Virus record (IMG/VR): IMGVR_UViG_3300037479_000620
Coordinates: 1-41,607 of that record
Length of the DNA: 41,607 nucleotides
Source: a virus
Lineage: Duplodnaviria; Caudoviricetes
Direction: 5' to 3' (one strand)
Part shown: positions 1-41,607 of the stretch, piece after piece
Layout of the letters: each line of letters starts with the position of its first letter
How positions within the stretch are numbered: position 1 is the stretch's first letter
Notes under the pieces: model-generated
What the model was told of the DNA's origin: nothing
The model's database searches: none
The model's input: the letters and a program-made list of their open reading frames with translations, nothing else
Program-made: the position numbers and the translations under genes

Positions 1-360
1 ATGGTGCCCACTGACTCACTCAAAAAAGCGGCCCTCCGCCGCTCACGAAACGACCCGCCGGCCTCGGATTGGCATCCGGCGGACGTCAAGGCCGCGCTCG
101 AGAAAGCGGGCTGGACGCTCCGTCGCCTAGCCAAGGATATCGGCTACCACGACCACAGCGCGCTCGCCCGCGCTCTCTATCAGGCCGCTCCGGTCGCCGA
201 GCGAATTATCGCTCAGGTCCTGAAGAAGGCGCCGAAAGAAATCTGGCCGAGCCGCTACGACCACGCCGGCCGCCCCAAGGGGCGAATCCGGCCCGACCGC
301 GATCCTCTGACTATCACGCGCCAGCGGCTCGGTCATGTCCTCAATGGAGGCGCGGTCTAG
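1..360 (+). CDS. ner: Ner/Nlp-family DNA-binding regulator
   Basis: DWHPADVKAALEKAGWTLRRLA...AERIIAQVL...EIWPSRY is the Ner signature; lies upstream of the transposase. Confidence 0.9.
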   Translation: MVPTDSLKKAALRRSRNDPPASDWHPADVKAALEKAGWTLRRLAKDIGYHDHSALARALYQAAPVAERIIAQVLKKAPKEIWPSRYDHAGRPKGRIRPDRDPLTITRQRLGHVLNGGAV

Positions 361-559
361 CCATGCGTGTGTATGCGGGGCCGGGGGGCCGCCATCCGAA
401 TCCGATCGAGTGCTCAGCCCGCGCTGCGCCGCTCCTCCCCACGCGCGGGCGCCTGGCTGCCGGGGATGCCGCCCGCAAGGGCGGGCTTACGGGCGAAGCC
501 TTGCTTCGCCAAAAGCTCGCGGCTTCGCGAGCGTCCGCCGCTCCGCACGGGGGCGCGTG

Positions 560-1054
560 ATGGCGAAGAAGCCCGATCCCCGGCAGCCTTCTTTGTTCGA
601 TTCGCAGCGCGAGGCGCCGCGGCCGGGCTCGATGGGCTTCACCGCCGAGCTGCGCAGCGCACTGGCGCGGGCGATCAAGGAGTGCCCGAAGAGCCGCGCG
701 ATCATCGCCGCCGAGATGACCGATCTCGTCTTCGGCGAAACCGCCGGCGACGACGGCCAGATCACGGTCGATCAGCTCAACGCCTGGACGGCGCCCTCGC
801 GCACGCCGTGGCGCTTCCCGCTCGAGTATCTGCCGGCCTTCGTCGAGGTGACGAAGGCCTTTTGGCTGCTCGACATCATCGCCGAGCGCTGCCGCTGCCG
901 CGTGCTGTTCGGCGAGGAAGCGAAGCTCGCGATCGTCGGGGCCCTCCAGCACCAGCGCGAGCGTCTCCGCGCCGTCGAGGAGAACCTGAAAAGCCGAATC
1001 GATCCGAGCGCCGCCGAGCGCCTGTTGAAACGAACGGGCGGAGGGCGGCCGTGA
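560..1054 (+). CDS. Putative phage regulatory (CII-like) DNA-binding protein
   Basis: MAKKPDPRQPSLFD...SRAIIAAEMTDL...ITVDQLNAWTAPS...FPLEYLPAF; typical position after ner; ATG 560 overlaps upstream TGA. Confidence 0.6.
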   Translation: MAKKPDPRQPSLFDSQREAPRPGSMGFTAELRSALARAIKECPKSRAIIAAEMTDLVFGETAGDDGQITVDQLNAWTAPSRTPWRFPLEYLPAFVEVTKAFWLLDIIAERCRCRVLFGEEAKLAIVGALQHQRERLRAVEENLKSRIDPSAAERLLKRTGGGRP

Positions 1055-1060
1055 TGCGAG

Positions 1061-1486
1061 TCAATGCGGGTTATCGAGGGGCACGAACTGAAGCCGCTCC
1101 GGGTCCAGCTTTTCAGCGAGGTCAATCCAGCTGGCGGCCAGCAGGTTCGACCAATAGCCCTTCTCGTCGGGCGGGAATGCCACCAGCATCGATGGCCTCT
1201 CGCGCATCAGCTTCTGAGCCTTCCTCTTCGCGTCGCGCAGGAAGTACGCAGCCGCGTCGCGGTCGCTCGCGGCGAGATCCGCGAACAACGCCGGATACAG
1301 CCGGCCCTCGCGGAAAAGGCCAGCCACGATTCGAGTGTGCGCCGCATACGGGTCGGCCGGTCGCGCGCGTTTCCGGTCGAGATCGACACCGAGTGCAGCC
1401 GCGAGACCATCGATCTTTGCAACCACCTCGATCGGGTACTGCCACCAAAGGTCGCGCGGCTCAAAAACGCGGGGGCGAACGATCAT
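1061..1486 (-). CDS. Hypothetical protein on the antisense strand
   Basis: 141 aa with normal globular composition, unlike the Arg/Pro-rich overlapping + frames; fills the gap before MuA. Confidence 0.65.
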   Translation of the reverse strand: MIVRPRVFEPRDLWWQYPIEVVAKIDGLAAALGVDLDRKRARPADPYAAHTRIVAGLFREGRLYPALFADLAASDRDAAAYFLRDAKRKAQKLMRERPSMLVAFPPDEKGYWSNLLAASWIDLAEKLDPERLQFVPLDNPH

Positions 1487-1514
1487 CGCGTCACGCTAGC
1501 ACGCGGACGGGGAA

Positions 1515-3461
1515 TTGGGGAGGGCGCTCGTGGGCGAAGGCTCGCGCTTGATCTCGGTGATGCAAATGGCAACCGCGCTATCGATCACGCCTCGCGCCGT
1601 CCGGCTCCGGATGCAGAACGCGCCGCGCGCGCGCCTGCCTGGCCGCGGCGCACCGCAGGGCTGGCCGCTCGAGGCGTTCCCGCTCGATTGGCAGGCCCGC
1701 TATCGCGCAGCCGGGGCAGTCCCTGCGCCGCCGCCAACCAATGATCGGGGCGCCGCGAGCAACCAGTCCCTGCATTGGGAGCTGTTCCGCCGCAAGCCGG
1801 AGCGGATTCAAGCGATCGCTGGCGCGCGCGTTCGCGCCGTCGAGGATGTGTGCTCCCTTGCGCCAAAGGGCGTCCGCGCCGCGCTGCGCGCCGTCGCGAA
1901 AGCGCGCCGGATCCCATGGCAGACGTTGAACCGCTGGTATCAGCGCGTTCGGCGCGTTCCGCGCAGTGATTGGGCGCCGGCCCTGGCACCCTCTTGGTCG
2001 GGCGGCGGCAAGGCGGCCGAGTGCAGCCGCGATGCGTGGGAATTCTTCGTCTCCGATTACCTGCGGGCCGAACGGCCTGCCTTGTCGGCATGCTACGAGC
2101 GACTGCGGCGTGCCGCCGCCGAACACGGCTGGGTCCATCCCTCGATCGGCGCAATGCGCCGCAGGCTCGCGCGCGAGGTGCCGCGACGCGTGCGCATCCT
2201 CGGCCGCTTCGGCGCCGAGGCGCACAAGGAGACAATCCCGCATCAGATTCGCGATCGCAGCGGAATGCGCGCGCTCGAGGCGGTCAACGCCGACGGCCAC
2301 ATCCACGACAACCTCGTGCGCTTCCCCGACGGCGACTGCTGCCGGCCGGTCACCGTGTTCTTCATGGATCTCTACTCGAACAAGATCCTGGCCTGGCGCA
2401 CCGACAAGACCGAGAGCGCGGGCCTGGTGCGGCTGGCCTTCGGCGACGTGCTGGAAAAGTTCGGCATCCCCGAGCGGGCTTACATCGACAACGGCCGCGC
2501 CTTCGCGTCGAAATGGATGACCGGGCGGATGCCCACCCGGTACCGCTTCAAGGTGAAGGAGGACGAGCCCGAGGGGCTGTTTTCGCTCGTCGGCACGAAG
2601 GTCACCTTCCAGCATCCGGGCAACGCACGCTCCAAGCCGCAAGAGCGCGCTCATCGCGATCTCTGCGAGAGCGTGGCGAAATCGCCGAAGCTCGCTGGCT
2701 CCTGGACCGGGAACTGCGTCGGCAACAAGCCCGATTATGAGGCCAGCGGGATCAGGGCCGTCGATCTGGCACTCTTCGAGCGCGTGCTGGCTGAGGAAAT
2801 CGCGGCACACAATGCTCGGCCGGGGCGCCGCACGCCGGTCGCGGCGGGGCGCAGTTTCCAAGACGTGTTTGCCGAGAGCTACGCCGCCAGCGCCGCGCTG
2901 ATCCGCCGCCCGACGCAAGCGCAACGCGCGCTGTGGATGCTTGCGGCCGAAAGCGTAACCGCATCGCGGCGCGACGGCTCGATCGAGCTCTTCGGCAACG
3001 TCTACTGGTCGGAGACGCTGGCCGCGATCGCCGGCGACAAGGTCACGGTGCGCTTCGACCCCGAGCGGCTTCACGGCGAGGTTCAGATCTACGCCGCTGA
3101 CGGGCGCTTTCTCGGGACGGCCGAATGCCGCGAGGCGGCGGGCTTCGGCGATGTCGACAAGGCACGCGAATACAACCGCTGGCAGCGCGCGAAGCAGCGC
3201 GCAGACCGCGAAGCGCTGGCAGCGGCCCGCAAGATGGACGCGCTCCTGCTGTCCGAATTGCTGCCGGGCGCGCCGGATGCCGCGCCGCCGGCGGGCAAAG
3301 TCGTGCGCGGCGATTTCCGCAAGCCTTTGGACGAGCAGCGCGAGCAGCGCGCCGCGCGCGTCGAGAACCTGCAGCAGCGCCTCGACGCGTTCAACGCCGC
3401 GCTGATGGCCGACATCGAAGACGAGGAGGAAGAACGCCGGCGCCGCCGGGGCGCCGCCTAG
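1515..3461 (+). CDS. MuA-like DDE transposase (start uncertain, may be ATG 1560)
   Basis: N-terminal HTH, NADGH, YIDNGRAF and SKPQERAH catalytic motifs, Mu C-terminal domain (VTVRFDPERLH). Confidence 0.96.
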   Translation: MGRALVGEGSRLISVMQMATALSITPRAVRLRMQNAPRARLPGRGAPQGWPLEAFPLDWQARYRAAGAVPAPPPTNDRGAASNQSLHWELFRRKPERIQAIAGARVRAVEDVCSLAPKGVRAALRAVAKARRIPWQTLNRWYQRVRRVPRSDWAPALAPSWSGGGKAAECSRDAWEFFVSDYLRAERPALSACYERLRRAAAEHGWVHPSIGAMRRRLAREVPRRVRILGRFGAEAHKETIPHQIRDRSGMRALEAVNADGHIHDNLVRFPDGDCCRPVTVFFMDLYSNKILAWRTDKTESAGLVRLAFGDVLEKFGIPERAYIDNGRAFASKWMTGRMPTRYRFKVKEDEPEGLFSLVGTKVTFQHPGNARSKPQERAHRDLCESVAKSPKLAGSWTGNCVGNKPDYEASGIRAVDLALFERVLAEEIAAHNARPGRRTPVAAGRSFQDVFAESYAASAALIRRPTQAQRALWMLAAESVTASRRDGSIELFGNVYWSETLAAIAGDKVTVRFDPERLHGEVQIYAADGRFLGTAECREAAGFGDVDKAREYNRWQRAKQRADREALAAARKMDALLLSELLPGAPDAAPPAGKVVRGDFRKPLDEQREQRAARVENLQQRLDAFNAALMADIEDEEEERRRRRGAA

Positions 3462-3470
3462 AAACGCCGA

Positions 3471-3493
3471 GGGCGGCGCTCGTAACGCCGCCC
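3471..3493 (+). terminator. GC hairpin between MuA and MuB (possible attenuator/processing site)
   Basis: GGGCGGCG-CTCGTAA-CGCCGCCC; only a weak U tract follows. Confidence 0.35.
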
Positions 3494-3548
3494 CCGGTTT
3501 CCGCCGGGCCGAGAGGCCCAACGACAGGCTGGCAAGTGAAGAAAGGAT

Positions 3549-4553
3549 ATGGAACTCGTGACCAACACACAACCGGCTTCCGCGCCGGGCGGCGACGACG
3601 CGCCGCTCCCTCAGCCCGTCGCCATCCGCGGCTCCGCGCTGCGCGCGCTCGTGCGCGACATCATGGATCAGCGCGGCATCACGCAGGCCGATCTCGCCGC
3701 CGAGATCGACTACAGCCCGAGCACGGTCAATCTCTGGCTGAAGGACCGCTACAACGGCGATCGCGAGGCGGTCGAGGCCGAGCTCGGCAAGTGGGTCGCG
3801 CGCAACGCCGACGACGATCAGATCGGCGCCGCCGCCGAGGCGAACCCCTTCGTCGAAACGCCTTCGGCCCGCAGCTACTTCGACGTGCTGCGCTACGCGC
3901 AGAGCACCGGGCGCCTCGGCCTCATCTACGGCTCGTCGGGCGACGGGAAGACGACCGCGTGCAAGGAATACGCGGCGCAGCGCCCCAACGTCTTCATCAC
4001 GCGCGCGGCGCCGTCGAACAGCGGGCTGTTCTACGCGATCCGCTCGATCGCGCAGGATCTCGACGTGGCCAAGCCCGGGCGCGGCGCCTCGGAGCTCAGC
4101 GACGCGATCATCGCGAAGCTCGCGCCCTCGAAGGGCCTGCTGATCATCGACGAGGCCGATTTCCTCTCGCCGGCGGCGGTCGAGCAGCTCCGGTACATCC
4201 ACGACGTGACGAAGATCGGCATGGTCTTCGTCGGCAACTACGAGCTCTACGCGCAGCTGAAGGGCAACGGCAAGCGCGAGGTGGCGCTGGCGCGCATCTA
4301 TTCGCGCCTCGGCAAGAGCCAGCTCTCGAATTGCCGGCCGGGCGACGTTGACGCGCTCGCCAAGAGCCTCGGGGTCACCGCGCGCGACCAGGTGGCGAAG
4401 CTCCGCGCGATCGCGGAGCGGCCGGGCCACCTCGGCAATGTCGTGCAGGCGGCGCGGCAGGCGCAGCGCGTCGCCCGCAAGATGGGCCAGCCGCTCTCGG
4501 TCGAGCACATCGAGCTCGCCTGGGCGTCCTTGGGCGCGGCGAGGTCGTCATGA
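3549..4553 (+). CDS. MuB-like transposition AAA ATPase with N-terminal HTH
   Basis: HTH (ITQADLAAEIDYSPSTVNLWL), Walker A GSSGDGKT, Walker B LLIIDEAD; SD AAGGA. Confidence 0.95.
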   Translation: MELVTNTQPASAPGGDDAPLPQPVAIRGSALRALVRDIMDQRGITQADLAAEIDYSPSTVNLWLKDRYNGDREAVEAELGKWVARNADDDQIGAAAEANPFVETPSARSYFDVLRYAQSTGRLGLIYGSSGDGKTTACKEYAAQRPNVFITRAAPSNSGLFYAIRSIAQDLDVAKPGRGASELSDAIIAKLAPSKGLLIIDEADFLSPAAVEQLRYIHDVTKIGMVFVGNYELYAQLKGNGKREVALARIYSRLGKSQLSNCRPGDVDALAKSLGVTARDQVAKLRAIAERPGHLGNVVQAARQAQRVARKMGQPLSVEHIELAWASLGAARSS

Positions 4554-4891
4554 GCGGCCCCGGCAAACCGCTTCCGCTCCGCGGCCGCGGCGGCTCGACG
4601 ACGGTCGGCGCGCGGATCGCCGCCGGCCTCGCGGCGCAATCCGGCCCGCCCGTCGTGGCGGCCGGCTTCCTCGAAGGCTGGGTGCGCGACGCGATCGACA
4701 CCGCCGACGCGGCGCGCGCCGCGCTCGAGCGCGGCGAAGCCGGGCGCGCGTGGGAATTCCTCGAAGGTCTCCGCACGCGCGCGATGCAGCAGGCCACGGA
4801 GGCGCCGTCGCAGCGCCAGGGCGCTGCTTACGGCGAATCGCGGCAAATGCCGCGATTCGCCCCGAAGCTCTCCGAAGGAGAGCGTCCATGA
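4550..4891 (+). CDS. Hypothetical protein
   Basis: ATGA overlaps at both ends; C-terminus is encoded by a repeat element. Confidence 0.6.
   Translation: MSGPGKPLPLRGRGGSTTVGARIAAGLAAQSGPPVVAAGFLEGWVRDAIDTADAARAALERGEAGRAWEFLEGLRTRAMQQATEAPSQRQGAAYGESRQMPRFAPKLSEGERP
4807..4886. repeat. Type example of the triple-hairpin element
   Basis: GTC GCAGCGCC-AG-GGCGCTGC TT AC GGCGAATCGCGGCA-AA-TGCCGCGATTCGCC CCG AA GCTCTCC-GAA-GGAGAGC GTC. Confidence 0.9.
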
Positions 4892-5157
4892 AGTGCGCCT
4901 TGATCCTCGCCCTCTTCATCGACAACGGCCTGGTGTCGTCGGTGCGCGAGCGCTCGATGGGCGCGTTCGACACGCTCGGCGAATGCCGCGTCGCGGGGCA
5001 CGCCGCGCTGATCGAGGCCGCGCCGCTGGTGCGCGGCAACGTCCGCCGCATCGAGGTCTACTGCGAGTGCCGCGGCAGCCCCGACGTCATCGTCGGGCGG
5101 GCGCCGGCGCACCGCCGGGGCGTTGCTTCGAGGCTCTTTGGAGGAGAGCCGCGATGA
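4888..5157 (+). CDS. Hypothetical protein
   Basis: MKCALILALFIDNG...; SD GAAGGAG; ATGA coupling. Confidence 0.6.
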   Translation: MKCALILALFIDNGLVSSVRERSMGAFDTLGECRVAGHAALIEAAPLVRGNVRRIEVYCECRGSPDVIVGRAPAHRRGVASRLFGGEPR

Positions 5158-5762
5158 CCGAAACGCCCTCCAACCTCATCCGCACGCCGGCGCAGGTGGC
5201 GCAGGCGATGCGCTACGTCGCCGAGCGCGTGGCGATGGTGCGCGGCCTCGAGCCGACGCTCTACGCGACGCTGCTCGGCACATGGGCCGAAATCCTCGAA
5301 GGCGCCCCGCGCGCGCCCTTGCCCGAAGTCGCCGCCGATCGCCTCGATCTCGCGACCGAGATCGAGACGACGGCCGACGCGATCGCCGCCGAGTGCATGG
5401 TCAACGGCGGGCGCTTCGAGCTCGGGCACGGCGACGCGCCCGGCTTCATCGCGTGGCTGCGCGAGATCGCGCGGCAGGCGGCGGTGCTGCAGGTCCGCGC
5501 AGCGGGGTTTCACTTCGATCCGGCGCTTCCGCCGCCGCCGGCCCCACATCCGGACGACATCGTCCCGGGCCTCGAAACCGGCGCGGGCGATCCCGTCACC
5601 TTTGCGCTTCTGGACCGCCTGCGCGAGCAACGCGCGCAGCGCGTGCCCACGCGCCCGTGCGACACGGACGTTCGGCCCTTGGCCGAACTTACGGCGAAGC
5701 GGCCCACGGCCGCTTCGCCCCCAAGCACGGCCCTGCCGTGCGACACGGAGGACCCGCGATGA
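5154..5762 (+). CDS. Hypothetical protein
   Basis: MTETPSNL...; SD GGAGG; ATGA coupling. Confidence 0.65.
   Translation: MTETPSNLIRTPAQVAQAMRYVAERVAMVRGLEPTLYATLLGTWAEILEGAPRAPLPEVAADRLDLATEIETTADAIAAECMVNGGRFELGHGDAPGFIAWLREIARQAAVLQVRAAGFHFDPALPPPPAPHPDDIVPGLETGAGDPVTFALLDRLREQRAQRVPTRPCDTDVRPLAELTAKRPTAASPPSTALPCDTEDPR
5667..5744. repeat. Second complete triple-hairpin element with different stem sequences
   Basis: GAC GTTCGGCC-CTT-GGCCGAAC TT AC GGCGAAGCGGCC-CAC-GGCCGCTTCGCC CCC AA GCACGGC-CCT-GCCGTGC GAC. Confidence 0.9.
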
Positions 5763-6343
5763 GCCAATCCCGCCCCAACGGAAGACCATACACCGGCAAG
5801 CTGCCGCCGGGCGTGCCGCCGCTCGCGCCTTACGCGCCGCTGCCAGCGCCGTCGCCCGTGCCGCAACACTCGATATCCCCGGTTCTCAGCTGCGGCGTGT
5901 CGTACCGCTTCGGCATGCTCGCGATGCCGACGCTTCGCGTAGCCGGCGGAGCTTTTTCGGCTCGCGCGGTTCCCGAGGGCTGCTGCTCATTCGAGGAGAT
6001 CGTCCGTGCCGTTCTCGGCGCGTGGCCCGACATCAAACGCAACGAGCTGTTCTCGCCGCGGCGCTCGCAATACTGCACGCGCCCGCGCCTGGCGCTCTAC
6101 GCGCTGCTGAAGGAGTTCACGCGGTGGTCCCTCCCGCGCATCGGCAACGCTGTCGGGGGTCGCGACCACACGACCGTCATGAGCGGCCTCAAGCGGGTCT
6201 CGGAGCTCGGCGCCGAGGACGCCGATTTCGCGGCGTCATTCGCCACCGCGCGCGCGGTCTGCCTGGCGCATGTCGAGTCGCGCGCAGCCGCGGAGCGCGC
6301 CCGGCTCCAATGCGAGACCGACGCGGAAGGCGGCGCGCCATGA
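5759..6343 (+). CDS. DnaA C-terminal-like HTH protein
   Basis: ELFSPRRSQ...PRL.LY.LLKEFT.WSLPRIGNAVGGRDHTTVMSG matches the DnaA domain IV signature. Confidence 0.85.
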   Translation: MSQSRPNGRPYTGKLPPGVPPLAPYAPLPAPSPVPQHSISPVLSCGVSYRFGMLAMPTLRVAGGAFSARAVPEGCCSFEEIVRAVLGAWPDIKRNELFSPRRSQYCTRPRLALYALLKEFTRWSLPRIGNAVGGRDHTTVMSGLKRVSELGAEDADFAASFATARAVCLAHVESRAAAERARLQCETDAEGGAP

Positions 6344-6566
6344 CCGGCGCCAGCCACGTCTCCCGCCTGGGATTTGATGGCCGCCCTTGCGCGGCTGACC
6401 GCCGAATTCCCGCAGCTCGCCGAGGCGGCGCTCGTCGTCAGGCTCGACTGCGGCTGCGAGTGCACGTTGACCGCCCAGCTCCGCGGGCCTGGCGACAATC
6501 GACGGCCTGCTGCTGCGCGCGCTTGAGGAGCGGAAGCCGGCGCCCGGAAGAGCGGAGGCCCCTGCA

Positions 6567-6665
6567 ATGAAGCAGCTTCGTTACCTCGGCCAGGTCGCGC
6601 TGCTCCTCGCGGCGCTCGGCGCCTGCCTCGCGATCCCCTACATCCTCTTCGGGGGCGCGCCATGA
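6567..6665 (+). CDS. Small single-pass membrane peptide (32 aa)
   Basis: MKQLRYLGQVALLLAALGACLAIPYILFGGAP; SD GGAGG; stop overlaps next ATG. Confidence 0.5.
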   Translation: MKQLRYLGQVALLLAALGACLAIPYILFGGAP

Positions 6666-6919
6666 GCAAGATCGCGCCGCCGCCCACTGCCGGCGACTTC
6701 ATCGACACCGCCTGCGCGCTCGCGGGCGATATTTCGCCCGACGTGCGCTCGGCGATCGCCGCCACCTGGCCGGCCGACGCGCCGCACGCCGCCGTCGTCG
6801 CTCACCTGCTCGCCGTCATGCTCGTCGACGTGCGCGCCGCGGTTTCGAGCGGCTTCATCCGCGCGAAGCACCAGCCCGCCCCTCTGCCGCCCAAGCCGCC
6901 CGCGCCACACGTCACTTAA
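6662..6919 (+). CDS. Hypothetical protein
   Basis: 85-aa ORF in operon context. Confidence 0.55.
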   Translation: MSKIAPPPTAGDFIDTACALAGDISPDVRSAIAATWPADAPHAAVVAHLLAVMLVDVRAAVSSGFIRAKHQPAPLPPKPPAPHVT

Positions 6920-6931
6920 AGGGAGATTTGA

Positions 6932-7558
6932 ATGGGTCGTAAAACGCCGAAGAAGACCGCGCTCGCCTATCCGCCGCCGGCGACGCAGGAAGACGCCGAC
7001 GAGATGCTCGGCGGCATCGGCGAATGCTGCCGCCTGATCGAGGTGCTGGCTGCCGAGGCCGAGGGCGAGATCGCCGCCATCGTCGCGCGCCACGCTCCGA
7101 GGCTACGGCTCAACGCCGAGAAGGTGAAGGCGAAGTTCAAGGCGCTCTCGCGCTGGGCGCACGACAAGCGCCCGCAGCTCTTCGCCGGCGAGAAGAAGAG
7201 CCTGGCGCTGCCGCAGGGCCGCTTGGGCTTCCGCGACACGCCGCCGAAGGTGGCGCTCGAGGAAGGCGCCGACGAGGAAGCGATTGCGGCCGAGCTGCTC
7301 GCGCGCGGCCTCACCGACCTGGTGCGCCAGACGGTGAAGCTCGACCGCCAGGCGATCATCAAGAATCCCGAGCGCATCCCGGCCGACATCACCGCGATCG
7401 ACGTCGAGGGCGGCGAGGTTTTCTTCGTCGAGCCGATCGGCATCGATCTCGAAAAGACGAAGCTGACCAAGAAGGTCGAGCTCGCGGAGAAGCTGAAGCT
7501 CACCGCCAAAGCGCGCCCGCCGAAGGCCGCCGCCGGCGCGCCAACGGGGGCAGCGTGA
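6932..7558 (+). CDS. gam: Host-nuclease inhibitor Gam (DNA end protection)
   Basis: Coiled N-terminus, KKSLALPQGRLGFRDTPPKV and LVRQTVKLDRQAI...EVFFVEP pattern of the Mu Gam family. Confidence 0.88.
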   Translation: MGRKTPKKTALAYPPPATQEDADEMLGGIGECCRLIEVLAAEAEGEIAAIVARHAPRLRLNAEKVKAKFKALSRWAHDKRPQLFAGEKKSLALPQGRLGFRDTPPKVALEEGADEEAIAAELLARGLTDLVRQTVKLDRQAIIKNPERIPADITAIDVEGGEVFFVEPIGIDLEKTKLTKKVELAEKLKLTAKARPPKAAAGAPTGAA

Positions 7559-7782
7559 TGCTGACCGACCTCGGCGAGAAGGAATGCGCGCGGCTCGACG
7601 GCGCGATCGGCGAGGCTCTCGACCGTATCGGGGGGGGCAAAGCCGAAAAGCTTCACTTCCTCTCGCGGCTGCTCCGCGCCGAAGCGAAGAGAAGCCCGCT
7701 CGCCGCGTCGTTCATGCCCGGCGCCTGGCCGTTTCGCGCGCACAGGACGCTCGCCGATCTCGACCGTGAGGTGACGCGGTGA
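7558..7782 (+). CDS. Hypothetical protein
   Basis: MLTDLGEKEC...; TGATG coupling. Confidence 0.5.
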   Translation: MLTDLGEKECARLDGAIGEALDRIGGGKAEKLHFLSRLLRAEAKRSPLAASFMPGAWPFRAHRTLADLDREVTR

Positions 7783-8405
7783 AACCTGTTCAGCTCGACC
7801 TGCTCGACGCACCGCAGGGCCGTGCTTCTGGAGAGCCGCGCCACGGGCGCGGTTCTCCCCAAAGCTCGCCGGCTTCGGCGAGCGTCCGCCACTGCAAGAT
7901 CTGCGGCCTCTGCGATCCGCTGCCCGAGGGCGTGAGCTGGGCCACGAACACCCGCTGCAGCAATTGCGTCGGTGGCGCAGGCGCCACCTTAGGGCGAAGC
8001 GAAGCTTCGCCAGAAGCGAGCCCCTTGGCGAGCGTCGCGCGCGCCGCTTACCAGACGGAGCCGTGCCCGGTGAAGGGCTGCCGCGGCTGGCATCATCCGC
8101 TGGCGACGATGTGCGACGCGTGCAAGACGCTGCTGCCCGAGGAGCTGCGCCTCGCGCTGATGCGCGCCGCGAGCATGGAGCGCCGGCCGCAGCTCGCCGA
8201 GCGATACGGCCCGCTCGATCGGCCGGCGCTGCAGAAGCAGGCGATCGAGGCCGCGTCGGCCCGCAGGAGCGGGCCTTCTGGCGAAGCGAAGCTTCGCCCC
8301 GAAGCTCGCCCCTCGGCGAGCGACCGCGTTTCACGTGCAACAGGGCCGGTCGCGCCGCCGGCGCGACCTTCGGGAGAATCGGGGCACGGCCCCGGTTCTC
8401 CATGA
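7779..8405 (+). CDS. Cys-rich (zinc-ribbon-like) hypothetical protein carrying four in-frame repeat elements
   Basis: CKICGLC...CSNC and CPVKGC...CDAC motifs separated by repeat-encoded low-complexity segments. Confidence 0.6.
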   Translation: MKPVQLDLLDAPQGRASGEPRHGRGSPQSSPASASVRHCKICGLCDPLPEGVSWATNTRCSNCVGGAGATLGRSEASPEASPLASVARAAYQTEPCPVKGCRGWHHPLATMCDACKTLLPEELRLALMRAASMERRPQLAERYGPLDRPALQKQAIEAASARRSGPSGEAKLRPEARPSASDRVSRATGPVAPPARPSGESGHGPGSP

Positions 8406-8423
8406 GATTGCGGAGCATCGACA

Positions 8424-8699
8424 ATGTCGCACCGCGCGCCGCCGTCGAACGTGTTCGCGCCGACGTTCTTCCGCACCCCCGAGGATCAGGCGGTGCTCGA
8501 CGCGGCCGACGAATACGTGCGCGGCCCCGCGGATGGTCACAAGGCGCAGCGCCGGCACCGCCTGCAGAAGGCCGTGCTCGAGCGCTGGTGGTCGAAGCAA
8601 AGCTCGCCGCTCGCCAAGCGCCGCGCCGCCATCCTGTCGTCCGCCGGAGCGGCGGACTTACGGGCGAAGGGCAATCGCCCTTCGCCAGAAGCTCCGTAG
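8424..8699 (+). CDS. Hypothetical protein
   Basis: 91-aa ORF, SD GGAG. Confidence 0.5.
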   Translation: MSHRAPPSNVFAPTFFRTPEDQAVLDAADEYVRGPADGHKAQRRHRLQKAVLERWWSKQSSPLAKRRAAILSSAGAADLRAKGNRPSPEAP

Positions 8700-8706
8700 G
8701 AGCGTC

Positions 8707-9354
8707 ATGCACCAACTGGTCAAAAAGCGGCGGACGTTGCACCATTTGCCGGTGCGCCTGCAGAAGCGCGGGCCCAAGGCGGTCGGCGAGCTCGTCACGC
8801 GCCTCGAAGCGCTGGAAACAGCCGAGTGGGCCGCCGCCCGGCTCTTCGACGTCGAGCTGTTCACGCCCGTGATCGTCGATCCCTGCGTCGGGCTCGGGCG
8901 CCTCACGGAAGCGGCGCGCATGCGCGGCCACCAAGTGCTGGCTCTCGACATTTTCGATTGGGGGTTCCCCAAAACCGTCGTGTGCGACTTTCTCGGCCCG
9001 CGCGCCGCGCAGCTGATCAGGAATTGGGTGGGCGCCGAGCAGGAATTCTCGGTCGTCATGAACCCGCCCTTCCGCCAGGGCCTCGCCTTCGCGGCGGAGG
9101 CGTGGGCGCTCGGGCCGCGCAAGCTCGCGATGTTCAACAAGATGAGCTTCTTCGGCACGCAGTCGCGCCGCCCGTGGCTCGCCAACCACCCGCCGTCTCG
9201 CATCTGGATTTGCGGCGAGCGCGCCACCTGCTGGCGCTTCGATTTCCCGCCCGAGAAGCGCGACAGCTCGACGCCCGAGCAGCACGCCTGGTTCGTCTGG
9301 GAGCGCGGCCATGGCGGCCCGCCCATCACCCGCAACATCTGGGAGACCGACTGA
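8707..9354 (+). CDS. Amino (N6-A/N4-C) DNA methyltransferase-like protein
   Basis: SAM-binding IVDPCVGLG and catalytic VVMNPPF; C-terminal HAWFVW; SD AGGAG. Confidence 0.85.
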   Translation: MHQLVKKRRTLHHLPVRLQKRGPKAVGELVTRLEALETAEWAAARLFDVELFTPVIVDPCVGLGRLTEAARMRGHQVLALDIFDWGFPKTVVCDFLGPRAAQLIRNWVGAEQEFSVVMNPPFRQGLAFAAEAWALGPRKLAMFNKMSFFGTQSRRPWLANHPPSRIWICGERATCWRFDFPPEKRDSSTPEQHAWFVWERGHGGPPITRNIWETD

Positions 9355-9355
9355 C

Positions 9356-10606
9356 ATGCGCGCGCCGCTCACCCAGCGCAAAGCCGCGTCGGCCGCGCAA
9401 GCGCGGCCTTCTGGCGAAGCGCAAGAGCTTCGCCCCATCGCCCCGGTGTCGCTCGCCGCGGGGCCGACGTCGCCGGCGATCGTCCCGGCCGAGCTCGCGG
9501 GGCAGACAACGCCGCGCATCGAGTGGGTGGCGCCTCGGTCGCTCTTCGTCGAGGAAGGGTATCAGCGCCAGCTGAGCCGGAACTCGCTGACGCTAATCCG
9601 CAAGATCGTCGCCGGCTGGAACTGGGCGCACGTGAAGCCGCCTATCGTCGCGAGAGCGACGATTCAGGAGAATGCGGCCAAGGGGCCGCATTCTCCCAAA
9701 CAAAGTAGCGTTGAGCGCTACTTTGTAATCGACGGCCAGCACACGGCGATCGCGGCCGTCACGCACGGGGGCATCGACAAACTTCCGGTCATCGTCGTGG
9801 AGCCCGGCGCCCTCGATCGGCGCGCCGCCGCGTTCATCGCCCACAATCGCGACCGGCTCCACCTCACGCCGATGCAGATGCACTACGCGGCGCTCGCCGC
9901 CGGCGACGAGTCATCGCGCGCGATCAATGCCGCGTGCCTGCTCGCCGGCGCCCACATTTGCCGCGTGCAGCCGGCGGAGTGGAAGCCGGGCGACACCGTC
10001 GCGGTAGCCTCGATCGCTGCGCTCGTGAAGGCTGCCGGCGTCGAGGGCGCCGCCGAGGTTCTGAAGATCCTCGTCGATGCGGGCCGCGCGCCGATCGTGA
10101 TGAACGAGATCAAGGCGGTCGCGACGTTGCTGCACGACCGGGCCCGCCCCTGCGATGCGAAGGCGCTGGCCGCGGTTGTGGGCTCGGACAAGCGCGAGGT
10201 GTGGGCGCGGCTCGCCCTCTCGATCGCCTCGGAGCGGAACGTTCACGTGTGGCGCGCGCTCGCGGATCTCTGGCGGTCGCAGTTGAATGGCGAAGCGGTG
10301 CCGCCGCGCGCGGCCGCGCCGTCAAAGCCCGCGGCCATCGTCGACGCGCCGCGCGGCGGAGCGGCCATTGGGGGGGCTGTCGCCAAGGCCCCGCGGCGCC
10401 CGGTAAACACCGAGCCCGCGGCCCCGCCGCGCGTGCCGCGTGTCGAGAAAGAGATCCTCGACGCGCTTGCGAATGGCCCGGTCGGGTTCGACGCGCTGGT
10501 CCGCCGCACTGCCTATCCGAGCAACGCCGTGCGCAAGGCGCTCGCCGCGCTGCTTTGGGCCGGGCAGATCGCGCGCACGGGCGAGCTCTATAGGAGGCGC
10601 GCATGA
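9356..10606 (+). CDS. ParB/Srx-like N-terminal domain protein with possible C-terminal winged HTH
   Basis: LFVEEGYQRQLS...PPIVA...YFVIDGQHT; C-terminal EILDALANGPVGFDALV...AVRKALAAL. Confidence 0.8.
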   Translation: MRAPLTQRKAASAAQARPSGEAQELRPIAPVSLAAGPTSPAIVPAELAGQTTPRIEWVAPRSLFVEEGYQRQLSRNSLTLIRKIVAGWNWAHVKPPIVARATIQENAAKGPHSPKQSSVERYFVIDGQHTAIAAVTHGGIDKLPVIVVEPGALDRRAAAFIAHNRDRLHLTPMQMHYAALAAGDESSRAINAACLLAGAHICRVQPAEWKPGDTVAVASIAALVKAAGVEGAAEVLKILVDAGRAPIVMNEIKAVATLLHDRARPCDAKALAAVVGSDKREVWARLALSIASERNVHVWRALADLWRSQLNGEAVPPRAAAPSKPAAIVDAPRGGAAIGGAVAKAPRRPVNTEPAAPPRVPRVEKEILDALANGPVGFDALVRRTAYPSNAVRKALAALLWAGQIARTGELYRRRA

Positions 10607-10956
10607 TCACCGCCGAGCTCCTCGAACGGCACCGGCTCACGCTCGACGGCGACGGTCGCGCAAGCGCGACCTCGCGGGGCGAAGCGAAGCTTCGCCAAAA
10701 GATCATCCAAGGTGAGCGCGCCATGACGACCGCAGAATTGCTCGAGCGCTTCCGGCTCACCTTGGATGATCTCATCAAGGCCGCGCGGCGCGAAGCGGCG
10801 CTGCGCAAGAACAGCGCCGACAAGTTCGTCCAGTCGGGCAAATGGAAGCCCGAAGAGGCGCGCCTGCGCGTCGCCGAGATGGAGGCGATCGCCGGCGTGC
10901 TCGAGAACCTGAAGCTCGGCCAGACCTACACTCAAGCGATGGAGCAGAGCAGATGA
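10603..10956 (+). CDS. Hypothetical protein with duplicated N-terminus
   Basis: MITAELLERHRLTLD and MTTAELLERFRLTLD; SD AGGAGG. Confidence 0.65.
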   Translation: MITAELLERHRLTLDGDGRASATSRGEAKLRQKIIQGERAMTTAELLERFRLTLDDLIKAARREAALRKNSADKFVQSGKWKPEEARLRVAEMEAIAGVLENLKLGQTYTQAMEQSR

Positions 10957-10994
10957 TTGTTGTCGCGGCCCCTTGGGCGCGGGGATCGACGGCC

Positions 10995-11023
10995 TTGATT
11001 CCGGCTACGCTCAGGCGCATCCT
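10995..11023 (+). promoter_or_regulatory. Predicted sigma70-type promoter of the C4/RAMP module
   Basis: TTGATT (10995-11000), 17-bp spacer, CATCCT (11018-11023). Confidence 0.45.
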
Positions 11024-11098
11024 GTGCGCGGGTCTGAACAACCCGCAAACGGCGCCAGGCGCCCGCGTTAGAAGGCGCTCTTTCTATGCCTACGGCCT

Positions 11099-11184
11099 GA
11101 GGCCGGGGTCCCGATGCGTATGTCCAGGGCGCAAGCCTAAAGGCATCGGGGGCCGTCCGTTTGCGGCTGTTCAGCCCCGGCTTC
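11099..11184 (+). ncRNA. C4-like antisense RNA (phage P1 C4 / P4 CI type)
   Basis: Closing stem GAGGCCGGGG/CCCCGGCTTC; arm CCCGATGC/GCATCGGG with GCAA loop; loop CCGTTTG and junction TGTTCAG are complementary to CAAACGG and CTGAAC sites both upstream (11034-11052) and downstream (11191-11230). Confidence 0.8.
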
Positions 11185-11240
11185 GTCGCCCTGAACCGGC
11201 GACGGCGTTGCCACTGAACCAATCAAACGGAGTTTTCCCA

Positions 11241-11475
11241 ATGTCTCTCGCTTTCGTGCCCGACGAATGGGGCATCGCCGCTCAACGACGCCCGCTGCGT
11301 CCTGTCGTTTTTGCGCACGGCCATCGCCTGCCGCAAGCCCGGCGACTCCATCGACCTCAGCGACGACGACAGTCACGGCCTCAGTGTCATCCTGGGAGCC
11401 GTCGAACGACTTTGCGAATCGGCCGCCAACGAGAGGCGCATCGAAGCCACCCGCGAAAAGGAGCAGCCCGCATGA
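11241..11475 (+). pseudogene. Small ORF (~77 aa) apparently interrupted by a +1 frameshift
   Basis: ATG 11241 has SD GGAG; the +1 frame encodes ASPLNDARCVLSFLRTAI...GLSVILGAVERLC and stops in an ATGA overlap with the next gene; removing one G from GGGG 11269-11272 joins them. Confidence 0.5.
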
Positions 11476-12089
11476 ACGAGATTCCGTCGAAGGCCCATAT
11501 CGGCGAAGCCACAAACGGCGCCGCCGAGACGATCGAATTCTCCGAACCCTACGTCGCCGAGGTGACGATTCAGGGGGTCGCCGATCTCCTCTTTCACCGC
11601 TGGAATTCCGACGCGGTCGCGGCGAAGGCCGCGGCGGCCAAGGGCAGTAGGGCGAAGAAAAGCGACGCGGTCGGAACCTATGTGTGGCGCGACGATCGCG
11701 GCATGCTCTGCCTCCCGGGCGAGTATGTGCGGGGCGCCATCGTCGCCGCGGCGAAATTCCGGCAGGACCCGCGCTCGCCGCGCAAGTCGGCGGCGGATCT
11801 CTACAAGGCCGGCGTCGTCGCCCTCACCAATCTCGCGAGTCTCGGCTCGAAAGATTGGGATTATGAAGACCGCCGCCGCGTGATGGTGCAGCGCCAGGGC
11901 ATCACGCGCGTGCGCCCGGCGATGCGCGAGGGGTGGAGGGCCACGTTGCTGCTCCAGGTGAATCTGCCGGAGTACATCCCGCCGCAGTCGCTCAACGAGA
12001 CGATCGCCGCCGCCGGCCGCCTCGTCGGCGTCGGCGATTTCCGCCCGACCTTCGGGCGGTTCTGCATCACCAAGTTTGAGCTTCGGTGA
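11472..12089 (+). CDS. Stand-alone RAMP/Cas7-like protein (205 aa)
   Basis: N-terminal strand VTIQGVADLLFH, LCLPGEYVRGAIVAAA (cf. RAMP IPGSSxKGAxR), C-terminal Gly-rich loop AGRLVGVGDFRPTFGRF; SD AAGGAG. Confidence 0.75.
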   Translation: MNEIPSKAHIGEATNGAAETIEFSEPYVAEVTIQGVADLLFHRWNSDAVAAKAAAAKGSRAKKSDAVGTYVWRDDRGMLCLPGEYVRGAIVAAAKFRQDPRSPRKSAADLYKAGVVALTNLASLGSKDWDYEDRRRVMVQRQGITRVRPAMREGWRATLLLQVNLPEYIPPQSLNETIAAAGRLVGVGDFRPTFGRFCITKFELR

Positions 12090-12098
12090 TGACGATCA

Positions 12099-12251
12099 CG
12101 CAGGGCCAAGCGCGGCGTGGCGGGGCGTGCCAGGCCAAGGTCGGGCGGGGCGCGGTCTGGCGTCAGGGCGTGGCTTGGCCGGGTTGGGCGCGGCAGCGCA
12201 GGGCCAGGCAGGCTTCGCCCGGGCCAGGTAGGGCGCCGTGCGGCATGGCAT
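12099..12251 (+). repeat. Phased pentamer array GGY-NN, 30 units in two blocks (candidate guide RNA)
   Basis: 13 units at 12099-12163, 3-nt CAG offset, 17 units at 12167-12251; 22/30 units begin GGY and 30/30 have a pyrimidine at position 3. Confidence 0.85.
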
Positions 12252-12253
12252 GG

Positions 12254-12277
12254 GGCGGGGCGCGCAAGCGCCCCGCC
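12254..12277 (+). terminator. Perfect 10-bp hairpin with GCAA tetraloop closing the array
   Basis: GGCGGGGCGC-GCAA-GCGCCCCGCC followed by ATTCTC. Confidence 0.6.
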
Positions 12278-12285
12278 ATTCTCAT

Positions 12286-13089
12286 GTGACCGGCGCCGTG
12301 CGATCCGACCCGCAACGCCGCCGCGAGTTGGCGGCAATCCACGTCGCGCGCAAGCGGCTCGGGCTCGACGAGGACAGCTACCGCGAATTCCTCGCCGGCC
12401 TCACCGGCAAGCGCAGCGCTGCCGAGCTCGACGCAGCCGAGCGCCAGCGGGTGATCGAGGCCTTTCGCTCGCCTAACGGCCGGCACTTCGTATGGCATGA
12501 ACGCCGCGAGCATCGTTTGATTGCGAGCCTTTGGAAAAATCTTTATCTGCTCGGCGAAGTCGAGGAGCCGGGCCCGCGCGCGCTCGACAATTTCGTGCAG
12601 CGCCAGGCCGGCGTGGCGGCGCTGAAGTGGCTCGCGCCCGAGGCCGCGGCCAGCGTCGTGCAGGCGCTCAAGGACTGGCTCGCGCGCGCAGGATTCGAGT
12701 TGCCGTCGACGACGCGCCGTCGGGCGGCGCTTACGGGCGAAGCCAAGGCTTCGCCACAAGCTCGCGGCGAACGCGAGAGCGTTCGCGCGGACGTCAAGAA
12801 GCTGGCGCTCACGCGCCTGGTCAAGGCGCAATGGGCGCGCCTCGAGGCGCTGGGCGCGCTCACCTTCAAGAACGACTATCACCGCCGCTGCGCGCTCGAT
12901 GCGTATTTCGACAATGGCGTGGCGAGCTGCAAGAAGGGCGTCGACCACCCGATGGCGACGCCGGCCGAGCTCGACCAATGCGCCGAGCTGCTCGGCGCGT
13001 GGATTCGGTCGGTCCGCCAGAGCGGACCTTCCGGCGATCCGGCGCCTTCCGCCGGATCGCCCGTAAGCTCACGGCGGTCTCCGCCGTGA
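12286..13089 (+). CDS. gemA: GemA (Mu gp16-like) regulatory protein; start uncertain
   Basis: ELAAIHVARKRLGLDEDSYREFLAGLTGKRSAAEL...ALDNFVQRQAGVAALKWL...VVQALKDWLAR. Confidence 0.88.
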   Translation: MTGAVRSDPQRRRELAAIHVARKRLGLDEDSYREFLAGLTGKRSAAELDAAERQRVIEAFRSPNGRHFVWHERREHRLIASLWKNLYLLGEVEEPGPRALDNFVQRQAGVAALKWLAPEAAASVVQALKDWLARAGFELPSTTRRRAALTGEAKASPQARGERESVRADVKKLALTRLVKAQWARLEALGALTFKNDYHRRCALDAYFDNGVASCKKGVDHPMATPAELDQCAELLGAWIRSVRQSGPSGDPAPSAGSPVSSRRSPP

Positions 13090-13511
13090 GCGTCAGCGAG
13101 CGGCTGCCCGAGCTGCTCGAGGAGATCGCCGGGCGCTTCGGCGAGGGCGTGATGCTGCGCCTCGCCGGCGACTTCGGCGGCACGCGCATCTACGTGCCCG
13201 CGCCGAAGTCGATCGGCCCCGATCACGTGCTCGCGCGCTCGCTCGGTCTCGCGGCGGCGCGCGGGGTGGCGGAGCGCTACGGGCCCGGCCACGTGGAGAT
13301 CCCGCTCGGCCCCACGGCGTCGGGCCCGCGCTGCCGGCGTGCCGCTCTGCTCGCGCTCGAGGAAAACCGCTCGGTGCGCGAGGCCGCCCGCAAGGCCGGC
13401 ATGACCGAGCGCACGATCTGGCGCCTGAAGCGCCGCGCGAAGAAGCGCGCCGGGCGCGGCGCTCGCCAGGGCGATCTCTTCGGCGACGCTGGCCGGAAGG
13501 AGCCAGCTTAG
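13086..13511 (+). CDS. Mor/C-family transcription activator
   Basis: LEEIAGRFGEGVMLRLAGDFGGTRIYVP plus C-terminal HTH SVREAARKAGMTERTIWR; follows gemA. Confidence 0.8.
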   Translation: MSVSERLPELLEEIAGRFGEGVMLRLAGDFGGTRIYVPAPKSIGPDHVLARSLGLAAARGVAERYGPGHVEIPLGPTASGPRCRRAALLALEENRSVREAARKAGMTERTIWRLKRRAKKRAGRGARQGDLFGDAGRKEPA

Positions 13512-13561
13512 GGCGAAGCCTTCCGGCTTCGGCCCAAAACAACGCCCCCTGGGGGCGTTGT

Positions 13562-13608
13562 CCCTGACACGTGTCAGGGTGCCGTGTCGCGGGCAGCCTC
13601 CATAGGGT
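13562..13608 (+). promoter_or_regulatory. Late promoter 1: activator palindrome plus -10 box (lysis/packaging operon)
   Basis: CCCTGACACGTGTCAGGG (13562-13579), 23 nt, TAGGGT. Confidence 0.75.
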
Positions 13609-13615
13609 CGCGCGC

Positions 13616-14242
13616 ATGCTCCGCGGCTTCGACACCAACCAACGAATCACCGCGCCGATCGCCGCCGCGCTCGCCGCCTCGGGCTACCAATTCGCGTGCC
13701 GGTATCTGCGCCGCTCGCCGAACGACCAGTCGCTGTTGAAGCGCGCCGAAGCAAACATCCTGGCCGGCGCAGGCCTGCGCATCGCCTCGGTGTTCCAGCA
13801 CCGCAGCAACCGGCCCGATCTCTTCACCGTCGAGAACGCGAGGCTCGACGCCGAGGCCGCGCTGCGGCGCGCCCTCGAGCTGCTGCAGCCGCGGCATTCG
13901 GCGATCTACTTCGCCTGCGATTGCGACTTCACGCCGAAGACGATCCGGTTCGCGCTCGCCTATTTCGAGGTGGTGCGCCGCATCGTCAGCGACGCCGGCC
14001 TTGCCTACGGCGTCGGCGTCTACGGCGACGATCTCGTGCTGAGCGAGGTGTGCGGGCGCGATCTCGCCGATCACGCCTGGCTCACCAACGCGAAGGGCTG
14101 GCTCGACGATCGCGCGTTCGACGACTGGGACATCAAGCAGACGAGCCTGCCGCACGCGCCGCTGCCGGCGGCGCCGTCCTTCGAAATCGACGACGACGAA
14201 GCGGTCGGCGTCGAGGTCGCCGGCCTCTGGCAGGCGCGGTGA
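13616..14242 (+). CDS. DUF1906-like (GH25-related) glycoside hydrolase, probable endolysin
   Basis: GFDT...GYQFACRYL...AIYFACDCDF...YGVGVYG; first gene of the late operon. Confidence 0.8.
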   Translation: MLRGFDTNQRITAPIAAALAASGYQFACRYLRRSPNDQSLLKRAEANILAGAGLRIASVFQHRSNRPDLFTVENARLDAEAALRRALELLQPRHSAIYFACDCDFTPKTIRFALAYFEVVRRIVSDAGLAYGVGVYGDDLVLSEVCGRDLADHAWLTNAKGWLDDRAFDDWDIKQTSLPHAPLPAAPSFEIDDDEAVGVEVAGLWQAR

Positions 14243-14271
14243 ACACCAAACCTGAAACCCGGAGAAGCCCG

Positions 14272-14694
14272 ATGCTGAAACGAATCGCCGTGCTTTTACT
14301 CCTGGCCTTCGCGGTCCTCGGCGCGCCGGCCTGCACCACCACGACGCCGGACGGCCAGACGATCGAGACGCCGAACGCGCGCATGGCCGCGGTCGAGCTC
14401 GCCTACGGCAAGGTGCTCGACGTCGTCGACGCCGAGAGGAAGCGCGGCCGGCTCGCCGGCGCGCGCGGGGCCGAGGCCGTGCGCCTGCTGTCGGCCGCCA
14501 AGGCCGCCCTCGACACCGCGCGCGCCGCGCATAAGGCCAAGGCCGGCAATCTCGTGACCCTTCTGATCGTGGCCGAGGGCGCGATCGCCGCCGTCGCGGC
14601 CTACGTGCAGAAGCAAGAGACGAGCTTCCTCGTCTTCGCGCTCGTCGACTTCAAAAGCGACCTCAAGAAAGGAGCTTCGCCTTGGACCCGGTAA
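14272..14694 (+). CDS. Lipoprotein, possible lysis accessory/spanin
   Basis: MLKRIAVLLLLAFAVLGAPAC signal ending in Cys; lysis cassette position. Confidence 0.65.
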   Translation: MLKRIAVLLLLAFAVLGAPACTTTTPDGQTIETPNARMAAVELAYGKVLDVVDAERKRGRLAGARGAEAVRLLSAAKAALDTARAAHKAKAGNLVTLLIVAEGAIAAVAAYVQKQETSFLVFALVDFKSDLKKGASPWTR

Positions 14695-14864
14695 CCGCCA
14701 TCAACGCCGCTCTCGCCGCGCTCGCGCTCGGCCGGGAGATCATCGCCATCGTCGAGAAGACGAAGGCCGAGGGCCGCGACATGACCGACGAAGAGCTCGC
14801 CGTCGTCCAGTCCGGCATCGACCTGAAGCACAACACCGTCGTCGCCGGCCTCATCGCCAGCTAG
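14682..14864 (+). CDS. Small hypothetical protein
   Basis: TTG start with SD AAAGGAG. Confidence 0.55.
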   Translation: MDPVTAINAALAALALGREIIAIVEKTKAEGRDMTDEELAVVQSGIDLKHNTVVAGLIAS

Positions 14865-14868
14865 GGGG

Positions 14869-15381
14869 TTGATCATGCGCCGCGCCATAGTCTGCGCCGT
14901 CGTCGTCGCTGGCTTCGCCAGCTTCGGGGCGAAGCTTTGCTTCGCCACAGCACTCGTCATTTTGACGATTGCCCCCGCCGCCGCGGCCGAGAGCAGCAAC
15001 GCGCTCGATCTCCGCCCGCTGCTCACCGAGACGGTGATCCCGATCCTTTCGACGGCGCTGTTGGCGCTCGGCCTCGCGGCGATCGCCTGGCTGAGGCGCC
15101 GGCTCGGCATCGAGGACAACCGCGCGCTCGGCGAGATCGCCGATAAGGCGCTCGTTCGCGGCGTGCAGTTCGCCGAGAACGCGCTGCGCGCCGAAGTGGC
15201 CAACGGCGGGTGGGCGCAGCCCGCGATCGAGAGCGAGCTTGTGCGCCGCGCCGCCGCTTACGTGACGCAGCAGATCCCCGACACGCTGCGCCAGCTCGGC
15301 TACGACCCCGCCACGCCCGAAGGCCGCGCCGCGATCGACCGCATGATCCGGGCGCGCCTCTCGCCGCCGGCGTCACCTTAA
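14869..15381 (+). CDS. Membrane protein, holin-like
   Basis: Hydrophobic segments, VIPILSTALLALGLAAIAWLRRRLG; lysis cassette. Confidence 0.55.
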   Translation: MIMRRAIVCAVVVAGFASFGAKLCFATALVILTIAPAAAAESSNALDLRPLLTETVIPILSTALLALGLAAIAWLRRRLGIEDNRALGEIADKALVRGVQFAENALRAEVANGGWAQPAIESELVRRAAAYVTQQIPDTLRQLGYDPATPEGRAAIDRMIRARLSPPASP

Positions 15382-15402
15382 GACCGCGGGCGGGTCCCGG
15401 CT

Positions 15403-15807
15403 GTGGAGCTTGGCGAAGCCCTCCGCCTGCTCGGCTACGTCGTCTCGATCGCCGGCGGCGCCGGCGGCGGGGTCGCCGCCGTCTGGGCGTGGGGCGCCAA
15501 GAAGGCCGTCGCGAACGCGAACCTTGCGGCCGCGGCGGCGCGCGTCGAGCCGCTCGAAAAGCGCGTGGGCGATTCCGAGCGGGAGATGGAGCGCACGCGC
15601 GAGCGCCTGCGCCTGCTCGAGAAGGTGGCGGCCGAAGTCCCGACCCGCGAGATGTTCGCCAACATCCACACGCTGCTCGAGCGCCTCGAGGGGAAGATCA
15701 ACACCAACACGGTGCGCACCGAGAGCGCCGCCAAGTCGGCCGACGCGGCGATGGAGGCGTGCAACCGCATCGAGGGCTTCTTCATCGAGAAAGGCGTCGC
15801 GCGGTGA
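15403..15807 (+). CDS. Membrane-anchored coiled-coil protein (Mu gp25-like position)
   Basis: N-terminal TM, coiled coil, EVPTREMF motif; synteny. Confidence 0.6.
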   Translation: MELGEALRLLGYVVSIAGGAGGGVAAVWAWGAKKAVANANLAAAAARVEPLEKRVGDSEREMERTRERLRLLEKVAAEVPTREMFANIHTLLERLEGKINTNTVRTESAAKSADAAMEACNRIEGFFIEKGVAR

Positions 15808-16109
15808 CCGAGGATTTTCAAACGCACTGGCGCAAGCATCTGCGCATCACGATCCTGCGCCTGCTCGCGGCGGCGCCGGGCTACTGCCTCAACGAGAGCC
15901 TGGTCCACGGCCACCTGCCGCGCCTATCGTTCAACTGCACGCGCGATCAGGTGCGCACCGAGATCAACTGGCTGGGCCAGCAGGGGCTCGTGCACGTCGA
16001 GGGCGATCCCGACATGCTGATCGCGTCGCTCACGACCAATGGCCTCGACGTGGCCGAGGGCCGCGGCACGCATCCCGATGTTCAGCGGCCCTCGCCGCGC
16101 CGCCGATGA
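15804..16109 (+). CDS. Mu gp26-like winged-helix protein
   Basis: RITILRLL...YCLNESL...TRDQVRTEINWLGQQGLV...LTTNGLDVAEGRGTHPDVQRPSP. Confidence 0.8.
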   Translation: MTEDFQTHWRKHLRITILRLLAAAPGYCLNESLVHGHLPRLSFNCTRDQVRTEINWLGQQGLVHVEGDPDMLIASLTTNGLDVAEGRGTHPDVQRPSPRRR

Positions 16110-16191
16110 CGCCGCAAAGCTGGCGCTTTGCTTACGGGAGAATCGCGGCCCTTGCTGCGATTCTCCATGAAGAAGCCGGAGGCTTCTGACC

Positions 16192-16770
16192 ATGCCGCCG
16201 CGCAAATCGAGCATCCACGACCTGCCCGAGAACGTCCAGCTGATCCTCAACAAGAAGCTCGGCGAGGGGAAAACCACGCTCGACGAGTTCGTGGCGCTGC
16301 TGAAGCAGCAGGGCTTCGAGATCTCGCGCTCGGCGATGGGCCGCTACGCGCGGAGCTTCCGCAAGGAAGTGGAGCGCATGCGGCGCTACCAGCAGCTCTC
16401 CGACATGATGGTGGGCGAGCTCGGCGACGTGGGCGGCACCAAGCTCGGCCGCGCGGCCGCGCACGCCTGCACGATCACGGCGATGAAGTTCGTCGAGGCC
16501 GAGCCCGAGGACGGCGGCGAGGCGCAGGCGATCACGCCGCAGGAGCTGATGTTCGTCACGCGCTCGATCCGCGACGCCGTCGCCGCGTCGAAGATGGAGC
16601 GCGAGCTCGAGGAAGCGATCCGCAAGGCCGCCTTCAAGGAGGCCGCCGACAAGCTCTCCGCGGCCGAGAAGAGCGCCGGCGGCAAAGGGCTTTCGGCCGA
16701 AGCGGTGGCGCAGCTGCGCCGCGACTTCCTCGGCGTGAAGCCGCCCGAGGCGAAGCCGCCGCTGGCATGA
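16192..16770 (+). CDS. Terminase small subunit (Mu gp27/DUF3486-like)
   Basis: KSSIHDLPENV...EISRSAMGRY...GLSAEAVAQLRRDFLGV. Confidence 0.88.
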   Translation: MPPRKSSIHDLPENVQLILNKKLGEGKTTLDEFVALLKQQGFEISRSAMGRYARSFRKEVERMRRYQQLSDMMVGELGDVGGTKLGRAAAHACTITAMKFVEAEPEDGGEAQAITPQELMFVTRSIRDAVAASKMERELEEAIRKAAFKEAADKLSAAEKSAGGKGLSAEAVAQLRRDFLGVKPPEAKPPLA

Positions 16771-18452
16771 GCGAGGAAACGCAACCCCTGCCGACCGCCG
16801 ACCAGGCGCCGCCGCGCTCGCCGGTCGACGAGCTCGTGCCCGGCGCGCTGCCGCCGCCGGATCTCGATCCGCTCGGCGACGGCATCCTGATGGCGCACCA
16901 GAAGGCATGGGTCGAAGACCAGTCGCCGTTCAAGGCGGCCGAGAAGGGCCGGCGCACCGGCATCACCTTCGCCGAGGCGCTCGACAGCACGATCTGGGCC
17001 GCGGCCACGCGCGCGGGCGGCGGCGACAACACCTGGTACATCGGCGACACCAAGGAGAAGGGCCTCGAATTCGTCGGCGTCTGTGCCGCCTTCGCGCGGC
17101 ACGTGGCGAAGGAGCTGCTGACGATCAACGAGTTCGTGTTCGAGGATGCGCAGGAGGACGGCACGACGCGCGCGATCGCCGCCTACCGCGCGCGCTTCGC
17201 GTCGGGCTTCCAGATCGCGGCGCTCTCGTCGCGGCCGGCGGCGATCCGCGGCCTGCAGGGGCGCGTCGTCATCGACGAGGCTGCCTTCCATCAGAACGTC
17301 GCGAAGGTCATCGACGCGTGCAACGCGCTGCTGATCTGGGGCGGCGTCATTCGCGTGATCTCGACCCATAACGGGGCGCTCAACCCCTTCGCCGAGCTGA
17401 TCTCGGAGATCCGCGCGGGCAAGCGCGCCGGCACGGTACACCGCATCACGTTCGACGATGCCGTGAAGAACGGCCTTTACGAGCGCGTGCGCTACCTCCG
17501 CGGCAAGACGGCGAGCGCCGCCGACAAGAAGACCTGGTACGAAACCATCCGCCGCTCCTTCGGCTCGCGCGTCGAGGCGATGCGCGAGGAGCTCGACGTG
17601 ATTCCGCGCGAGGGCGAGGGCGTGCTGCTGCCGCTCGCCTGGATCGAATCCTGCGCCACGGCCGACTACGCCGTGAAGCGCTGGGCGCCGCCGGCCGAAG
17701 ACTTCGTCGACTGGCCCGAGGCGCAGCGGCGCGCCGAGATGCTGGCGTGGCTCGAGCGCGAGGTGGCGCCCTTGCTCGCGCGCTTCGCGCACATCCGCGG
17801 GCCCTGGGCGCTGGGCGAAGACTTCGCGATGCGCCAGGACCGCACCTGCATCGCGCTCGGCTACACGGCGCTCGACTTGCGCCGCCACGTGCCGCTGCTG
17901 CTCGAGCTCGCGCGCTGCCCCTACGATCAGCAGAAGCAGGCGCTGTTCTGGCTCGGCGAGTGGCTGCGCGCGCGATTCTTCCAGCAGGCGATTCTCGACG
18001 CCAACGGCAACGGCATGGTGCTGGCGCAGGAGGCGCGGCAGCGCTTTGGCGTCGAGCGCGTGCTCGAGCTCGTCGCCAACGACGCGTGGCACCGCGAGCA
18101 GACCCCGAAATTCCGCGCCGCGTTCGAGGACAAGACGATCCGCATCCCGGCCGACATCGACGTGCGCGACGATCTGCGCCTCATCCAGGTGATCGGCGGC
18201 GTCGGCAAGATTCCGAGCGACGTGCGCAATGTCGGCGTCGACGGCGGCCGGCGCCACGCCGACGCCGCGGTGGCGCTCATGAACTTCTACGCCGCGAGCT
18301 GCGCGCCCGCTTCGCCGATCGAGTTCCAATCGACGGGACAGAAGCGCGTCGGCTTCGGCGCGTTCGGCGAAGGCCGGCGGGCGGGTCCGCTGTTCGACGA
18401 GCAGAGCGGATTCGGGCGCGCCCGGGGCGGCACGGACCTCAGAGGCTTCTGA
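16767..18452 (+). CDS. Terminase large subunit (Mu gp28-like)
   Basis: EKGRRTGITFAEA, VVIDEAAFH, VISTHNG, GEDFA, RHADAAVA. Confidence 0.95.
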   Translation: MSEETQPLPTADQAPPRSPVDELVPGALPPPDLDPLGDGILMAHQKAWVEDQSPFKAAEKGRRTGITFAEALDSTIWAAATRAGGGDNTWYIGDTKEKGLEFVGVCAAFARHVAKELLTINEFVFEDAQEDGTTRAIAAYRARFASGFQIAALSSRPAAIRGLQGRVVIDEAAFHQNVAKVIDACNALLIWGGVIRVISTHNGALNPFAELISEIRAGKRAGTVHRITFDDAVKNGLYERVRYLRGKTASAADKKTWYETIRRSFGSRVEAMREELDVIPREGEGVLLPLAWIESCATADYAVKRWAPPAEDFVDWPEAQRRAEMLAWLEREVAPLLARFAHIRGPWALGEDFAMRQDRTCIALGYTALDLRRHVPLLLELARCPYDQQKQALFWLGEWLRARFFQQAILDANGNGMVLAQEARQRFGVERVLELVANDAWHREQTPKFRAAFEDKTIRIPADIDVRDDLRLIQVIGGVGKIPSDVRNVGVDGGRRHADAAVALMNFYAASCAPASPIEFQSTGQKRVGFGAFGEGRRAGPLFDEQSGFGRARGGTDLRGF

Positions 18453-18545
18453 AAGGAGAGGCCGACATGGTCGCCCGCAAGAGCGAGCTTCTGCAGAACG
18501 CGCCGTGCGCGTTCTGCCGCAAGGCCGACTGAAGGGGAGGCCGAC

Positions 18546-20117
18546 ATGGCCGAGGAAAAGACCAAGAGCAGCCCGCCGCTCGGCGAGATCAGCGCCGCCG
18601 GCACCGAGCTGGGGCCGTTTTTCAGATCGTGGATGCAGGGCCTCCGCCAGCCCGCCGACAAGCTGCTGCAGGCGCGCGGCGGCGACTGGTCGATCTACGA
18701 GGACGTTCGGCGCGACGACCAGGTGAAGGCGGCGATGCAGCAGCGCCGCGGCGCGGTGGTCTCGCGCGCGTGGTCGGTCGAGGCCGGCGGCGATTCGGCG
18801 CTCGACAAGCAGGCGGCCGCCGCTCTCGAGGAAGACTTGAAGGAGATCCCGTGGGACGCGATCTGCGGCCGGATGCTCTGGGGCGTCTATTTCGGCTGGT
18901 CCGTCGCCGAGCTGATCTGGACGCATCGCAAAGGGCGCTATGCGTGGAGCGCCATCAAGGTCCGCAAGCGCAGCCGCTTCGCCTGGCACTGGGATGGCAC
19001 GCTTCGCCTGCTCACGGTCGACACGCCCGAAGGCACGATCATGCCGGCGAAAAAATTCTGGACCTTCGCCACCGGCGACGACAACGACGACGATCCCTAC
19101 GGGCTCGGCCTGGCGCACTGGCTCTATTGGCCGGTGTTCTTCAAGAAGAACGATTTGAAGGTCTGGCTGATCTTCCTCGAGAAGTTCGGGCAGCCCACGC
19201 CGATCGGGAAATACCCGCCGGGCGCCACGCCCGATCAGAAGGACGATCTCCTGGCGGCCGCGGCCGCGATCGCGACCGAGGCCGCGGTCACGATGCCCGA
19301 AGACATGAAGATGGAGCTGCTCGAGGCGAAGCGCTCCGGCGCCGGCGACTATGCCACGATGCTCGCCACGATGAACGCGGCGATCACGAAGGTGGTGCTT
19401 TCGCAAACGCTCACCACAGACGTGAGCACGGACGGCGGCTCGCGCGCCCTCGGCGACGTGCATGCCGGTGTGCGCGACGACGTGGTCAACGAAGACGCCG
19501 ATCTGCTCTGCGAAAGCTTCAACACCGGGCCGGTCCAATGGTGGACCGAGTTCAACTTTCCGGGCGCCAAGCCCCCGCGCGTCTGGCGCCGCGCCGAGGA
19601 CGACACCGACCTGAAGCCGATCGCCGATCGCGACAAGGTGCTGTTCGACATGGGCTACGAGCCCACGCCGCAATACATGAAGGAGACCTACGGCGAGGGG
19701 TTCCAAAAGAAAAAGAAACCAGAGGCCAAGCCCGGCGCGCGGCGCGTCGACGGAATCGACGAGGCTGCGGACGACGACGCACCGCCAGCGGAGGCCGAGC
19801 TCGCCGAACGCGGCGTTTGCCCGATCCACGGCCGCCGTCACAGCGCGGCCGAGCTCGCCGAGGGCGCGCGCGAGCCCGACGCGATCGACGAGCTCGTCGA
19901 TTCGATGTTGGCCGAATGGGAGCCCGCGATGGCTCCGGTGATCGAGCCCCTGCTGGCGCTCGCCGAAACCTGCAGCAGCTTCGACGAATTCCGCCGCCGC
20001 CTTCCCGAGCTCGCCGGCGCGATGGACACGAAGAAGCTCGAGGACCTCATGGCGCGCGGCGCGTTCGCCGCCCGCATCGCCGGCGATCGGAAGCTCCTCG
20101 GAAACGACGGACAATAG
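18546..20117 (+). CDS. Portal protein (Mu gp29/DUF935-like)
   Basis: PYGLGL..WLYWPVFFK..WLIFLEKFGQPTPIGKY, ITKVVLSQTLTT, GSRALGDVH. Confidence 0.95.
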   Translation: MAEEKTKSSPPLGEISAAGTELGPFFRSWMQGLRQPADKLLQARGGDWSIYEDVRRDDQVKAAMQQRRGAVVSRAWSVEAGGDSALDKQAAAALEEDLKEIPWDAICGRMLWGVYFGWSVAELIWTHRKGRYAWSAIKVRKRSRFAWHWDGTLRLLTVDTPEGTIMPAKKFWTFATGDDNDDDPYGLGLAHWLYWPVFFKKNDLKVWLIFLEKFGQPTPIGKYPPGATPDQKDDLLAAAAAIATEAAVTMPEDMKMELLEAKRSGAGDYATMLATMNAAITKVVLSQTLTTDVSTDGGSRALGDVHAGVRDDVVNEDADLLCESFNTGPVQWWTEFNFPGAKPPRVWRRAEDDTDLKPIADRDKVLFDMGYEPTPQYMKETYGEGFQKKKKPEAKPGARRVDGIDEAADDDAPPAEAELAERGVCPIHGRRHSAAELAEGAREPDAIDELVDSMLAEWEPAMAPVIEPLLALAETCSSFDEFRRRLPELAGAMDTKKLEDLMARGAFAARIAGDRKLLGNDGQ

Positions 20118-21383
20118 ATGGCCGATCGCGTGCAACTTCGCCCGCTGCCGCCGGCGGGCGCGCTCGCCTACTTCCGCCGCAAGCGGCTCCAGCCGAGCTT
20201 CGCCTGGCAGGACGTGTTGCAGGAAGAGCACGTCAACGTCTTCACCGTCGCGAAGGCGATGACGCTCGACGTGCTCGACGCGATGAACGGCTCGATCGAC
20301 CGCGTGCTGGCCGAGGGCCGCACCTTCGAGCAGTGGAAGAAGGATCTGGTGCCCGAGCTGCAGCGGCTCGGCTGGTGGGGCCGCGCCAGGATGCGCGACC
20401 CGAAGTTCGATGTGGAGCGCGAGGTGCAGCTCGGCTCGCCGCGGCGCCTGAAGACGATCTTCCACATGAACACGCGCACGGCCTATGCCGCGCAGCTCTG
20501 GGAGACGATCCAGAAGGGAAAGCGGCTTTTCCCCTATCTCAAATACGTCGACATGGACGACGACAAGGTGCGCCCGCTGCATGCGTTCTGGGGCCGCACG
20601 ATCGTCCTCCGCGTCGACGATGAGTGGTGGCTCTACTACTACCCGCCGAACGACTGGAACTGCCGCTGCAGTGTGCGCCAGCTTTCCGAGCGCGATCTCG
20701 CGCGCCTGAAGCTCGAGGTGACGAGCCCGCCGCCGCGCGTCGAGTATGTGAGCTGGGTCAATCGGCGCACCGGGCAGACCGAGCAGGTCCCGCGCGGCCT
20801 CTCGCCGGGCTTCGGCTACAACGTCGGCGCCGCGTGGCTCAAGGCGCGCGAAGCCACCAAGGCGCGCGCCGAGCCGCCGGCGGGCGACGTAGAGCGCATC
20901 CTATCGGCGGTGCCGCTCTCCGCGCTGAACGCGCAGCTCCGCCGGGCCGAGCCCGAGGTCGCCAACGCGGCGCTGCGCGCGCTCGTCGCGTCCGACACCT
21001 TCGCGCAATTCCTTGCGAAGCCGAGCGGCCTCGGCTTTCCGGTCATGCGCCTCTCCGAGGCCGTGCGCGCGGCGATCAGCGCCGACGATCCGGTCGCGGC
21101 GCTCTCGGCGTGGACCGCGGCCAAGCAGGCACGCGAGCATCCCGACCTCACGATTGAGGATTACCGCCAGCTTCCGGAGCTCGGCGCAGCGCCGACCGTC
21201 GTGATCAAGGACAGCGAGCAATCGGTCGTCATCGTCCGGCGCGGCGAGCGCAGCTACCTTGCCGTCGTGCGGCGCACGAGCAGCGGCGCCGCCACGTTCG
21301 TGCAATCGTTTCGCCGTGTCGATTCGCGCGAGGTGGCGCGCCAGCTCCGGCGCGGCCAGGTCGTCTTCGGCAAGTGGGAGTAG
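20118..21383 (+). CDS. MuF head morphogenesis protein with C-terminal PBECR-like nuclease domain
   Basis: MuF motifs RRLKTIFHMN and VRPLH...YPPNDWNCRCSV; extension KQAREHPDLTIEDYRQLP...YLAVVRRT..G..FVQSFRR. Confidence 0.85.
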   Translation: MADRVQLRPLPPAGALAYFRRKRLQPSFAWQDVLQEEHVNVFTVAKAMTLDVLDAMNGSIDRVLAEGRTFEQWKKDLVPELQRLGWWGRARMRDPKFDVEREVQLGSPRRLKTIFHMNTRTAYAAQLWETIQKGKRLFPYLKYVDMDDDKVRPLHAFWGRTIVLRVDDEWWLYYYPPNDWNCRCSVRQLSERDLARLKLEVTSPPPRVEYVSWVNRRTGQTEQVPRGLSPGFGYNVGAAWLKAREATKARAEPPAGDVERILSAVPLSALNAQLRRAEPEVANAALRALVASDTFAQFLAKPSGLGFPVMRLSEAVRAAISADDPVAALSAWTAAKQAREHPDLTIEDYRQLPELGAAPTVVIKDSEQSVVIVRRGERSYLAVVRRTSSGAATFVQSFRRVDSREVARQLRRGQVVFGKWE

Positions 21384-21483
21384 GTGGCGCGCGGCGGGGC
21401 CTACCGCGGAACCCCGCATGACGCTCCGGCGGCCGAGACCGCCGTGCTACGGCCGGTAGAATTGCACCGTGTCGCGCGCGCCT
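21382..21483 (+). ncRNA. Candidate structured RNA directly after MuF-PBECR
   Basis: Potential closing stem (21382-21395 with 21471-21483), GCGGGG/CCCCGC, GGCGG/CCGCC, GTGC/GCAC; no ORF. Confidence 0.4.
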
Positions 21484-21757
21484 GGCCGGTAATGTAGCCC
21501 GGCCGGCGCCTCGTTTGAAGGGGCCGGGGGCCTCCAGGACTCAAATCATGTGATTCGGCTGCCCTGCCGGCCGCAGGCCGATCGCCGGATTCCGGCCTCA
21601 GGCGCGCGCCTGCAGCGCCTCCGCCGCATCATGCGCCGCCGCCGGGGGCTTAAACGCCTGTTAAACGCTTTAACGGCCGTTCACGGGCCGCTCTGGTAGG
21701 AGGCTTCCGGCCTGATTCGGGCGCCGGCTGTCCTGAGCTGCCGCGGGTCCCGCTTAC

Positions 21758-21804
21758 CCCTGACATCTGTCAGGGCGCCCAGCCTGCGGGCCGGACCGTA
21801 GGTT
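21758..21804 (+). promoter_or_regulatory. Late promoter 2: activator palindrome plus -10 box (head/tail operon)
   Basis: CCCTGACATCTGTCAGGG (21758-21775), 23 nt, TAGGTT; same geometry as 13562. Confidence 0.75.
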
Positions 21805-21897
21805 CCGGTCGCTCGGCCGCCGGCCGAGCTGGCGGAGAAGCGGCCATTGGGCCGGTTCTCCAGAAATTGCCCGAAGGGCAATGACCGGGGCAAGGGC

Positions 21898-23028
21898 GTG
21901 CAAGCCATCGAGATCCTGAAGCCGGGGGCCTACACCGACGCGAAGGGCCAGAAGGTCGCCTTCACCGCGGCCGATCTCGCCGGCATCGCCGCCGCCTACG
22001 ACCCGGCGCTCTCGGAAGCGCCGCTCGTCGTCGGGCACCCCAAGACCGACGACCCGGCCTATGGGTGGGTGAAGACGCTCAAGCTCGAGGGCGAGCGCCT
22101 CGTCGCCGAGCCGCACCAGGTCGACGCGGCGTTCGCCGATCTCGTCGCCGCCGGCCGCTTCAAGAAGGTCTCGGCCTCGCTGTTCCGGCCCGACGCCGCC
22201 AACAGCCCGAAGAAGGGCGGCTGGTATCTCCGCCACATCGGCTTCCTCGGCGCGCAGGCGCCGGCGGTTAAGGGCTTGAAATCGGTACAGCTCAGCGAGG
22301 CCGACGCCGGCGTCGTCGAGCTCGCGACCTGGGCCGACTCCACGATCGCGCGGGCCTTCCGCGCGCTGCGCGATTTCCTGATCGGCGAGTTCGGCCAGGA
22401 GAAAGCCGATCGCGCGCTGCCGCCGTGGACGGTGGACAGCATGCAGGAGGAAACCGCGGCCGAGCGCGCGAAGGCCGCGCCCGCCAGCTTCAGCGACCCG
22501 CCGGCGCCGGCGCCGGTCAACAAGGAGAGTGAAGTGTCGAAGGAACTCGAAGCCCGCGAGGCCGCGGCGAAGGCGGCCGAGGACAAGAACGCGAAAGACC
22601 GCGCCGACCTGGACAAGCAGGCCGCCGATCTCGCCGAGCGCGAAGCGAAGGCACGGCGCGAGGACGACGAGGAGCTGCTCGACGAGCTCGTCGAGGCGGG
22701 CCGCCTCGCGCCGGGCCACAAGAACGGCCTGCTCGATTTCATGGGCTCGCTCGAGGAGGGAGAAACGCTCGAGTTCGCGGAAGCCGGAGGCGGCGCGGAC
22801 GGCAAGACGAAGACCAAGGCGACACAGCGCGCCTGGTTCCGCGGCTTCCTCGGCAAGCTGCCGAAGGTCGTCGATTTCGGCGAGGCCGCGCCCGGCGGGC
22901 CCGGCGCCGTGGATCTCGCCGATCCGGGCAAGATCGCCGAGGCGGCGATCGCGCTGCAGACGGCCGAAAAGGCCAAAGGCATCGACATCAGCGTGGCGGA
23001 CGCCGTCCTCCGCGTGAGCAAGAAGTGA
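21898..23028 (+). CDS. Prohead protease/scaffold (Mu gpI-like)
   Basis: APLVVGHPKTDDPAYGWV, FKKVSASLF, YLRHIGFLGAQAPAVKGL; charged scaffold-like C-terminal half. Confidence 0.9.
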   Translation: MQAIEILKPGAYTDAKGQKVAFTAADLAGIAAAYDPALSEAPLVVGHPKTDDPAYGWVKTLKLEGERLVAEPHQVDAAFADLVAAGRFKKVSASLFRPDAANSPKKGGWYLRHIGFLGAQAPAVKGLKSVQLSEADAGVVELATWADSTIARAFRALRDFLIGEFGQEKADRALPPWTVDSMQEETAAERAKAAPASFSDPPAPAPVNKESEVSKELEAREAAAKAAEDKNAKDRADLDKQAADLAEREAKARREDDEELLDELVEAGRLAPGHKNGLLDFMGSLEEGETLEFAEAGGGADGKTKTKATQRAWFRGFLGKLPKVVDFGEAAPGGPGAVDLADPGKIAEAAIALQTAEKAKGIDISVADAVLRVSKK

Positions 23029-23038
23029 AGGAGCGACC

Positions 23039-23410
23039 ATGAACCCGACGCTCACGAAGACCTACGTCGCCGAAGCCGCCGTCACCAAGCGGCGCATCGT
23101 CAAGCCCGGCACCGCCGACGGCAACGTGCTGCTCGGCGCCGCCGTGGGCGACGCTCTCATCGGCGTCTCCGCCGACATCGACGCCGCGATCGGCGAGCGC
23201 GTCGACGTGCACCATGCCGGCATCGTCGAGGTCGAATACGGCGGCACCGTCGCGCGCGGCGACCCGCTCACATCGGACGGCACCGGCCGCGCGGTCGCCG
23301 CCGCGCCCGGCGCCGGCGTCAACAACAACATCATCGGCCGCGCGCTCGTCGCGGGCGTCGTCGGCGATATCGGCAAGGCGCTGATCGCGCCCGGCCGCAT
23401 CCAGGGCTAG
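23039..23410 (+). CDS. Capsid decoration/cement protein (DUF2190-like)
   Basis: GIVEVEYGGTVARGDPLTSDGTGRAV; located between protease and capsid. Confidence 0.8.
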   Translation: MNPTLTKTYVAEAAVTKRRIVKPGTADGNVLLGAAVGDALIGVSADIDAAIGERVDVHHAGIVEVEYGGTVARGDPLTSDGTGRAVAAAPGAGVNNNIIGRALVAGVVGDIGKALIAPGRIQG

Positions 23411-23433
23411 TGAGCCCCGAAAGAGGACCCGAC

Positions 23434-24477
23434 ATGAAGATCTCCGCCTCCAAGTTCGTTTGCTTCGGCCTCGCCGCGGCTCTCGCCTGTGTGGCGCTCT
23501 CCGGGATCGTCGACCCGGCGCTCGCCGGCGGCGTCGCGCTCGCGATGGCCGTCTCGCCGTTCCCGACCGACCCGCAGCTCACCGCGATCGCGATCGCCTA
23601 CCGCAACCAGTCCTACATCGCCGACCAGGTGCTGCCGCGCGACACGGTCGGCGCACAAGAGTTCAAGTGGTGGGTCTATCCCACCGCCGAGACGTTCTTC
23701 CTCCCCGACACGAAGGTGGGGCGCAAGGGCGCGCCGAACGAGATCGACCTGACCGCGACCGAGACGACGTCGAAGACCGACGACTACGGCCTCGACGACC
23801 CGATCCCGCAATCCGACATCGACAACGCGCCCGCGGGCAAGGACCCGGTGGCGCACGGCGTGATGCAGCTCACCGACTACATCATGCTCGACCGCGAGAA
23901 GCGCACGGCCGATCTCGTCTTCGCCGCCGCGCAATATCCGGCCGCAAACAAGGTCACGCTCTCGGGCACGTCGCAGTGGAGCGACTTCACCAACTCCGAC
24001 CCGATCGGCGTGATCATGACCGGCCTCGACGCCTGTCTGGTGCGCCCGAACGTGATCACTATGGGCCAGGAGGTGTGGACCAAGCTCTCGCAGCACCCGA
24101 AGATCCAGAAGGCCGTGCACGGCAACGAGGGCGACACGGGCATTGCGCGCCGGCGCCAGGTGGCCGAGCTCTTCGAGGTCGACGAGGTCCTCGTCGGCCA
24201 GTCGCGCCTCAACACCGCCAAGAAGGGCCAGGCCGCGACGCTCTCGCGCGTCTGGGGCAAGCACTGCCTGCTGCACTTTCGAAACAAGCTCGCGACCGTC
24301 AGCGGAGGGACGCTCACCTTCGGGCTCACGGCGCAGTGGGGCGGGCGGATCAGCGGCCGGATGCCCGACAGCAAGATCGGCCTGCGCGGCGGCCAGCGCC
24401 TGCGCGTCGGCGAATCGGTGAAGGAGCTCATCGTCGCCAACCAGGCGGGCTACCTCATCATCGACGCCGTCGCCTAG
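23434..24477 (+). CDS. Major capsid protein
   Basis: PFPTDPQLTAIAIAYRNQSYIADQVLP...LDREKRTA...RPN...WGKH; synteny. Confidence 0.88.
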   Translation: MKISASKFVCFGLAAALACVALSGIVDPALAGGVALAMAVSPFPTDPQLTAIAIAYRNQSYIADQVLPRDTVGAQEFKWWVYPTAETFFLPDTKVGRKGAPNEIDLTATETTSKTDDYGLDDPIPQSDIDNAPAGKDPVAHGVMQLTDYIMLDREKRTADLVFAAAQYPAANKVTLSGTSQWSDFTNSDPIGVIMTGLDACLVRPNVITMGQEVWTKLSQHPKIQKAVHGNEGDTGIARRRQVAELFEVDEVLVGQSRLNTAKKGQAATLSRVWGKHCLLHFRNKLATVSGGTLTFGLTAQWGGRISGRMPDSKIGLRGGQRLRVGESVKELIVANQAGYLIIDAVA

Positions 24478-24500
24478 CGGCGCGCACAACGGGGCGGATC

Positions 24501-24686
24501 ATGGCCAAGCAGACCTACGAAGTTCTCTCGCCGCTGCTGCACGACGGCAAGCGCTACGAGCCCGGCAAGACCATCTCGCTCGAGGAAGACGCCGCCGCGG
24601 GCCTCGTGGCCAACGGCACGCTCGGGGCGCCGTCGGTCGCGGAGCGACCTTCTGGCGAAGCCAAGGCTTCGCCCAAGGAGAAATAA
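24501..24686 (+). CDS. Small head-associated protein
   Basis: YEVLSPLLHDGKRYEPGKTISL; follows capsid. Confidence 0.7.
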   Translation: MAKQTYEVLSPLLHDGKRYEPGKTISLEEDAAAGLVANGTLGAPSVAERPSGEAKASPKEK

Positions 24687-24778
24687 CGAACGCGCGGCGG
24701 AGAGGCGGCGGGTCTCGCTCACGATCCGTGCTGGGGTTGGGAGGCCCCCGCCGCCTCGACGCGAACAGGAGAAGTCTC

Positions 24779-25015
24779 GTGGAGCAGAAACCGAGCGTCG
24801 GCCGCATCGTGATCTACAAGGCCGCGGGGCCGCATGAAGTCTTCAACGGCTCCGATCGCCACCCGGCGATCATCACCGCGGTGTTCTCCGACCGTATGGT
24901 GAATCTCAAGGTCCTGCCCGATCTCAATCCGATCTTCGACGCGAGCTCGGTCGAGCGTTGCGACGCGCCCGACGAGCCCGGGCTGCGCCGTTGGTTCTGG
25001 CCGCCGCGCGTGTAA
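24779..25015 (+). CDS. Conserved-looking small phage protein
   Basis: KPSVGRIVIY...PAIITAV...VNLKV...WFWPPRV; SD AGGAG. Confidence 0.7.
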   Translation: MEQKPSVGRIVIYKAAGPHEVFNGSDRHPAIITAVFSDRMVNLKVLPDLNPIFDASSVERCDAPDEPGLRRWFWPPRV

Positions 25016-25025
25016 CTGAGGCGAC

Positions 25026-25445
25026 GTGCCCTACGCCACGCAACAGAACCTGGTCGATCGCTTCGGCGAGGCCGAGATCAAGCAGATCGCGGACCGCGAC
25101 GGCGACGGCGCGATCGACGCCGGCGTGGTGGCGAAGGCGCTCGCGGACGCCGAGGCCGAGATCGACAGCTACATCGGCAACGTCTACCAGCTGCCGCTCG
25201 CATCGGTGCCCGCGCGCGTCGTCGATCTCGCGCAGGACCTCGCACTCTACAAGCTCTACGCCTCGAACCCGCCCGAAGACGTGGTGCGTCGCTATCGCGA
25301 CGCCATCCGCTTCCTCGAAGCCGTTTCGGCCGGCAAGGCCGTGCTGCCCGGCCTGGATGGGGCGCCGCCGCCTTCCGCCGGCGCCGGCGTCGCAGTCTCC
25401 GCGCCCGAGCGCGTGTTCACGCGCGACACACTCAAGGATCTCTAG
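25026..25445 (+). CDS. Head-tail adaptor (Mu gp36/DUF1320-like)
   Basis: YATQQNLVDRFGE...ALADAEAEIDSYI..YQLPL...RYRDAIRFLEAV. Confidence 0.9.
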   Translation: MPYATQQNLVDRFGEAEIKQIADRDGDGAIDAGVVAKALADAEAEIDSYIGNVYQLPLASVPARVVDLAQDLALYKLYASNPPEDVVRRYRDAIRFLEAVSAGKAVLPGLDGAPPPSAGAGVAVSAPERVFTRDTLKDL

Positions 25446-25447
25446 CC

Positions 25448-25957
25448 GTGGCCGGCGCCTCGATTCGCATCGACGACGACGGCCTGGAGAAGGCACTCGG
25501 CGCGATCGTCGAGGCGGGGCGGAATCCCCAGCCCGCGCTCGAGGAGATCGGCGTCTACGCCGTCAAGAGCACGCGCGGCCGTTTCTTCGAAGAGCAGGGC
25601 CCCGGTGGCCTGCCGTGGCTGCCCTCGATCCGCAGGCAGCGCGAGGGCGGCCGCACGCTGACCGCAAGCGGGCGCCTCCGCGGCGACATCAGCTATCAGG
25701 CCGGGCCCGATTTCGTCGAATGGGGCACGGCCGTGATCTACGGCGGCGTGCACCAGTTCGGCGCCACGATCCGCCCGAAGACCGCCAAGGCGCTCGTCTT
25801 CGAGATCCCCGGCGTCGGCTGGGTCACGCGCAAGGAAGTGACGATCCCGGCGCGGCCGTTCCTCGGCGTCGACGACGCCGATCGCGAGGCCATGGGCGAG
25901 ATCCTCGTGCACTGGCTCGAGGAAGCCGCGTCGGCGCGCGGCGAAGGTTCCCCATGA
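25448..25957 (+). CDS. Virion morphogenesis protein (Mu gpG/P2 gpS-like)
   Basis: RFFEEQGPGG.PW.P, LTASGRLRGDI, YGGVHQFG, IPARPFLGV. Confidence 0.9.
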   Translation: MAGASIRIDDDGLEKALGAIVEAGRNPQPALEEIGVYAVKSTRGRFFEEQGPGGLPWLPSIRRQREGGRTLTASGRLRGDISYQAGPDFVEWGTAVIYGGVHQFGATIRPKTAKALVFEIPGVGWVTRKEVTIPARPFLGVDDADREAMGEILVHWLEEAASARGEGSP

Positions 25958-26036
25958 TGCCGTTGCCGCCGCGCGCCTTCGGGGCGAAGCGCCAAGGGCG
26001 CTTCGCCGTAAGCAGCTCCGCCTTCGGAGCTGCGCC

Positions 26037-26483
26037 GTGATCGCCGTCCTGCAAGCGCGCCTCGCCGCGATCGCGCCGAACCCGTTCAAATCGATCGAGA
26101 CGGCGGCCAGCGTCGCGGTCGTGCGCGAGAGCCCGCCGCCGCGCGAGCGCACGCCGATCGCCTACGTGCTGCCGCTCGGCGCGGCGCCGCGCGCGCCCGA
26201 GTTCGCGACGGGAATCACGACACAGCAATTCCTCGCGCGCTACGGCGTGGTGATCGCGGCGCCGGCACAGGCGCAGCGCCAGGGCGAGCAGGCCGCCGTC
26301 GAGATCGAGCCGCTCTCGCTCGCGGTCCGCAAGCAGCTCTTCGGCTGGCAGCCGGCCGATGCCGGCGACGAGTTCTTCATGCGGCCGATGGAGCTCGCCG
26401 GCGGCCGCCTCGTCGGCCTCGGCGCCGGCCTCGTCCTGTGGCTCGAGGAGTTCGCGATCATGCAGGAAATGAGGAGCGCCTGA
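26037..26483 (+). CDS. Tail terminator-like protein
   Basis: TPIAYVLPL...VRKQLFGWQP...LWLEEF; synteny. Confidence 0.7.
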   Translation: MIAVLQARLAAIAPNPFKSIETAASVAVVRESPPPRERTPIAYVLPLGAAPRAPEFATGITTQQFLARYGVVIAAPAQAQRQGEQAAVEIEPLSLAVRKQLFGWQPADAGDEFFMRPMELAGGRLVGLGAGLVLWLEEFAIMQEMRSA

Positions 26484-26677
26484 TGGCCGAAGAGAAGAAG
26501 GCCGACGCTTCGACAAGCGCTCAGCGCGAATCGCCGCGGGAGGGCGGCTCCTACGTTCGCAGGAACGGGAAGCTCCAGCTTGTCGAGAACACGAAACCCT
26601 ACGAGCCCAAAAGGCCCGGCGAAGCCACTCCGGCTTCGCCCCCAAGCCCGGCGTCCTCGCCGGGCGACAAGGAGTAG
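26483..26677 (+). CDS. Small hypothetical protein
   Basis: PREGGSYVRRNGKLQLVENT; SD GAGGAG. Confidence 0.55.
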   Translation: MAEEKKADASTSAQRESPREGGSYVRRNGKLQLVENTKPYEPKRPGEATPASPPSPASSPGDKE

Positions 26678-26683
26678 CGCCCG

Positions 26684-27619
26684 ATGCCGAAGAAGTGGGC
26701 CAAGAAGGCGGGCCTCTCGAAAATCGAGGCCAGCTACGGCGTGGACCCCACGCCCACCGGCGCGGCCAACGCGATCGAGTGGTACGACTTCACCTTCCGC
26801 CGGCTTTCGACGCTGCTCCCGCGCAGCTATGCGAAGCCCACGCTCGGCGCCGTCGCCGACACCGAGGCGCTGGTGCACGCGCAGGTCACCGGCAACGTGC
26901 CGATCGCCGGCGCCGGCGCCGCCGGCACGGCCCCGAAATACGGCCCGCTGCTGCGCGCCTGCGCGCTCGCCGAGGCGATCGAGGTGGGCGTCGACGTCGA
27001 GTACACGCCCGTCTCGGCCGGCGAGGAAAGCATCACGCACTACTGGCACATGGATGGCGATCTCGCGAAGCTCCTGGGGGCGCGCGGCACGGTCGGGCTC
27101 GATTTCGTGCACGGCCAGAAGCCGATGTTCCGCTTCGACTTCATGGGCCTCTTCCCCGCCGAGCCCGGCGCCGCGGCGCTGCCCTCGCTGACGATGACCG
27201 GCTGGCAGCCGCCCAAGGCGGGCAGCTCGGTCAACACGCCCACCTTCACGCTCGGCGGCGTTGCGCTGAAGCTCCACTCGCTCTCCGTCAATCTCAACAT
27301 CGACCGCGACTTCCGCGACTACACCAACCACACCGAGGTGGCGGTGACCGGGCGCGAGAACGGCGTGCGCGGCGATCTCGTCGTGCTCGCCGAGCCGCTC
27401 GGCACCTGGAACCCCTTCTCGATCGCGAAGGCCGAGACGCAGGCGGCGCTGCAGCTGATCCACGGCGTCGGCGCCGGCAACATCGTGCAGCTCGACGCGC
27501 CGAAGGTGCAGATCCTGCAGCCGCAATACGACACGGTGAACGGCAACGCCGTGATCCGTTGCGCGCTGCTCTTCGCCGAGAACGCCGGCAACGACGAGGT
27601 CAAAATCACCGTCAAGTGA
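26684..27619 (+). CDS. Major tail tube protein
   Basis: KIEASYGVDPTPTGAANA, GTAPKYGPLLRACAL, GARGTV, HGVGAGNIV, GNDEVKI. Confidence 0.85.
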   Translation: MPKKWAKKAGLSKIEASYGVDPTPTGAANAIEWYDFTFRRLSTLLPRSYAKPTLGAVADTEALVHAQVTGNVPIAGAGAAGTAPKYGPLLRACALAEAIEVGVDVEYTPVSAGEESITHYWHMDGDLAKLLGARGTVGLDFVHGQKPMFRFDFMGLFPAEPGAAALPSLTMTGWQPPKAGSSVNTPTFTLGGVALKLHSLSVNLNIDRDFRDYTNHTEVAVTGRENGVRGDLVVLAEPLGTWNPFSIAKAETQAALQLIHGVGAGNIVQLDAPKVQILQPQYDTVNGNAVIRCALLFAENAGNDEVKITVK

Positions 27620-27676
27620 CGGTCATTTTTTCTGGCGAAGCGGAGCTTCGCCACAAGACGAAGGAGACGGGCGCCC

Positions 27677-28021
27677 ATGAAGTTCGTGTTCAGGAAGAGC
27701 GTGCGATTCGAGGCGCAGGTGATCGTGCGCGAGCCGGGCAGCGGCGCCGTCTTCGACTTCGTCGGCGTCTTCGAGATCGTGCCGAGGAGCGGCGACGACG
27801 ACGCCGACTTCCGGAGGGCGTTCGTCGGCTGGCGCGGCATCGGCGACGAGGGCGCGCCCGACAACGAGCTGCCGATCACGGAGGCGAACAAGGCGGCGCT
27901 GCTCGGGCAGCCGCACGTGGCCCACGCGGTGGCGCGCGCCTATTTCGGCGAGCTGGTGCGGTATCCGGAAAAAAACGCCGCAGCGCCGGCCGCGCCTGGG
28001 CCGGCGCCCGCGCCGCACTGA
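27677..28021 (+). CDS. Tail assembly chaperone (short form)
   Basis: FVGWRGIGDE...LPITEANKAALL; ends just after slippery EKN. Confidence 0.8.
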   Translation: MKFVFRKSVRFEAQVIVREPGSGAVFDFVGVFEIVPRSGDDDADFRRAFVGWRGIGDEGAPDNELPITEANKAALLGQPHVAHAVARAYFGELVRYPEKNAAAPAAPGPAPAPH

Positions 28022-28353
28022 CGCCGGCGGAGCAGGACGAGTTCCGGCGCGATCTCGAGGCGCTGGGCGTTGCCGATGCCGGCGCCGCGGCACCGGCGGC
28101 GGACGAGGAGACGGTGGAGCTGTTGGAAGAGAGCCGGGAGGCTTGGGGTTTGTTCATCGCGAGCGCCACGCAATGGCGATACGCCGGCATGGGCGGCGAG
28201 CGTGCCGGGCTCGACTATGCCGGCGTGCGCGCCGTGGCGGATGCGCGCGGCATCGCGTGGACGGCGACGCTGCTGAAGCAGATCTCGGATTTCGAGCGCG
28301 GCGCGCTCGACGGTTTTGCCGAAACCGCGCGACGGGAGGCGGAGCGTGGTTGA
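27970..28353 (+). CDS. Tail assembly chaperone -1 frameshift extension (DUF1799-like)
   Basis: -1 frame after A-AAA-AAC encodes AWGLFIASATQWRYAGMGG..GLDYAGV. Confidence 0.8.
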   Translation, partial: KKRRSAGRAWAGARAALTPAEQDEFRRDLEALGVADAGAAAPAADEETVELLEESREAWGLFIASATQWRYAGMGGERAGLDYAGVRAVADARGIAWTATLLKQISDFERGALDGFAETARREAERG

Positions 28354-30286
28354 TTTTGTTGTTGGCGCGCGCTTCGAGGTGAAGACCAACACGCTCGTCT
28401 CGGCGGCCAACGAGAACCGCGAGGCGCTGGAGAAATTGAAGGCCGCCGCGGCCGAGGCCGACCGGCAGGTGGGCGGCCTCGTCGACGGCCAGGGAAGAAT
28501 CACGCGCGAAGGCAAGGCGGCGGCCAAGGCGATCGAGGACACCGAGAAGGCGCTCGGGCGGTACCTCGCGCGCATTGACCCGGCGGGCCGCGCGACGAAG
28601 GTGCTTGCCGAAGGCCAGGAGCTGCTCGATCGCGCGCTGAAGCTTGGCATCATCAGCCAGGATCAGCACGCCGTAGGGATGGCGAAGGCCAAGAAAGCTT
28701 CGGACGATCTGCTGTTCACGAAGCAGAATCTCTTGAAGGGGCACCTCGACGTGAATCAGGCCGTCCGCGCCGGGACGGGCCTGCTGCTCGGGATGGCCGG
28801 CGGGTTGGCGGCGACGACCGCGGGCGCTCTCGCCGACAAGCTGGCGACCGAGCTGTTGTCGGCCGCGTATTTCGAGCTTCGGGCGGCGCTCGATTCGACG
28901 TTGCGCGTGCAGCGCGACGTTGAGGCCGCAATGGCGCAGGGCAAGCTCAAGAAGGAGGAGCTGAAGCTTTCGAGCGAGGAACTGCGCCGCGCCTACGACG
29001 CGGAAACGGAGGGGCTCGTCTTCCTGCTCGGGAAGATGAAGGATCTGGATGCGATCCAGCGCGGCATCAACCTCCTGCCCGGCGGCGCTCAGTTCCAGTG
29101 GTTCCAGCGCTGGGTCGAGGACCAAAGCGGCTTCACCGAAGCGCAGCGCCAGAGTGCGGAGACGATGCTGCGCGCGACGCGCGGCGAGTATAACGACGGC
29201 GCGCGCGGCGACCCGCGCAACCGCGTCAACTCGTCGGACTATTATCGCCCGCCGCGCCCGGGCGCTCGTTCGACCGGGCCCCGCCTCACCGGCGGCGAGC
29301 GCGAGCTGCTGCGCCAGGCCGACGCGGCGATCAAGGCCGCGCGCGCGCTCGACGAATACGCCGAGGCGAGCCGCGACATCATCGAGAAGGCCGAGGCCGA
29401 GCTTTCCGGCCGGCGCGAGCTGACCGCGCAGATCGAGCTCGAGGCCCAGCTCCGGAAGCGCCACGGCGTCCAATACGTCGAGGACAACCGCGATCGCATC
29501 GCGGCGCTGGCGCAGGAGCGCGCGGCCGCGCAGCGCGTGGCCGATCAATACAAGGCGACGGCGCAGTTCATCGAGAACACGACCGAGGCCGCCGGCGCCA
29601 TCCTCGACGCCACGCTCGTGCTGGCCTTCGACCGCGGCGAGGACGCGGTGAAGAGCTGGGAAGGCACCGTTCTCTCCTCGCTGCGCCAGGTCGGCGCCGA
29701 GCTGCAGCGCCTCGCGATCATAAACCCCATCCTGAACGCATTCGGCGGGAACCGCCCCACGGCCTACGGCCAGGGCGGGCTCATCGATCAGATCTTCCGC
29801 AGCCTCTTGGGCGGCAGCGGGACTACGGGCGCCGGCTTCGATCCGAACATCGGCGCGAACATCGCGCACGAAGGCTGGCGCGTCGGCACGCCGGGCCCGA
29901 CGCGGCTCGTGCCGAAGGAGCTGTTCTACGGCGCGCCGCGCGCGCACAGCGGGCTCTATCTCGGGCCCGGCGAAAGGCCGGTGATCGTCGAGGACGGCGA
30001 GACGATCCTGAACCCGCGCCAGCTCGACACCGCCGGCGGCCTCGTGCGCGCGCTCGCCGCGCTGGCCTTCCAGCGCGACGGCGGCGGCGATGCGCCTGTC
30101 ATCAACATCATCGACCAGCGCGGCGCGAATGCGCCGCCGGTCGAGGCGCGCCCGCGCCGCGGCGCCGGGGGGCGCATCGAGGTCGACTTCATCGTCCGCG
30201 AAGGCGGCCGCAAGGCGATCGGCTCGGGCGATTGGGACAGCGCGCTGCAAACGCGCTACGGCATCGTGCCGGTGCTGGCGCGCTAG
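28346..30286 (+). CDS. Tape measure protein
   Basis: ~646 aa, Ala/Glu/Arg-rich helical; C-terminal AHEGWRVG...APRAHSG..LGPGERPVIVEDGETIL; follows chaperones. Confidence 0.85.
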   Translation: MVDFVVGARFEVKTNTLVSAANENREALEKLKAAAAEADRQVGGLVDGQGRITREGKAAAKAIEDTEKALGRYLARIDPAGRATKVLAEGQELLDRALKLGIISQDQHAVGMAKAKKASDDLLFTKQNLLKGHLDVNQAVRAGTGLLLGMAGGLAATTAGALADKLATELLSAAYFELRAALDSTLRVQRDVEAAMAQGKLKKEELKLSSEELRRAYDAETEGLVFLLGKMKDLDAIQRGINLLPGGAQFQWFQRWVEDQSGFTEAQRQSAETMLRATRGEYNDGARGDPRNRVNSSDYYRPPRPGARSTGPRLTGGERELLRQADAAIKAARALDEYAEASRDIIEKAEAELSGRRELTAQIELEAQLRKRHGVQYVEDNRDRIAALAQERAAAQRVADQYKATAQFIENTTEAAGAILDATLVLAFDRGEDAVKSWEGTVLSSLRQVGAELQRLAIINPILNAFGGNRPTAYGQGGLIDQIFRSLLGGSGTTGAGFDPNIGANIAHEGWRVGTPGPTRLVPKELFYGAPRAHSGLYLGPGERPVIVEDGETILNPRQLDTAGGLVRALAALAFQRDGGGDAPVINIIDQRGANAPPVEARPRRGAGGRIEVDFIVREGGRKAIGSGDWDSALQTRYGIVPVLAR

Positions 30287-30378
30287 ATGGCGACGCAACG
30301 CAAAGGGCGTTGCTTACGGCGAATCGCGGCAAGCGCCGCGATTCGCCCGAAGCGGGCATCGCCCTCTCGAAGGAGTAA

Positions 30379-30756
30379 ATGACGATGCCCGCGACGTGGC
30401 CCCCGCAGCTCCCGACCGAGCCGCTGGCTTCGAGCTGGAAGCCCAAGCCCGATCCGCGCGGCCGCATCGCGAGCCAGGTCGACGAAGGCCCGTCCAAGGC
30501 GCGCCGGCGCGGCGCGCTGCGGACCAAGCCGCTCGACCCCACCTACGTGATCCCGCGCGCCGATTTCGCGCTGTTCGAGACCTTCTTCGAGGACACGCTC
30601 GGCGAAGGCGTGCTGCCGTTCGACTGGCCCGACCCCGTCGCGGCCGTGACGCGCCGCGTGCGCTTCCGGCCGAGCGAGCAAGAGCCCTATGCGGCCGAGC
30701 TCGAGCGCGGCGGGAAGAACTATCTCGTCACCATCAAGATCGAGGTCTTGCCCTGA
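30379..30756 (+). CDS. Distal tail protein-like
   Basis: WPPQLP...GPSKARRR...FETFFEDTLGEGVLPFDWPDP; follows TMP. Confidence 0.75.
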   Translation: MTMPATWPPQLPTEPLASSWKPKPDPRGRIASQVDEGPSKARRRGALRTKPLDPTYVIPRADFALFETFFEDTLGEGVLPFDWPDPVAAVTRRVRFRPSEQEPYAAELERGGKNYLVTIKIEVLP

Positions 30757-30828
30757 TGCTCTCCCTTCAGTTACGGCGAATGGCCACAGGCCATTCGCCC
30801 CGAAGCTCCTCTTTTTAGAGGAGCGACA

Positions 30829-31356
30829 ATGCCGCTCTCCGAAGACGCCAAGCGCGCTGCGTTCGACCAGGAATCGGAAGAGGCCTGGATCGTGCTGCTC
30901 GCGATCACGCACCCCGAGCTCGCGGTGAGCGGCCAGACGCTGCGCGTGTGCGATCAGGGCACGGCCGTCGACGAGCTGGGCCGCGAATACGTCGATCACG
31001 ACGGCGAGCGCTACTACGCGGCCGGCTTCGATTTCGAGCTGCCGGCCGACCGCGAGGGCGAAACGCCGAAGGCGAAGATCCGGATCGACAACGTCGGCAC
31101 GGTCACCGTCGACGGCCAGGAGATCCGCATCCTCCAGGAGATCCGGAAGCTCACGACCGCACCGGCGCTCGCCTGCCGCATCGTGCTGGCCTCCGACCCC
31201 GACATCGTCGAGTACGAGCTGCACGAGCTCACGCTCGTCGACGTGCGCGGCAACGCCGCCACGATCGAGGGCGTGCTCGGCTACGAGGACACGTTCAACC
31301 AGGCGTTCCCGGCGATCACCTACTCGCCTGCGACGGCGCCGGGGATGTTCCCATGA
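30829..31356 (+). CDS. Tail tip protein (DUF1833-like)
   Basis: LLAITHPEL, FDFELP, AKIRIDNV, VLASDPD.VE, YSPATAPGMF. Confidence 0.8.
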   Translation: MPLSEDAKRAAFDQESEEAWIVLLAITHPELAVSGQTLRVCDQGTAVDELGREYVDHDGERYYAAGFDFELPADREGETPKAKIRIDNVGTVTVDGQEIRILQEIRKLTTAPALACRIVLASDPDIVEYELHELTLVDVRGNAATIEGVLGYEDTFNQAFPAITYSPATAPGMFP

Positions 31357-31910
31357 CGTCGCTCGCCAAGGGGCGAGCTTACGGCGAAGCGCCGCGTAGC
31401 GGTGCGACGCCCAGCGGACTCGAGGTGCTGGCGGCGCTCAGGCGCGCGCCCGCCGGCATGGCCGTGCCGCCGGCGGTCGCGCACTACGTGGGCATCCCGT
31501 TCGCGCCGAAAGGCGACCGCTTCGAGGGCGCCGATTGCCGCGGCCTGCAGTGCCTCGTCTACGAGCGCGAACGCGGCATTTCGCTGCCGCGGCACCACGA
31601 GGCCTACGACGCGAAGTGGCTCGGCGAGCGCCCGACGCGCGAGGACGCGCGGCGCCTCGCCGACACGGTGGCGCGCCTCCTGGAGCCGGATTGGCGGCAG
31701 ATCGCGTTCGACGAGGCCGAGCTCTACGATTCGCTGCTGCTGCCGATCGCCGGCGAGCCCTGCCACATCGCGATGTATGTCGGCGATCTCCACATCCTGC
31801 ATGTGGAGCGCGAGATCGCGGCGGTGTGCGAGGATCTCCGCACCCCGCGCTGGCAATCGCGGATCAGGCGCGCGCGGCTCTTCCGCCACGCGGGGGCGGC
31901 GCGATGCTAG
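31353..31910 (+). CDS. NlpC/P60-family tail protein
   Basis: YVGIPF...GADCRGL...HIAMY...ILH. Confidence 0.85.
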   Translation: MTSLAKGRAYGEAPRSGATPSGLEVLAALRRAPAGMAVPPAVAHYVGIPFAPKGDRFEGADCRGLQCLVYERERGISLPRHHEAYDAKWLGERPTREDARRLADTVARLLEPDWRQIAFDEAELYDSLLLPIAGEPCHIAMYVGDLHILHVEREIAAVCEDLRTPRWQSRIRRARLFRHAGAARC

Positions 31911-32182
31911 CGGCGCGGGCCCAGATAGAGGAAGCCCATGCGCTCCATGCAGCGGATGGCGAGCGCGCGCTCAAGCGCAGGAGGGAACGTCGAGCGCGTG
32001 TCGAAGCAATGCGCGAAGTAGTAGCGCCGCCACGCGTCTTCGTCTTTCTCGTGGTAGTACATGCCGTGCCGTGCGGCTTCATTCGGATGCGGCGCGAGAA
32101 AATCGGTTTTCCGCAACGGGTCTTCGCAGCTCGCGGCGGCAAGCGCGACGCACGCGGCGGCGGTCAGCGCCCGGCCCCTCAT
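31907..32182 (-). CDS. Small lipoprotein (moron)
   Basis: MRGRALTAAACVALAAASC lipobox-like; antisense to tail operon. Confidence 0.65.
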   Translation of the reverse strand: MRGRALTAAACVALAAASCEDPLRKTDFLAPHPNEAARHGMYYHEKDEDAWRRYYFAHCFDTRSTFPPALERALAIRCMERMGFLYLGPRR

Positions 32183-32185
32183 CGC

Positions 32186-32500
32186 TCAGCCTTTGCAGCG
32201 GCCGCGGTAGTAGATCTTGTAGACGCCGGCTCCGAACAGGCCCTGGCCCTCTTGTGCCGCCTGCCGCTCCACGGTGTAGCCGTTCGGGCAGAGCTTGGCC
32301 GCGGTCACCTTTTGATCCAAGACCTCGCGCCGCATTGCCTCGTAGCGTGGCGAGTCTTCGGGGGCAGTTACATCGGCGTTCGCGATGAACGTGAACTCGC
32401 CCGACCCTGTCGGTATGAGCTGGCTGTAGACCCGGATGTGCGCGGGCGTGGCGCACGCGGCAAGAACAAGCGCGACGGAGCCGTACAAAAAAGCTCGCAT
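32186..32500 (-). CDS. Small lipoprotein (moron)
   Basis: MRAFLYGSVALVLAAC lipobox; CPNGY...YRGRC Cys pair. Confidence 0.75.
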   Translation of the reverse strand: MRAFLYGSVALVLAACATPAHIRVYSQLIPTGSGEFTFIANADVTAPEDSPRYEAMRREVLDQKVTAAKLCPNGYTVERQAAQEGQGLFGAGVYKIYYRGRCKG

Positions 32501-32534
32501 GGTTGGCCTCACGCGGCGGTTGAAGGGGCCTTCG

Positions 32535-35500
32535 ATGCGTCTTGATACGGCCTTCAAGCCGCGTTCGTCCAGCCCCGCCGGCGTGATGCGCCAAGAGGGC
32601 CGGCTTACGGCGAAGCGGCGCGACGCCGCTTCGCCCCCGGGCGCCGGCCCGGTCCAGCTCGACTTCGTGCATCCGCTCACGAAGGAGGTGACGACGGTGC
32701 GCGGCCCCGAGGGGGCCACGATCGCCGAGCTGCTGGCGATCGCCGGCGTCCGCCACCGGCGCTGGGGCGGCGGCAAGTGCTGGATCGAGGATGCCGAGCG
32801 CCGCCGCGAGCCGGTGCCGGTGGCGCGCGAGCATTTCGCGCGCGTGCGCCCGAAGGCCGGAACGATCACCACCGTGATGCTGTGGCCCAGCGGCGGCGGG
32901 GGCGGCGGCAAGGACATCCTGCGTGTCATCCTCGGCATCGTCGTGCTGATCGTCGCCGTTGTGGCGGCGTCCTTCGTCGGCCCGCTCGTCGCGCCTCTGG
33001 TCGGGGAGGCCCTTTCGCTCGTCGTGGGCGCGGTCGTTGCGACCGCCATCACCGTCGTCGGCAATCTGCTGATCAACGCGCTGATCCCGCCGTCGCGACC
33101 GCGGACGCCGGAGGAGCGGCTCGCGGGCCTGGCCGCGGACCGCAGCGCCTTCTACCTGCAAGGCGCCTCGAACCGCGCGAAGCCCTACGGCGTGATTCCG
33201 GTGCATCTCGGGCGCCTGCGCCGCTACGCCGATCTCGCCGCCGAATGGTTCACCGAGATCGTCGGCAACGATCAGTATCTGCGCGGCTTCCTCACCTGGG
33301 GCCTGGGCCGGCTCAAGATCTCCGATCTCAAGATCGGCGAGACGCCGCTGTCCGAATACGAGGGCGTCGAGGTGCGCACGGTGGAAGGCGTGGCCGGCGA
33401 CGGGCCGCCCCAGATCTACACCGACGACGCGCACACCGAGGGGCTTTCGCTGCAGCTCACGCTCGCCGGCGGCTGGCAGACTCGCGAGACCATCGCCGGC
33501 ATCGACGAGTTCCAGGTCGAGATCGCCTTCCCCGCCGGCCTCTTCCTGATCGCGAACAACGATCCGCACGGCACGATGATCGCGCGCACGATCGAGTTCG
33601 ACGCCGAGATGGCGCCCACCGGCACCGAGGACTGGACGGCCATCGCCTGGGCGAATGCCACCGAGTTCGGCTTCGGCACGCCGGGCAAGATCGTGATCAC
33701 CGACAAGACGCGCACCGGCCAGCCGCGCCGCGTCGGCCGCGCCAAGCCCAATCCGGCCGGTAACCCAACGAAGCAGTGGCGCGTGCGGCTCCGGCGCCTG
33801 AACGGGCCCGCCGGCGGGCACGGCTCGGACGATTCGTATTGGGCCGCGCTGAAGTCGATCAAGCACGTGCTGCCGCTGGGGCCGCAGCTCGTGGGCAAGC
33901 TCGCCTACACCGAGCTCCGCATCAAGGCGACGGGCCAGCTCAACGGCACGATCCAGGAGTTGAACGCGATCGTCGAGAGCTACGTCAAGCCCTTCGACGA
34001 GAACGGCTTCACCGGCGCCGAGATCGTCTCGCGCAACCCGGCCGAGCACTTCGCGCACGTCGCCACGCACTGGTCGGCCCTGCGCCCGATCGCGGCCGGC
34101 CGCATCGACTGGTTCAACCTCGTCGAGTGGCGCGACGCCTGCGCCGCGCCGGCGCAGGACGGCGAGCCGAAGTGGATGTTCGACCGCGTGCTGGAGAGCC
34201 CGTCTTCGCTCGGCCGCGTGCTCGACGAGATCGCGGCGGCAGGCCGCGCCCGGCGCGGCCTGCCGGGCGGCAAGCACGGCGTGATCCGCGACCTGCCGCA
34301 GACGGTGCCGAAGCAGCACTTCACGCCGCGCAGTTCCTGGGACTACGCGATCGACATTCCGTTTCGCCGGCGGCTTCATGCCGTCCGCGTGCGCTACAAC
34401 AAGGGCGGCCTCGGCCAGGAGGCCGAGATCGTCGTCTACGACGACGGCTACAGCCTCGACGGCTCGGTTCCGGGCACGGTGGCGGCCACGGAGATCGAGA
34501 CCGTCGAGGCGATCGGCTACACGCGCGAGGCCCAGGTGTGGCGCGACTGGCGCTACTGGCTGGCCGTGCAGAAGCTGCGCCCGCACAGCCACGAGCTGAG
34601 CGCCGACGTGGAGCACCTGGTGGCGGGCGGCCGCGGCGTGCTCGTGCGCTGCACGCACGAGGTGCCCGGCTTCGGCCTCGGCTCGGCGCGCATCAAGACC
34701 ACGTCCGTCGACGGCGGCGGCGAGTTCACCGGCGTGACGATCGACGCCGAAGTGACGATGGAGGCCGGGAAGAGCTACGGCGTGCGCTTCCGCAACCCGG
34801 CCGGCTCGTTCTACACGACCGTCGCGACGGTGCCCGGCGTCACCAAGACGCTGACCTTCTCGGTGCCGCAGCCGGCGAGCTGGGATCTGCGCGTGGGCGA
34901 CCTGCTCGGCTTCGGCCTGGCCGACAAGGAATCGGTGGAGCTGCTGCTGAACGGCGTGTCGCCCGGCGCCAACCTTTCGGCGCGGCTCTTCCTCGTCGAC
35001 GCGGCGCCGGGCGTGCACACGGCCGACACCGGGCCGATCCCCGCCTTCAATCCGCAGATCACGCGGCCGCCGCCCGATGCGCGCAAGCCCGAGGTGCCGG
35101 CGATCCGCGCGATCAAGAGCGACGAGAGCGTGCTCGAGCAGCGCGTGGGCGGCGCCCTCGTCGTGCGCTTCGTCGCCGAGTTCAACCCGCCGCAGGGGCA
35201 GCCGGTGCCCGAATACATCCAGGCGCGCTGGCGGCGGATCGACGCCACGCCGTGGACGCCGGGCTCGCTGCAGCCCTCGGCCGGCCTCGTCTATAGCGGC
35301 GTGGGCGTGGTGCAGGGCGAGACCTACCGCATCGAGTTCCGCCATGTGGCCGAGAGCGGCCTGGCCAGCGATTGGGTGGGCGCCACGCACACGATCGTCG
35401 GCAAGACCACGCGGCCGCCCGACGTGCCGACGCTGGCCGTCGCCGGCGACCACGTCGTCTGGACCTATCCGAACGCGCCACTCGACGTGCTGCACGGCGG

Positions 35501-36467
35501 CGGCTTCACGCTTCGCTTCCACTACGGCGACGACCCGGCGCTGCCGGACCTCTGGGGCTCGGCCGCCGCGGCGCACGAGGGCCTGATCGCCGACACGCGC
35601 TTCCCGACGTCGCTGCTGCCGCCAGGCACGCTCACGATCCTGGCGAAGGCCGTCGACGCCGACGGCAACGAGAGCGTGGCGCCGGCGGTGCTGATCAAGG
35701 ACATCGGCGGCCCGCCGCTCGCCAACGTTGTCGAGACCTACGACTTCAAGGCGGCGGGCTGGCCCGGCGCGATCGCTGGCGGGTCGATCGTGGCCGGCGA
35801 GATCGTGGCGCAAACGGGCACGCTGATGTGGAGCGGGAATCCGGCGACGCCGCTCTGGAACGCCAGCCCGGCGACGCTGCTCTGGGCCACGACCTACCCC
35901 GAGCTCGTGTTCGAAGCGCAGCTGGTGCCGCCGCCGGCGGTGGCGCCAGCGCGCCTCACCTTCGCGCACCTGCACGAGGGCGTGCCGCTCGCGATCTTCT
36001 ATCGCCGCAACAAGACCCCGCTGTGGCCCGGTTCGGCCGGCGGCAACCCGGCGGCGCCGATCTGGAGCGCCGCGCCGTCCACGACGCCGCTCTGGTCGCC
36101 GCCCGGCTACGGCGCCTGGCCGGGCGCGCTCGATCTCGAGGACGAGCACCCGATCGACATCAGGCTCGCCGCCGGCGGCGGCCCGAGCCAGGGCAAGTTC
36201 AAGGCGCTCGTCGCGGAGTTCGACGTGCCCGATCTCGACGAGGGCTTCGAGGACCTCGCGCTGGCCGCCGGCGGCACGCGCCTGCCGATTGCCAACGACT
36301 ACCGCACCATCAAGACCGTGATCGCGACGCTGCAGGACGACGGCGGCGCGGCGCGGACCGTGAAGGTGATCGACAAGGACCCCGATCTCGGCCCGCTGCT
36401 GCGCGCCTTCGACGCGACCGGCGCGGGGACCACAGCCACCATCGACGCACGCGTTCAGGGGTATTGA
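32535..36467 (+). CDS. Central tail tip/host-specificity protein (lambda J-like, with fused gpI-like N-terminus); start uncertain
   Basis: NRAKPYGVIPVHLG, LRIKATGQLNGTIQELNAIV, SRNPA, FnIII-like VGKTTRPPDV. Confidence 0.88.
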   Translation: MRLDTAFKPRSSSPAGVMRQEGRLTAKRRDAASPPGAGPVQLDFVHPLTKEVTTVRGPEGATIAELLAIAGVRHRRWGGGKCWIEDAERRREPVPVAREHFARVRPKAGTITTVMLWPSGGGGGGKDILRVILGIVVLIVAVVAASFVGPLVAPLVGEALSLVVGAVVATAITVVGNLLINALIPPSRPRTPEERLAGLAADRSAFYLQGASNRAKPYGVIPVHLGRLRRYADLAAEWFTEIVGNDQYLRGFLTWGLGRLKISDLKIGETPLSEYEGVEVRTVEGVAGDGPPQIYTDDAHTEGLSLQLTLAGGWQTRETIAGIDEFQVEIAFPAGLFLIANNDPHGTMIARTIEFDAEMAPTGTEDWTAIAWANATEFGFGTPGKIVITDKTRTGQPRRVGRAKPNPAGNPTKQWRVRLRRLNGPAGGHGSDDSYWAALKSIKHVLPLGPQLVGKLAYTELRIKATGQLNGTIQELNAIVESYVKPFDENGFTGAEIVSRNPAEHFAHVATHWSALRPIAAGRIDWFNLVEWRDACAAPAQDGEPKWMFDRVLESPSSLGRVLDEIAAAGRARRGLPGGKHGVIRDLPQTVPKQHFTPRSSWDYAIDIPFRRRLHAVRVRYNKGGLGQEAEIVVYDDGYSLDGSVPGTVAATEIETVEAIGYTREAQVWRDWRYWLAVQKLRPHSHELSADVEHLVAGGRGVLVRCTHEVPGFGLGSARIKTTSVDGGGEFTGVTIDAEVTMEAGKSYGVRFRNPAGSFYTTVATVPGVTKTLTFSVPQPASWDLRVGDLLGFGLADKESVELLLNGVSPGANLSARLFLVDAAPGVHTADTGPIPAFNPQITRPPPDARKPEVPAIRAIKSDESVLEQRVGGALVVRFVAEFNPPQGQPVPEYIQARWRRIDATPWTPGSLQPSAGLVYSGVGVVQGETYRIEFRHVAESGLASDWVGATHTIVGKTTRPPDVPTLAVAGDHVVWTYPNAPLDVLHGGGFTLRFHYGDDPALPDLWGSAAAAHEGLIADTRFPTSLLPPGTLTILAKAVDADGNESVAPAVLIKDIGGPPLANVVETYDFKAAGWPGAIAGGSIVAGEIVAQTGTLMWSGNPATPLWNASPATLLWATTYPELVFEAQLVPPPAVAPARLTFAHLHEGVPLAIFYRRNKTPLWPGSAGGNPAAPIWSAAPSTTPLWSPPGYGAWPGALDLEDEHPIDIRLAAGGGPSQGKFKALVAEFDVPDLDEGFEDLALAAGGTRLPIANDYRTIKTVIATLQDDGGAARTVKVIDKDPDLGPLLRAFDATGAGTTATIDARVQGY

Positions 36468-36470
36468 GGC

Positions 36471-37847
36471 ATGGTTGCACTCCCGCAAGACAACTATATC
36501 GGCAACGCCGCCCGCACCGAGGGCGAAGGCCAGGCCTGGCTCGAGGCGCTGCGCGACTTCGTGGCGCAGCTCGGCGGCGGGCAGGCCGATTCCGAGATCA
36601 CCGTCGCCAGCGGCGTGGTCACGCCCGACCGCTACTTCCACCGCGTCGATACCGAGGGCGAGGCCGCGTCCGACAATCTCGACCAGATCGCGCTGACGAA
36701 CCTGCCGGACGGCTCGCTGATCTGCCTGATGGCGGAGAACGCGGCGCGGGTGAACACGCTGCGCCATCTGAACGGCACCGGCACGCCGGGCACCGACGGC
36801 GAAATGGTGCTCAACAACAACGAGAACTTCGCGCTCGACCACGCCGGCAAGCGCATCGCGCTCCGCCGCAAGGGCGCCCAGTGGATCGAGGAGGCGCGGT
36901 GGACCGTGTTCGGCCGGCAGCTCGCCGGCGCGGCCGACGCGCTTGCGGTGCGCACGCTCTGCGATTTGCAGCAGGCCACCGGCAGCCTCACGGAGAACAC
37001 GGCGCCGGCGCTGACCGATCTGCTCCCGATGACGGTGGGCGGCAACCACCGCAAGGTGCAGCTGATCAACGTCTTCAATCGGCTCACCGCAGCGACCGCC
37101 CTTACTGCGGTTGCCATCGACGACGAGATCTTCATCTACGACCTTTCGGCCGGGACCGCGAAGAAGATCACGCCGGTCGAGCTGCTGAAGGTGGTCAACG
37201 CGCTGACCGAGGACACGACGCCGGACCTCGCGAACGACTTCGTCGTCACCTACGACGCCTCAGCCAGCACGGTGAAGAAGGTCAAGCCCAACAAGTTCGC
37301 CCGCGGCCTCGTCCCCATCGAGCGCAAGACCGGCAGCAGCGTCGCCTCCTACGATTTCGTCACCGGCATCGGCAGCACGTATCGCAGCTATCTCCTGGCC
37401 GGGCGGCTGCGGCCCGCGACGGACCAGGTCATTTTGCGGATGCGGATTTCCGACGACGGCGGCTCGACCTTCGAGAACGGCGCTTCGCAGTATGGCTGGT
37501 TCACGATGGGCCAGTGCGCCGCGAACACCAGCGGCGGGTTCTACGACGAGTTCGACGACGCCGACTCCGAGATGGAGATCTTCCTCTCCACCACGACGTT
37601 CCTGATCGGCAGCGGCGCGGCGGAGGGCATCAGCTTCGCGATCTGGTTCCACGAGCCGTCGAGCACGGCGTTCATGAAGCGCTTCCACGGAGACTTCAAC
37701 TACACGATGTCCACCGGCGAGATGGCGGGCGGCGTGTTCGGCGGGACTTCCCTCACGACGGCCGCCATCAATGGCGTGCAGCTCCTTTTCAGCAGCGGCA
37801 ACATCCAATCGGGCGACGTGACGCTCTACGGGGTCGACAATGTCTGA
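36471..37847 (+). CDS. Tail fibre-like protein
   Basis: Follows J; internal repeats LTENTAPALTD/LTEDTTPDLAND; C-terminal AINGVQLLFSSGNIQSGDVTLYG. Confidence 0.65.
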   Translation: MVALPQDNYIGNAARTEGEGQAWLEALRDFVAQLGGGQADSEITVASGVVTPDRYFHRVDTEGEAASDNLDQIALTNLPDGSLICLMAENAARVNTLRHLNGTGTPGTDGEMVLNNNENFALDHAGKRIALRRKGAQWIEEARWTVFGRQLAGAADALAVRTLCDLQQATGSLTENTAPALTDLLPMTVGGNHRKVQLINVFNRLTAATALTAVAIDDEIFIYDLSAGTAKKITPVELLKVVNALTEDTTPDLANDFVVTYDASASTVKKVKPNKFARGLVPIERKTGSSVASYDFVTGIGSTYRSYLLAGRLRPATDQVILRMRISDDGGSTFENGASQYGWFTMGQCAANTSGGFYDEFDDADSEMEIFLSTTTFLIGSGAAEGISFAIWFHEPSSTAFMKRFHGDFNYTMSTGEMAGGVFGGTSLTTAAINGVQLLFSSGNIQSGDVTLYGVDNV

Positions 37848-38277
37848 GCGCATCTACACCAGGGACGGAAACGGCGCGATCGTCGCCAAGGGCGAAGCGC
37901 GCGAGGACGGCAAGACCTACAGGGACATCGGCCGCGATCCCGATGGCGCCACGCGGCTCTATGAGCTCACCGCCGCGGACGAGGCGGCGCGCGCCGCCGA
38001 CGAGCAGCGCTGGGCTGCGAAGCAGGCGACACGCCCCTTGAAGGTGGACTACGCGACGATCCTGGAGCGCATGAGGCCCGAGGAATACGCCAAGATCGGC
38101 GAGGCGGAAGCAAGAGACGCGCGGTTCAAGTGGTGGCTCGAAAGGATTCGCGCGCAGGGCAAGGTCAACATCCGCTCGCCGGAGTTCGCGGGCGCGCGCC
38201 AGGCGGTCATCGACGCCGGCCTCTTCGCCGCCGAGCGGTTCGACGAACTCTTTGCGCCTGCGGGCCTCGCGCCATGA
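37840..38277 (+). CDS. Hypothetical protein (possible fibre assembly protein)
   Basis: Overlaps fibre stop; globular composition. Confidence 0.6.
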   Translation: MSERIYTRDGNGAIVAKGEAREDGKTYRDIGRDPDGATRLYELTAADEAARAADEQRWAAKQATRPLKVDYATILERMRPEEYAKIGEAEARDARFKWWLERIRAQGKVNIRSPEFAGARQAVIDAGLFAAERFDELFAPAGLAP

Positions 38278-38762
38278 AGGAGAGCGATCGCGACGCCACC
38301 GACAAGAAGACGATCCGCGCCTTCGGCCGGGCGGCGCTGCTGATGGCGCTGATCGTGCTCATCCTCGCGGTCGTCGGCGTTCTCGCCGAGGCGCGCGTCG
38401 CGCGCCCGAGCGGCGAGCTTACGGGAGAAGCGCCCGTCGCTCGCCCAGAGGGCGAGCTTACGGGAGAAGCGCCCTCGGGCGCTTCTCCAATGGATGGGCA
38501 CCTTGTGCCCATCCACGGCGACGCCGGTTGGATCAACCGCGGCGGCTATCGCAACGAACGGGGCGATCACTGCTGCGGCAAGGACGACTGCTTCGCGATC
38601 CCGCCCGAGCACGTGGGCGAAACCAGCGAGGGCTATCACCTGCACTTCCACGGGCTCGTCGTGCCGCACCGACAGGCCCAGAACAGCGAGGACGGGCGCT
38701 ATTGGGCCTGCTGGTCGGGCCCGCGGCTGCGCTGCTTCTTTCGCCCGCATCGGGGCTTCTGA
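38274..38762 (+). CDS. Membrane-anchored/secreted Cys-rich protein
   Basis: TM segment then CCGKDDC...SEDGRYWAC...RCFF. Confidence 0.65.
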   Translation: MKESDRDATDKKTIRAFGRAALLMALIVLILAVVGVLAEARVARPSGELTGEAPVARPEGELTGEAPSGASPMDGHLVPIHGDAGWINRGGYRNERGDHCCGKDDCFAIPPEHVGETSEGYHLHFHGLVVPHRQAQNSEDGRYWACWSGPRLRCFFRPHRGF

Positions 38763-39064
38763 TGGGCGTCGATCTTGCGACGCGCACGGAAGAGCTGGCC
38801 CAGGCGCTGACGCGCTATCCCAGGATCATGCTCGCGCGCTTCATCGCCGAGCGTTTCATGGAGGACGCGCGCCGCGGCGCCTTCGGCAACATTGCCCTGA
38901 AGGAGGCGCGCCGAGCGAGCGCGCAGAGCTTCGCCATCTTCGCCGCCGAGAGGAGTGCGGCGGACCGCGCCGCGGCGGCCGAGCGGGCGCGCGAGCGGCG
39001 CTTCGCCGAGGCGGAGCGGAAACTCCGGACCGCGACCAGGGAGACGCGCGATGCCGACGTTTGA
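38762..39064 (+). CDS. Hypothetical protein
   Basis: TGATG coupling. Confidence 0.5.
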   Translation: MGVDLATRTEELAQALTRYPRIMLARFIAERFMEDARRGAFGNIALKEARRASAQSFAIFAAERSAADRAAAAERARERRFAEAERKLRTATRETRDADV

Positions 39065-39368
39065 CCAAGGGCCCGGGAAGCTCGACGTGCGCGCCAAGGC
39101 CGGCGACGAATTCGCGATGGCGCTCGACTTCAACATCGACCTCACCGGCCATGCCTTCGCCGCCGCGGTGCTGCCGGCCGGCGGCGGCGGCGAGACGGCG
39201 ATCGCGGTGACCAACACCGACCTCGCGGCGGGCCAGATCCAGCTCGGCCTTACCGAGGCGCAGACGGCCGCCCTCGGCGCGGGCTCGCACCGCTGGTATC
39301 TCGCTTGGACGGCGCCTGGCTCGGTCAAGCGCACCGTGCTCGCCGGGCAGTTCCTGCTGCTGCCGTGA
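39051..39368 (+). CDS. Hypothetical beta-rich virion-like protein
   Basis: KAGDEF...IDLTG...GQIQLGLTEAQTAAL...RTVLAG; SD GGGAG. Confidence 0.65.
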   Translation: MPTFDQGPGKLDVRAKAGDEFAMALDFNIDLTGHAFAAAVLPAGGGGETAIAVTNTDLAAGQIQLGLTEAQTAALGAGSHRWYLAWTAPGSVKRTVLAGQFLLLP

Positions 39369-39375
39369 GGATGGG

Positions 39376-39843
39376 ATGAGCGACCCGATTTCCGTCGTCG
39401 TCGTCTCGCAGCCGGTCGGCGTGACCGCCGTCACGGCCGGCGCCGCGCAAGTGAGCGTGGGCGCCGTGCCGGTGACGGTGGAAGTGGCGGGCGGGCGCGG
39501 CGCCTCGGGCAGCAACAGCTTCACGCGCGGCGTCTCGTTCGTGAATCCGGCCGGGCCGCTCGACATCGTCGGCTGGCGCGCGCCCTTCGCCTGCACGGTG
39601 ACGGCCGTGCGCGGCTACCGCGTGGGCGGCACGGGCGCGGCCGTCAACGCGCGCAAAGCGGGCGCCGGCACGCATCTCGCGGCGGCGCTATCGCTCGACA
39701 GCGCCGGCGCCTGGCTCGCCGGCGGCGCGGTCGAGAACGCCGACTATGCCGCCGGCGACACGCTCGAGTTCATGCTCGTCTCGGTGGCCGGCGGGCCGGG
39801 CCAGGTGGCGATCCAAGTGGACTTCGCGCGGAGCGGCGTATGA
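39376..39843 (+). CDS. Hypothetical beta-rich protein
   Basis: RAPFACTVTAVR...AAGDTLEF; SD GAGG. Confidence 0.6.
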   Translation: MSDPISVVVVSQPVGVTAVTAGAAQVSVGAVPVTVEVAGGRGASGSNSFTRGVSFVNPAGPLDIVGWRAPFACTVTAVRGYRVGGTGAAVNARKAGAGTHLAAALSLDSAGAWLAGGAVENADYAAGDTLEFMLVSVAGGPGQVAIQVDFARSGV

Positions 39844-40028
39844 GCAGCGACGCGATGCGCATCGCCGAGATGAAGCGCTGGCGGCTCGAGAAGCGCGACG
39901 CCGGCGGCGAGATTTTCGAGATCGTGGAGGGCGGCGGCGGGCGCGCGCCGCGCGTCGTCTTCCGGCGGCCGGGCGAGCCGGCCGAGTCCTACGCCAAGCT
40001 CCCACACGAACAACCCGAAGAGGATTAG
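39840..40028 (+). CDS. Small hypothetical protein
   Basis: ATGA coupling. Confidence 0.5.
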   Translation: MSSDAMRIAEMKRWRLEKRDAGGEIFEIVEGGGGRAPRVVFRRPGEPAESYAKLPHEQPEED

Positions 40029-40031
40029 ACG

Positions 40032-40415
40032 ATGCCTTTGACCAACGCAGGCCGCGACGACATCGCCAAGGCGCTGATCGCCGATTCGTTCACCGCCTTC
40101 AACAACGCCAACGCCCGCATCGGCGTGGGCGACAGCAGCGCCGCCTTCGCCGCGGGGCAGACGGACCTCCAGGCGAGCACGAACAAGCTTCGGAAGGCGA
40201 TGGAGGCGAGCTACCCGCAGCGCGCGGCGAACGTGCTGACCTTCCGCTCGCTGTTTGGCACCGGCGACGCGAACTTCGCCTGGGAGGAATGGGGCGTGTT
40301 CAACGCCGGCTCGGGCGGCACGATGCTGAGCCGCAAGGTGGAATCGCTCGGCACGAAAACGAGCGCGCAGAGCTGGCAGATGACGGTGGACATCACCGTG
40401 AACATCGGGTCGTGA
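40032..40415 (+). CDS. Virion/tail-associated hypothetical protein
   Basis: LTNAGR...IGVGDS...ANFAWEEWGVFNA..GGTMLSRKV; SD GAGG. Confidence 0.7.
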   Translation: MPLTNAGRDDIAKALIADSFTAFNNANARIGVGDSSAAFAAGQTDLQASTNKLRKAMEASYPQRAANVLTFRSLFGTGDANFAWEEWGVFNAGSGGTMLSRKVESLGTKTSAQSWQMTVDITVNIGS

Positions 40416-40419
40416 GCCC

Positions 40420-40758
40420 ATGACCGTCTCCGCCAAATCCTCGGGCACGCAGGCCTGCACGATCGGGATCGAACACACGCTGACGACGATCACCGATGCC
40501 GGTGTCTACGAGCTGAATCTCGACATCTCGGCGCTCGTGGGCGGCTCGACGCCAGACATCCTCGAAGTGCGCGAGAAGCGCAAGACGCTCAGCGGCGGCA
40601 CGCAGCGCGAGGAATTTTGCGAGAGTTTCGTAGGCGGCGCGTGCCCGCCTATGGTGACGTTCCGCGCGAAGCTCACGACGATCGAGGTCGTCTACACGAT
40701 CAGGCAGACGCAAGGCACTGGCCGCTCCATCCCGTGGTCGGTCAATCACGTGACTTGA
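40420..40758 (+). CDS. Hypothetical protein
   Basis: 112 aa, Thr-rich beta composition. Confidence 0.6.
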   Translation: MTVSAKSSGTQACTIGIEHTLTTITDAGVYELNLDISALVGGSTPDILEVREKRKTLSGGTQREEFCESFVGGACPPMVTFRAKLTTIEVVYTIRQTQGTGRSIPWSVNHVT

Positions 40759-41607
40759 ATGCTCGGCGGCGCTAATTGGTCACCGTGGAACGGCGGGGCG
40801 CGCGCCCAGACGCTGGGCGTCACCACGGCGAGCGCCACGACCGGCACGACGGTCACCGCTGGCGGTTCAGCCAACACCAAGGGCTCCTGGGTCGATATCG
40901 GCGGCACGACCGGCTTTTCCTGGAAGCGGCTTCTGGCCGCGATGATCGCCAACAGCGGCGCTGTCGATTTCGTCGTCGATATCGGTATCAACGTCGGGGG
41001 CAACCGTTTCGTCATTGCCGAGGATTTGCGCTTCGCTTCTTCGCGTCGCATAGCAAGCGAAGGCATACAGTATTGCGACCTTCCGCTGTTCGTGCCGGCG
41101 GGGGCGCAGCTCTCGGCCCGGTGTGCCGGCTCTAGCGCATCCGCCACGTTGCAACTCGCGATCACCGGCTTTTCTGCCGGGCTTGCGGGCATGGCGCCGT
41201 TCAGCCGGTGCCGCGCCCTCTACACGCCGTCGTCGTCGCGCGGCGTGGCCATCGATCCCGGCGCCGCGGCCAACACCAAGAGTGCCTGGGTGCAACTGGT
41301 CGCGTCGAGCGGGTTTCACTCCGCGGCGGTCATGGCCGCAATCGGGTACAACGGCGACGTTGCACGCACGGCTGCTTCTCGCACGGCGCTAGATATCGGG
41401 ATCGGCGCGTCGTCGTCGGAGCATGTACTGCTGCCCGATCTGCTGCTGGGGTGGGGTCCTACGCTCGACGGCCCGTTTGTCGCGAACATTCCGTTGTTGC
41501 CGTTGTATATCCCGTCTGGCACTCGCGTCGTCGCACGCGCGCAATGCACGGATACGGCGGCCGGCGACCGCACCATCGACCTGGCGCTCTGGGGCTTCGA
41601 GCCGTGA
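40759..41607 (+). CDS. Hypothetical protein with two-fold internal repeat
   Basis: AGGSANTKGSWVDI...DIGI...PLFVPAGAQLSAR and PGAAANTKSAWVQL...DIGI...PLYIPSGTRVVAR. Confidence 0.7.
   Translation: MLGGANWSPWNGGARAQTLGVTTASATTGTTVTAGGSANTKGSWVDIGGTTGFSWKRLLAAMIANSGAVDFVVDIGINVGGNRFVIAEDLRFASSRRIASEGIQYCDLPLFVPAGAQLSARCAGSSASATLQLAITGFSAGLAGMAPFSRCRALYTPSSSRGVAIDPGAAANTKSAWVQLVASSGFHSAAVMAAIGYNGDVARTAASRTALDIGIGASSSEHVLLPDLLLGWGPTLDGPFVANIPLLPLYIPSGTRVVARAQCTDTAAGDRTIDLALWGFEP

Follow-up and report, generated by a model that had tools for sequence, protein, structure and literature searches.

Within a single virus record of 41,607 bases, referred to here as the window (i.e., the whole stretch of DNA that was analyzed), a long run of five-base units, in which a GGY motif alternates with a variable dinucleotide (NN), precedes a gemA gene. 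The question raised by this locus is whether the variable dinucleotides spell a target and, if so, in whose genome that target resides. The features upon which the analysis draws are as follows, in order of position.

10953 to 11475, + strand: open reading frame (ORF) of 173 aa, with an ATGA overlap with vipr; missing from the syntenic sister phage; candidate accessory gene
11472 to 12089, + strand: predicted vipr gene, 205 aa, RAMP fold, with a thumb region and a C-terminal glycine-rich loop
12099 to 12163, + strand: block 1 of the putative vrRNA array, 13 GGY/NN five-base units; target searches negative
12164 to 12166, + strand: CAG phase break, readable as a unit without its GG
12167 to 12191, + strand: block 2, units 1 to 5; 3 of 10 bases agree with the gemA site
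12192 to 12251, + strand: block 2, units 6 to 17, predicted guide segment; 23 of 24 NN bases match sister-phage gemA with a 1-nt skip
12254 to 12277, + strand: hairpin of 10 bp with a GCAA loop; possible terminator or 3' tail of the vrRNA
12286 to 13089, + strand: the phage's own gemA (Pfam GemA, E 1.5e-24)
12517 to 12552, + strand: homolog of the target site in the phage's own gemA, codons 78 to 89; 17 of 24 bases match; 266 bases downstream of the array
13086 to 13511, + strand: activator gene of the mor type, which overlaps the stop codon of gemA (Pfam Mor, E 6.9e-8)

The phased array and its adjoining Vipr homolog

The NN strings and the coordinates of both blocks (block 2 comprising 17 five-base units at 12167-12251 on the + strand), as given in a preliminary description of this DNA, were reproduced exactly from the sequence, and the pyrimidine which it reported at position 3 is indeed constant, being present in 30 of the 30 units. 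Canonical GGY is retained by 22 of these units, the other eight beginning with CGC, AGC, GCC, GCC, CGC, GCT, GCC, and CGT. The array is genuine and above chance, its best phased run containing 13 GGY in 17 slots; elsewhere in the window, whichever the strand, at most 6 occur, and 30 sequences simulated with a second-order Markov model of the window gave 5 to 7. Tandem Repeats Finder detects just a 20-base piece of it, and the array is, therefore, not a homogeneous microsatellite, in agreement with the earlier view that it does not look like the product of slippage. Among the 30 units, 12 different NN dinucleotides occur. The preliminary description mentions neither the adjoining Vipr gene nor the 3' hairpin. 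The array is identical across two DNA runs which are possible sources of the record.

Beginning 10 bases after the vipr stop codon, the array constitutes an intergenic tandem YNNGG repeat, whose 30 units exceed the minimum of 4 given for VIPR systems. Successive vrRNAs of staggered VIPR arrays are offset by 1 nt, whereas the break here is of 3 nt, and among 33 short phase breaks in homologous loci, 24 are of 1 nt and none is of 3 nt. The CAG break is thus atypical and may represent a unit that lost its GG. The 3' end of the array leads into a predicted structure, the fold of 12244-12290 having an energy of -30.9 kcal/mol (z -4.66), a value reached by 0 of 200 shuffles; the hairpin produced no Rfam match above threshold, and no sigma-70 promoter match was found within 10800-12600.

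Although the 205-aa product of the ORF at 11472-12089 has no Pfam match, phmmer relates it to the SUSP1 Vipr (PDB 36PP; E 4.9e-4), as does a 115-sequence profile (E 3.3e-10, with the next match at E 0.86). Its predicted structure (pLDDT 87.8) best matches Csm/Cas7-type RAMP chains, Foldseek returning Class 1 CRISPR RAMP chains at an E value of about 5e-7 and a TM score of about 0.5 from a structure library that ends in April 2026. Similarity to the SUSP1 protein is restricted to residues 71 to 200, placing the present protein in a distant Vipr clade. Residues R138, D177, and R179 of the SUSP1 Vipr align to R148, D189, and R191, which are invariant across the 115-sequence alignment; the main text describing the SUSP1 system reports that loss of R138 or D177 abolishes silencing (10.64898/2026.04.26.720927). 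Vipr relatives accounted for 6468 of 8000 scored candidates, and a phased GGY block of at least 6 canonical units was present at 79 of 82 viral loci encoding Vipr homologs (the best 80 of 326, plus 2 from a separate search).

With its Vipr homology and GGY/NN array, the locus agrees with the sequence-level definition of VIPR (10.64898/2026.04.26.720920) and is almost certainly a member of this system, and by the same sequence features it is a new member of a system described in 2026. The 173-aa ORF upstream has no Pfam, PHROG, or Atlas match, and no vap gene of the seven VIPR types was recognized, nor did this ORF or vipr match a nuclease family in Pfam or PHROGs. The sequence style of the 173-aa product (10953-11475) is, in our assumption, reminiscent of Ash/Icd-like phage proteins.

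The window encodes Pfam families typical of the Mu group, namely Mu transposase, MuB, Gam, GemA, and Mor, in addition to portal and tail proteins, and by this gene content the carrier is a Mu-like phage, with its genes on both sides of the VIPR locus. No CRISPR repeat array or cas operon was found in the window (Tandem Repeats Finder; Pfam on 27 ORFs), and the locus accordingly has, in sequence terms, the minimal non-CRISPR form in a phage by which VIPR is delimited. The record opens with the start codon (ATG) of a gene for a Ner-like repressor (window 1-360); since neither a c-repressor nor a left end was observed in it, it probably represents a trimmed form of the phage. A contig of 78,690 bases encodes an identical GemA, suggestive of a prophage with host flanks. 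GemA homologs, at approximately 30 to 45% identity, occur in 7 of 237 genomes of the Stellaceae.

Several repeats were observed incidentally. Of all the repeats that Tandem Repeats Finder scored in this DNA, the highest is a 39-base tandem repeat of 2.4 copies at 38391-38482. A short palindromic element is found exactly twice (12737-12754 and 24655-24672) and five times at up to 2 mismatches, a number equaled by 6 of 100 shuffles. In addition, a 40- to 60-base stretch of the sister contig L028, described below, aligns at approximately 7975-8011, 8253-8309, 9386-9436, 10644-10696, and 14898-14946, in some cases inside reading frames; together with the palindrome, these stretches possibly represent a dispersed in-frame repeat.

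Decoding of block 2 against the gemA of sister phages

In the VIPR code, one target base, usually the wobble base, is skipped between successive NN dinucleotides (10.64898/2026.04.26.720920). Read antisense with such a 1-nt skip, block 2 yields a peptide pattern which resembles the phage's own GemA. GemA relatives, fetched with the phage's own GemA as the query and hence independently of the guide, fit the decoded codons at 11 of 12 positions in three of the six closest cases, at 10 of 12 in two, and at 7 of 12 in one, the last also being the fit of the phage's own protein. Among 191 GemA homologs, 136 aligned gap-free over the site, of which 5 can reach 22 to 23 of the 24 bases and the rest at most 18.

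When the metagenome collection was scanned for units 6 to 16 (22 fixed bases), two exact matches were obtained, L027 and L028, both of which lie in frame in gemA, with the skipped base at codon position 3 and an agreement of 23 of 24 bases once unit 17 is included; one of the two encodes P0122. Agreement of the L027 and L028 genes with units 1 to 5 falls to the 3 of 10 bases listed above. A 22-base pattern is expected at random about 0.01 to 0.02 times per 1e11 bases, a figure that applies to a pattern chosen here after inspection of the GemA proteins. Collection scans employed the 1-nt skip; on L027 and L028 themselves, 0 of 2000 shuffles matched as well and skips of 0, 2, and 3 nt were also compared, controls which are circular since both loci had been selected by the pattern. 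The non-circular support consists of the test on GemA proteins and of the fact that both metagenome matches proved to be gemA genes. Taken together, the gemA of sister phages is very probably the target of block 2 units 6 to 17, and a vrRNA derived from these units is predicted to pair with the gemA coding strand. Filaments of 11 to 12 subunits, assembled 3' to 5' and resolving from the 3' end, are described in the main text of 10.64898/2026.04.26.720927, and a 12-unit, 3'-anchored match fits this mode of assembly. The preliminary suggestion that the NN positions spell a gapped target is, in consequence, supported for 12 of the 30 units, read with a 1-nt gap on sister gemA, and does not extend to the other 18.

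Two target DNAs were recovered, on contigs of 1.1 and 1.7 kb. L028 aligns to window positions 10843-10956 at 93% and 12313-13310 at 76%; between these segments, it has approximately 530 bases of other ORFs in place of the approximately 1,360 bases of the carrier, in which vipr lies between the 173-aa ORF and the array. L028 is, by this alignment, a syntenic sister without the VIPR cassette at this position, and neither the L027 nor the L028 contig contains a GGY block, an absence which, because the contigs are short, holds for this position only. Searches for sister phages gave 13 loci in the viral collection, all of them distant (best E 1e-24), and none in GTDB, while among the listed contigs of the two DNA runs none spans an L028-type target site, which does not imply its absence from those runs.

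Searches of the window, of the viral collection, of GTDB, and of the 237 genomes of the alphaproteobacterial family named above gave no target above chance for block 1 or for units 1 to 5 of block 2. Within the window, seven unit sets searched at four skips produced nothing clearly beyond 200 shuffles, the closest self-target being block 1 at skip 0 (19/26, equaled by 11 of 200 shuffles). Among viral contigs, 4 matches were obtained with block 1 units 1 to 8, 13 with units 6 to 13 (best 20/26), and 0 with units 4 to 12. Block 1 gave 13 matches in the 237 Stellaceae genomes compared to 29 for a reversed-pattern control, and at best 19/26 in 121 fetched loci, the same as shuffles. Units 5 to 13 had 8 matches in GTDB genomes, the best of which (22/26, in a Stellaceae genome) was rejected as chance, its skip lying off the wobble base; the gene that holds it is presumably ftsZ-like. 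A guide read across the CAG break was likewise discarded, its 8 seed matches agreeing at only 4 to 9 of 24 bases outside the seed.

A 16-base seed of block 2 matched viral contigs 24 times, none of these matches being in gemA and the best reaching 24/34. The 237 genomes contain 3 sites at 21/24 for block 2, all in one genome, compared to 0 for the control; two of these lie in methyltransferase-like paralogs, and the sites in this single Stellaceae genome were treated as probable chance. The negative results for block 1 and units 1 to 5 are weak, as the scans need exact seeds and the metagenome scan covered block 2 alone. Block 1 probably represents another guide, or an older one, with a target outside the searched collections. 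The reading of the two blocks as two guides, or of the break as a processing boundary, did not find confirmation: the gemA match begins five units past the CAG, and nothing beyond chance was matched by block 1. Because the boundary of the match misses the break, that reading is unproven.

In an all-against-all test of 186 blocks from homologous loci, 13 matches of at least 20/22 were obtained compared to 0 to 1 in five shuffles, the 13 including duplicates and the two selected matches of the present window. One 60-unit array beside another vipr gene (L058:3119-3418) contains a 12-unit segment which matches the part of vipr that encodes the thumb in other loci (L037, L072, and L073), with 22/24 in L037 and a lower 18/24 in its own vipr. 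Single phased tracts of 53 to 113 units adjoin the Vipr homologs of L058, L077, L079, and L106, far exceeding the 9 to 16 units given for vrRNAs.

The carrier's own gemA allele

Relative to its sisters, the carrier has four amino acid changes at the homologous site, A81S, R84K, D85N, and W87Y, all of which are conservative. Its remaining 17/24 match, although the best 1-skip site in the window for units 6 to 17, is no better than what 54 of 200 shuffles attain. The lowest GC content of any 36-mer in the 41.6-kb window is found at 12516-12551 (13/36). Where the two sisters carry the same base, the differences of the carrier's gene number 7 of 24 for codon positions 1 and 2 of the site, compared to 14 of 167 outside it (p 0.007), and 5 of 9 for third positions, compared to 16 of 68 (p 0.057). 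Of the site changes, 11 of 12 run from G/C to A/T, compared to 9 of 30 elsewhere (p 0.0004). At the protein level, the divergence of the site is not significant (3/11 versus 12/142, p 0.078).

The DNA-level patterns suggest that the divergence of the carrier's gemA is probably self-escape, the likely best reading being selection for escape, whether via point mutation or via a recombined patch. It has been argued, in the main text of a study of related guides, that escape needs amino-acid-changing mutations (10.64898/2026.10.15.759431), and with four such changes in its own gemA this carrier looks to have paid that cost.

It is possible, if doubtful, that the guide is real and that the site diverged for another reason, namely, recombination with a more AT-rich gemA or escape from the guide or nuclease of another phage. 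The own site also carries silent changes at skipped bases and a silent Leu codon change, which count against escape since escape does not require them, and the nonsignificant protein-level test points the same way, as do P0125 and P0170, two close GemA relatives in which the target site has likewise diverged, but to other residues. Differences from L028 also occur in the 5' portion of the own gemA (21 of 110). Against this stand the coincidence of the AT-rich patch, the extreme of the genome, with the 36-base target; the adjacent codons 90 to 140, which differ from L028 at only 3 positions 1 and 2; and the fact that none of the 186 homologous guide blocks matches this window at 20/22 or better. 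A recombined patch could, in any case, itself have been selected by the guide. A second low-GC patch (9698-9733, 15/36) was noted inside a ParB-like gene, where no array block matches above chance.

A weak self-regulatory role, in which 17/24 pairing would dampen the carrier's own gemA-mor and tune the timing of lysis or lysogeny, appears improbable. The own site does lie downstream of the array, is transcribed in its direction, and matches the guide better than any other site in the window; however, its match is readily reached by shuffles, the sisters match better, and 17/24 is below the 80% cutoff of 10.64898/2026.04.26.720920, in which no self-targets at that level are reported. An origin of the repeat as degenerate low-complexity DNA or as a short coding sequence, with the match to gemA due to chance, is extremely improbable, for although open frames span the array (e.g., 12086-12289, 67 aa), as expected at 70% GC, a period of 5 with free NN, the adjoining Vipr, the arrays at nearly all homologous loci, and the position of 2 of 2 collection matches in sister gemA in wobble register all argue otherwise.

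Proposed mode of action and relation to known systems

In the main texts of the VIPR preprints (10.64898/2026.04.26.720920; 10.64898/2026.04.26.720927), one Vipr subunit per unit exposes the NN bases and binds double-stranded DNA, repressing transcription from either strand with no PAM. In Mu-like phages, gemA and mor are early-operon genes, and it is Mor that switches on the middle operon (PMC9936078); GemA is a hallmark protein of unknown function (PMC9239132). The explanation that best accommodates the locus, and which we consider likely, is a VIPR guide array of which 12 units are directed at sister gemA and would repress gemA-mor, with the carrier's own gemA escaping. By extension from the VIPR papers, the array would be transcribed together with vipr, and a filament would grow from the 3' tail over 11 to 12 units, with one Vipr each; the Vipr-RNA filament is predicted to bind the sister gemA site and to silence it without cutting. 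The bound filament would repress the rival's gemA and the overlapping mor, and the middle and late expression of a co-infecting or resident sister would stall, because a roadblock in gemA would be polar on mor. The carrier's own gemA would be spared through the amino acid changes at its target site.

As far as the main texts describe them, the VIPR systems of SUSP1 and of a Pseudomonas fulva prophage (type II; 10.64898/2026.04.26.720920; 10.64898/2026.04.26.720927) share with the present locus a RAMP-fold Vipr of approximately 200 aa, an adjacent GGY/NN array on the same strand, the 1-nt wobble skip, a 3' end that is structured (here by prediction), and a target in a competing phage with no self-match of at least 80%. 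They differ in producing separate 9- to 16-unit RNAs, each with a pseudoknot tail, whereas a single 30-unit tract with one 3' hairpin is found here; the present locus is further set apart by its distant Vipr clade, Mu-like carrier, 3-nt phase break, and lack of a recognized vap gene, and by its probable target, the allele that sister phages carry of the gene next to the array. The solo and native vrRNAs described in the main text of 10.64898/2026.10.15.759431 resemble the present guide in being aimed at close relatives, in that case at their VIPR loci, with a self-match below the rival match; their targets are vipr genes, vrRNAs, satellites, and REP elements, in contrast to the transposable-phage hallmark gene that is the probable target here. 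The fold is also shared with the Cas7/Csm3 backbones of Class 1 CRISPR systems, which differ in that no CRISPR repeats or cas operon were seen here and pairing is gapped.

In layout, and by analogy of layout only, the cassette recalls the free-standing homing endonucleases of T4-like phages (PMC2988022), which are likewise intergenic cassettes with a target hundreds of bases away in the neighboring gene of related phages and a possible inheritance bias in mixed infection. Here, in contrast, no nuclease was found, recognition would be by RNA, and silencing is predicted rather than a break followed by gene conversion. Tentatively, the cassette could be an RNA-guided, nuclease-free counterpart of such elements, silencing the gemA-mor of sisters that lack it and spreading, during mixed infection, together with a recoded, immune gemA; in the boldest form of this idea, the AT-biased changes at the own site, those at skipped bases among them, would be a scar of self-targeting through the Vipr R-loop.

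The skip code itself is already known, as are relative-directed guides with a lower self-match (main text of 10.64898/2026.10.15.759431). GemA does not appear in the main texts of the VIPR preprints (10.64898/2026.04.26.720920, 10.64898/2026.04.26.720927, and 10.64898/2026.10.15.759431), whose data tables may list the locus or the target class, nor in the text of an array-recovering preprint (10.64898/2026.10.21.760802) or the supplementary PDF of 10.64898/2026.04.26.720920. What the locus adds is a natural test of the code outside the phage group studied so far and with a distantly related Vipr: decoded purely from sequence, the guide falls in wobble register on a hallmark gene of sister phages. 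The locus also supplies a natural pair of alleles, one sensitive-looking and one resistant-looking, separated by four conservative amino acid differences, and this pair makes two questions testable, namely, how many NN mismatches abolish silencing and how a VIPR carrier avoids itself when aiming at its kin.
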